A stretch of DNA of 61,076 bases, counting the filler, from Basidiobolus ranarum (lineage: Eukaryota): the NCBI GenBank assembly GCA_040143965.1. It is 12 parts of 12 records of this genome, joined end to end, with 100 filler letters (N's around TTAATTAATTAA, not from the genome) between each part and the next. Parts side by side here need not be neighbours in the genome. Positions count along the whole stretch, not along the records: positions 56,091 to 61,076 come from JASJQH010001756.1; 11 more parts are not named here. The stretch is one strand, 5' to 3'. Below the pieces are notes generated by a model that worked only from the letters and a program-made list of their open reading frames with translations, was not told the origin of the DNA and made no database searches. Every line of letters begins with the position of its first letter. The stretch's first letter is position 1. Shown here piece after piece: positions 1 to 61,076 of the stretch. The position numbers and the translations under genes were made by a program.

Positions 1-2229
1 ATACCATTTTCACTCGCTTCCATTCACTCGCTTCCATTCATGCTTGGAATTCATCTTTGCTAAATATAGTTGACGCCTAATATAATCATCCTAGACAAAT
101 AAACAAGGTAGCTCGTTGGCTTTCCCCTTTTGACCTCATAGCACGGAGGTACTGAAACTGTAGACTATTCTAGATGGTGGGTGTGGCTGGGGGGGGTTTG
201 ATTTTTAATCAGCCATATTTCAGTTCCAGCCTCAATGGCTTCTCCAATCATCATGAAGAAATCTAGCAGTCAATCATTTTTTGCCACTCCCCGTGAAACC
301 GATGGATTGTCTGGATGTCAAATTCCTACTAGTCAGATATGTCTTCGATGCTATATTTGTAGTGAACATATCGACATTCGGAATAAACCAATTCCAGTAG
401 AAATCCACTTTTTGTGCCCTGATATGGTGTCATAAAGTCCATTAGTAATCTATTTTTCGATATTTTAGTCGAAATCAATGAATTCTAAATAAGAAAATTC
501 GGTTTTTTTGTGTCGGCGGTATATGTATATGTTATTGAAAATAGTAATCTAAAGAATATAGGGCTCAATTGCGCTATTTGGCTCCGTTTCCATAAATAGC
601 AATCTAATACATTGAATCAAGGTTGACAACCCCGGGTCTGAAGGAGAAGCCCCATGTCAATGGAAAATCCACGCTATAGTTAGATTTCCTCAATATATAT
701 TGCCAAATCACAGTTGATTCTCTGGGTTGGATGCCTTGAGCAACATATCTCAAGTTCTGATCACAAACTTTATCCATATTGTCAGCCTTGTACATTCAAG
801 CATATGAATGTGGTATATATGTGATTGTGACTATTCAAGCAGAGGTGCCATTCAGTGTGAATGTTACTTTTCCAAGGCCAGAGCCCCGTAGAAGACTGGT
901 GTATTGGCTGTATGATGATCAGGCTGCTTGAAGAAATTGCCAGGGAAAATGTATCTCCAATGCCACTTTTATTAACATCAATATCGAGGGTAATACCTTA
1001 ATATGCTTATTGCGACAGCCATAAGTACAATTTAGTGGTAATTTCTAAGGAATATTTACTGTAATAAGTCAGTGATGTGCTTTGATGGCCTAGAGCAACA
1101 GTTGGTTACTTTAGATGAATCTCACAAGCCCGCTTAGTTTGTTTGGTGTGTGGGGTAGACGAGATATTACTCTGTGGACCGGATTGAGGTGTATTGCACT
1201 AGTTCATTCTTGTCGAATATGATACTCGAATTACCAACTACTGCTAGACTCTTCTGAATCAAATCATTGACATGCAACTACGAATCAAATCATTGAGGTC
1301 CAATTCCATACCGCAATCACGAAATTAGAGAATATGTAACTGTATGTAGAGTCACTGTTATCTGAATCTAGAAGAGTGTTAATAGAATGCATTACATGGA
1401 TACATACCTTGCTAAATTGAATTTTATTTCAAACCATCACTAATTCCAGTCACGAAGTAACTGCGCAATTGTCATAATTTGGTAACAGGCGGAAGAATCT
1501 AGCCTGGAATTTCCTCCGGTTAAATCCAACTTTATGATACCCTTATTTTCACCCACTGAATTGCACCCTCGTAAATCCCAATTACCTATATTCTTTTGAA
1601 ATGTGGAATTTTGGTGCATAAAGCTCTGGTTTACTTGCATCCATTATATTTATTCATCTACAATACTATAGGCTAAGTAAGGACTCTAAGTAATGTTCTA
1701 CGGACAAGTAAGACAACTTATGCTAGGGTTAAGGGATGTTTCTTTGGGCTCATAATCGTAAAAATCAGTCATAAAATCAAGAATGATTTTTAATAATGGG
1801 AATTCTAAAAGCATGGATCATTTCACACTATCAAATGATATACTATTCGCCAATCCCATTGCCACTCTGTTACTGCATTTGCAATAATCTATACCGGAAT
1901 ATGTGGTGAAAATAAGGAGTTAGGGTTAGCACATTTCCTGCATTTTCTTACAACCCCCTAAGATACTTACTCTTTGACAAGAAATAAATTTTCAATCACT
2001 CAGAGTGATTAACAAAATCAACATTATTGCTGTCTTTAGAGCATCTAAGAAAATAGAACATTTAATCTGGAATTTCAAGTTCCACTTAGCTAATGATGCG
2101 ATGTTCAATATATCTAACAATAATATGCTAGCGCTCATAACTGATTCATTTTTTCTTCACGTATTTTTCATGTGACAATAACTCTGCATTAACTGCATAG
2201 TTCAGCTTGATATTTGTCATAATAGCTAC

Positions 2230-3405
2230 CTGAATTACACGATGTTATTATTCAATATCTTCACTATGAATTTATGCTCAATATCAAGACCAACTTGGAA
2301 GCTCTCAGATTATACGATTTTCTCAAACTTGACCAAGAGACCCCAAAATCTGTACATATATTTCCGGGAACCTCTTGAGTATATTCTGTGTGTTAGTTTG
2401 TCTACTTCTAGAAAAATGAATAAATGTCAATTTGCACTCAATGCATCAAGTGAAAAGTGCCAATTTTTCTAGTTCTCAAAATCACTTCCAACAACTCCCA
2501 AAATACCTCAACAATGACTACACATATCTTTTGCCTCAAATGAAATGCTACATATCAAGCTACTGGTCATATATCTATTGGCTTAAATATATTATTGAGT
2601 ATTCCTGTGCATGTCAGAGGCATATATATATACATCTCACAGATCTCAAATGTGTCAATATGAAATGTTGATTCTATTGAAATTGGCACAGCATAGCCTA
2701 AACACCTCTATATTCACATATAGCTTAGTATTTAGTTATTCAATATTGAACTAAGATATCACATCAAGAGAAGTTTACATAGAGTATTTTGTGAAAGTAT
2801 TTCGGGAGCCTGTAGGAAGTGGTTTGGAGAACTAGAAGAATTGTTGGTTTTCACTTTTTGATTTATTGAATATTCAATTGAAATATATAGTTTTGTCAAG
2901 ATTTAAACAAAATAACATGAAAGATGTGTTAAGGAAGGTCCCAGAAACATATGTGCAAAGTTTGGGGCTTCTAGCTGAGTTTGAAAAATTTATATATCTG
3001 AGAACTTCTAAGTTGGTAGAAGTATTCAAAGTAAATTCCAATTGAGAATAATGGGTAATATCTTAGTTCAATATAGAATAACTAAATACTAAGCTATATA
3101 CGACTATATAGGTGTTTAGGCAATGCTAATTTCAACATAGAATGTGTTAAGGAAGGTCCCAGGCACATGTGTGCAAAGTTTGGGGCTTCTTTGAAAATTT
3201 ATATATCTGAGAACTTCCAAGTAAATTCCAACTCAGAATAATGGGTGATATCTAGTGAAGTATAGGATACCTAAATACTAAGCTATATATGATATATAGG
3301 TGTTTAGACAATGCTAATTTCAACATATTTTACTAACTTAGAAGTTTTCAGATATATAGATTTTTCAAACTGGTGCTAGAAGTCCCAAACTTTGCACACA
3401 TGTTT
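2230..3405. mobile_element. Cluster of degenerate Copia family-A LTR fragments in both orientations
   Basis: Repeated blocks such as gaaggtcccag..tgtgcaaagtttggggcttct and caatgctaatttcaaca match the complete LTRs at 53931-54276 and 54372-54719. Confidence 0.8.
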
Positions 3406-4056
3406 TTCTATCTTATCAGATAAAGTCATATCAATACCTGATTTATGGAATGCCCTCTACGTTCTTTGAGTTATTCCGGGACATACAACAGACTTGTTAT
3501 CATATAACAACTATCATTGGCAGTTCATTCCAAAATCTAGTCTTCGTACATTCAATGGAATATGCTACTCCAAAAGTAGATCCATGACTATAATTTATGA
3601 TTCTAAACCGCAACGTAATCATCGCCATTACTACGATACCATTCTTTCTGTTGTAGATTTCATTTCATGGATTTTAGGACTTCGAACTGCTCATTCCACG
3701 CAAGCCGTTTCTTTACCCAAGCGTAACGGTGATGTTGAACTCGAAGATACGAACAAGTGACTCTGTCTATTTAAAGTTTGTAAGCTCTTCAACGGGATGA
3801 GGCCACGCGAATACCTAACCCTATTAGATGCATCTGTGGCCTATTTAACCAGAAATTGAAACAAGCAATCAACACCTTGGATGAATATCAATATAACTAT
3901 CTGAGCCATTTAAAGGATTCAACTTGTACACTGGGAAAGATATATATTTGTATTAGATACTTGTAAACGATTTTATATATAACATTTCAAAAGATAACTC
4001 GGGAAACTCCGGTCATCCACATTAAAGCTCAACACGAAAGCATAGTCTCTACTAAA

Positions 4057-5008
4057 TTATTGGGCGGGGTTTTGGGGATTGAATGTCAAGTCCCATCCAA
4101 TTTGGGGGCCAAATTTGGGTAGTGCTTCAGCTACTGAATGTACGTCTTTGTCACCACGTCCACTGACGCAAATAAGAACATCCGTATCCTTAGACATAGT
4201 GCTAGCTAATTCAAGTGTAGCATAAATAGCATGAGAAGTTTCCAAAGCTGGAATGATTCCTTCCAATTGGGTCATCTTACGGAATCCAATCATAGCTTCT
4301 TTGTCATTCACTGCGATATAAGTGGCTCGGCCGCTATCCTTCAACCAGGCATGCTCAGGGCCGACTGCGGGGTAATCCAATCCAGCACTAATGCTGTGGG
4401 TTTCTTTGATCTGTCCCTTCTTGTCTTGAAGCAAGTAGGTACGGGCACCGTGGAATACACCAGGTGTTCCAGCAGCTAATGTAGCAGAGTGGAACTCAGT
4501 GTCAATACCGTCACCACCAGCTTCAACACCCACTATTCTTACACTCTCATCGGCAATAAAAGGATGGAAGAGTCCAATAGCATTACTTCCACCACCAACA
4601 CATGCTACGATAGCATCAGGAAGTTTCCCGGCGCGTTCGAGCATCTGTTCACGAGCTTCTCTACCAATGACTGATTGGAACTCACGAACAATAGTAGGGA
4701 AGGGATGAGGTCCAATGGCAGAACCGACCAAATAATGTGTGGTAGAGACGTTGGTGACCCAGTCACGCATAGCCTCATTCACGGCCTCCTTGAGAGTCTT
4801 ACTACCAGACTCAACCGAATGAACCGTTGCTCCCAACATTCTCATTCTGAAAACGTTCAATGCCTGTCTTCTAACATCCTCGGATCCCATATAAACGGTA
4901 CACTCAAGTCCGAACTTGGCACATGCTGTAGCTGTAGCCACGCCATGTTGACCCGCACCAGTTTCGGCGATGATTCGTTTTTTACCTAAACGTTTGGCGA
5001 CTAAAATC
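4057..5008 (-). CDS. TRP5: Tryptophan synthase beta domain (C-terminal part of fungal TRP5); 5' end cut by the contig end
   Basis: Motifs [42 protein letters not shown] and SGRGDKD. The frame stays open up to the linker at 5009. Confidence 0.95.
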
Positions 5009-5108
5009 NNNNNNNNNNNNNNNNNNNNNNNNNNNNNNNNNNNNNNNNNNNNTTAATTAATTAANNNNNNNNNNNNNNNNNNNNNNNNNNNNNNNNNNNN
5101 NNNNNNNN
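5009..5108. other. Artificial contig linker N44-TTAATTAATTAA-N44; repeated at 10116, 15222, 20326, 25428, 30527, 35624, 40720, 45812, 50902 and 55991
   Basis: Identical 100-nt spacer with a stop-rich core occurs 11 times, and contig lengths decrease monotonically. Confidence 0.99.
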
Positions 5109-5899
5109 GTAATAGTATGCTTAGGAGTCTCAGTGTGCTTGGGAGTCTCGGTGTGTTTGGGAGTCTCAGTGTGTTTGGGAGTCTCAGTGTGTTTGGGAGT
5201 CTCAGTGTGCTTGGGAGTTTCAGTGTGCTCGGGAGTTTCAGTGTGTTTAGTTGGACTAGGTTTGCCATTGCATGATCCTAAGCTAGCCCATACCTCATTG
5301 CTTCCGGGTTTATTGTTTTGTGTCCACCATTTAGCTTTCCATAAGGTACCGTCATAAACTGCCTCCTTATTTCCAGTGTAAATATCTTGAGCACTCCATT
5401 GAGGAACATCACTACAAATACCGCCCTCAGTATCACCATGTGGCTTTGTAGGTTGTGGGGATGGTACTGGTTTACCGTTGCAAGATCCTAGGTTGGCCCA
5501 TACTTCATTGCTTCCAGGCTTGTCGTTTTGTGTCCACCATTTAGCTTTCCATAAGGTACCATCATAAGCTACCTCTTTATTTCCAGTGTAAACATCCTGG
5601 GCACTCCATTGAGGAACACTATTGCAATGACCGGCTTCGGTATCACCGTTTGGCTTGGAATCAGGAACATTACCGTTGCATGATCCTAAGTTGGCCCATA
5701 CTTGATTGCTTCCAGGCTTGTTGTTTTGTGTCCACCATTTAGCTTTCCACAAAGTGCCATCATAAGTAACGGTTTTATCTCCAGTGTATACATCTTGAGC
5801 ACTCCATTGAGCAACATTATTGCAAATATCATTTGCTTGGCTGGATGGAGCCAAAATCGTCAGCGCAAAAGCAGATAGAGCTAACTTGTAAGAAGGCAT
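5109..5899 (-). CDS. Secreted protein with three CBM5/12 (ChtBD3-like) chitin-binding modules and a PKHTET repeat linker; 3' end truncated
   Basis: Hydrophobic signal peptide, then three copies of WSAQD-YTG-K---YDGTLWKAKWWTQN-KPG----W--LGSC. AKWWTQ is the CBM5/12 signature. Confidence 0.88.
5112..5250 (-). repeat. 18-bp coding tandem repeat (PKHTET, about 7-8 units)
   Basis: Repeated ggagtctcagtgtg(c/t)ttg units that run into the contig end. Confidence 0.95.
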
Positions 5900-8467
5900 G
5901 ACAAAAACTGATAGATTAATTACTGCGAATGAGTAGAAACCAGTTTGTTAGTTAATCAAACTGTTAGATCTATAATATTGATCTTGTGAAGACTACATAG
6001 GTTCCTCATCGTATTTTTATACTCAACCAACCTCTCATCCTCCAGCCTCATTTGAACTGATATTCTATTAGAATAGTGGCAACAAAGCTCCAAAAGATGA
6101 AGATCTTTGTTGTTAGCCAAAAAAAGGCAATACTATCACTCAATTAATTAGCCCATTCTGTTTACATCTTCTGTGAGCGGACAACCTTATGCGTTTAATT
6201 TTTACCGAAACTAGCGATGGACTGTGACTGTTTGTTATGGGTTAGTCTCAAAAGCACACTCAGGTCAAGTAGGACGAACAACAACGATAGAGTTATTTAT
6301 CTTCATGACTTGGGCTACCTGTTGAGAGTAAAGACAACTACAGTATGGTACTTCATGTTCAAGATGTTGATCAGTTTAAAGCAGCATAAGCAAATCGTAT
6401 TGTTATTTGATAAATGATTTATCACCTCAATCTATTTTTATGATTTTGGATCATAAATGGAAAACGGATTGAGTCGAGACATGCGATTTGCTTTAGTTAT
6501 TTACTGTTAATAATATACCAATCATGCACGCAATGCCAACCGAATTTTCCATTTTCCCCTCGATTGTAACTGTGTCAACGCGTACCAAACTTTTGGTCCA
6601 AAATACGAAACAATTGACCAATGATAACGCGACGTTTCTCTATTTTACGATGCTCATCTCGATGACACGAGATTTAGATCTTCAATTTCTGTTGAGATAT
6701 GTTTCATTTTAGTTGAATTTCCATTAATAGACCAGTTAGAATCTATTGGATCTGTTTGTAAGCAGGGTCCATATCCATTTAGCCTCTCTTTGTTATGAGA
6801 CCATTCTACATCTCAAGTTGATTAGCACTCCACTTGAAAGTGTATGCTGACCGGTACAAGTCAGTGTAATATGTAGTGATCAACGAACTAACGATAGATT
6901 GCTTTTTTGCTTAGCCACAGTTGATACAGAACATCAAAAAACGAGTATCTTAAAAACAAAGCCATCCAAATTGGAAATTTAGTAAACATCACACATTCCC
7001 TTTTATGCTCATATCTGATTTCCATTTTTATGACATGAGTCTAGTTTCCTGTGCTAGAAGTGCTTTTCTTGTCAACTTTAAATGAAATCCAGATTAGAGT
7101 TGATACTGTTAATGCTCCCAAGTTAAATTGATTGACTACTAGATCAATTCTACGACCCCAAACATACAAGAGGCTTATGAATGCTTTGGATGTCAGTCCA
7201 ATTATGGATGACTCTTTCTATATTCCACTGACTTGATACATTAATAAATATCACATGAAAAGAAAGCGCAAGTTCCTTATTTATCCCCACTTCCGCATAA
7301 TCTGATTATCCTATTTGCTCACAATAACAATAATTTATTTCCTAAATTAAGATATTAATAACACTATACGAAATGTCTTGCTTCATATTTACTCTACTGT
7401 CAAATATGGTAACAGGCCCAATGTGGATTATTTCTATCTTTCATCACTTTGGAACTATTATCCTGTATTTTGAATCTAATGAGCATAAGAGCCTCTACCG
7501 CAGATGCAATAAGTACTAAAACGATTTGTCAAAGGCTAGAAAATATTTCCGATACTCTAACCGGTTGTGCATACTATCACTCATAAGCCTGTTTCATCAT
7601 GTTCAATATCACTGAAAATTCCTCTAAAACGCTCAAACTCCTAAACATAATGTTGTTTCTACGTCGATCACTACTGAAGCATCTGCACTCGCTAACCGTT
7701 TACCTAGCTCACAATAAACCTGCCTTTACTCTAATAGTAATGAACATGTGAAATGGCAAAAAGACCAGTAGAACCCTCCATTATAAATAATACACGTGGC
7801 ATACTTTTACAAATGAGTGTCTAGATTTCGAGCACTCTGCACCCGAAGGAGAACCCAAATAGAGCACCAACACCTTGGACATCCACTGCAAGCATCGTTT
7901 CTATTAACGCCAATTGAATTAAGTACCCCATCCATGTTACGTATTTGTTCCTGTCTCGGGTGTTCCTATTTCACCTTTATACCGAAGATTTGACTATGAA
8001 ACAAGTCGCCTTTATCGGTAAAGTTCCAGATTTGCTTTTTTTTTACAAAAGTGACAAAAGATAGTATCTTCAACTCTATATGAAACAGTAATATGAGATA
8101 AACATTCAAGTCCATTACATGAGTCATAATCTTCCATAATCCAAGATCTCACTGCAGTTGGAAGCAAGTTAAAACCAGTAGATTATTCGTTTGCAAGCCA
8201 CGCTTCAGGGGGATGTTGGATTTGCCCACAATGGTGATGGGTATATTCTTTCAAGCTTAGATAGTTTTTGTTTCACATACGCAAGAGAAAGGTTTTGTTA
8301 CTGAGGTCAATTGAACTTGCTAGTTTGAGAATATTGTACATAAGCGAACATATTAGTAGCTATTACCGGTGCTCACATTTATCAAGTAGTGTTTCATTAG
8401 TTGTACTACATGCGAGGTCAATGAGTTGAATATTCTAATGAATTGGTAGATATGTCCTGAAGATCTA

Positions 8468-8740
8468 CCTTTATGCCTACAGAGAAACGAAAAGAGAAGT
8501 TTCATCACTTATGTGTGGAGTGGTACAGGTGACAATGGTAAAAGTATTCTTATGAAGCTAATTGAGTTAGCATTAGGTGAGTGTTCATTGAAGTTACCCA
8601 CTTCTGCTAGTACGGGCAAACGTACTGCCTTAGGAGTTGCTACTTCTGATATAGGATTGATTGAGCGTAAGTTAGTAGCTTTCCTTCAAGAGCCATGCAA
8701 TACTGAACGTATTAATGTCGGTATAGTTAAGGTGCTAATA
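8468..8740 (+). pseudogene. Fragment of a D5-like primase-helicase (superfamily 3), probable endogenous viral element
   Basis: EKFH (frameshifted), then WSGTGDNGKS (Walker A), LIELALGE, KLPTS..TGKR, FLQEP (Walker B region) and ERINVGIVK. The order and spacing match NCLDV D5 helicases. Confidence 0.75.
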
Positions 8741-9169
8741 TATACCAGAAATTGCTTGTTTTATCATTTCAATCTATAGCGCACACCGGATTCACTTTTT
8801 AACTGCATTTTTTGAATGATAACATCTCCGTATTCACCACATGATTCAGCTATATACTTGACGCACAACTAGATCAGAGGCCATATGACAGTCATTAACA
8901 TTATGAAGGCGATTTCATGGCCCTTAATGATTTTATCTATAATAGTATTTAGTACTGTGAGTAAGTAAGCCTTTCACTCACATTTTTGTAAAGTTTTTTT
9001 TGCCAGTAGCTATATTTAGTCATTTATATTATGACATATGGGCATATACATGGACAGGCTTATGTCATAGAACTTACTTGTGCTCATCAATTATATATAA
9101 TATAATATAAATATAAATCAAAAATCTTGGGTATTTTTCAAATATTTTTCATATTATGATTGGAGTTAT

Positions 9170-9489
9170 TGTTAGAGTATTTGGGAGCCTGTTAGAAGTG
9201 GTTTGGAAAATTAGAGGAATTGGTGGTTTTCACTTATTGATTTATTGAGTATTCAGTTGACATTTATAGTTTTGTCCAGATGTAAACAAACTAATGTGTA
9301 GAATGTGTTAATGAAGGTACCAGGAATATGTGTGCAAAGTTTGGGGCTTCTTTGAAAAATCTATATATCTGAGAGCTTCTAAGTAAGTTCCAATTGTGAA
9401 TAATAGATAATATCTTGGTGAATTATAAGATAACTAAGTACTAAGCTATATATGACTATATAGGTGTTTAAGCAATATGAATTTCAACA
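9170..9489 (-). mobile_element. Copia family-A solo LTR with 5-bp TSD GTTAT
   Basis: TGTT...AACA termini; GTTAT at 9165-9169 and 9490-9494. Confidence 0.88.
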
Positions 9490-9509
9490 GTTATATATTG
9501 AGCAGTATG

Positions 9510-9857
9510 TGTTAAAGTATTTGGGAGTCTGTTGGAAGTGGTTTGCAGAATTAGAGGAATTGGTGGTTTTCATCTATTGATTTATTGAGTAGAAAGATGA
9601 CATTTATAGTTTTGTCAAGATGTAAGCAAACTAACATGTACAATGTGTTAAGGAAGGTCCCATGAACATGTGTGCAAAGTGTGGGGCTTCTAGCACAAGT
9701 TTGAAAAATCTATATATCTGAGAACTTCTAAGTTGGTAAAAATATTCCAAGTAAATTCCAATTGAGAATAACTGATAATATCTTAGTGAGTTATGAGATA
9801 GCTAAGTACTAAGTTGTATATGACTATATAGCTGTTTAGGCAATGCTAATTTCAACA
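9510..9857 (-). mobile_element. Copia family-A LTR
   Basis: Full-length copy (tgttaaagtatttggg...atttcaaca); no matching TSD. Confidence 0.88.
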
Positions 9858-9920
9858 GAAATTAGCCCCAAACTTAAAGGCAAGCAAAAAGCCACATTAA
9901 CACTGCCAACACTCTCCCTC

Positions 9921-10115
9921 TGTTGAAATTAGCATTGCCTAAGCAGCTATATAGTCATATACAACTTAGTACTTAGTTATCTCATAACTCACTAAGATAT
10001 TATCAATTATTCTCAATTGGAATTTACTTAGAATATTTTTACCAACTTAGAAGTTCTCAGATATATAGATTTTTCAAACTTGTGCTAGCAGCCCCAAACT
10101 TTGCACACATATTCC
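9921..10115 (+). mobile_element. Copia family-A LTR, truncated by the contig end, inverted relative to 9510-9857
   Basis: Starts tgttgaaattagcattgcc and is the near reverse complement of the preceding LTR. Confidence 0.88.
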
Positions 10116-10556
10116 NNNNNNNNNNNNNNNNNNNNNNNNNNNNNNNNNNNNNNNNNNNNTTAATTAATTAANNNNNNNNNNNNNNNNNNNNNNNNNNNNN
10201 NNNNNNNNNNNNNNNTACCCTAAAGGCGCTACCCTAAAGGCGCTACCCTACCTTGACAATGCTAGTTTAGTCTTAGATTGGTCTGCTTGTAAATTAACAT
10301 TCCATTTTTGTCAAAACTGCACATACATAAAAATATCTAGTTTTTTGATAGTTTTGTTTTGCGCGAGTGTTTGCGTCGTAAATGAGAACATTTCAGCATA
10401 TTTGCTTATTAATGGAAATGTTTACTTGTACTTGCTAATTATGGAGAATCTTTTCATATACTTGATAACTTTATTCTAAACATTGGGTAAACTGATATAG
10501 TGTTATTCTAGCGAGTGGGTAAACTGTGTTATTTTAAACTTGGTTTAAGGTCGTAA

Positions 10557-11142
10557 TCATTGGAGATAGCGGCTTAAAGCACCAAGAGCCATTGGTACAA
10601 CCATTGGCATCATCCATGGTGATAGAGTGGCTCCTTGATTTGGCTTACTTGGTGTTTGGGTAGATCCATTAGATGAACCGGGATTGGCATTCCCGCTGGG
10701 TGGAGAGTTAAAAGTAGACCCAGATGGAACATTAGACTTTATCTCGAAATAAGGCGTATACTTGACGTTAGGTCCAGAGCCAGAACGAATGGCATACTGC
10801 TTACCAGCAGGAAGGTCCTGTGGTATCTGCCATTTATACTGACCAGCCTTAGAATCTACTCCCTGTTGAATAATAGATAGCAATTGAAGCTGGGTTGGAG
10901 GACCAGACATCAAAGCAAGATCTATTGTGGCCGGGGTAGATGCTCCACCTGTTTCAGTCCTATAAGAAATACCTAAATTAGTATATTTCCCTACAAGAAG
11001 ATGCTTGTAAAAATTACCAAGTGATGATCTTTTCACTTCCAGCATCCCAAATAGCATTAATAGGGCTAGTGAGTGCATAATCACCAGCTACCATTTGGAA
11101 AAGGGAAAATCCACTAACAGCAAAAAGAACGGCGGAGTACAT
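10557..11142 (-). CDS. Secreted, probably GPI-anchored Ser/Thr/Pro-rich protein with a Kre9/Knh1-like N-terminal domain; intron 10960-11017
   Basis: The spliced product starts MYSAVLFAVSGFSLFQMVAGDYALTSP...ITW/TETGG and includes IDLALMSG, YKWQIP..LP.G.QYAIR and YTPYFEI, an S/P/N-rich tail and a hydrophobic C-terminus. The intron is GT..AG. Confidence 0.8.
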
Positions 11143-12724
11143 GATGAAAAGATTGGATGAGAAATATTACTAATACTGGTTGAGTAACTTCTAAATCCGC
11201 TGGAACTTTTTATACATTGATGTTGATTCCACTAACTGCAGTACCACGAGCTCCAACATTGGGAATCAATGTGAAATACGGATATTATCTAAAACGGACA
11301 ATGCTTGGTTTAATCGAACCTTTGTTACACACATCTTATGCATCTGGTGTTGATTGTTTTGCGTGGTGAGAACCGGCTTGGTATCAATTGTTTGTTGGAA
11401 GTTTGATCGGAGAGAAACGGAGAATCACAAATATAGCCATAAGCTGACAATAGTTAACAAATGAGGTAAGATGCAGTGGAATACATATGCATAGTGGATT
11501 AGCAGGAACGATCGATTATCTATAGCAGACAAACTGGCTTTTATTGCGCACTACTTGACTGGAATATTTATACTGAAATTATCTGGTTTGATCCATTAGT
11601 TGTTGGTGCCTCGTTGCTAGAGCAAGATGATATTGAAACTCTTGATTTGACAATGAATTGCCACTAGGTCTAAATTTGGGTCCTAAGCTCAGATCGTTTG
11701 AGAAGATGGAGTGATCGCCATCATGAAGTATATCTGCACGAGTACTCGTGTTGGATTTATCGATCCTTTGCGACCATGGGTTGCTACCAAGAGAGGAGTC
11801 TAATGTTGATGTGTACTCGGTGTTCGTTTCTGGTAATCGCATTTTTCTAGTGGTGTTTTAATGTTGGTGGCATTAGCTTAGGGTCAGTGTATTTATACGA
11901 ATTCTATCGTGACCAAATATGACATCACACGTTTGAACGCATTTAGACGGCATATAAGAGACACATCATTAATTACGTGTATCTTTACAACGTTGATCGT
12001 GGTTGTGGTTTTATATTAGCCAATATCCTGGTTCTATTAGCGTTGGCTCTGGTTTCATTAGTGCTGGTGACTGTGCTATATATGTAGTGGGATGATATCC
12101 TATTTGTTATACATTTATACTCGTCTTAGACATTTTATGTATTATATATATTACTCATCCATTTGTGTAATGAAAACCTGAAGATCATTTGGGTGACACA
12201 AGATCAAGGAACTAGAATTGGTCAAAGCGTGATTATGGAATATTGTGTCCTTTTTGAGCAAGAAGCTTTCTCTACACTAAATATGTGTTTCAAGAGTAAC
12301 ACAATGCTTGATCTAGCCGCCGCCTATGTACCACTTAAAGATACCTACACCAGTTAGATACTCACTCTATGACTATGAATTCTCTTGAAGAATTAACTAT
12401 GGGTTCATATTTAACTATGGCAATTGAACTGTAAAAATGCCCACAATGAATCTCTGTTTAACGATGTTTTAAACTAAAGCTGTTCATGGGAAAATAATTT
12501 ACAGATTTAGCAGAAATATTTATTTTAACTGTTAACTTATATTTTAACAAAAGGCATCTTAATTAAAACATTCCAATAATCCTCCTGGAAGAACTATCTT
12601 TCTTTATGTATATATATGTAGCCCCACAACTAAATTCGCTAAAATTACGTGCTAGTTTCTTACCTTTCTATTCACAGATTTTAGAGAATACTTTTATTTA
12701 ATATTCCTCAATTTCTTGGGTCTA

Positions 12725-14595
12725 ATGGCACACTCACAGAAAAGGGAAAGTCCGATAGGGAGTTTTACCAACAGAACTGCACTTCTAAGTACCACCCCCG
12801 GAACTTCCGATTATCGGAGTCTTTCCGGTCGTTCAGTTGTAGATGAGAACGATGGCTTTCGAGTTGGTAGTTTTGCTGGAGGATCTTCTCAACATCATTC
12901 TTTCTTAGAGGGTGACATTGCATCAAGTCCTGGGGCTTTTATCTCTAGGGATTTGTATAAAGCTCACGATGATTATATAAACAATGGAAAGTTAGTAAGA
13001 TCCAGGTCAACCGATGATTTACAATCTTTAAAGCCAGAATCTTTAATGGAGGAATTCAGAAGTCCCTTGGGCTTTAGGCAACATTTCATCAAAAACAAGG
13101 CCCATTTATCCGGAAAGGCTCCACCTAACTTAGTCACTCGTACTTGGATAGATTATTTAGACCTGTATGGGCATTTCGCTGGAGAAACTTTGGAAAGTGA
13201 TGACGAAGATGAATACGAAGATTATTATGCTCGGGTCGAATCTGATTTAGAAGACGATGAAGGTGACGAAACCCACTCCGGAAATGAAGAAAATGGTCAC
13301 GAGCAAGCAAGTTCTACGGGAACAGCCTCGGTTGGAAAATCCTTTTTCTTGCTGCTGAAATCATTCGTCGGGACCGGTGTGTTATTTATACCGAAAGCGT
13401 TTTACAATGGCGGGATACTGTTTTCCTCCGTTATCTTGGTCCTCATTGCTATTTTAACTTCGATCTGTATGCTACTTTTGATAAAGGTACATACCAAGAT
13501 TCCAGGCAGTTTTGGTGAGATAGGTGGAATCCTTTTCGGAGGTAAAATGCGAATTTCCGTAATGGTGTTAATTGTCCTTTCTCAGGTAAGGTTGCCATTT
13601 TTATTTGACCCAAGGAAACTAGAGTCAGCATGATGATTGATCAACCTCTGTAACAGATGGGCTTCGTCTGTGCTTATTTTATCTTTGTAGCGCAAAACAT
13701 CCGTGACCTTTTTTTGGCCATAACCGACTGTGCTGTCGATATTCCGCAACATTATTTTATCGCTCTTCAGCTTTTTATTTATATCCCCTTCGCTTGGATG
13801 CGTAAAATCAAGAGTCTGTCCTCGGCTGCATTAGTGGCAAATGTGTTCATTTTGTTTGGTCTTGCTTACATCTACTATATTGATACTAGTAGATTGATGA
13901 CTCTAGGACTAGCTAACGTACAGATGTTCAACCCCAAAGATTTCCCGTTGTTCATCGGCACAGCCCTATTCACCTTTGAGGGTATTGGGTTGGTAATTCC
14001 CATTGTTAATAATATGAAGGAACCTGAAAAGTTTCCCCGTATGCTGATTACCGCTATGGCTGTAATGACAGTGTTGTTTGTTTCTGTCGGTGCCCTCTCT
14101 TACTCTGCTTTTGGAGATGAGATTCAAACCGTAGTGCTTCTGAATATGCCTTACAAACATCCTATCACTGAATTAGTTCAGATATTTTACGTTTTGGCGA
14201 TAGTGTTGACTACACCATTAATGCTTTTCCCGGTTACGCGCATCATAGAGCAATGGATTTTCGGTACACGCACTGGCAAATATTCGTTCAAAGTTAAATG
14301 GCAAAAGAATTTGTCCAGGACAATTATTTGCATTTGCTTGGCCTTCATCGCATGGGGCGGTGCTTCCAATTTGGATAACTTCGTAGCATTGATCGGTGCT
14401 TTCGCTTGTATTCCACTGGTGTTTATATTTCCTGCAATGTACCATCTAAAAGCATCTGCTACCAACAGGCTTGTACGTTTAGGAGACTTGTTCTTGATCA
14501 TTTTCGGCTTTATTGTCATGTTCTATGTAACATACACCACTGTCACCGGATGGACAACTGCCCATGAGATTGATCGTTGCCCTGGTAAAAATTAG
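12725..14595 (+). CDS. Vacuolar amino-acid transporter, Avt3/Avt4-like (SLC36/Aa_trans); intron 13586-13656
   Basis: FRQHFI and LDLYGHFAGE with an acidic tract, LLKSFVGTGVLFIPKAF, FIGTALFTFEGIGLVIPI and multiple TM segments. A GTAAG..ACAG intron joins the two ORFs. Confidence 0.92.
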
Positions 14596-15321
14596 CCAGT
14601 ATGATGATATCCCTGCATTCTCCCTTCCTTTCTTCTCCAATTCGTATACATTTTCAGTGTATAGTCACGCTACAAAACTTCATTGCATCAGTATAATATC
14701 ACTCGATTGACTCGTCTTTACTGAGTTTGTCTCCTATTTTTGACCACTTTACACCTTTCTTATCACGTTTTCTTGTAAAAGATTGTCTTTGTAACGAGCC
14801 AACAAGCGCATCCAAAACTTAAATTCGTTTTCCTAATTCTTTAAAATTTCTACGAATCCTGACTGCATAACATTAAATTGAGTATGATATTGAATTTTAT
14901 CAATACAGCGATGAATCGAGATCCGGAGTTTTCTTTTCCCATCCGTGATTAAGATTATTGGACACTTTTGCAATATCGAAGAGAGCACGTCCTTCAATAT
15001 TTTCTGGTTTGGTCCTACAATAAAAGTGGATTAGGGTGCACAATAGTCACGGATATGTAAGTAATCGATCAGTTGCATAAGTTACTTTCGAAATGCACTA
15101 AAGAAAAATTCTCTACTACTATATAGAAAGGTGCTGAAGAAAAAGCCTCTACTACCTTCTGTTTGGTCTCTATTTTCCATGATGAATAAATATAGTTGAC
15201 CTGTGAATAATTGGTTGTCTGNNNNNNNNNNNNNNNNNNNNNNNNNNNNNNNNNNNNNNNNNNNNTTAATTAATTAANNNNNNNNNNNNNNNNNNNNNNN
15301 NNNNNNNNNNNNNNNNNNNNN

Positions 15322-18034
15322 GAGCTATTCTATCTCTCCTAGTCTTAGTTTTGGATAGATTTCTTACTTTTCTCTGAAGCATAGCCAAAGACAGTGTCAA
15401 CTTGTTGTCTGGAGAGTTACCACTGTTGGTGGCAACATATTGGATGTAACCTGCTGGTTTGTGGATTTTCTTCTTGATAAGGGAAATAGCAGTAGCAGCA
15501 ACTTCTTCATAGTATATGGCATTTGCCATTGCCCTGATTGGATTGGAAGAGAGTGATTTGGCATAGTGTAATCCAAATCTAATTCCCAGAGTCTCAAATC
15601 TGTCTGGTACTGACTCAATACCTGTGAGACTATGAACTAGTCTGTGGTATTGTTTGGAGTGAAAGGCTGAAGCATTGACAACCCATCCAAGAGCATTTCT
15701 TTGAAGAGCCTCAATTTTCCTGATTGAGTCCTGAGGTGCAGCTAGTAGCATCATGGGAGCAGCATATTCCCACTGAGACCTGACAAAGGATCTGAAAAGG
15801 TGCAGCCTAACCAGTGGAGGCCATCTACTACCTTTCAGCTGGAGATAGCCCAATGTGTGGGAAGCTTTTTCTACACATTTTGATATATGACCATCCCAAT
15901 CAATACCATGCTGAGTGATTGGGAGACCAAGGTAGGGATAGGAAGTAGGAGATGGTAGGGAAATTCCTTCAAGCTGAAGGCTCCAATCCATATTAGGACC
16001 CACAAAGGCAGATTTTGAAGGGTTAGGAACCATGCCATTATGGAAGCACCAGAGACTAATCATATCCAGCATTTCCTGAGCATGTGATTGATTTTTGGGA
16101 AGGAGCTGAATATCATCAGCAAAGAGCAATGCAGATGGGACAACAGATGAAGTATCTGTAGCATTCAGAGAAGCAGCTAGATCATCAATATAGATATTGA
16201 ACAGGAAAGGGGAGAGAAGTGAGCCTTGAAAAAGGCCTCTGTGTCTAGGAAAGGGATCTGATATGACTCTATTGATACTAATAGTGGAGTAGCATTTGGA
16301 GAAAAGGGAATGAACTATTCTGAGTAGCTGATCTGAGGCCCTTAAGTTCTTGAGCTTTCTCAGAAGCAATGGAATGACAACTCTATCATAAGCCTGCTTG
16401 AGGTCAATGAATACTCTATCAGCTCTAAGATCAGGGCCAGAGAGAGCAAAAGCATCATGAGAGATAATTGAATGACTTATTGTTGAGTATCCATTTCTGA
16501 ATCCTGCTTGAGCAGGATGAAAGCTAGAGAAGGTGGTTTTGTTCAGAGAGTTGAGCAAACAGGCCTCAAAGATTCTTCTTAGCATTGGGGTTAGGGCTAT
16601 TGGCCTAAAGTTATTGATGGTAGTGGCACCAAGCTTCTTAGGGATTGGATGAATATGTGAGATATTCCACTGTGAAGGTGTGCATCCAAGCTTGAGACAG
16701 TAATGGAAGAATTTCTGAAGATCACCAGGAAACTCCACTCCTTGAGCTAAAACTTTCAAAATACTGATGTGAAGTTGGTCAAGGCCAGCAGACTTAGAAG
16801 AAGGGTACTTTCTGATAACCTGGCAAATGGTCTTTTGACTAAACCACTCTGAGCCACTCAGAGTATCCTCAATTGGCCTACCATACTGTGGAATTAGCCC
16901 ATTGGTAAGGCATTCTTGTGAAGGATGGGAAAACACTTCTTGGAAATATTGGCAAGCATCTTTTACTGCAGAGATAGTTGGATCTCTAGAGTTAATTATA
17001 GCATTAGCCTGGGAATACTTTTGAGCCAGCTTAAACAAGGTAGCAGACTTTTGAGCAGCAGTAGTTGAATTCAGCTTTTGCAAGATGAGTCTTTCTGAGT
17101 TGTTTGGTTTAGATCTTACATCATGGACAGAGTAAGATCCCAAATGAGTCTCACAGACTGCTAAGGTTAGGGAGTAAAACACTGCATATGCAGCATCAAT
17201 TGCCCCAGAAATATGGCCAAATGGAGAACTACTAGTGAATGTATCTAGTAGAGTCCAAACTTTCTCCAAGGAAGTAGAATGTGAAGCATAATCCTTAATC
17301 AGCAAGCCCTGAATAGCAGCTTTTTCCAGTGGGTGTAGATAGAATTTAACAGCATCAGATGATGCTGAGACAGGTGGAACTATACTCAAATTAACATGAG
17401 CAGCCATGAATACATGATCTGACATATTCTTCAAGATATTTGACTGGAATGTCCACTCACCAGTGGCATTGTAGCTGAGAAATGCATGATCTGGAGTGTT
17501 CCCTGGAGGCTGGGGAGATAGATGAATTAGGCCAAGTGAGAGAGCCATTTCATCAAGTGCTTCTATTTGGATTCTTGGTCCAACTTTAGTAGAGCCAAAG
17601 TGAGAACCAAAGTGAGTGTTGACATCTCCTAGTAGGAGGGTGACTGGATTAGAAGGAAGATATTTCTTCAATCTAGGGCCAGACATTGATGGTGGAAAGT
17701 ACACTGCCATAATAGCATAGGAATCAAGAGTGATGCTTATGGTATACTCTGTAGTAGATACTTGAGAGATTAAAGGTCGGAGTTGAGAGGTAATAAGGCA
17801 AATAAGCCCAGCTTGTGCATGTCCATTTGGATTTGGGTTAGGGACAACTCTTTTAGAGGAGCATAAGAAGTATGGGTGAGATATGTGCAATGGTTGATCA
17901 ACAAACCAAGTTTCTGCTAAAAATATTATGTCATAGGAATTCTCCATTAGACTGATAATAGAAATCCACTTGTGGAAGCTTAAACCTTGACAATTCCAGA
18001 ATCCTATCTTTAGTGATAGAGGCACTTCTATCAT
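15322..18034 (-). CDS. LINE ORF2: APE-like endonuclease plus reverse transcriptase
   Basis: APE motifs FWNCQG, IIFLAETW, LLGDVN and SDH. RT motifs FRPIAL, QAGFR, FIDLKQAYDRV, GLFQGSLLSPFLF, LFADD and YPYLG. Confidence 0.95.
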
Positions 18035-19575
18035 TGGCTTTGGTTAGGAGCAGACTGGGTTTCTGACATATTATCTCCACTCTCTCTATTCTCAGCATGG
18101 TCATCAGGATCTTCAACATGGATCTCCTCAGGATTAGGAATATTCTTCAGATGAATGCCATATTCTAATGCCAGATCTGCTAAGTACTGCTTATAAATGC
18201 TCTGCTGAGACATATTATAAGATTGTTGAAGTCTTCTTTGGAAAGCTAACTGAATTTTTGCAGCAATATCTGGGGAAGCCTTTGGATCCATTGGCTTGGC
18301 AGGATTCACCTTGGGGAGGATTCTAAAAATGGGGTACTTCTTGGCTTGAGCACAGAAAGCATGAGCATAAGAAGCTATGACTGTGATCTCCAGAGTAGTT
18401 TTTCCTATGAAATCAATGCTCCATATCTTGCTGAGTTGAAATCTCAAATCATATAAGATAGATTTCACTTCTCTGATGGGCTGCTGTTTGATTCCTTGCA
18501 TGTAGATTCTACATACTTTGTGCTTAATTTCGGCATTGGTACTAGTATAAGGAGGTTTTGCACCAATACACTTTCTTAATGCAGAAGTCATTTTTTCAAT
18601 TTCCTCCTTGGTCCCCAACTTTGAGTTCTTCCTTGCAATCTCAGCAAATGTAGGCTTTCTTGTGAGGGATGGATTTGCAGCTGCTTGTGTTGATGGATGT
18701 GAGACTTGTGGCTGTGTGGAGAGATTGACCATAGTGCTTGAAGCAGCTGAGTGCTCAGGTCTAACCGAGTGGAAGGGCTCTGCAGTTTTCAAAGGCAATG
18801 GATGTGTATCAGCTGGAAGGTTCTTTCTTGAGGTCTCTGCTAACAGGATTAGCTTCTGAATCTGAGACTCCAAAGAGGAGAGCTTGAGCTCCATTGCTCT
18901 CATATTCTGCTCCATCTTGCTTAGTCTCAGGTTATTCTGAGAGGCTACTTCATTATTATGCAACTGATCATAGCCCAGTGTATGGGCTCTTCTTTTTCTT
19001 GAGATGTACACATTAGCTGATCCTCTGCTAGAAGTGGGGGAAAATGTTTTGTCACTTGCACCAAAAACAAATGCTTCATTGCCATATCTCTGTGGTAGTT
19101 TGGTGGCAATACTGTTGGATCCAAAGTAATGATCAATACTCTTTGCTTTTGGACTACTGGGAAGACTTTCATCTGTGGAACAAATGAGAAGCTGTTCATT
19201 CTCAGTAGCACTCAGCATGATATCATCAGCTTCCTCAGGCAGTGTTGCAAGTATTTCTTGGTGACAGGAGGATTTGTTGGCAGGGAGTAAGTTTTCAGGG
19301 AGTGACAGGCACAAAGTCCAAAACACAGAAGCTTTGTACTTAGTGAAGCATTTCTTGCATTTAAAGCAACCATAGGTAGATTTTCCAGTTCCATTTGAGT
19401 CCTTGGTAAATCCATGATCATTGAGACACTTGGGGCATAAAGCTTTTGAGTTTCCTTGCTGATAGGTAGCTAGTACAGTTTTAGCAGGTTCCACTGACCA
19501 GTACCAACCTCTAGGAAGATCCTCACCAGATCCAGGACTGGGGGTAGAGTTGTTATTGTTGAGTAATGTTGACAT
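18031..19575 (-). CDS. LINE ORF1 (nucleic-acid-binding protein)
   Basis: 514-aa ORF immediately upstream of ORF2, with an N-terminal CPKC...CKKC cluster, a heptad coiled coil (LSKMEQNMRAMELKLSSLE) and the TFAEIAR motif typical of ORF1 proteins. Confidence 0.8.
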   Translation of the reverse strand: MSTLLNNNNSTPSPGSGEDLPRGWYWSVEPAKTVLATYQQGNSKALCPKCLNDHGFTKDSNGTGKSTYGCFKCKKCFTKYKASVFWTLCLSLPENLLPANKSSCHQEILATLPEEADDIMLSATENEQLLICSTDESLPSSPKAKSIDHYFGSNSIATKLPQRYGNEAFVFGASDKTFSPTSSRGSANVYISRKRRAHTLGYDQLHNNEVASQNNLRLSKMEQNMRAMELKLSSLESQIQKLILLAETSRKNLPADTHPLPLKTAEPFHSVRPEHSAASSTMVNLSTQPQVSHPSTQAAANPSLTRKPTFAEIARKNSKLGTKEEIEKMTSALRKCIGAKPPYTSTNAEIKHKVCRIYMQGIKQQPIREVKSILYDLRFQLSKIWSIDFIGKTTLEITVIASYAHAFCAQAKKYPIFRILPKVNPAKPMDPKASPDIAAKIQLAFQRRLQQSYNMSQQSIYKQYLADLALEYGIHLKNIPNPEEIHVEDPDDHAENRESGDNMSETQSAPNQSQ

Positions 19576-20035
19576 ATCAAAGGCAATTAATCAAAGCAAT
19601 AAGAAGATATTTTTGTTGAATTGGTTGATTTTCAAAATAACTGGAAGATATAGAGGTTACTTATATATATCAGGGAATGATGGTGGCTTAGCTTCAATAA
19701 CATTCATCACTGATTCTATCATGGGCTAAGCAAGTAATCATCATGTTATCTAGAATAGGCATTGAGCAAAGCAATTGATGAAATCAATTGCCAAATCAAT
19801 GAATTATTTCAATTATCAATAAGAAGGTTTAGTAAAGAAGTTTAGTATATGCTGAGTCATAGAAGAAGTTAATGAATAATTAATCCTTCTGAGTCACAAG
19901 ATTAATGAAAGAAAAAAGATTGAGTAGTAATTCATGATGGTAGGTAGAAAAGAAGTACAATAGATTATCAAGTTACATAAGATATAAATAATTAATAGAT
20001 GGATAGTGTAAATAGTTATACAGCATTAAGGAATA

Positions 20036-20325
20036 AAAAGTTCTGATAGATAAATAGTATCTCATGACAAAAAGCATCAATAGTTTGAAAGTGTTAAAGG
20101 ATGAAACATATTGATGAATGAGAGGTGCTTACAGATCAAAGGTATCAGAGGATGCAAAGTGCTAATCAACCAAAAGTGCTAATGGCTCACAAGTGATGAA
20201 GGATTAAAAGTGTTAATAGATCAATAATGTTGAAGTATAAAAAGGGTTGGTGGATAAAAAGTGCTGATGGAAGAAGAGTGTTTTGAAATGAAAAGTGTGA
20301 AAGTATAAATAGTGTTGATGGATGC
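20036..20325. repeat. Degenerate 17-bp tandem array (consensus about AAAAGTGTTGATGGATN, roughly 17 units)
   Basis: Consecutive units include aaaagtgctaatggctc, acaagtgatgaaggatt, aaaagtgttaatagatc and, later, aaaagtgctgatggaag, aagagtgttttgaaatg, aaaagtgtgaaagtata, aatagtgttgatggatg. Confidence 0.75.
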
Positions 20326-21061
20326 NNNNNNNNNNNNNNNNNNNNNNNNNNNNNNNNNNNNNNNNNNNNTTAATTAATTAANNNNNNNNNNNNNNNNNNN
20401 NNNNNNNNNNNNNNNNNNNNNNNNNCCAAAATTTACTCCCCCCGAACCCATCAAACCCCCCCCCCCCCCTCATGGTTAAATCAGGACTGCAAACATATGA
20501 TACAGCAGTATGAGTTGTAAGCAGAAACACTATCTAAAGCTTCCTAGTATTGTATTTTTACTATAGAAATTTGGCATAGAAACTCAACGACTGTTACTTT
20601 ATCACTTATAATACCCCTTTACAACTCAACTTCAATTTACCTAATTGATAAGCAAATATTCAACCTAAACTCACTTATTTGCTCTAATGGTGCTTTAGAA
20701 ATGGTTGACAATTGAGATTTAAACACTAGCCTCGTTGTATCGATGAAGTCAGACTTTGTAACTCCCAATTTGTTAAGTTCTGGGTGATTGTTGAGTATAG
20801 AATTTCAGGTCATCAAGAAATCTGACTAAAGAATTTGTATTTTTTCTGTATTTTTGTAGGGTCAAGGATTTTGTTTTCAGAAAAGTATTTTTCAATTAAC
20901 TTTTGCCCTTCAAGCTAGAAAGTCTTTGACATCACAATGCATAGTGGTATGTTGTCTGTGGTGAACAGAATCTTTAGAACTTGTGGGTACTGACCTGTTG
21001 TTCATGCCTCCAACAGCAACTAGACTCTATTTCAATATTGAAACTTGTTAAAGATGATGCC

Positions 21062-21435
21062 TTTTGGAGTTTATTGTCTTCATCATATTTGTTATCTTTA
21101 TCTTTAGATACCTAACAATTTCATATAGCACACATAAGTTAGTTACATTATTTGTTCCAATATCACTTGGCTGAAAATTTGAATACATATTTTATATATA
21201 TGAGAATTATGTGAGAATTAGCAATTTATACTGGAAATTTCAAACTCCTTCAGATTTCCCAAAGATTGCTCATTTTACTCCTACAGATATTTTGTACACA
21301 ACTGCAGTGCTTGCTTTCTGAATTCTCACAAAAATGTCTAAATGCATTATTTCTGGTCAGTAAGTATATATCTCAGAAGTTCAGCACACCTCCAATTTTC
21401 TAAAGCTCCTCCAAACAGCCTATATTTACCCAATA
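21062..21435 (+). mobile_element. Copia family-B solo LTR with TSD ATGCC
   Basis: Reverse complement of the copies at 21855-22232 and 29374-29751; ATGCC at 21057-21061 and 21436-21440. Confidence 0.82.
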
Positions 21436-21854
21436 ATGCCTAACCATGGCAGGAGTCTAATGTAGTCACAGATCTTATCAACCTATTAGTCCTATCAAAT
21501 ATTGAGAACTTCATGGTAATGGATCTTGTACAACCAATAAAATTAAAAAACTCTCCCCCTATCAGGCAAAACAAACTCAACTACCACCAAAGCTATTCTA
21601 TCCTCTAGTGAAGATGACAATTCTTATGGCATTCTCAGATGCATTACATATAATCAATGTGGTCATAGATCCCTTGTCTCTCCTGAAACCAAAGCCCTTG
21701 CTGCTAAACTCACTGAAATCTCTGTGAAGACTGAAAGCCAAGAAACCAACAACTGTCAGAAATTCACAAGCTTTGAGAAGCTTATCAATAGAATGTGATT
21801 AAAGACTACTGATATCTCCTTGAAAACTTTGACACCTTTTTTTACAGTCAACAA

Positions 21855-22232
21855 TATTGGGAAAATATAGGCTGTTTGGAGGAACTTTAGAAAAGTGGAG
21901 TTGTGAATAGCTTTGTGAGATAATTATTTATTGTTCAGAAATAAAGCATTTATACATTTTGGTGGAAATACAGAAAACTAACACTGGTGTTGTGTTCAGA
22001 ACATCTGTGGGGGTAAAATGAGCTATCTTTGGGGCAATTTGGACAAGTTTGAAATATCCAATATGGAATTGCTAATTCTCACATTATTCACATATATATA
22101 TAATATATGTTCTGATTTTCAGCTAAGTGATGTTTGACTAAGTAATGTTAACTAACTTATATGTGATATATGAAATAGTTAGATGTATAAAGATTCAGAT
22201 AACAAATATGATAAAGACAATAAACTTCAACA
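21855..22232 (-). mobile_element. Copia family-B solo LTR with TSD AACAA
   Basis: Near-identical to 29374-29751; AACAA at 21850-21854 and 22233-22237. Confidence 0.85.
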
Positions 22233-22752
22233 AACAAAGGAGTCCCTTCACCCAACAAATTCATTGTCATTGAAGTAAGACTAACATTCTATGGGCATGC
22301 TTTCACTGCACTGATGAGTATAGGAGCAACAAACTCTATAATCTCACCAAATGCAATCAAAGTGTCCAAGTTAGAAATATAACTCTATGTAGTAAGCATT
22401 ATTCTAGTTGCTAACAACACTTCTGTGTCAAGAATTAAAGGCACAAATTGTTTCATAATCCAATAAAAAAAGATTTACAGGCTTTCAATCCTATAAAATC
22501 CTAGGAAAGTTGATTTTGGATGTCACAGGTGGACACTGATCATATTAGCAGAAAGCCATCAGGGAGTTATAAGAATAGCATCAACTTGCATTTTAGCTTC
22601 TTTTGTGCTGACTAACCAATGCTATTTTAATGGGATTCTGGCAGGATTTTTGGCAGCAAATTTATGAACAACAATTCAATCCAGTTACCTCAATTCTTGT
22701 CCTGGATTTAACCTTTTTCTGACAATTGTTGGTTAGTCTTTAACACATATAT

Positions 22753-23100
22753 TGTTGAAGTTAGTTTTGCCTAAATAGCTATATAGTCATATATAGCTTT
22801 GTACTTCATTATCTTATATTTTACTAAGATATTACCCATTATTCTCAATTGGGATCTACTTCAATTATTTTTACCAACTTAGGAGTTCTCAGATATATAT
22901 ATTTTTTAAACTTGTGCCAGAAGCCCCAAACTTTGCCCACATGTCCCTGTGACCTTCCTTGACACATTCAACATGTTAGTTTGTTTACATCTTCACAGAA
23001 CCATACTTTTCAACTCTCTGCTCAATAAATCAGTAAGTGAAAACCGCCAATGCCTCTCATTCTCCAAACCATTTTCAACAGGCTCCCAAATACTTTGAAA
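22753..23100 (+). mobile_element. Copia family-A solo LTR with TSD TATAT
   Basis: Matches family A over about 348 bp; TATAT at 22748-22752 and 23101-23105. Confidence 0.85.
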
Positions 23101-24429
23101 TATATTTGGGATACTCTTTTGCTCAGCATTCATAATGTTTGTTATTATAAACAGGCTTATTTTAGCTCTCATTGGAGCTAAAAAATGCATTAAATTATCC
23201 TTTTTTCACATCAACATATGCACTATTGTAATCAAGCTGCCATAACTCAAACATCTCTTTGCCAACTCCATTAAATGTGCTATGCCAACATTGTACATTA
23301 ATGTTCCCTATTGAAGTATCCATGAGACATAGCCATAAGTGTTACTTGATTCTAATTTGCCATTGGAATCCTGCTATATATTTGGATGAAAACTGATTTC
23401 CAACAACAAAAAATTGACTTGCAGCTCACATAATTTATCATTGAACCTTTGCATCAATTTATCATTCGGTAAAAATCTTGGTAAAAACTTCTCTCTGATA
23501 GGAGAGTGATTTTCACCAAGATCAATAAAATACTTTGATTTTTATTCATTGAATTCTGATCAAATTTGGTGCTTTTCCATATTTCATTCAGTTATGGAGT
23601 GCAGAGTAATATCTCCATTGTTACATTGTTCTGACAGCTCAAAATGAATCCACAATTTGATCAGCATACTCTTTGTTGTGCATCAACTTACAAAGTTGCT
23701 TAACTTGCACATTATGAATACAACATGCATGAATATCTGTTTATTTTATCATCATCACTAACTAGTCACCTGACCTTATCCAGTGATCCTATCATGTGAC
23801 TTATCACATGGCTAACTATCTATTCTCTTATCCCTTCTATCAGATCATATGAGCAATCACATGATCATTCTCCAATCAGTATTAAACTCTGAGTCATCTG
23901 CCTAGATGCAAGTCAATATAAGTCACAATATTCAGGACCAATGATCTTTCACTGCCAATACTTCAGCTGATGCATGACTTACATATCTATCTATCTATCT
24001 ATCCAATCACATTATCTTTTATCAGAATTAGTCATCTAATATCTTGGCACTGACTAATTCACTTTGCCATCAAAAAGTATAAATAAAGCTAACTGAACCT
24101 TTTGGTTTAGTGTGTGTCTCAACAAATATAGGATCTTAACACAGCTTTGTGTTTCTCAAGAAATTCAATATTCATCTCTCATATCTATCCAAGCCTAGTA
24201 TCCACTAGCACCTACAGAACACCAAGCCTAGCTGCCTAGTAAACCTACTCTTTACTGTAACATTGCAACCAACTGCTACTCCCAAGACATATATTAGTTA
24301 GATCTGCTCTGCTGATATATCCTGCTTAAACAGCTCTAATATTCTGCACTTAACTGTTTCTTTGGTTCAGTAAAGTTCAAGACTTCCTATCCACTTTTCT
24401 CTTGGACACAACACTCTCACTAAGGTTTT

Positions 24430-25427
24430 TTTCCAAAGTAGAACAAATCCTACATTTTGTGTGCCTCTGCATTTCCAGATTCAGTTTGTTTTTCTACTTT
24501 TACAATCTTTTGAAGCAATCTTTGCTTAAATCGCCAGTTCTTTTACAGTAATCACAGAATGTGTTACTTTTCTTCTTAAAGTGCTTTTTACCTTTATAGG
24601 AAGGTTTCCCATAGCCTATTAAAGTATTTTCTTCATTCTTTTGATTGGATCCCAATTTGCATAAATCTTCATCCAGAAGTTGGCCAAATACATAATTTAA
24701 GGTCAAATTCACAGTTCTTGATGCTAGAGCCATTACTAGGCTCTGAAACTTGTGTGTCAGGCTATTCAGGACTGTAACTATGAAATCTTGATCGGTGGTA
24801 GGTACTCCAATGCATTTTATTTCATCCACTAAAATAGTGGCTTTATTAATTAGTGATTTAATATAATCTCCTGGCTTCATCTTTAATATAAAGAATTGTC
24901 TTCTTACAAGCATCTTGTTGGCAGCAGAACTTGTTTGGTAGGTGTCTTCCAAGGCTTTCCATACCTTCTGGGCAGTTTTAGCTCCTGAACATTGAATTAG
25001 CAATTTGTCTTTAACATGAAGACAAATTGTGTTAAAGGCACTTTGTTCTGTTTTAACCTGGAGTAAGAGTTTGGTTTCAGATAGTTTTGCATTGTTTTCT
25101 TCTCCTGCAACAGTGTCTCAAAGTCCTTTTTCTTGCAGCAGCATTTTCATTTTAATTTTCCAAACTTGATAATTGGTTCCATTGAATTTTTCCAAAGAGG
25201 GAAAAGTTCCATAAATTTGAGCAGTAGATATTACAGAGAGTGCAAGCTTGGGGCACATAGCCTGTTAAAGTATTTGGGAGGCTGTTGGAAATGGTTTGGA
25301 GAATTAGAGGAATTGATGGTTTTCACTCATTGATTTATTGAGTAGAAAGTTGATATTTATAGTTTTGTCAAGGTGTAAGCAAACTAACATGTGGAATGTG
25401 TTAAGAAAAGTCCCAGGAGCATGTGTG
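24430..25427 (-). mobile_element. Copia family-A 5' portion: partial 5' LTR (25263-25427), PBS and degenerate gag
   Basis: Gag with TAQKVWKALEDTY, VLNSL and the zinc knuckle CDYCKRTGDLSKDC. A PBS-like GGCTATGTGCCC lies next to the LTR. Confidence 0.88.
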
Positions 25428-25527
25428 NNNNNNNNNNNNNNNNNNNNNNNNNNNNNNNNNNNNNNNNNNNNTTAATTAATTAANNNNNNNNNNNNNNNNN
25501 NNNNNNNNNNNNNNNNNNNNNNNNNNN

Positions 25528-26430
25528 TTTGCATAAATCATCAACCTAAAGTCCACCAAATACATAATTCAAGGTCAAATTTTCAGTTCTTGATTCTAGA
25601 TCCATTACTAGGCTCTGAAAGTTGTGTGGCAGGCTATTCAGGACTGTAACAATGATAACTTGATCAGTTGTAGGTACTCCAATGCATTCCATTTCATCCA
25701 CTAAAATAATGACTGTGAATTAGTAATATAATGTCTGCTCCTGGCTTCTTCTTTAAATTGGATATATGTCTTCTTAGAAACATCTTGTTGACAGCAGAAC
25801 ATGTTTGGAAGGTGTCTTCCAAGGCATTCCATACTTTTCGGGCAGTTTTTGCTTTGGAATATTGAATTAGGAACTTGTCTTTAACATATAGACAAATCAT
25901 GTTAAAGGCACTTTGTTCTTTTTTAACCTGGAGTAAAACTTTGGTTTCAGATAGTTTTGCATTGTGATATTCTTATATAACAGTGTCCCAAAGTCCTTTT
26001 TCTGCAGCAGCACTTACATTTTAATATTCTAAACTTGATGATTGGTTCCATCCAAATTTTTGGAAGAGGGAAAAGTGCAATAAATTTGAGAAGTATACAT
26101 TAAGAGAGAGCAACCCCAAGGCTTGTAACCTGTTAAAGTATTTGTGAGCATGTTGGAAGTGGTTTGGAGAATTAGAGAAATTAGTGGTTTTCACTTATTG
26201 GTAAGTTGAGTAGAAATTTGACATTTACAATTTGTCAAGATGTAAGCAAAATAACTTGTAGAATGTGTTAAGAAAGGTCCCAGGAACATATGTGCAAAGT
26301 TTGGGGCTTCTTTGAAAAATGTATATATCTGAGAGCATTTTTACCAGCTTTGAAGCTCTCAGATATATAGCTTCTTCAAATGGTGCAAGAAGCCCCAAAC
26401 TTCGAACACATATTCCTAGCTTTACAGTAT
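25528..26430 (-). mobile_element. Second Copia family-A gag fragment with rearranged 5' LTR pieces
   Basis: Paralogous to about 24660-25260 (KTARKVWNALEDTFQ); the LTR begins at 26131. Confidence 0.85.
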
Positions 26431-29373
26431 GTGGGAGCCTCATGGCACTGGTTTTGACAATTAGTGGAATTGGTGGTTTTAAGTTATTGATTTATTGTGT
26501 AGAAAGTTGATGTTTATAGTTTTGTCAAAATGTAAACAAGAAAACAGGTAGGATGTGTTAAGGAAGGTCCCAGGAACATGTGTGCAAGGTTTGGGGCTTC
26601 TAGCACAAGTTTGAAAAATATGTATATCTGAGAACTTCTAAGTTGGCTAAAATATTCTAAGTAAATTCTAATTGAGTGCAATAGATAATTTCTTAGTGAT
26701 ATATAAGATGACTATGTACTAAGCTATATATGACTATATAGATCCTTAGGCAATGCTAATTTCAACACTCTCCCTCAACTAAATAGTCATATAAACTAAT
26801 CCTAACAAATGTCTAATTTTCTCAAATATCTGTCTAGTTAATGGTTTGGTTAATATATCAGCAATCATGTCTTATGTAGAACAATAAGTTAAGTCAATAA
26901 ACCTGTTTGCTATAGTCTCTCTAATGAGGTGATGCCAAATATGTATATGTTTGCTTCTATTATGAAACATGGGATTTTTAGTTAACTTGATACAACTTTG
27001 ATTATCTTGAGATATTGTAGTTGGTGAATTTTGAGAATAGCCCAAATCTGTTAAGAGCTTTCTTACCAATATTGCTTCTTATGTTGCTCTACAGGCAGCC
27101 ATATATTCAGCTTCTGTTGTTGGAAGTGCTATGGTAGGTTGTTTCTTTGAATTCCAAGAAATAGCTCCATTACAGCAAAGAGATAAGTAGCCTGTTGGAG
27201 ATCTCCTGCCTTCAACATATCTTCCCCAATTTGCCTCTCAATATCCCTTCATATCAAAGTTTGATCCAGAATTCATGTATTTTAAGCATAGATCCACAGT
27301 ATCTTTCAATTATCTGAAAATCCACTTAACTGTCAAGATTTGATCAGATTCATTATTTTGAAGATATTGGCACACAACTCCCACAGAATATGCAATATCT
27401 GGCCATGTTCCAACCATGATATACATCAATCTACCAATCATAGATTGAATAGGAAATTCCTGGCTTTCATTTGTAACTAAGAACATCTGACTTGAGCCAT
27501 TTTTGTCAAGTTAAGATTTGTCTCCATTGGGGTAGATACTGGATTACATTGTTCCACTTAAAGCTTCTTTAGTGTATCTGGGATATAGTCAGACTGGTTT
27601 GAAGTTATTGTTTTAGTAGTTGTATTTATCTTAATTTGGATTCCAAGATAGTACATTAGTTGACTAAGATCAGTCACTTTGAATTTTGCAGATTAGCTGG
27701 ATTTGGTTTTATCAAAAGTCTTCAAGTCATTAGTTGCTATAATAAGGTCATCAACATATAAGGTTAATAAAACTGGGTCTGTCTTATCTGGCCTGAAGTA
27801 GACACTATAGTCAGCATTACTCTTTTGAAGCTTGAGTGTTTCCAAAAAAGCACTGATGTTGGTGTTCCAAGCTCTCAGAGATTGTTTTAAGCCATATAGT
27901 GTTTTCTGGAATCCGCAAACTTTTTTAGGGTTTTGTAGTTCCACATATCTATCTGGCTGGTCCATATAGATCTCCTCAGCATGCTCACCATTGAAAAAAA
28001 GCAGCCTTAGCATTCATTTGATGTATAATAAACTGATATTTAGCTGAAATTGCTAAAATCAATCTAATTGAATTAAACATTGCTACAGGTGCAAAAGCTT
28101 CTGTATAATCTATTCCTGGAGCTTGGGAATAGCCTTTGGCTACTAGTCTAGCTTTGTAAGATTCTATATTGGCATCAGAGTTATATTTAACTTGAAATAC
28201 CAATTGGCAGCCAATTGATTTTCTATGAGCAGGTAAGTTGGTTACAGTACAAGTTTGATTATCAAACAAAGTCTGGTACTCATCAGCCATTGCATATCTC
28301 CATAAGTTTGTGTGAGGGCCATTCAGGGCCTCTTTTACAGTCTGGGGCTCATGTATTTGAGCTGTGCATGCATAGTCCCAATTTTGGGACTCATTGCTAT
28401 ATTAATCCGGGCTATTTCTGATCCAATCTGATCTCCTGGTTTGGGATAAATTATTTTAGTTTGAATCAATTTGAATGAGTGAATTAGGAGAAAATTGACT
28501 TTTGTCTTCATCTGAGGCTGTTTTGGGTAAAAATGTTTGATCTTCATTCAATGAAACATCCCTGGATTTGATTAGCTTAGATACTTTGGTATCATAGAGT
28601 CTGTAGGCCTTTGTTTGAGTACAATAACCCAGAAACATGCATTTCTTACTTTATGGATCAAATATAGACCAATTTTTGGGCATAATTTTGACATAAGCAA
28701 TGCATCCAAAGATCCTCATATGTTTTACATCAGGTTTAACTCCAAACCAATCTTGATATGGTAAAGAGTTAGACAGACTTCTAGTAAAACTCCGATTTTT
28801 CAGATATACAGCTGTAGCAACAGATTCCACCCAAAAGTTAAGAGATAAATTTTGTGCATTTATCATAGATCTTGCCATTTCTGTTATAATCCTGTTAGCT
28901 CTTTCAGCAACTCCATTTTGTTGAGGTGAATAGGGGGCAGCAGTTTCTTGCTCCATTCCATGAACTTTGCAACAGTGCTTAATTAGTGTGGAAGTTTATT
29001 CTTGACCATTGTCAGTACATATTTTCTTGATTTTGGTTCCAGTTTCAGTCTCCCCAAGTTTTTAAAATCTCTAAAGATAGAGTGAGCTTCTCCTTTTCTT
29101 TCTATATAGTGGGCCCAATTGTATCTTCTATAATTGTCAGTAAATGTGATTAAATTTCTATTTGTGCCTAAAGAGAGATTTTGCATAGGTCCACACAAAT
29201 CTAAGTGAATTAGATCCAATTTTTTCACAGATTTGATTAGACCAGAGCTGTTGAATGTTTGTCTGGCTTGTTTTCTATGCATACAACCCTCACAATTTTC
29301 CATATTGGTTGGGGATTGTTTGAATTCCAGAAATTAGGCAATTTTTGATCATTTTGCTAAAATAATCAAATCC
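26430..29373 (-). mobile_element. Degenerate Copia family-A pol (integrase, RT, RNase H) with PPT and 3' LTR
   Basis: Integrase motifs IHLDLCGP and PQQNGVAERANR, RT motifs YKARLVAKGYSQ, LYGLKQS and LYVDD, RNase H motifs QDNQS and RSKHI. The INT-RT-RH order is Copia. PPT agttgagggagag precedes the LTR (about 26430-26767). Many stops and frameshifts. Confidence 0.93.
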
Positions 29374-30120
29374 TGTTGGGAAAATATGGGCTCTTTGGAG
29401 GAACTTTAGAAAAGTGGAGTTATGAATAGCTTTGTGAGATGATTATTTATTGTCCAGAAATGAAGCACTTATACATTTTGGTGGAAATACAGAAAACTAA
29501 CACTGGGGTTATGTTCAGAACATCTGTGGGAGTAAAATGAGCTATTTTTGGGGCAATTTGGACAAGTTTGAAATTTCCAATATGGAATTGCTAATTCTCA
29601 CATTATTTACATATATATATCATATATGTTCCAAATTGCAGTTAAGTTATATTTGAAAAAGTAATGTTAACTAACTTATATGTGATATATGAAATATTTA
29701 GGTGTACAAAGATAGATATAACAAATATGATAAAGACAATAAACTTGAATACTCCCACTCAACTAAAGATTCTTATATCTTAATACTAACTTAAATCTTA
29801 GTTCTTCAAATTTTGGCTTGGGTAATGGTTTGGTAAAGATGTCAGCAATCATGTCCACAGTTGGCCAGTACAGTAGTTGAACATGCTTATTCTCAATAGC
29901 TTCCCTAACAAAGTGATGTTGAATATCAATGTGCTTACTTCTAGCATGAAATTTGGCAATTTTAGCTAAAGAAATACAACTTTGATTATCCTAGAAAATT
30001 GTGGTGGGTGAACTGTGAAAAATGCCCAAGTCTTTGAACAGTTTCCTTAACCACATAGCCTCCTTTGTTTTATGTGATGCTGCCATGTATTCTGCTTCAG
30101 TTGTTGAAAGTGCTACAGAG
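29374..30120 (-). mobile_element. Copia family-B 3' end (RNase H, PPT and 3' LTR 29374-29751) abutting family-A pol
   Basis: VALSTTEAEYMA..KEAMWLR, RSKHIDIQHHF, and PPT agttgagtgggag at 29752-29764 adjacent to the LTR. Confidence 0.85.
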
Positions 30121-30626
30121 GGTTCCCTAACAAAAATAAAATTAATTTCATCTGGATTGGATCCACCCTCCAAAAGAGCAAAACCATCAGAGAACTGTCA
30201 CCATATCAGTGGCTTGCATTCTGCCAGGGATTTTGATGGTGTGATGGTGGTTTCTTGATGGTATTTTTACGGTATTCATACATGTTAAAATATTGATCCT
30301 CAAATTTGGCATGTGTTATTCAATATCTGGCAATTTTTGCAAAATATAATTTTTGAATGGCAAATTACTGGGTTTACTGTGGTAGGAATTCAAATAATAT
30401 GCATGCCTTTATTTGGATATTTTAGGCTTTGTATTCCAGCCATAATGAGAATCAAAAAATACAAGAATCTTGTTGTGTTTAGTCTCTACATATGCACATA
30501 CTTGACTGATTAGACATAACTCAACANNNNNNNNNNNNNNNNNNNNNNNNNNNNNNNNNNNNNNNNNNNNTTAATTAATTAANNNNNNNNNNNNNNNNNN
30601 NNNNNNNNNNNNNNNNNNNNNNNNNN

Positions 30627-30737
30627 TGTTGAAGTTTATTGTCTTTATCATATTTATTATCTCTATCTTTATACACCTAACTATTTCATATATCACATAT
30701 AAGTTAGTTAACATTACTTAGTCAAATATCACTTAGC
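30627..30737 (+). mobile_element. First ~110 bp of a family-B LTR
   Basis: tgttgaagtttattgtctttatcata... matches the family-B LTR end. Confidence 0.85.
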
Positions 30738-30738
30738 C

Positions 30739-33457
30739 TCTTTGTAAGATTGTTGATGTAAGCGTTTATGACTTTCCTATAGTTTCTTCTGCTTGAGTAT
30801 TAAAAACCTTGGATGCCGATAATAGGCTCACATGTTCCAAGGTGTCGAGCGTTTCTTGAAGGCAGCTATTGTGGATAAAACTGCTTCTATCTCTTCCGCA
30901 GCTTTGGTATCAAGCTATCATATGCTGCCTATCGCTAAAGATGTTGTACGTCGTTGGGCTAATGAAGTTCAAGAAGCAATGAATGCCAAATCAGGTCTAG
31001 GCTTCATGTCTACTTCCGCATACTCTGGTAATGGCATCATGTCGCAATACCATGCTATTGGACTTTTATATCAAATTAGACAGCATGATCGCATGGCAAT
31101 CATTAAGCTTGTCCAATCTTTTACCGGTTCTGGTAGAGGCTTCTTGAGTTCTTCAGCAACTCTGCGTAGCACTATGGCTCACTGTCTATTAATAAGATAT
31201 GCTTGTCAAGTCATGGAAGAGGATCCTAGGTTTACACCAACTTTAGTACATGAAAACATATTTTATCTGTTCTAAATTCCCTTGCTTTGTAGCACTCAAC
31301 GCCAACTCTTCGAACTACTTGAAGGATGGCTTCGTCATAAAAGTGATATGGTCAACTTCGAAGCTGCTAAAGCTATTTGTAATATGAATAATTTAAGTGC
31401 TAAAGACTTATATTCAGCAGTTTCTGGTAACCTTTCAATCGCTTTAGCAACCAAATCAAATGATCGAAATTCATGAAATTCCCATATTTTTTAGTGTTAC
31501 AACATTTCCTCGCTTCTTCCAAACCAACTCTTCGCTTCGCAGCCATTCGTACATTGAATAGATTGGCCATGTCTAACCCTACCGCTGTCACAACCTGTAA
31601 TATGGATATGGAAAATCTTATTACTGACTCTAATCGTAGTGTAGCTACCTTTGCCATTACCACATTGCTCAAAACTGGTAATGAAGCTAGTGTAGATAGA
31701 TTAATGAAGCAGATCAGTGGATTTATGTCGGAAATTTCTGACGAATTCAAGGTGATCGTTGTCGAGGCTATTCGATCACTGTGCCTTAAGTTCCCCGCTA
31801 AACATGGTACTATGCTCACTTTCTTGAGTGGCATCTTAAGAGATGAAGGGGGATACGAGTTTAAGCGCGCAGTCGTGGAAGCGATTTTCGACCTTATTAA
31901 AAATATACCAGAGTCAAAGGAGGTCTCTCTGTCACATTTATGCGAATTCATTGAGGATTGTGAATTCACTAAACTTTCAGTTCGTATTCTCCATCTTCTT
32001 GGTGTTGAAGGGCCCAAAACTCCTACTCCTACCGTGTACATTCGATACATCTATAATCGAATCATCCTTGAAAATGCTATTGTTCGTGCTGCTGCAGTCA
32101 GTGCTTTAGGTAAATTCGGAGTCAATGTAGCAGATGAAAATGTCAAGAAGAGCGTGAGGGTTCTCTTGACAAGATGTCTCGATGATGTTGATGATGAGGT
32201 TCGCGATCGCTCCACCTGGGCTCTCAAAGTTATGGGAGATGAATTTACTGCTGAAAAATATGTTAAAGATGACTCTTCGTATGCATTGGCTGCTTTAGAA
32301 AGAAGCCTAGTGGATTACTGTAGTGCTCCCGAAAAAACTGCGGCTCCATTCGACATCTCCACCATCCCACAAATCACTAGGAAACAAGCAGAGGCAGAGC
32401 GTTACACTACTAGTGCTATAGATTATGCCAATCTTGGCACTGTGCCCAACGTTAACGGTCCAGGCTCACCCAAGGTCGCGCAGAAAGCCAAGCCATCAAA
32501 TATTGACCAACAATTATCTTATGCTCAGGAAATGTCAAAAATCCCTGAATTTACCAGCTATGGTTCCTTGTTCAAGAGCAGCTCCAAGCCTGTTGAACTT
32601 ACTGAGAGCGAAACAGAGTATGTGGTTACTTGTACGAAACACATGTATCCTGAGCATGTCGTTTTCCAATTCCATTGCCGTAATACTCTCAATGATTCTC
32701 TGTTGGAGAATGTTTCGGTGACCATGCAGACAGATGATGAAGGATTGGAGGAAGTGACTAATATTTTCGCTGAACAACTTGCTTATGATGTTCCTGGGTC
32801 CGTTTTTGTATCCTTCAAAAAAGAGGATAGCGAAGCTTTCCCTGTTGCCAATTACTCTAACACCATGAAGTTTGTTGTTAAAGATTGTGATCCAACCACT
32901 GGTGAGCCTGACGAACAGGGCTACGAAGATGAATATTTGGTAAGAGTCATAATTTGATAAGTTATTGTTGAATATACTCATGGAAACTTCAATGGCGATT
33001 TAGTTGGAAGATGTTGAACTCAGCATTGGTGATTACATTCTTCCTTCCTACATCAGTGACTTTGGTAAGGTCTGGGGAGAGCTTGGAGTGGAGGGTGAAG
33101 TGATTGAAACTTTCGCATTAACGGCTTTAGATAGCCTTCAAAGTAATACCAAATTTCTGATAGAACTAGCAATACACTTGCTAATGAATGTTGTAAATGA
33201 TTCTAACTTGATTTCTCCCTTCAGCTGCCGTTACTTCTATCGTTGATATTCTCAGTATGCAGCCACTGGAGAATACTGATGTTCCCAAGAGTCAAACTAC
33301 TCATACTCTCTTCCTGTCAGGTATTTTCCTCGGAGGAGTTAAAGTATTGGTCAAATCTCGGATGTCATTTTCCAAAGCTACTGGCGTCACTATGGAGCTT
33401 TCTGTACGTAGTAGTGATGAAGAAATCAGTCGGTTCGTTATGGCTGCCATCGCCTAA
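30739..33457 (+). CDS. SEC21: Coatomer subunit gamma (multi-exon; N-terminal part missing)
   Basis: LCKIVD/AHMFQGVERFLK, WLRHKSDMVNFEAA, FIEDCEF, VELTESETEY and DCDPTTGEPD..GYEDEY. GT-AG introns at about 30758-30825, 31230-31292, 31426-31495, 32940-33003 and 33143-33224. Confidence 0.94.
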
Positions 33458-35764
33458 ATTCATCTATAAATAAGAAACATGATTTTTCAAACTCGCAATC
33501 TTAGGATGATACACCTATTCTTATGATATTGACCTTCTTCACTGCACATCACTTCACCCAATAGTCCCTGCCACATCCACAATACAAAATAAACATAATT
33601 AGTGGAGATGCTCCTTCAATCCAATTTCCAACCTAGAACATGGAGGCCACTCATCATTTGATTTACTCATTCTAATTTATCCCTGGTAACCACTAATTTG
33701 AGGGATGCAATATTGTACCCATCTCCTCTATCATCACAATAGTAAGCAGATCACTATTGCCCAATAAAATGTTGAACATATCCCTGGAACATGCGCACTT
33801 TATCTCCTAATGGTAGTCACGCCTGCCAGGTAGCTTGCACTGATTAAAATTGAGATACAGCATATGCGAACAATGTTGGCTAGTTAGAGTAACTTTGTCA
33901 ATGGCGATGTGAATACTTTATCAATCGATTCAGCGAGCCTCAAGCGGATCACAAACACTTCCAATCAGTAATCGGTATTCATTCAGCAGTAACGTATGAG
34001 ATTTCCGAGCTTTAAGGACATTGCTTAATTACTAGCATCCAAGATATACTACCTGAGCGAGCTATCAGATCTACACCAGTGATATACCGTTTATTGAGAA
34101 ATGCAACTTAGGCCGACAATGGTAGTGCTGTCTATATTTAGTAATCATGTGATATGCATTCCTAAATGGCCACTTTGGGTTGCTGCTTTCCTAACATCGG
34201 TCAGTTTGGAAGTCAAATTTCTCGATTTTGAATGCATTCCCACTTGCAGCGTTCATATCATGTAGAGTTCTGGAATATCAGGAATACCATAATTGTGTCG
34301 ATATGCGGAAACCACTCCACGATACAGGCTCAAGAGATCTATTAAACTGGGTGCTTCAATGGTCATATTAGGCTCTCTCCGACTACTAATAAAATCATAA
34401 TAAATGTTGCAGATACGATGAGTCGCATCATTCCAATGCTATTAAGAGTGATACTTCTCAATCAATTCAGTGTTTTCATCAACATTAGAGATGCACTGTC
34501 TATTGAGCCTACGCCACTCCTTAATATTTGTTTATAGGATGATGAACATGCATCGATCTGAGTTAAAAATCTTAGGTGTAATAGTTTTGGTAACCACACT
34601 GTGATATATTCACCCAGTTAAATACTGCTTTTTGAGTACCACCTTGGGTGGTTAAACCTGCTTCTGCTTAATCAATAAGTTAGTCTAGTTACTACAATGA
34701 AATAATTGCTTGGAAAATTGAAATTTTAAAGATTTATTCATCAACCGCGATTGATTCATTCGTCGGTTCGCTTGGCTTGGTTGATTTCTTTGGTGTACTA
34801 TGTTTGTGTTTTTTGGGAGTTTGATGTGTAGCAGGTTTGGCGGATCTAGTAGGTTTCTTATAGATTGTATGTGTAGTGGTTTTTTCAATTGGATAAGCGG
34901 TAGTAGTGGCTAGATGAGGAAATGTTGGATCAATTCAAGTGGTATGTTAGAACACCTGGGTTACAAATGAGCAACAAGCTAGGTTTACTTACGTGTGGGT
35001 TGGAGTGTGGAGTAAAAAACTTGGATAGTATTTCCTACTGGGTCTTTTATACCTCGTCTGAGTTGCCTTGAGTACACAGTAAGAACCATGAATGGGAGCA
35101 GAAGAAATATTTTCATCTCAAAGCTAAAGTTAACGTCTCTTCGAGGATTCACTAAGATATATACTGATTCTATGTTGGCTGTTTATGTAGCCTATAGTAT
35201 TCCCACATAAATCAATTTATCTCATCCCTTATTCAACATCATAAAAGCAATCATCTAGCAGAGCTTCCATTAAGTGCATCTCTTTAGGAAGGAGAATCCA
35301 TCTCCCCTTACTCATAATAATCAAGCGTAATGCTTCTGCGATTGCCCCTTAATTTATCCCATTTATCAATTTATAGCCAATTTAATTATATCGGCTACGG
35401 AAAATCATGCCATCTTTCTCATTTACGCACTATTTATGTATCCCAGCAAGGTGATACTCATTGCATTAACGCTGCTCATACTCAAATGACTTCCCAAACA
35501 AACAAAATCTTAAGCGATACAGCGAGAATATCGAGAAGTCGCACAACAGTATACATAAATCCACTTTGGTTCGCCTTAAATGGCTTAATTCAATAAAGGT
35601 TATTTATTGATAGTCTTGTGGCANNNNNNNNNNNNNNNNNNNNNNNNNNNNNNNNNNNNNNNNNNNNTTAATTAATTAANNNNNNNNNNNNNNNNNNNNN
35701 NNNNNNNNNNNNNNNNNNNNNNNACTAGGTTAAGGTTCCCTAGCAATATAGGCATAGCATACAA

Positions 35765-35837
35765 GGACTGGTAGCTCAGTGGTTAGAGCACCTTGCTAGA
35801 GTGAAGGAGGTCCCAGGTTCAAATCCTGGCCAGACCA
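35765..35837 (+). tRNA. tRNA-like 73-mer with AGA anticodon in a short-variable-loop body; probable pseudo-tRNA or SINE head
   Basis: Cloverleaf: GGACTGG/CCAGACC acceptor (one mismatch), GCTC/GAGC D-stem, CCTTG/GAAGG anticodon stem (one mismatch), CCAGG-TTCAAAT-CCTGG T-arm. A and B boxes are intact. Confidence 0.6.
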
Positions 35838-35844
35838 GTATTTC

Positions 35845-36663
35845 TCCCTAAATAATTTCAATAGGCTTATTTACTTCCTGATAAAGTAGAAATGTGAATT
35901 TGTACAAAATGAATCATTGAGTGAAACAACTAATTCTTCTAGTTCTCCAAATTGCTTCCAAAAATTCCCAAAATACTGTTGAAATTAGCATTGCCTATAC
36001 ACCCATATAGTCATATATAGTTTAGTACTTAGTTATCTTAAATTGAACTTAGATATTACCCATTATTCTCATGAGGAATTTACTTAGAATATTGACACCA
36101 ATATGGAAGTTCTTGGATATATAGATTTTGACAACTTGTGCTAGAAACCCCAAACTTTGCACACATGTTCCTGGGACCTTCCTTAACACATTCTACACAT
36201 TTGTTTGTTTACATCTGGACAAAACTATAATTGTCAACTTCCAACTCAATTAACCAATAAGTTAAAATCACCAATTTCTCTAATTCTCCAAGCCACTTCC
36301 AACAGGCTCCCAAATACTTTAACATCCTAAGCATCAATATAGTCGCAAATAGCTTGGTATTTAGATATTCTGTACTGAACTAAGATATCACCTACTATAC
36401 TCAATCAGAACTTACCTGGTTCTCAAATATATAGATTTTCAAAGAAGCCCCAAACTTTGAACACATGTTCCTGAGACCTTCCTTAACATATTCTACATGG
36501 TTATTTGTTTACTACTTGACAAAACTATAGATGTCAACTTTCCACTCAACAAATCAACAAGTGAAAACCACCTATTTCTCTATTATCTCCAAACCTGTTG
36601 GAGGACCACCAATTCTTTTAGTTCCCCTAACCACTTCTGACAAACTCCTAAAATACTTCAACA
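35845..36663 (+). mobile_element. Tandem or nested Copia family-A LTRs (complete copy at 35977-36324)
   Basis: tgttgaaattagcattgcc...caaatactttaaca, flanked by more degenerate copies. Confidence 0.85.
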
Positions 36664-38909
36664 CATACATTGTAAGAGTACTATACTGTTGCTATTGTTT
36701 TTGCTTACAATATGCAAATACATAATTACCTTCAATCTGAAAATACTACAACTAACAATCACAAGTTTCTTTCATTTACCCTGAGCACATTAGATGCAAA
36801 TCAAATACTTGGAGTAGGAGATAGTGGATATTTGCCCAATGTTCACCTATCACATCCTAGAACTAGGCCATACTTGATATCAAAGCATTTAGGTGGTAGA
36901 TGATCAAAGTCAATAGTGACTTACTCCATGTTAAGAAACTTAGTATTCAAATGGCTCGTGTGAGTCTGACCATTGTTGAGACTATCAATACGTTAACCAC
37001 AGCAAAAGTGAGTGATTCCACACACCAGCTTTGACTATATCCTCAATAGGCATTTTGGAAGAGAACAAAGAATGAAATGTAGCTATAGTTGAAAATATCA
37101 TGCACGCTGATGGTGTCAGGAAAGGGGATATTCATAGACACAACAATGCCAGAATACTCATCAACAGCATGAGGTCTAAGCACTAAGTGCTTTCTTGCTA
37201 TATGGTAACACGAGATGCACATTTCTGGAGGGTGGAAATGTTTATAGCAGGTACCGCCATCAGACAAGAAGCAGTGATATCACGCCATTGGTGTGTCCAG
37301 AAAGGATGCCAGCAACACGGGAAGGAGCTTTATTCCCCAGCAACATGGAGAAGTACCGACACTTGATACACTGGGTGCCAAGATAATCTTCCAACTGTAG
37401 ATCAAAGTACACCCAATGGGACGAACATTGCTAACCATATTCTTACTATGATTCATTCTACTAACATTGTCCTACTAGTGATTGATATTTTGTAGATGCG
37501 TTATCAACAATCACGACATGCAGATGGATTACATCATTCAATGAGGTTAGCATTGGGAGATAATGGTCAGGTGCGTTGATTATTTCATCTTTTTTCTATC
37601 CATCAACTGCTGTCTATGTGCAAATCCGATCAGATGCACTGTTTCGTAAATCGGTAAAACTGTCACTTTTTAATTTATCTTAGTGTTGGTTCATTCAATT
37701 TTCTTTTTGATGAAGCCCATGGGCCGCCATTTGGAGCGTAAATAAATGTTTCTCAGGCATGGCTGGTTGATATGTGAAGTCCAGAGTAGACAAACATTCG
37801 CTACAGAGGTCGTCAATGGAAGCAACTCTCCTGACTTTCTTATAGAAAGACCTCCCAACAGCTCATCCCATCATGTGGCACATATGCAAGCTTCTACTTC
37901 GATATGTACGAGGAGACATCTATAGTCGTCTCACTACACTTCATGGTGTGAAGCCTGGAACGGAGTATTTCATGTACTTGCCTATTTTGGGCGGCATTCA
38001 CGCGGATGTTCCTTGGCAGATGCTGAGAAATATCAGACTTAGATTAGGTATTTCAAGATCGATGCTCCGAGAAATCTGGGTTTGGGGGAAATCTCAGGAT
38101 CACCAGACTCCGACATTACATCATCCATTTAGCCAATCACCTGTTCACAGCCCCAATCTTAGTGCGCAACGGAGTGTCACCTCCGGCGGAAATCATCAGT
38201 GCTCACCATGCTCAAGTCAGATCGATTTAGCTAATTCATCAAGAATAATAAATATTGTAGGATGGTACTGAAGAAAGAGCAATCGGCGGCCCTCGTTGAT
38301 TGTGATTATTTCAACGCATCGAAAGCACCCATATTCCGAGACGCCAGCAATTTTTCGAGAATATGCTTGCATGCATCGTTACAGCTTGTGCTTGTTCAGT
38401 AGATGCTGCAGGAATCGAAACTGCCTCTCTTTCACACTCTAGAGATCAATTAATCAATGCAATCACAGTTGGTGGTATTGTCTGCGACGCAAGATGACGT
38501 AAGGCTAGAGAAATGGGAATATTGGGATTTGGAGAGATGAAGTTCTTTTTGAATATGTTACAGTTCGAATCCTCATTTATTTGGATTACTTATCAGTTAC
38601 GATGCTCCGACCGAAATTCTACAACACGATCATCAATAATATGTTTTTAATGTAAGATTGATGCAATCAATTTTAAATTGGCCTTCAAAAACTATATATA
38701 TCAAGATTTTCGTTGAGGCGCCTTAACGTGGAATCGATCTTCCCATCTTTTATGCACTTCCTCTCTAAATACTCGTTTATCCAGTATCACACAGTATCTT
38801 ACCGTTTCTTTCAAAACTAGTTTCCTTTCCTCCCTAACCGCTTCAACCTTTGTCACCTATTCAGCGGGACCTACTTTGGCGTACTTTTATTCGATAACTT
38901 CAAACCAAC

Positions 38910-39710
38910 ATGGACTTCCACAAGATTTTAAATCCCGTCAATAGCCCTTACCCCTCTTTTGAGAACCTTTCACCATCACCTACTGATTCTTTCACTTCCT
39001 TAAGCTCTGGGGATCTCCAAGATAAAAAACTATTCGTATGTTACTTGAGAAATTGCTGCAAAACGTTTACTAGAAAATCGGATCTATCCCGGCATGAAAG
39101 GATTCACACTGGGGAGAGGCCTTTTAAATGTGACTGGAAAGGATGTGGCAAAGGATTCATTCAACGATCTGCTCTAACCGTTCACTATCGGATTCATACT
39201 GGGGAAAGACCTCATGAGTGCGATTATCATAATTGTTCACGATCTTTTAGCGACGTAAGTGCTATTTCTAACATCATTTGCAAGGGGTAAACATTTAACA
39301 TAGTGGTATATCAGTCCTCCTCTCTTGCGAGGCATAAGAGAAGCCACACTGGGAATAAACCCCATGCATGTACATACCCCGGTTGTGTGAAGCGATTCAC
39401 ACGTAAGACCACACTACGTCGCCATCAAGTCACCAACAATCATGGAAGATGTCAGTCAAGTATCAGGTAAACTAGAAATTGAAGTGTCTTATTTATCCAA
39501 CACACATTAATAGTATTTTCTAGTGATGACACCACACCATCAAGATCCTCATCTTCCTCGCGATCTCCTTCTAGCGGGGGTTCTAGTTTGTCACCGCCCA
39601 CTACTCCGCGCGACTCCCATATTCCCTTTACCTTATCATCTGAATGGGATAATATATGCCCCAGACCGCTTACATTCCCACCCGGATTCCAAATGTTTGA
39701 AACCAAATAA
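38910..39710 (+). CDS. C2H2 zinc-finger transcription factor with four fingers; introns 39255-39314 and 39467-39523
   Basis: C-x4-C...H-x3-H fingers with HTGERP linkers. Exon 2 reads [37 protein letters not shown]. The Ser/Pro-rich exon 3 ends in TAA at 39708-39710. Confidence 0.88.
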
Positions 39711-41063
39711 CTTGGGCCGGATTCGCAGGTTTTCATCACCATACAGCTTATGCTGGCATCCACTTTATGACATAGAAAACCAGACATATCTCTTTCAAGG
39801 CCATAACAGAGATATTTCGCTGCGGTCTATTAATTGATTCTAATGAGAAGGCCATGATACTTGCACATTTCAAATCCCTCGATATTCCAATTTCTCCACA
39901 GCATCGGGGCTACCACTCTACGTACTCTCATGGTAATCAATTGAGAATCCAATTCGAGAGAAAGACATGTATTGATATGAAGTAGTTATGATAGTTCCAG
40001 CTACACTCAGGTCGATACTTGCATTTTAATAATTTCCTATTTTAAGTCCATAGTATTTTCAGTTCATCTTTCATTTCATGTACATATTGATTTAAAGACT
40101 TTCACATCCACACTTTAGAATAAACACATTGACAATTAGCGCATACTTGCCTAGAATGAGATCTCCCAATAATTCATCCTCATCATGATCGATGATTGGA
40201 TTTCAAGGAGTTAAATTACCGCCCAATGGATATTAAGTAACTCCGCTTGCCGTGTCATTTGGTATCCCAACATGAATGAGGTTCGAATTCACGTGATACA
40301 GGAACAATATAGCGATTTCAAATCAACGCTTGCTTCTTTTTGGATTTCATGATTGGTTCACTCCAAATCTATCAACATAGGATAATACGTTGGATGAAAG
40401 TGAAAGCAGGCTACAACATGTGCAAGTGTAATAATATACAAGTGTGGATATTCATGATGAGTATGTAAGCGCACTTCACATCAAAAAGTTTTGATGACAC
40501 TGGCTCCACTGGAGGAAATGATCGAAGTGGATTTGAGATGTTTCCAGTTATCAGTTGATATTTTCCATTGAAATCTAGGACAATCGAGAGGTTAATGTTG
40601 ATTGGCGATAACTGCCAAATTGAGAACATGAGTATGCGGATGGTCTCCGAATTGTTGGGTCAATCTATACTAAAGAATCTCCTTTGTTGATGAATGGTCG
40701 GGGAATTACAATCTGTGTANNNNNNNNNNNNNNNNNNNNNNNNNNNNNNNNNNNNNNNNNNNNTTAATTAATTAANNNNNNNNNNNNNNNNNNNNNNNNN
40801 NNNNNNNNNNNNNNNNNNNCCCTGCTGAAATCACTCGCATACTGATTGATGATACTTTACTGAGATCAATATCAAGTAGTTGAGGAAGTTTCTTCTAAAT
40901 TGGATGGGAATCAATAGATAGAACTCTAAAGTAAGGGTTTTTTCAAAGAATGTTTTGATCAAGCATTTTCCTTGGCACATCATGGTTTTGCTCTCAGTAT
41001 GTATATAATGGGCAAGACCTGATGGCAAGTATTTCTTCTCAATTTGAATCTTCTCCCAACTAA

Positions 41064-41210
41064 GTATTAAAGTATTTGGGAGCCTGTTGGAAGTGGTTTG
41101 GAAAATTAGAGAAATTGGCGGTTTTCACTTGTTGATTTATTGAGTAGAAAGTTGACATTTATAGACTTATCAAGATTTAAACAAACTAACATGTAGAATG
41201 TGTTAAGGAA
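41064..41210 (-). mobile_element. Copia family-A LTR fragment
   Basis: aagtatttgggagcctgttggaagtgg... matches family A. Confidence 0.8.
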
Positions 41211-41528
41211 GTAGAGACCCTCCATACTCAGAATCCAAACCAGGTTCCTTGATTTGTTGCTAGTATTCAAATGGGAGTTTCTCCTTTTGAAAGGAACTAA
41301 GCTTTTGAAATAATATAAAATAGCCTTAATAGGGCTGTACTTGCAAAATATAGAGGAAGATATATTTGTGGTCTTTAAGTGCTTTCCAGCTCTATATATC
41401 TACAAATGGCAAAAGATACTATAAACAATTGAGTGAAGATTTGATACATATGTACACTTCTTGATGGTATTTCAATGCAAAAAATATTGAATACAGAAAT
41501 ACACTAAGAGTTTATTAACATATGATAC

Positions 41529-44500
41529 TTAGGGGTCAGGAGTTGGGGTAGCAAGAACATCCATAGGAGTAGGATCAGAATCAGGCTCATTATGGACTTT
41601 ATTAGATCCTGCATCAGAATCCACCTGCTCCTCAACGGTGATCTTGGAGGAATTCGAACGGGTGAAATGGGTGGCTTTTTGAAGAATATCCTTCTCTTGT
41701 ACAACCGAAATGTCTATGAGTTCGGGGGTTTCTATGGAAGTACAACTTGTGCCAAGACTAAGTTCGTAATCACTTAGTAACACATTGTACGATCGAGTGA
41801 TTAATAAACTGATATTGAACTCTTCCGGGACAGGATCGCGGCATCGCTTTAATTCACACAGAGATTGAAGAACAAGATATGCCTCTGGTTTAGATGGTCT
41901 TTCAAGGATCGCGGATTCCATAGCCTTGGTACGATCTTCGAAGTCGGTTCTTTGAATATTCTCAAGAATATATTCCCGAGTGAGTTGTACACAGCTTTGG
42001 AGCACCTGAAAGAGAGAGGATAGTTGAGTAAAAGAATAAATCTAATTATAATATCAACATCAACTGTTAACTAGCTCCAATACTGTTACTAACATTTAGA
42101 TAAGCCTGCAGCGTGTTCTTCAATACATTCTCGTGTTGCAAGACAGCATTTTCGGATTTCTTCAATTTTTGATATAATAAACGAAGATTCTCAACATCTT
42201 TGCTCTCTTCTAGGATCTTGACGAAGAACATAAGATATGATTGGATGTAGGCGAAGTGCTTTCCTGGTCTTGAATGAAGTTCGTTAGAATCAGATTTTGA
42301 TAAGCAATTCTGGTCTTGACAAACCTTTCGAATTCGGTTTTGAAAAAGTTAGCCAACGGTTTACTCGAAGACTTGATGTTGAACAGAGTGAGCATCTCGC
42401 CCTTGGCCTTGTTAAGATCATGGAAGAAGTGGTAGAAGATCCATGCTTGCTAAGATGAATCATTGGGAGTTACAATTGGCTCTTGGAATGAAACTAAACA
42501 AATCCGATCCCTTACTCTGTAGATGGGTTTGTGCTGCCATTTTCTTTTGTCCATCACTCTTATCTTTCCAAGCTCAGAGTCGAGTCTTTTGATGGCCAGT
42601 GAGACCTGGGCCTCATTCTCACCACCGCTCGTACTATTGTGATCACTCTGAGAATCATCCCCAGCTTTCTCTTTATCGCATGGCATCATCTCCAATAGAC
42701 TTTCTGTTTGAATAGGCTACATATTGAAAGAATGGCTATGGTTAATGCCCATGAACAGAAAGAGTGAGCCCGCTCAATACTTACTTCGATTCGATTTTTC
42801 TGGAAAGATTTGGCGATGTAGGCGATTGCTTTGTACCTAGGCTCGAAGATCCTCTCCTGGCCATCTTTACCAGAACGCTTGGGAAGAAGTTTCTGAGCGA
42901 TGGAATAGTATCGGACAATTTCCTTTAATATGGGATGTTAATGATGGTTGTGAAGATGAATCTCTACTCTAAACCTTACCTCTGGTTTTCGTCCGAGTTT
43001 CTCGCAGCATTTGCCAATCATGTAAGGATATCTAAGGAAATTTGGGTTACTTTGGTTATTCAGGAGGGTGAGAACACCCACGTACTGGGCAACATTACGC
43101 TACCTCCAATTTGACGAGTCAAACCGCATAGCCTGCAAGAAGCAGTAAGCAATAAATTTGAACAACTGATTGGCAGCTGGTTCGCAGGTAAAGTCCGTTG
43201 AATCTGGTTCATCTTCCACGTCAACTACGATCTGTGTTGGAACACTTTTGAATGATTCACGATTCATCGGACTCACAGTCATTGAATAGGTGTGGTATCC
43301 GAAGTCTGACCAAAGCTTGGCAATCTCCGGGAATTTGCTTGTTGTATCTCTCTTGCAGAGCTTTATGGAATTGGAGAATGATAAGAACCCTTTCTACAAT
43401 GAATAAATAAATGTCAATTGTGACGTGGTGATAGTCAACATTGAATTCGATTTTTTTTTACTTTTTGATTTTCCACGATTTGCGGTCGAAGTGCCTTGAG
43501 CTCCATTGCGTTTAACATCAATTGATCATTTGCCAACTCTGTATAGCTCTTTGCTAGCATGAACCACGTCTCAATATTGGTGGGGTTTATAGAGATGTCA
43601 CGCTACAATTCACGTGTGAGAATAGTCCTGGTTTGTGGGAAGTTGTGATCATACGATACATACCAAAAAACACTGGATTGGTATTTTCCAATCCTCTATG
43701 GGCTTGGCCTGCAACACCTTGGACCTGGATTTGACCTGTAAATACATCACTTTCCCCTGTTGGAAGAATAAGCTCGCAAGTAATCCTGGTAAATGTTAGA
43801 GCACCACACCAATGCACAGTGAAGAAGTGGGGACATGCATACCGTATTGTTCCGTGGACGTGATGGCTGGAGTAACTAGTGCTGGCATGGGGGAGAAGGG
43901 GGAGAAATCGATGGCTTGAACGAGGTTAATATTTGCAGTAAAGTGCTGGTGTATCAAATCCGAGTTGAGAGAGATATAAGCTACATGGCGACAAGGTTAG
44001 CGAGGTCTCTACATATCATCGAAGTAAATGGAGGCCCACCATCGTTATTGATTATCTCACTCTTGGAGAAAAAGTCACAAATTCGATCTAAAGTGATTTT
44101 CATGTCAGGTTTGACCTGAGTTCCCCGCTGTGTCTTGTCGGCAACATATGTGGAGATGAGTTTGAAGACCCGTGTGGCACCTTTTTGATCAAGCTCGGAG
44201 GGTTGGCAATTGTGATCATTCAATAGATACTCTGTTTCAACCTATAACTACAGAATTAATAGAATGCTAGAACAATCAATGTGGAAATGTGTACATGCCC
44301 CACTTCGGATCTTATATAAGCAATAGAAGCATTGACTCTCCTCCTCATGGTAACTAGGACTGGGCATTGAAGAGAACACTTGCAAGCACAGCTCGAGGAA
44401 TACGCCGTCTCCTTTACCACAAAGTCTGCACGCTCCTAGTTCTTCATGTACAAAGGACAGGAAGTCCGCCATATCCTCATCTTCAATTCCTTCCGAATCG

Positions 44501-45811
44501 CCTCTCTTTGACCTCCGACGTTGGGAAGCACGATTCGTTCTCTTCGTTTGCTTCTTCTCAACCGACTTCTTTTGTCGTATGCAATCAACCACATAGTAAA
44601 ACAAGACCCAAGTGTTCACTATGACCGCTTTCAAGACGTCATCGTCATCATGTTCCTCGGTTGGTTCTTCGTATCTGCCCATGATCCAGAGGGCAATTCG
44701 AATGGCAAATAAGACCATGGGAAAGAACTTGTTCAGATCAGCTGGCTTCATGTTAAGCAGACAGTCGATATACTTTTTCTGGCTAAGTAATGAATTTAAG
44801 GTTCGTATGCCTTTGGCGAACATAGCCAAAGAATCAGTATCCTGATCTTCATCGCCTTTGCAGACCAATGTGATCAATCCCTCTTGGAAAATCAAGGCTC
44901 CGCATTGCCAAGCTTTCTCGATGTTCTCAGTGGCTTCGTAAGCCTTCATCAGCATGTTCAATGATTTTAATCTGTTTTTGAGTGCATCTTTAGACTTGAA
45001 TTTTAGTTCCTTGACCGACTTCCGTCTACTAGCGCTTGCACGTGTTTTCCCGGCATTTTCTTTCTGATACTCGTCAAGGATGACCGGGCCTAAACGTTCT
45101 ATCACTCCGGGGTAGTTTTTTTCGGCGAACATTTGATCGGATTCCATTACATATTGCTGCCACTCCAGATGCTGCACTTTGGCATAGATATTTGCATAAT
45201 TTATGGAATGATTCTTGAGACTTGAAAAAGGGATTAGTAGGAAGCTATCAATAAGCAGCTGGCTAAAAGTCCACTAACCAATTAGTAAGATTCACATTTC
45301 GCGCTGACTTTGCCCAGACCAAAGATTGATGATAGAACTTGATTGCCTCCTTCACTTCATTTCGTTGGTTTGCTGCGTTACCCTTGAGCCACAAGTAGCG
45401 TAGCATGGTCCTAGAACGCCAATTGGAAAGATCCGAGGCAAGGTTATTTCTTGACAAATTCATTTGGCCCACGACCAAACTAATTTCAAACTCCAAACGA
45501 TCAATCCAGTCATTTAGAAAGGAATGAAGCTTCTCATGATCAGGACGGCTACCTGAACTTGCGGAACGCTCAATTCTATCCATAAAGAGCTCGCAAATAG
45601 TCAAGAACAGCTAGATTGCCAAGGAAGAAGGTTCAGCTTGGTATATCCAGAAAAGGCAATATTACTCAACAACGGTTATTTACCTCAATAGTTGGGCACT
45701 TTTCTCTAACATTCGAAGCGTCCATATCAAAGTAATTGAATCGACCGATCTCTCGTAAATGGGAATCAAGCTGTTGAATCATCAGAAACAGAACTTCCGA
45801 CATTCCCGAAG
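41529..45811 (-). CDS. HIR3: Histone transcription regulator 3 (HIR3/CABIN1-like), multi-exon; 5' end truncated
   Basis: LSFVHEELG...CGKGDGVFL, QCFYCLY, IETWFMLA.SY, W(R)YPYMIGKC, EPRYK and DKRKWQHKPIYR.AW, spread over consecutive minus-strand exons with GT-AG introns. Confidence 0.8.
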
Positions 45812-45911
45812 NNNNNNNNNNNNNNNNNNNNNNNNNNNNNNNNNNNNNNNNNNNNTTAATTAATTAANNNNNNNNNNNNNNNNNNNNNNNNNNNNNNNNN
45901 NNNNNNNNNNN

Positions 45912-46337
45912 AACATGGTGTCGGTCAATTTGGGCTATCCTGTTGATGAGAAGTTCTTCAGTGGTCATGTTAGTTTTCCAGTTTAAAGTGTTCCAAGTTG
46001 TGGCTTCAGTTTCAATGGGAAGCTGAAGGTTATCCAAGGGATTGTAAGAAGTTGGTGTATACTGGCGAGATATTCACACTCACTCTGCACTTACCTTGGC
46101 TCTGGTTTTTAGCTGGGTTGATGAACTGGATTTGGATAAGACAAGAGCATCTGCAAACTCTTCGGTCCACGGTGCGTTGGCCCATCCGATATCGTCTAAA
46201 CTTCCATCAATTTTGGGCGGAGTAAGGGTAGCCGGGACTGCGTAGTGTTTGATAGGTGGCAAAATACATTCACTTGATATGGGAGCAATCCAAATGAACA
46301 GCACAGCCAGTGTAGAACCTAAAATTTGTAAATTCAT
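45912..46337 (-). CDS. Secreted CBM9-like (DOMON-like sugar-binding) protein, N-terminal exon only
   Basis: Signal peptide, then PPKIDGSLDDIGWANAPWTEEF...TRAK followed by a GTAAGT donor at about 46095. No downstream exon is recognisable before the contig end. Confidence 0.55.
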
Positions 46338-49300
46338 ACTATTTTTAATCACTTTATCATATACTTCCAAGTAAGTGCTTTACAGTGGTAGAGCGGTAAT
46401 TGAACAGCGTTTTGTAAACTAAGGCTATCACTATAGGGAATATTTGGTATGGTAATCACGAAGAAGCTTTTGCGATTTGATGACTGTAAAGGGGCTCAAA
46501 ATCAAGAAACAAGGAAGAGAAGATAAGAAGTATGCGGTGGAACAGAGATAGAGGATATAAGTTGGTATCTATACTCTGTAAATGGAATACTTCCAGCAAC
46601 ATGTCTAAACATTGCATTGAGTGGCCTACCTACAGATCTTGCCACGGTGTTCCTCGCTTACTGCCACTCAAAGTGTTTTGCATCAAACTTGCATCTTATT
46701 CATTAATTTATGATGATCGATAAGAGAATCCTACTTTGCTTAATAATTAAAGAGTTGCGGGATTAAACAACTTTGGATGTGTTGTCTATTCGTTTGTTTG
46801 ATGAAAATACGATGATTACTTCGTGAGTAAGTTACTTCGTTTACATATCTTTGCGGTCGGTGTATGATCATCCAGCGAATGGTTGGCATTCATTCCGATA
46901 TCGTGCATATTTACTCAATAATCACTTTAATGCGAGGAAACCTTGCTCCCACTTTCATTTTCTGCCCATTAACTCCGAAAACTCTGCTCCTAGCAAATCT
47001 ATTAGACACAGAAGAATCGAATTTAAACTTCACCCAACTTCTAGAGTCATTCATACTGCGCTGGTGAATGTAACAGGCTCGGTGAAGATATGTTTACGCA
47101 ATGTTTCTAACAGTCAATCTACAATATCCCCGAAATGCGATATTCATGGGTTACTCAAGCCTATTCGATTGGTGGTCTATATGCAAGGAGCGGTGATATA
47201 GTTAGTGAGTGGGAATGATCATCACCGAACATTGCACGTGCATAGTGCGTGGATCCTCGATATATTGTACGCAAATGAATACGCACTATGAGGTAAAGAC
47301 CTTACCTGGTGTGAACTGTCTCACGATGAAGGTTCGTAACTGATATGGATATTTGTAGAGGAAGTGTGAGGTCTAAAATTGTGAATGGACTTGATCTTAT
47401 CTCTAACAATCAAGGGAATTATCTTTTTTACTTTCAATCATTAGCCCAAGAGCTTTCCAAAGGCATCTTTGAGGAATTTTAATATGATTCACCGCTCCTT
47501 AGTTTCAACATCACCATGACTGAGTCTCTTGGGCCTAGATCGAAGGTCTATGTTGAGTCAAAGCTCACTGGACATCACTGTCACTCCTCAACTAGATGTG
47601 CTGTTTTACAATTCAAAATGAATTCTTTTCTTACTCCATGTAGACTGTACAAACAATACTTCACACCCTCCCAGAAGGTTAAACATAGCTTATCTTCACC
47701 AGCACTCAATCCAACTCTAACTGTCAGCTCTTTTGAAGCTAGTTTGAAACGAACACAGAGATAGCTAATACCGAAACTCCCAAAACATAGAATATCATGC
47801 ACTATAACTATGTCTATGCTTAATATAAAGCATATCAGTGATCTTCATCTGTATCTATATCACTCGAACACTATGCTGTTGGAGTACGTAGAAAACGCTA
47901 TGAATCACTCTACCATCCAAGATGACTCTGCAGATGATCAAAATCCCCGCTAAATTGTTGAAGCAATCCACAACCTTACAATAAGATTAGGCAGTATGAA
48001 GACAAGTTCAATGGAGTAAAGGGTCGCCTGCTTCGCCATCTCCAAAATGGATTTTAAGGATTCGCTTAGTTCATGGTACCTGAGGCGATTTCTAGACAAC
48101 AGCACCTAATTGGCGACGGATTTCTCAAAAACTGTTGCTTCATCTTGGAAGTCACATTGTTCGGTTTACCTGAAACACCGGGATGACATCACGCAAACGG
48201 GTGCTGGTCAGCGTATAGGGAATAGGGAATAGACGTGAACATGAACCACAGGTATTGAGAAGAGAAATATGTTGGAGGCATTGCTTGGCGGTGCATTGAT
48301 GCTTTTCGCACGCCTCAATGAAACCAAAGCTAAAAGAAAGTCTACTTAATCGGATCGCAAATGAACATCGATGGGAGATCTTTGGCATCGTATTTAAGGT
48401 TGATCCTGGACTACAGGAAGCGTAAAGAATAATTTGGTGGATTTGGTTTATTTCTTTCTCACCCTGATAAGTATCGGGGATCCCAGGTACCAGCCCACAC
48501 GTGCCATTCGGCTGATTAAAAACTGAAGAGATTGTCAGTGATGCCAGTAATCCAACTGCCAGGGTTTCTTTTCGGAAATAGCACGAAGAAAAAAAAGCAT
48601 GTCTATCAGCACCGTGGTCAGATGATCTCCAAAGAGGAATGGGAGTATCATAAAGCTCTGACTAGGTACTATTGTATCATGGTAAAGTATTACAGCAGAG
48701 GTTCAGGTGTTAACTACTATTCCGTTCGTCAAACTTCTTATTTGATGGAACACAACCCTTGGACTTTATGAAATCCCTTTACTCTTTACCTCTGGATATG
48801 AATGAACACCCTCCTTGCTCTATGTATCTCTTAATTTAACCCGTAATCCAAGCATGAGAACCCCTCCTCATCCAACAGTCACTAAGCAATAAAGACACTG
48901 ATGTTATAAAACTTATTTCCATCTGCTTCTTATCACCTTCACTTATTTTGTAAGCTGGAGAAATCTCGTATCATGGCCTGAGGCTCGTTCCTTCATCGAA
49001 GCAGTTCTTTATTCACTCATAGGCTGATGCATTAGGCACCCTAATTTAACCAAATATATAGTTGTAAAGACGAAAGTGGTAGAAAGGAAGGATATAAAAT
49101 GGTTGGCCACTATGAAGGTAGTGAATTGTAATGAGGCAAATAGGGAACGTTCTCTGAACTGGTATGAGCTATGGAAGGCAGTCATGAACAAGCCATCAGA
49201 ATAATATGGTACAGGTAAATCATGTCACGGGAATTAGGGACACAGTCGTCTAATCCTTATTATCAATGACTAAGCGGATTCTCTGCATGGGCCTTCAATC

Positions 49301-51001
49301 GACCAGAACTTTTTATGGGACTCTTCGAATGAGCTTTTCCCTTGTCATCTACTACAAAATTGGTACGGGGGTTGTAGGCTAGCATGGCACGATGTTGCTG
49401 GATCACCCATTGATGATATTTGTATTCTTCCTTGGAGATGATGTTGCCCTGATGGCTGTAAAGTTGCAATTGATTAGATAAGCAGTTGATCTTTTCATCG
49501 ATTCTCTTGGGATCTTTGGAAGTATGTGTGGTGTTCTCGGAGGGGGTAAACCGCGGTAGTAGTAGAAACATGGGAAACAGTCAGATTCGTGGTCGCAAGA
49601 GGTCAGCAAGAGTACTCGATTGGATTGATGCAATTGCGGTGGTAGGATGGAGGATTGAGATGGAGCTGAGAGGCCATGAAGGATTTTTATGTGGTTACTT
49701 TCCAAGGAACCCACAGCTCTGGTGCATCAAAGTAGTTCACAGATCCTTCTTTTTCAGGATTGCATCATGAGGAAGAATAGCACTTGAAACTTCAATAATT
49801 ACATGAAAACAATGGGCTATTCAAAACTTACGTATTCATTATCTGCAAAGCTTTGAGTCTTCCTGTTTTAAAACGTGAGGGGTTCTCTTGGTAATACCCC
49901 CCTTGCGTTACGTCAAAACCCGATTGCCCATTGAACTAGATTCGGTGTTCTTCGGACCCAGCCCATTCACCTTTAGTAGGGAAGATCAAGAGATATGCAT
50001 GTCTCCGCATATATTTCGATGAATGGGCCCATTCGCTTGTCATCCGTTTCAAAATATCCTCTGGATGATCTAATAGTGTTGTCATTCTATGTATGCTCCC
50101 TCCTCTACAGAGCAAGGTCCACTCCAAGCAGCCCAATCCTTCCAACCTTGATGCTGTATTAAATAGAGCCGATGAGGTCATGTTAGCAGACATTTAGAAT
50201 TGTTTTAAGGTCAGACTGATCAAGTATTGGGTCTACCTTCGTCTGTACTCCTTAAAAAGTAACCGAAATTGAGTGGTCGATTGCTAACCCATTTGTCAAT
50301 CACATCTCTGACTATACAACTTATCTGCAGAGACTTGGGCTGCAACTAGAGCCTTGAGAGTCCCCGTTTGGCAAAGTCTCTGATATTCAAGAACCTACTA
50401 CTTTATTCATGTGTAACATGAATATCAACACACGTGCAACACGGAAAATTTAAGGATTTTTCATAGATCTGATCTGCATAGCGTATAGTATATTTCCGAG
50501 GTTTGGTGAAGCAACCTAAGAGATAGTGCTTTGATGGTTTTCTATCCTCAACAAGTGAACATAATGCCATATATTCTGAATATTCCTATTTTGATATAGT
50601 AGAAGCAATAGACGTTGACGGAATAAAATGAAACGAGAACCAGTGATTGTATATTATATACCCAAATCAATTTATTCTGGAAAAGGCGTGAAGTCAATAA
50701 AGTTTATGTTTACATGAAAAGAGAGGACTCCAAGAAATCGGGGATGTGTTGGAAAGTTTTACAGTTATTCTTCAGGAACCTCTTCTTCTTCATATGTGTA
50801 TTCTTCTTCGTATTCATCGGCAGTGGCATCTTGATACTGTTGGTATTCGGATATGAGATCGTTCATATTAGACTCAGCCTCAGTAAATTCCATCTCATCC
50901 ANNNNNNNNNNNNNNNNNNNNNNNNNNNNNNNNNNNNNNNNNNNNTTAATTAATTAANNNNNNNNNNNNNNNNNNNNNNNNNNNNNNNNNNNNNNNNNNN
51001 N

Positions 51002-51400
51002 TCCAGTATTAACGAATGCTAGAACGCCTTCACCTCTCATGTCACCACCTGTACCAAGCAATTCGAGCAGTGGAATTAGAGCGGCACAGCCAGCTGCACC
51101 AAAACAGCAAGGTATCTTTTAAAATTGATTTCATATGAATTTAATCAACAATATAGTGAACATCAGTTATTTAGTTAAGACGCAGCCCCCTACTACCGAA
51201 GGCCGCTGGACCTTCCATCCACATACTGAGTTCCCTCCGCCCAAACCTTTCAGTAGCTCGGGACGAAAGACCTATCCTAGTGGTGGCTCCGGAACAAGTA
51301 GAGTTCTTTTTTGAGGATTTGTATTGGTTTAAACATACCCTCTAACACAAATTAATTTTATGATATAGATTACCCACTTAAGTTGAATTCCCTCAGTTAA
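51002..51400 (+). CDS. VRP1: Verprolin/WIP C-terminus (WASP/Las17-binding region), last three exons
   Basis: A Pro-rich segment, then EGRWTFHPHTEFPPPKPFSSSGRKTYPSGGSGT/NYPLKLNSLS*, which matches the WIP/Vrp1 C-terminal motif. Two GT-AG introns. Confidence 0.72.
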
Positions 51401-52066
51401 CATTTATCAGTGGACTTGATTTGAACTCCGGGGTGGATGACTCTTTCTTTTCTTTTATAATGTTTGAGTGTTCTCATCCTTGACCTTTTTCTATAAATAT
51501 ATACTCTCGTCATCAGACGCATCTACAAAATATAATCATTTTCACCTCCACATGCAATTCTGTGGTCTTCATTGATATTTGATTCTATATAATATATATA
51601 GACAACCACATATGTCGAGGAGATAATACTGACCATTTATTTGGACTATCTAATTGGAACCTTAAAAAGGCTATCTAGCCAATCGTTATCAAATGGACGT
51701 GTTTAGACAAGTTTTATGTTACACGGGCACTATAAATTGATTTAAAGCCAGTTGCCTAGTAAATATAACAGGTACTATGTGTGTAAAGTAACCTCCACTT
51801 AAGCAATTTGCAATGGAACTATCATTCAGCAGTGAAATGGTAGATGAGAAGAAGTCAACTCTTCAGGGAACTTTTGAATATTCGGTTAAATTAAGCTTCA
51901 TTCTTGTTGAAATTTTCATATCCCTATATATGTATAAAGTTTATCATATTTGTCCTTTGACATGAAGATCCCAACGTACCACCTATGAATACACTAGTCA
52001 TTTAGGAATATACTAGTGATGGTTGTTTTCTTTAAATATAGACTCCCCTTTTTGCTTACTCGGTAA

Positions 52067-53559
52067 ATGAAATCCATCTTACTATTAGCAGTCTTACCAG
52101 CGGTGGTTCTTTGTGGTGTCGAGGAGTGTCTTAGGGAACTTGGTACCCCTACAGTCAATCAAGCAAGCGGTAACTACTCCAAAGTGAACTACAACTATAA
52201 CACTCGGCACAACTTCAACCCACTACTCTATGTCGTTGCTCGGGATGTTGTGGACGTACAGAATGCTGTGAAATGCGCGGTGAATCATAATATTCCCATT
52301 TCAGCCAGAAGTGGTGGTCATTCATACGAAGGATATTCCCAAGGTGGTCGAAATGGAGATGTAATTGTGGATCTATCTAACCTCAATAATATCCAAATTG
52401 ACAAATCAACCAAGACTGCTATCGTTGGAGCTGGTAGTTTACTGGGACCTACCTATTATAAGCTCTTCAAAGGAGGAGGATTTGGGATTCCTGCTGGCTC
52501 TTGTCCACAAGTGGGAATTGGTGGTCACGCACTTGGTGGTGGTTTCGGATTATTTTCTAGAAAGTATGGAATGGTTTCCGATAATGTTCTAGAGATTCAA
52601 ATTGTAAATCCAAGTGGTCAACTCCTAGTGGCAAATACTAACCAAAACTCCGATTTATTTTGGGCTTTACGTGGTGGTGGTCAAGGTTCTTTTGGGATTG
52701 TGACTTCCTTCAAGTTCAAGTTATTTACTCCTCCATCGAAGGTCACCACCTTCTCCTACTCGTGGGATTATAAACAATTTAACCTAGTTTATAAAGCGTT
52801 TCAGGATTGGGCTTTCACCAACCCAAGTGAGGATGTAGGACCCAACATGTATGTTGATCGTAATGGCATTGTGCTCCAAGGAGTATTCCAAGGACCTAAG
52901 GCAGAGCTCAGTCAACATCTTAGTGGCATACTTTCAGCTTCCCCTCAACCTTCAAACGTAGCTATCAAAGAGGGGAGCTTTTTAGATGCTGTGTCCTACT
53001 TTTCTGGCATGTCTGGTGGAGTGGAAGCCTTGGCTAACATCAAATTCGGGCAAGGTCGGCGTACCTATATGAAGGCCCACTCAGCTATTATTCAAAAACC
53101 AATTACCACACAAGGAATCCAAGTTCTTCGGGATACCTTAGCCAAGGCACCAGGATAGTAAGGATTCATTGTTTAATGTCACTTCAATAAGATTAATTGA
53201 TTAATCGATTGGTTCTTTCTAGCGGTTACTTTCTATTCGATTTGTATGGTGGTGCTATTGCCCGTGTAAATGGCAACACCACTGCTTTCCTTCATCGTGG
53301 AGGTGCGGATATCATTACTCAAATGGTAATTCAACCACCCACAGCGACTGACTTAGATAAAACCTGGTTAACTGAAGCTTATCAATCGGTGAAACCATAC
53401 TTCTCTTCTGCTGCTTATCAGAATTACATCGATCGAGATCTTCAGAATTGGCAAACTGCCTATTTTGGAGAGAACCTCAATCGCCTTGTACAGGTTAAAA
53501 AAGTTTACGATCCCACTAATGTATTTAACTTTGCTCAAAGCATTCCATTAAATGTTTAA
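52067..53559 (+). CDS. Secreted FAD-linked oxidase, berberine-bridge-enzyme-like (AA7-type); intron 53158-53222
   Basis: Signal peptide, RSGGHSYEG (His-FAD), AGSCPQVG (Cys-FAD), DLFWALRGGG.GSFGIVT, and a BBE tail with YQNY and YFGENLNRLVQVKKVYDPTNVF. Confidence 0.92.
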
Positions 53560-53930
53560 CCTTGACGCTTGATTAAACTTTGCAAACATGTGCACCTACA
53601 ATATACCTTCATTACCAGTATCAATATACATACATTATTTTCCTATTGCTAACTATATGTGATATATAAGAAATGGTTGAGGCAATGAAGATTGGCATGC
53701 AATTTATCCACGCCTTTAGTTTAACCACTATAATTGTGGATATTTACATTACCTTTGTCTTTAGACAAAATTTCATCATTTGGAGAACTAGAAGAGCTGG
53801 TGGTTCTTACTTATGAATTTATTGGGCTGAAAGTTGATATTCAAATATTTGTCAGGGTATAAGCAAACAAACATGTAATGTCAAAATTGGCATTACCTAT
53901 GCACCTATGAAATCATATATAGCTTGGTAC

Positions 53931-54371
53931 TGTTGAAATTAGCATTGCCTAAGTACCTATATATTCATATATAGCTTAGTACTTGGTTATCTTATAATTC
54001 ACTAAGATATTTTCCATTATTCTCAATTGGAATTTACTTAGAATATTGACACCAACTTAGAAGTTCTCAGATCTATAGATTTTTCAAACTTGTGCTAGAA
54101 GCCCTAACCTTTACACATGTCTCTGGGATCTTTCTTAACATGTTCAACACATTAGTTTGTTTACATCTTGACAAAACTATAAATGTCAACTTTCTACTCA
54201 ATAAATCAATTTGTGAAAACCACCAATTTCTCTAATTCTCCAAACCACTTCCACCAGGCTCCCAAATACTTTAACAGGTTATGAGCCCCAAGCTTGCACT
54301 CTCAGTAATATCTACTTCTCAAATTTGTGGAACTTTTCCCTCTTCTGAAAAATTGGATGGAACCAATTATC
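53931..54371 (+). mobile_element. Copia family-A 5' LTR (53931-54276), PBS and first ~30 gag codons, interrupted by an insertion
   Basis: TGTT..AACA LTR, then GGTTATGAGCCC, then MSPKLALSVISTSQICGTFPSSEKLDGTNY. Confidence 0.88.
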
Positions 54372-55990
54372 TGTTAAAGTATTAGGGAGCCTGCTGGATG
54401 TGGTTTGGAGAATCAGAGAAATTGGTGGTTTTCACTTATTGATTAATTTAGTAGAAAGTTGATATTTATAGTTTTGTAAAGATGTATAGAAGCTAACATG
54501 TACAATGTGTTACAAAAGGTCCCAGGAACATGTGTGCAAAGTTTGGGGCTTCCAGCACAAGTGTGAAAAATCTATATATCTGAAAACTTCTAAGTTGGTA
54601 AAAATATTCCAAGTAAATTCCAACTGAGAATAATGGATAATATCTTAGTGAATTATAAGATAACTTAGTACTAAGCTATATATGACTACATAGGTGTCTA
54701 GGCAATGCTAATTTCAACACTCTCCCTTAACTAAATAGTCATATAATCTAATCCTAATAAAGGTCTAAATTTCTCAAACTCTGTCTAGCTAATGGTTTAG
54801 TCAATATATCAGCAATCATGTCTTCTGTAGAACAATAAGTCATGTTAATAAACTTATTCTCTATAGTCTCCCTAATGAAGTGATGCTTGATATCTATATG
54901 TTTGCTTCTATTATGAAACATGGGATCTTTAACTAATTTGATGCAACTTTGATTGTCTTGAAATATTGTAGTTGGTGAATTTTGAGAATAACCTAAATCT
55001 GTTAAGAGTTTTCTTAACCATATGGCTTCTTTTGTTGCTTCATAGGCAGCCATGTATTCTGCTTCTGTTGTTGAAACTGCTACAGTAGGTTGTTTCTTTG
55101 AATTTCAAGAAATTGCTCTATTGCAGCAAAGAAATAAGTATCCAGTTGTAGATCTCCTGTCTTCAATATCTCTTCCCCAATTTGCATCTGAATATCCCAC
55201 CAGATCAATGTTTGATCCAGAATATGAGTATTTCAAGCACAGATCCATAATACCTTTCAAATATCTGAAAATCTGCTTAACTGCTATGACTTGATCAGAT
55301 CCATATTTTGAAGATATTGGCACATAACTCTTTCCAACTATGCAATATCTGGCCATGTTCCAACCATGATATATATCAAACTCCCAACCAGTGATTGATA
55401 AGGAAATTTCTAGCTTTCATTTGAGTCCAAAAAGGTCTGATTTGTTCCATTATTAATCAAGTTCAGATTTGTCTCCATTGGGGTAGATACTGGATAACAT
55501 TCTTCCATTTTACACTTCTTTAGCATATCTCAGATATACTAATACTGGCTTAAAGTTATTGATTTGGTAGTTCTATCTATCTTAATATAGATTCCAAGAT
55601 ATTGCGTCAGTTCACCAAGATGGGTCATATTTAATTTGGCAGATAAGCTGGATTTGGTTTTCTCCAAAGTCTTCAACTCACTGGTTGCTATAATAAGGTC
55701 ATCTACATATAGGGCTAGCAAAACTGGGTTTGTCTTATATGGCCTGAAGTTGATACTATAGTCAGCATTACTCTTTTGTAATTTGAGTGTTTCCAAAAAA
55801 GCATCTATCTTGCCATTCCAAGCTCTTAGAGATTGTTTTAAGTCATAGAGTGGTTTCCAGAGTCTGCAAACTTTTTTAGGGTTTTCTGGGTCCACAAATC
55901 CTTCTGGCTGGTCCATATAGATCTCCTCAGCAAGCTCACCAATCAAAAAGCAGCTCTAACATCCACTGGATGTGTAATAAACTGATATTT
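54372..55990 (-). mobile_element. Copia family-A 3' portion: degenerate RT and RNase H, PPT and 3' LTR (54372-54719)
   Basis: IYMDQPEGF, LYVDD, GYSDANW..D..DRRSTTGY, QDNQS and RSKHIDIKHHF; PPT agttaagggagag at 54720-54732. Confidence 0.93.
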
Positions 55991-56352
55991 NNNNNNNNNN
56001 NNNNNNNNNNNNNNNNNNNNNNNNNNNNNNNNNNTTAATTAATTAANNNNNNNNNNNNNNNNNNNNNNNNNNNNNNNNNNNNNNNNNNNNACGCATCATC
56101 CACCACTTAATTAAACACACAATTAGTGATGCTCTTGTGATTATAATTGATTCTCAGAAGAGCGTATTTCCAGTTAGATAAAATCGCTTATTTTAATGAA
56201 ACCACTTTGTTTATTTACACAATTACTTCCAAAAGTTGAGGAGTGAAGCTATATAAGCTTGGATAGTCCCTGACTCTGGTGGTTGCAGATTATCACCATT
56301 TATTCTGCTCCAACCTTAATACGCATCTTGATATCTGCTGATACTATACCAG

Positions 56353-56994
56353 ATGGACTTCTCACCTTTTACGCGCTTCTATTTCCCTTTAACAAAGGGC
56401 AACGGCTATGAATATATGGAAACCATTTCCGATCAGACTCAATATCTCTTTCGTTATAAGTACAAAATGCATCACAACCAGACCCTCACCAAGTACGGCT
56501 ACCTAGTTACCGGCTCTTCGAAAGAGATGATTTTCCATATGTCCATAGTTGATAAGCATCAGGTAGCCAATGAGAAAAGACTCATGAAAGAGATCAGGAA
56601 GGACCCTAGAGTACCAAACAACCTGACTGTACTTGATCATTCCACAGCCTCAGCTGTACGGTACGAAATCCAGCAAAGACACCGAAACAAGATCCGCCTG
56701 ACACACAAACCTTCCATCATCGACAATCACTTTACCAAGATCAAGCGAAAAATATCTTTTGAGAAGCTCTTATCTCCACCACCCCCACAAAGTAGGAAGC
56801 TGAAGTTTGACGATATAGACATCATATTCCCATACGATCCAGAAGCGCCCTCCTCGATTGTGTCAGATCCGGTTAAGATTGGGCTGACAACCACGCCTCC
56901 AAAAAGTGCTCTGAAATCACCTTTATGCAAGCAGGGGAAATTGGCCGAACGGTTATTCAAGCGCGCTTCTTTTTTGATTCTGGCCAAATCTTAA
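56353..56994 (+). CDS. Hypothetical protein, 213 aa, intronless
   Basis: Long open frame in AT-rich DNA with a basic, Pro-rich C-terminus; no family recognised. Confidence 0.5.
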   Translation: MDFSPFTRFYFPLTKGNGYEYMETISDQTQYLFRYKYKMHHNQTLTKYGYLVTGSSKEMIFHMSIVDKHQVANEKRLMKEIRKDPRVPNNLTVLDHSTASAVRYEIQQRHRNKIRLTHKPSIIDNHFTKIKRKISFEKLLSPPPPQSRKLKFDDIDIIFPYDPEAPSSIVSDPVKIGLTTTPPKSALKSPLCKQGKLAERLFKRASFLILAKS

Positions 56995-58026
56995 AGGGTC
57001 TCGTACACACTATAGCTGCTGTATCGCTTTTCGGACCGCCCCCTCATTTTTGAATATACCACCTTTGCTCCCATATCATCCGAGGCTAGTGAACCTACAC
57101 AAACCTTACCCTTCCTCATGTAGTCTGTTCACTGGTCGCTAATTGATCTATTAATTCGTAGATTTAAGTGCTTTGAGAGTAGTAGTATTTTTGCTTCTAA
57201 ATCAGGTACAGCTCTACTGGCCTCTAGTGGATCTCTTTCGGATTGGTCATAACTGGAAATTGAACTTGTATATCTCAATTCTGACATGTTTGAAGAGTCT
57301 CAGAACAGATACACTACGCTTTTGGTTACTTCTTTTGCCCAAGTAATCGATACTCTCATTCTACTTGTCCCTACCTTTTAGATACTTTCAACCCCCTTTC
57401 ATTTATAGATGACGAGATTTTCGGTTAGAGTAGAAGGTTAAGAATCATAGCCTTCTACTTTCCCCGGTGAAATAATCCATAGTCTCTCGTCGTTGTTAAC
57501 CTATTCCAAATGGCGGATTCCAAGCTAATTCAATTTAAATACCCTCTTCTAAACCTCATTATGAGTTTCATCGGGATTTGGAGCTACTACTTTATTTTAC
57601 CCATAATATAATACTTACATTTTATTTTGAAGAAGGAACCCAACGCCAACATATAGACTGAGAATAATAAAGATCTTTCTATTGATCGTGCAGAGTTAGT
57701 TCCTATGTAGGCAGTGCTAATTTTGGATAAGTCATCCTATGAATCAAAGACCTTCAATTAATTGACTCGTTGGGTTCGTTTGAATTTTCTCCGTCAAAAT
57801 AAGCCCGTCGTGTTTATGAAAGATTTGTAAATACTTCGAAGTAACTATCATCCTAATTTATCTGGCTAAGCGTAGTGATGATAGGCTGAGGCCAAATACC
57901 AGGTTAATGGTTGGGCCTGGCCCTCACCTCACATAAAGGCTTCAGTCTTGCTTATTTACCTCAACACCTCTATTCACACTAGTTTTCTACACTACGCAAG
58001 GAACGAGAAACTCGTAACTTCAACCT

Positions 58027-59747
<1,721 letters not shown>

Positions 59748-60099
59748 CTCAAGTCATGGCAAATTTGTTCGCTTTTTTAGTCGGCTTGGGCAGTCAAAAG
59801 GCTGTGAAGCCATTACTCATAAATATTTGTAATAGACGCTCATTAGATGTATACGATCTAGGCAAATAAACTCTGAATACAGTATTTTACTCTAAAAAGA
59901 GACGATCTGAGAATTAAAGTTAGACACTCTGCCTACTTTTCAAGGACAAGTAGAAGATAGTGTTTTACCTTTAAAAATAGTATAAGACAGATTACGAGAA
60001 TAGAAATAACACTCCTTTCAACTTATATGCGCTTACAAAATTTATAGCATAAAATGGATATGAGTAGAAAAAAGATGACAGATGTTCATTATTATGTAA

Positions 60100-61076
60100 A
60101 TGTATACATTAATGTAGTAAATTTTATACTATTCAAAGAAAGTTGATATGTGGTATAGTCGCGCGAGGTACTTTCAAAATGTTTTTGCAAACCTTATAAA
60201 AACTGATGGTTACTCTGCTGATGTAGTTGTTTACAAACCAATGCCCAAACACTTTGATAGCACCAAGGAGGACTATGTTATAGAAGATCTGAAGGAAGCC
60301 TTGCAGCAAGACGAAAACCTGAATGATTTTTGCTTAACAGCAATCGACCCTGGTCGCTCTTGCGTCTGGTGGTGAAAATGGAAAATACCAGATAAGAAGA
60401 TTTACAAGAAAAGAGTATGATGTGTGCTCTGGTTCTGCAAGATTGGCAAAGAAAGAACTTGAAAGAGCTAGAAATGAAGATATGCTGACCATCATCACGA
60501 ACGAACCGACTGCCAAAACAGTTTCACTACAAAAGTATGTTACCTCGAATACATAAAGTCAAACATGCAAAAATGCTTTGATTTCTATAGTAGTACTACT
60601 GTAAAGAACAGGTTTTATTTGTATCAAGGACACCAGAGAGCGCAAGAAGAAATGGTTAATGTCTTGTTAGATGGTGGAAGAAAGTATAATCGTAAAAAAG
60701 GAACCATACAAAAAAGAACCGAAAGAGAAGAAAGGAAGGAGAAGGCAAGAGAGGGCCGAAAAAAAGGATAAAGAAAGGTAAATATCACAGCATCTCTTTT
60801 TTTTACCAAAAATGTCTAAACCTCATATATAATCATGTCATGTAGATGGAGGTCAGTGACATTCAAGTATAACAAGGACAAAGCCCCTATTATTGCTTTC
60901 GGGAATGGCATGAAGGGAAAGGACTCATCGAAAATCAACGGACATCAAGTAGGCCTAACTGGAAGTCTATATCGCCTCTTAAAGTGCCAAGAGAAAGAAA
61001 GAAGGCTTTTGGTTGTATATGTTGACGAATTTCGGACATCAAAAGTAAAGTTGAACAAAATGGCCTTTATTGTTAT
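60100..61076 (+). pseudogene. Fanzor1 (eukaryotic TnpB-like RuvC nuclease), frameshifted, intron-containing; 3' end truncated
   Basis: IKTDGYSA, RuvC-I AIDPGR (Asp codon at 60346), IRRFTRKEY, PTAKT, RFYLYQGHQRA, IIAFGNG and RuvC-II VDEFRTSK (Glu codon at 61027). GT-AG intron at 60778-60845. Confidence 0.85.

What the first reader, a model, noticed from the sequence alone, without database searches (positions are those of the whole stretch)
60100..61076. Intron-containing Fanzor1 (eukaryotic TnpB/Cas12-like RNA-guided nuclease) hidden across several frames
Seen in the sequence: stitching frames gives FANLIKTDGYSADVV...LTAIDPGRS/LASGGENGKYQIRRFTRKEYDVCSGS...EPTAKTVSLQKY/...FDFY...KNRFYLYQGHQRAQEEMVNVLLDGGRKYN, a Lys/Arg-rich stretch, an intron (60778-60845), then WRSVTFKYNKDKAPIIAFGNGMKGKDSSKINGHQVG...VYVDEFRTSK and a probable second donor (GTAAAG, about 61045). 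Established: TDG, DPG (RuvC-I), xFGxG and DExxTSK (RuvC-II) in this order are the Fanzor1 signature, normally followed by a zinc finger, RuvC-III and an omegaRNA at the element's right end. The ORF track shows only small pieces, so annotation would miss it. Inference: this copy has at least three frameshifts and is probably dead, but it points to a spliced Fanzor family in this genome that may have intact copies and its own omegaRNA, TAM and host transposon.
Basis: partly seen in the sequence, partly recalled or inferred. Interest (0 to 1): 0.82.

Follow-up and report, generated by a model that had tools for sequence, protein, structure and literature searches.

The report
Dead Fanzor1 nuclease gene fragment
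The end of this fungal contig carries a broken, truncated copy of a Fanzor1 gene, a eukaryotic transposon-borne relative of the Cas12 and TnpB RNA-guided nucleases; it is an ordinary pseudogene of a family already known from related fungi.

Summary
Four stop-free pieces in different + strand frames between 60175 and 61046 match one protein family in colinear order (E 7e-26 to 5e-08; no other piece of the window reaches E 1). A profile of that family hits the solved Fanzor1 structures of Spizellomyces (E 1.1e-15) and Parasitella (2.3e-10). Eight of eleven family members scanned pass Pfam's Cas12f1-like TNB cut-off. An AlphaFold model of one member finds Fanzor, Cas12f and TnpB folds first.

The window copy is dead and incomplete:
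- About 280 N-terminal profile positions are absent from the contig.
- There are four frame changes, one with a loss of about four residues just after the RuvC-I aspartate.
- The contig ends 30 nt after the RuvC-II motif, so the zinc finger, RuvC-III and omegaRNA cannot be seen.

The 68-nt intron (60778-60845) is the one used by an NCBI gene model, a partial hypothetical protein of Basidiobolus ranarum. The "window" is 12 unrelated ~5-kb contigs joined by N linkers.

Intron-bearing Fanzor1 genes in early-diverging fungi are already published. Interest: low.

The parts
60175..60360 (+). Piece A (frame 1): WED-strand 'TDG' motif (60202-60210) to the RuvC-I motif AIDPGRS (catalytic Asp codon 60346-60348). 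Homology to the family starts at about 60175.
   Evidence: Hits the family profiles at positions 11-69 (A1, E 7.1e-07) and 12-78 (A3, 43.1 bits). It is 42% identical to P0117 and P0120.
60358..60365 (+). Lesion 1: frame 1 to frame 2, with loss of about four residues (relatives have Q-V-F-A/T here) right after the RuvC-I motif.
   Evidence: In alignment A2, relatives read DPNRNQVFAAAYG where the window reads DPGRS / LASGG. Three-frame view.
60362..60541 (+). Piece B (frame 2): ASGGENGKYQIRR...PTAKTVSLQKYV.
   Evidence: Profile positions 74-132 (A1, E 1.3e-10); A3, 53.9 bits; 49% identical to P0117.
60539..60543 (+). Lesion 2: frame 2 to frame 1. The two reading frames share one base (60541), as after loss of a single nucleotide, and the site is not in a homopolymer.
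   Evidence: Piece B aligns up to 60541 and piece C from 60541, at adjacent profile positions 132 and 134.
60541..60699 (+). Piece C (frame 1): YLEYIK...FDFY...RFYLYQGHQRAQEEMVNVLLDGGRKYNRKK (helical part of the RuvC domain).
   Evidence: Profile positions 134-204 (A1, E 1.3e-21); A3, 81.1 bits; 53% identical to P0003.
60694..60777 (+). K/R-rich linker with lesions 3 and 4. Frame 1 to frame 0 happens inside the A6 run 60694-60699, giving KRNHTKKNRKRRK..., which matches the subfamily's KRKNTKKNRKKRK. A further shift to frame 2, somewhere in 60740-60777, is needed to splice into the next exon.
   Evidence: Frame 0 scores 12.7 bits against subfamily profile A3 (i-E 0.003, Z 1000); frame 2 scores -0.1. 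Three-frame view. The exact place of lesion 4 is not resolved.
60778..60845 (+). Intron, 68 nt, GTAAAT...TAG.
   Evidence: The NCBI model P0001 equals 60671-60777 joined to 60846-61046. The exon-sized relative P0002 starts 5 residues before the same point. No RNA evidence was available.
60846..61046 (+). Exon D (frame 1): WRSVTFKYNK..IIAFGNGMKGKD...VYVDEFRTSK. It carries the vestigial canonical RuvC-II site (FGNG) and the relocated catalytic Glu (in DEF) about 40-42 residues later.
   Evidence: phmmer found 109 hits at E <= 1e-3. Profile positions 220-288, E 1.3e-25. 64% identical to P0002. The relocated Glu is as described in PMC10530073.
61047..61076 (+). GTAAAG donor of a second intron, then the contig end. 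The zinc finger, RuvC-III and any omegaRNA lie beyond the sequence.
   Evidence: 27 of 63 motif-bearing relatives called as plain ORFs break off within 50 residues after TSK/TSQ, with a V-initial (GTx) tail lacking the CxxC finger; 23 of 63 go straight on with CxxC. P0002 shares VKL (GTAAAGTTG) past the motif. The contig ends at 61076.
58537..59747 (+). Neighbour, not part of the element: a multi-exon MYST-family histone acetyltransferase gene, stop codon at 59745-59747, about 430 nt upstream of the first Fanzor homology.
   Evidence: Pfam zf-MYST E 1.8e-22. MOZ_SAS covered colinearly at positions 23-79, 71-104 and 103-180 by three open exon pieces.

Best explanation
This is a decayed, 5'-truncated copy of a Fanzor1 gene, the transposon-borne eukaryotic homologue of TnpB/Cas12, sitting at the very end of a 4,986-bp contig. 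NCBI's record for the identical protein names the organism Basidiobolus ranarum.

Intact members of the family are omegaRNA-guided DNA endonucleases with one RuvC active site (Asp, relocated Glu, Asp) and a zinc-finger TNB domain. This copy keeps only the stretch from the last WED strand (TDG) through RuvC-I (DPG) to the relocated RuvC-II glutamate (DEF-R-TSK). That stretch is interrupted by four frame changes and a small deletion next to the catalytic aspartate, and it lacks the whole REC/WED N-terminal half. It most likely does nothing: it is a relic of an old insertion just downstream of a MYST acetyltransferase gene.

Shown here: the family identity, the colinearity of the pieces, the lesions, the truncation and the intron positions. 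Inferred: the non-function and the transposon origin.
For: 1. Exhaustive phmmer with the last exon found 109 proteins at E <= 1e-3. One of them, P0010, is an unrelated Ig-repeat/Hint protein.
2. Pieces A, B and C were not used to find those relatives. They hit the relatives' profile in colinear order at E 7.1e-07, 1.3e-10 and 1.3e-21, next to D at 1.3e-25. In the whole window no other of 3095 pieces reaches E <= 1.
3. Profile A1 against the PDB: SpuFz1 (8gkh and others) E 1.1e-15, PpFz1 (9cf0 and others) E 2.3e-10, with the DPG, DE-x-x-TS-x-C-x-x-C and W-N-R-D segments aligned. TranC, Cas12g and Cas12f follow at E 0.0017 and weaker.
4. Pfam PF07282 Cas12f1-like_TNB is above its cut-off in 5 of 8 relatives scanned (2 below cut-off; 1 ends before the domain). 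It is above cut-off in all 3 family members among the 4 proteins scanned; the fourth protein was the unrelated P0010.
5. The AlphaFold2 model of P0021 has pLDDT 75.3 and pTM 0.68. Foldseek against the PDB gave 14 matches at E <= 1e-3, all Fanzor1, Fanzor2 or Cas12f; the best is SpuFz at E 1.8e-09.
6. The published Fanzor/TnpB signature is D-X(125,275)-[TS][TS]-X-X-C4-X(5,50)-RD (PMC3627910, passage read). The window has about 207 codons from the Asp to TS (60346 to 61038 minus the 68-nt intron).
7. Decay: profile positions 1-282 of 651 have no match on either strand of the contig. Frames change 1>2>1>0>2. The conserved Q-V-F-A strand is missing.
8. The adjacent MYST gene has open, colinear exons, so the contig is not generally error-ridden.
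Against: - No DNA or RNA reads could be laid on the region, so the four frame changes cannot be told from assembly errors directly. Two of them lie in or near A-runs.
- No transposon ends, target-site duplications or transposase were found, so 'relic of a transposon' is inferred from the family only.
- The zinc finger and RuvC-III are not on the contig, so the window copy itself meets only part of the family signature.
- Several relatives called as plain ORFs also begin just before the TDG motif. A naturally short form, or an intron at that point, is therefore not excluded.
- Foldseek TM-scores are modest (0.42 normalised to the query).
Confidence: 0.9

Rival explanations
1. This is a live Fanzor1 gene. 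The frame changes are base-calling or assembly errors in a fragmented assembly, and the rest of the gene lies on other contigs.
For: The contig is only 4,986 bp and ends inside the gene. The 1>0 frame change sits in the A6 run at 60694-60699, and the unplaced 0>2 change may sit in the A7 run at 60759-60765. Both catalytic residues that can be seen (Asp in DPG, Glu in DEF) are intact.
Against: The 2>1 change is not in a homopolymer, and the 1>2 change comes with the loss of about four conserved residues. The neighbouring MYST gene shows no broken exon. The N-terminal ~280 profile positions are absent, while a same-strand host gene ends only about 430 nt upstream. The copy is only 42-64% identical to its nearest relatives, as expected for an old copy.
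Confidence: 0.06
2. This is a naturally short or domesticated derivative. The annotated 102-aa model, or a short protein starting at the Met at 60148, is a real host gene that has lost nuclease function.
For: NCBI carries a gene model over the last two exons. Many relatives called as ORFs start within 1-25 residues of the TDG motif. The last exon is open and 64% identical to P0002.
Against: The model's first exon is read in frame 2, which scores -0.1 bits against the subfamily profile, whereas frame 0 scores 12.7; the model therefore looks like a predictor's artefact. A protein lacking REC/WED, with a broken RuvC-I strand, cannot form the fold seen. The ORF-start pattern is what a prokaryote-style ORF caller gives after any upstream stop.
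Confidence: 0.03
3. The short motifs are a chance collection in AT-rich non-coding DNA.
For: None of the four pieces hits Pfam or NCBIfam on its own, and the last exon alone finds nothing in the PDB.
Against: Four colinear profile hits at E 7e-26 to 5e-08, with no other hit in the window. One hundred and nine database relatives.
Confidence: 0.01

Closest known systems
Spizellomyces punctatus Fanzor1 (SpuFz1; PDB 8gkh, 9ceu-9cez)
   Same: It is the best solved relative of the family profile (E 1.1e-15) and of the AF2 model (E 1.8e-09). The same order of motifs aligns: I-D-P-x-(K/R), helical region with F-Y, D-E-(F/Y)-K-T-S-x-C-x-x-C, W-N-R-D.
   Different: Only 17-18% identical in the structural alignment. 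SpuFz1 is an intact, biochemically active omegaRNA-guided nuclease. The window copy is truncated at both ends and frameshifted, and no omegaRNA can be assessed.
Parasitella parasitica Fanzor1 (PpFz1; PDB 9cf0-9cf3)
   Same: Profile hit E 2.3e-10, including the TDG strand, the DPGR motif and I-D-E-F-R-T-S.
   Different: PpFz1 carries a folded 'FRI' insertion in the RuvC domain that binds cyclophilin (PMC11423790, passages read). At that place (between PpFz1 residues 994 and 1158 of the deposited fusion chain) this family has a K/R-rich linker. The linker is modelled as disordered in P0021: pLDDT is below 50 at residues 203-207 and 209-224, and no secondary structure is assigned between residues 192 and 235.
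Fanzor1 families of Rhizopus oryzae (ROr), Mucor circinelloides (MCi) and Phycomyces blakesleeanus (PBl), Bao & Jurka 2013 (PMC3627910)
   Same: The named relatives of the window copy come from the same group of fungi: Rhizopus, Mucor, Phycomyces, Cokeromyces, Spinellus, Rhizomucor and others. They share the signature D-X(125,275)-[TS][TS]-X-X-C4-X(5,50)-RD.
   Different: I could not compare with the ROr, MCi or PBl sequences themselves; they sit in Repbase or in supplements that were not available. Those elements have defined ends (some MuDR-like TIRs with 9-bp TSDs); none is visible here. The host named by NCBI is Basidiobolus (Basidiobolomycota), for which I found no paper mentioning Fanzor or TnpB.
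Bacterial TnpB (IS200/IS605) and Cas12f
   Same: Same RuvC + TNB fold (Cas12f E 1.3e-04, TnpB 8h1j E 9e-03). Relatives carry the Pfam TNB domain.
   Different: In this family, as in other Fanzors, the canonical RuvC-II Glu position is held by Gly (FGNG), and the acidic residue sits about 40-45 residues downstream in D-E-F-x-T-S (PMC10530073). The assignment of the Gly position is my inference, not a structural superposition. The gene has introns and sits in a eukaryote.

Membership tests
Fanzor/TnpB (signature of Bao & Jurka 2013) | Conserved Asp of RuvC-I | tested here: met
   AIDPGRS (Asp codon 60346-60348) aligns with the DPG(R) column of the family profile. That column aligns with IDPNKR of SpuFz1 and DPGRR of PpFz1.
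Fanzor/TnpB (signature of Bao & Jurka 2013) | 125-275 residues from that Asp to the [TS][TS] pair | tested here: met
   60346 to 61038 minus the 68-nt intron is 624 nt, about 207 codons, counted on the sequence. Signature quoted from PMC3627910.
Fanzor/TnpB (signature of Bao & Jurka 2013) | C4 zinc finger two residues after [TS][TS] | not testable with these tools
   The contig ends 30 nt after TSK. Among relatives, 23 of 63 motif-bearing hits continue directly with CxxC. PF07282 is above cut-off in 8 of 11 family members scanned.
Fanzor/TnpB (signature of Bao & Jurka 2013) | RD of RuvC-III after the zinc finger | not testable with these tools
   It lies beyond the contig end. Among relatives, 12 of 63 show CxxC plus an RD-x-NA-like motif by my regular expression. 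The W-x-R-D-x-N column aligns with SpuFz1 and PpFz1.
Fanzor (rearranged RuvC site, Jiang et al. 2023) | Canonical RuvC-II Glu replaced by Pro or Gly, with an alternative Glu about 45 residues downstream | tested here: inconclusive
   The window has F-G-N-G, and 40-42 residues later D-E-F-R-T-S-K, which fits the description in PMC10530073. I did not superpose on a TnpB structure to prove which residue holds the canonical position.
Fanzor1 as opposed to Fanzor2/TnpB | Closer to Fanzor1 than to Fanzor2 or TnpB representatives | tested here: met
   PDB sequence profile: SpuFz1 1.1e-15 and PpFz1 2.3e-10; no Fanzor2 or TnpB chain was named among the 15 sequences listed at E <= 1, the nearest TnpB-type entries (chains named OrfB_Zn_ribbon or IS605 OrfB) standing at E 0.13 and weaker. 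Fold search: SpuFz 1.8e-09, GtFz 1.9e-05, mimivirus Fanzor2 4e-04, TnpB 9e-03. No tree was built, so the subfamily (1a-1d) is not assigned.
Functional Fanzor1 nuclease | Uninterrupted reading frame with N-terminal REC and WED domains | tested here: not met
   Four frame changes and a deletion. Profile positions 1-282 of 651 are absent from both strands of the contig.
Functional Fanzor1 element | omegaRNA at the 3' end, and defined transposon ends or TSDs | not testable with these tools
   The 3' end is off the contig. No Rfam hit, no tRNA, and no meaningful direct or inverted repeats in 59700-61076.

The most novel reading that the evidence does not exclude
Basidiobolus, a phylum-level lineage for which I found no Fanzor or TnpB paper, harbours its own spliced Fanzor1 lineage. 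That lineage has two conserved intron positions flanking the RuvC-II exon and an NLS-like K/R-rich linker where PpFz1 has its cyclophilin-binding FRI domain. On this reading, intact and active copies with their own omegaRNA and TAM exist elsewhere in the genome. The evidence in hand is two divergent copies (42-46% identical) on two contigs, which argues for an old, diversified family rather than a single stray insertion.
Probability: 0.2. Interest if true: 0.35.

Novelty: new member of a known kind. Interest (0 to 1): 0.15.

Why it matters
It matters little in itself. A dead fragment adds one more host lineage to the long list of fungi with Fanzor1, a family described in 2013 and shown in 2023 to be RNA-guided nucleases, introns included.

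Its practical value is as a pointer. The full Basidiobolus assembly may hold intact copies of a divergent Fanzor1 clade, which could interest people collecting compact eukaryotic genome editors.

It also shows two annotation problems. The existing NCBI gene model over this locus is probably a predictor's artefact on a pseudogene. And many database 'proteins' of this family are single exons called by prokaryote-style ORF finders.

Tried and rejected
- Pfam and NCBIfam on the four pieces alone: only sub-threshold chance matches.
- Word-indexed homologue search with the last exon, 'longer' lengths: nothing.
- phmmer of the last exon against the PDB: only globin noise at E 0.2.
- tblastn of the pieces against the window: no second copy.
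- Family profiles against all six frames of the 12 contigs: no zinc-finger, RuvC-III or N-terminal part anywhere else in the window.
- Whole genome: not held.
Neither the frameshifts nor the introns could therefore be checked on reads.
- Metagenome scan with subfamily alignment A3: 172 pattern matches, none confirmed. I did not use the second scan.
- BLASTP of frame 0 of the K/R linker against P0118: no alignment (low-complexity sequence). The profile comparison was used instead.
- Earlier findings of this scan: nothing for this genome or sequence. One unrelated red-alga Fanzor pseudogene came up and was not used.
- An in-frame read-through from piece C to piece D (both frame 1) without an intron: rejected. 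It passes two stop codons and a hydrophobic stretch unlike any relative.
- P0010 (3717 aa, 8 matched stretches): an unrelated Ig-repeat/Hint protein, dropped from the family.
- Supplements of the Fanzor papers, which hold the host lists, were closed. Whether Basidiobolus appears in them is unknown.
Full report
**What the window is.** The 61,076-base window is not one stretch of genome. It holds 22 runs of 44 N, arranged in 11 pairs, each pair flanking the 12-mer TTAATTAATTAA. The 12 segments between the linkers are 5008, 5007, 5006, 5004, 5002, 4999, 4997, 4996, 4992, 4990, 4989 and 4986 bases long. These are small contigs sorted by size and strung together. The finding lies on the last one, 56091-61076, and that contig simply ends at 61076. 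The database look-up agrees: the protein identical to this locus's gene model is recorded on one contig of 4,986 bases. Nothing left of 56091 is physical context.

**The observation.**
- Piece A, frame 1, 60121-60375, ends ...FANLIKTDG...AIDPGRS.
- Piece B, frame 2, 60338-60556, reads LASGGENGKYQIRR...PTAKTVSLQKYV.
- Piece C, frame 1, 60478-60771, reads YLEYIK...FDFY...RFYLYQGHQRAQEEMVNVLLDGGRKYN, followed by a Lys/Arg-rich run.
- Piece D, frame 1, 60820-61074, reads WRSVTFKYNK...IIAFGNGMKGKD...VYVDEFRTSK.

The proposed intron 60778-60845 is 68 nt, GTAAAT...TAG. A GTAAAG follows the TSK codon at 61047.

**Is it more than chance?** On their own the pieces hit nothing in Pfam, NCBIfam or the PDB. 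An exhaustive phmmer search with the last exon (60847-61047, 67 aa) against 1.84 billion representatives gave 109 proteins at E <= 1e-3 and 8 at E <= 1e-10. One of these, P0010, is an unrelated 3717-aa Ig-repeat/Hint protein, and I drop it.

I aligned ten of the longer hits (A1) and searched the resulting profile against the six-frame pieces of the contig. Four pieces matched in colinear order:
- D: E 1.3e-25, profile positions 220-288
- C: E 1.3e-21, positions 134-204
- B: E 1.3e-10, positions 74-132
- A: E 7.1e-07, positions 11-69

The next best piece scored E 0.55. Pieces A, B and C played no part in selecting those relatives, so this is independent support. With a 32-sequence profile (A4) against all 3095 pieces of the whole window, the same four are the only hits with E <= 1.

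**What family it is.**
- Profile A1 against all PDB sequences hits Spizellomyces punctatus Fanzor1 (8gkh, 9ceu-9cez) at E 1.1e-15 and Parasitella parasitica Fanzor1 (9cf0-3) at E 2.3e-10. TranC, Cas12g and Cas12f follow at E 0.0017 and weaker.
- The aligned blocks are the RuvC-I strand (I-D-P), the helical region up to Y-Q-x-x-Q-R, and D-E-(F/Y)-K-T-S-x-C-x-x-C ... W-N-R-D.
- Pfam's Cas12f1-like TNB domain (PF07282) passes its curated cut-off in 5 of 8 relatives. Two fall below it, and one ends before the domain. It also passes in all 3 family members scanned.
- An AlphaFold2 model of the 350-aa relative P0021, built with alignment A4, has pLDDT 75.3 and pTM 0.68.
- Foldseek against the PDB returns 14 matches at E <= 1e-3, all Fanzor1, Fanzor2 or Cas12f. 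SpuFz is first (E 1.8e-09, TM 0.42 on the query) and TnpB stands at E 9e-03.
- Of the 109 hits, 63 contain the [DN]E[FY]xTS[KQIR] motif by my regular expression. Of those, 23 continue at once with CxxC, and 12 of the 23 also show an RD-x-NA-like RuvC-III motif.

**Comparison with the published signatures.** Bao & Jurka's Fanzor/TnpB signature is D-X(125,275)-[TS][TS]-X-X-C4-X(5,50)-RD (PMC3627910, passage read). In the window the Asp codon is at 60346 and the Thr codon at 61038. After removing the intron that is about 207 codons, inside the range. Jiang et al. report that Fanzors have Pro or Gly at the canonical RuvC-II glutamate and a compensating Glu about 45 residues on (PMC10530073, passages read). 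The window's F-G-N-G, followed 40-42 residues later by D-E-F-R-T-S-K, fits this. I did not prove the equivalence by superposition.

**State of this copy.** It is broken in at least six ways.
1. *5' truncation.* A profile that includes the N-terminal half of full-length relatives (651 positions) matches the contig only from position 283 on; nothing on either strand matches 1-282. A same-strand MYST histone-acetyltransferase gene ends at 59747, about 430 nt upstream of the first homology at about 60175, so there is no room for the missing half.
2. *Frame 1 to 2 at about 60358-60365.* About four conserved residues are lost: relatives read D-P-N-R-N-Q-V-F-A-A-A-Y-G where the window reads D-P-G-R-S / L-A-S-G-G. 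This removes the strand next to the catalytic Asp.
3. *Frame 2 to 1 at 60541.* The two frames share one base, the site is not in a homopolymer, and the profile positions on either side are adjacent (132 and 134).
4. *Frame 1 to 0 in the A6 run 60694-60699.* Frame 0 then reads K-R-N-H-T-K-K-N-R-K-R-R-K, matching the subfamily's K-R-K-N-T-K-K-N-R-K-K-R-K. It scores 12.7 bits against profile A3, against -0.1 for frame 2. This sequence is low-complexity, so the evidence is modest.
5. *Frame 0 to 2.* A further change somewhere in 60740-60777 is needed, because only frame 2 splices in phase across the 68-nt intron into exon D.
6. *3' truncation.* The contig ends 30 nt after TSK.

Pieces C and D are in the same frame, but a read-through between them crosses two stop codons and a hydrophobic stretch unlike any relative, so an intron is the better reading. 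The neighbouring MYST gene has open exons covering zf-MYST and MOZ_SAS positions 23-180 colinearly. That argues, indirectly, that the contig is not riddled with indel errors. I could not check reads.

**The introns.** The 68-nt intron is exactly the one in NCBI's model. P0001 (KAK9760842.1, hypothetical protein K7432_014732, partial, Basidiobolus ranarum) equals 60671-60777 joined to 60846-61046. The locus was therefore not wholly missed by annotation. However, the model's first exon is read in frame 2, which does not match the family, so the model is probably a predictor's artefact on a pseudogene.

Comparative support for both intron positions:
- The closest relative of exon D, P0002 (77 aa, 47 of 73 identical, E 1e-33), begins 5 residues before the exon start. 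It breaks off 5 residues after T-S-Q, sharing V-K-L (GTAAAGTTG in the window).
- P0003 stops one residue after T-S-K.
- 27 of the 63 motif-bearing hits break off within 50 residues after the motif, with a V-initial tail lacking the CxxC finger.
- Seven of the ten members of A3 end inside or shortly after the K/R-rich run; P0003 and P0127 read straight through into the F-G-N-G exon, and P0122 runs on past it.

So the intron is not universal. No RNA evidence was available.

**Relatives and hosts.**
- The second copy named for the same organism, P0120 (K7432_015190, 233 aa, on a 4,409-nt contig), covers the region from about 45 residues before TDG to the K/R run. It is only 42-46% identical to the window's pieces. 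The two copies are therefore old and divergent.
- The best matches to the window pieces are unnamed assemblies: P0002 at 64%, P0003 at 52-53%, P0117 at 49%.
- All other named relatives come from Rhizopus, Mucor, Mycotypha, Gilbertella, Cokeromyces, Helicostylum, Benjaminiella, Phycomyces, Parasitella, Thamnidium, Spinellus and Rhizomucor. From my own knowledge these are Mucorales.
- Full-length models reach 690 aa (Mucor flavus) and 821 aa (Mucor saturninus).
- None of the 70 hits is named Basidiobolus.
- Bao & Jurka already listed Fanzor1 families in Rhizopus oryzae (4), Mucor circinelloides (10) and Phycomyces (3).
- Full-text searches found no paper with Fanzor plus Basidiobolus, or TnpB plus Basidiobolus.

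**How it works.** Intact family members are omegaRNA-guided double-strand DNA endonucleases. They use a single RuvC site and a zinc-finger TNB domain, and they travel within transposons (PMC10530073 and PMC11423790, passages read). This copy cannot work that way. It lacks the REC/WED half that holds the guide RNA, its RuvC-I strand is deleted, and its frame is broken four times. Whether it keeps a zinc finger, RuvC-III or omegaRNA cannot be known from this contig. No repeats, tRNA or Rfam family mark an element boundary. I take it as a relic of an old insertion downstream of the MYST gene (confidence 0.9). The main rival is an assembly-error artefact of a live gene (0.06).

**Verdict.** Its hope of novelty is not borne out: spliced Fanzor1 genes in early-diverging fungi are published, and this copy is a truncated pseudogene. 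The only mildly new point is the host lineage (Basidiobolomycota) and the hint of a diversified family there. Interest 0.15; new (dead) member of a known kind.

Noticed in passing
window 1-61076 (linkers at 5009-5108, 10116-10215, ... 55991-56090): The window is 12 separate contigs of 5008 down to 4986 bases, sorted by length and joined by N44-TTAATTAATTAA-N44 linkers. Features on different segments are not physically linked.
   Followed up: yes
window 58537-59747 (+): A multi-exon MYST-family histone acetyltransferase gene (zf-MYST plus MOZ_SAS) with short introns. It looks intact over the part examined and ends about 430 nt upstream of the Fanzor fragment.
   Followed up: partly
relatives P0021, P0003, P0118 etc. 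(K/R-rich run; window 60690-60777): The family has a Lys/Arg-rich, NLS-like linker inside the RuvC domain. In the P0021 model, residues 203-207 and 209-224 have pLDDT below 50. The linker sits where Parasitella Fanzor1 has its cyclophilin-binding FRI insertion (PpFz1 fusion-chain residues 994-1158 are unaligned).
   Followed up: no
P0114 (member of the P0021 cluster): A 170-aa member of this fungal Fanzor1 cluster is deposited as a partial hypothetical protein of Klebsiella pneumoniae on a 535-nt contig. This is probably fungal contamination of a bacterial assembly.
   Followed up: no
P0165: A family member by profile (E 2.4e-70) carries the source name 'dTDP-fucopyranose mutase [Mucor velutinosus]'. 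This is likely a misannotation or a fused gene model.
   Followed up: no
P0010: A 3717-aa protein with Ig-like repeats and a Hint domain scored E 2.2e-10 against the 67-aa exon through 8 repeated short stretches. It is a false positive of the exhaustive search.
   Followed up: yes
relatives P0020, P0021, P0117, P0119, P0056: Many ORF-called relatives begin at a Met 1-25 residues before the TDG motif, as does the window (Met at 60148). This could mark a conserved intron just upstream, or recurrent 5' truncation at one point. It is unresolved.
   Followed up: partly
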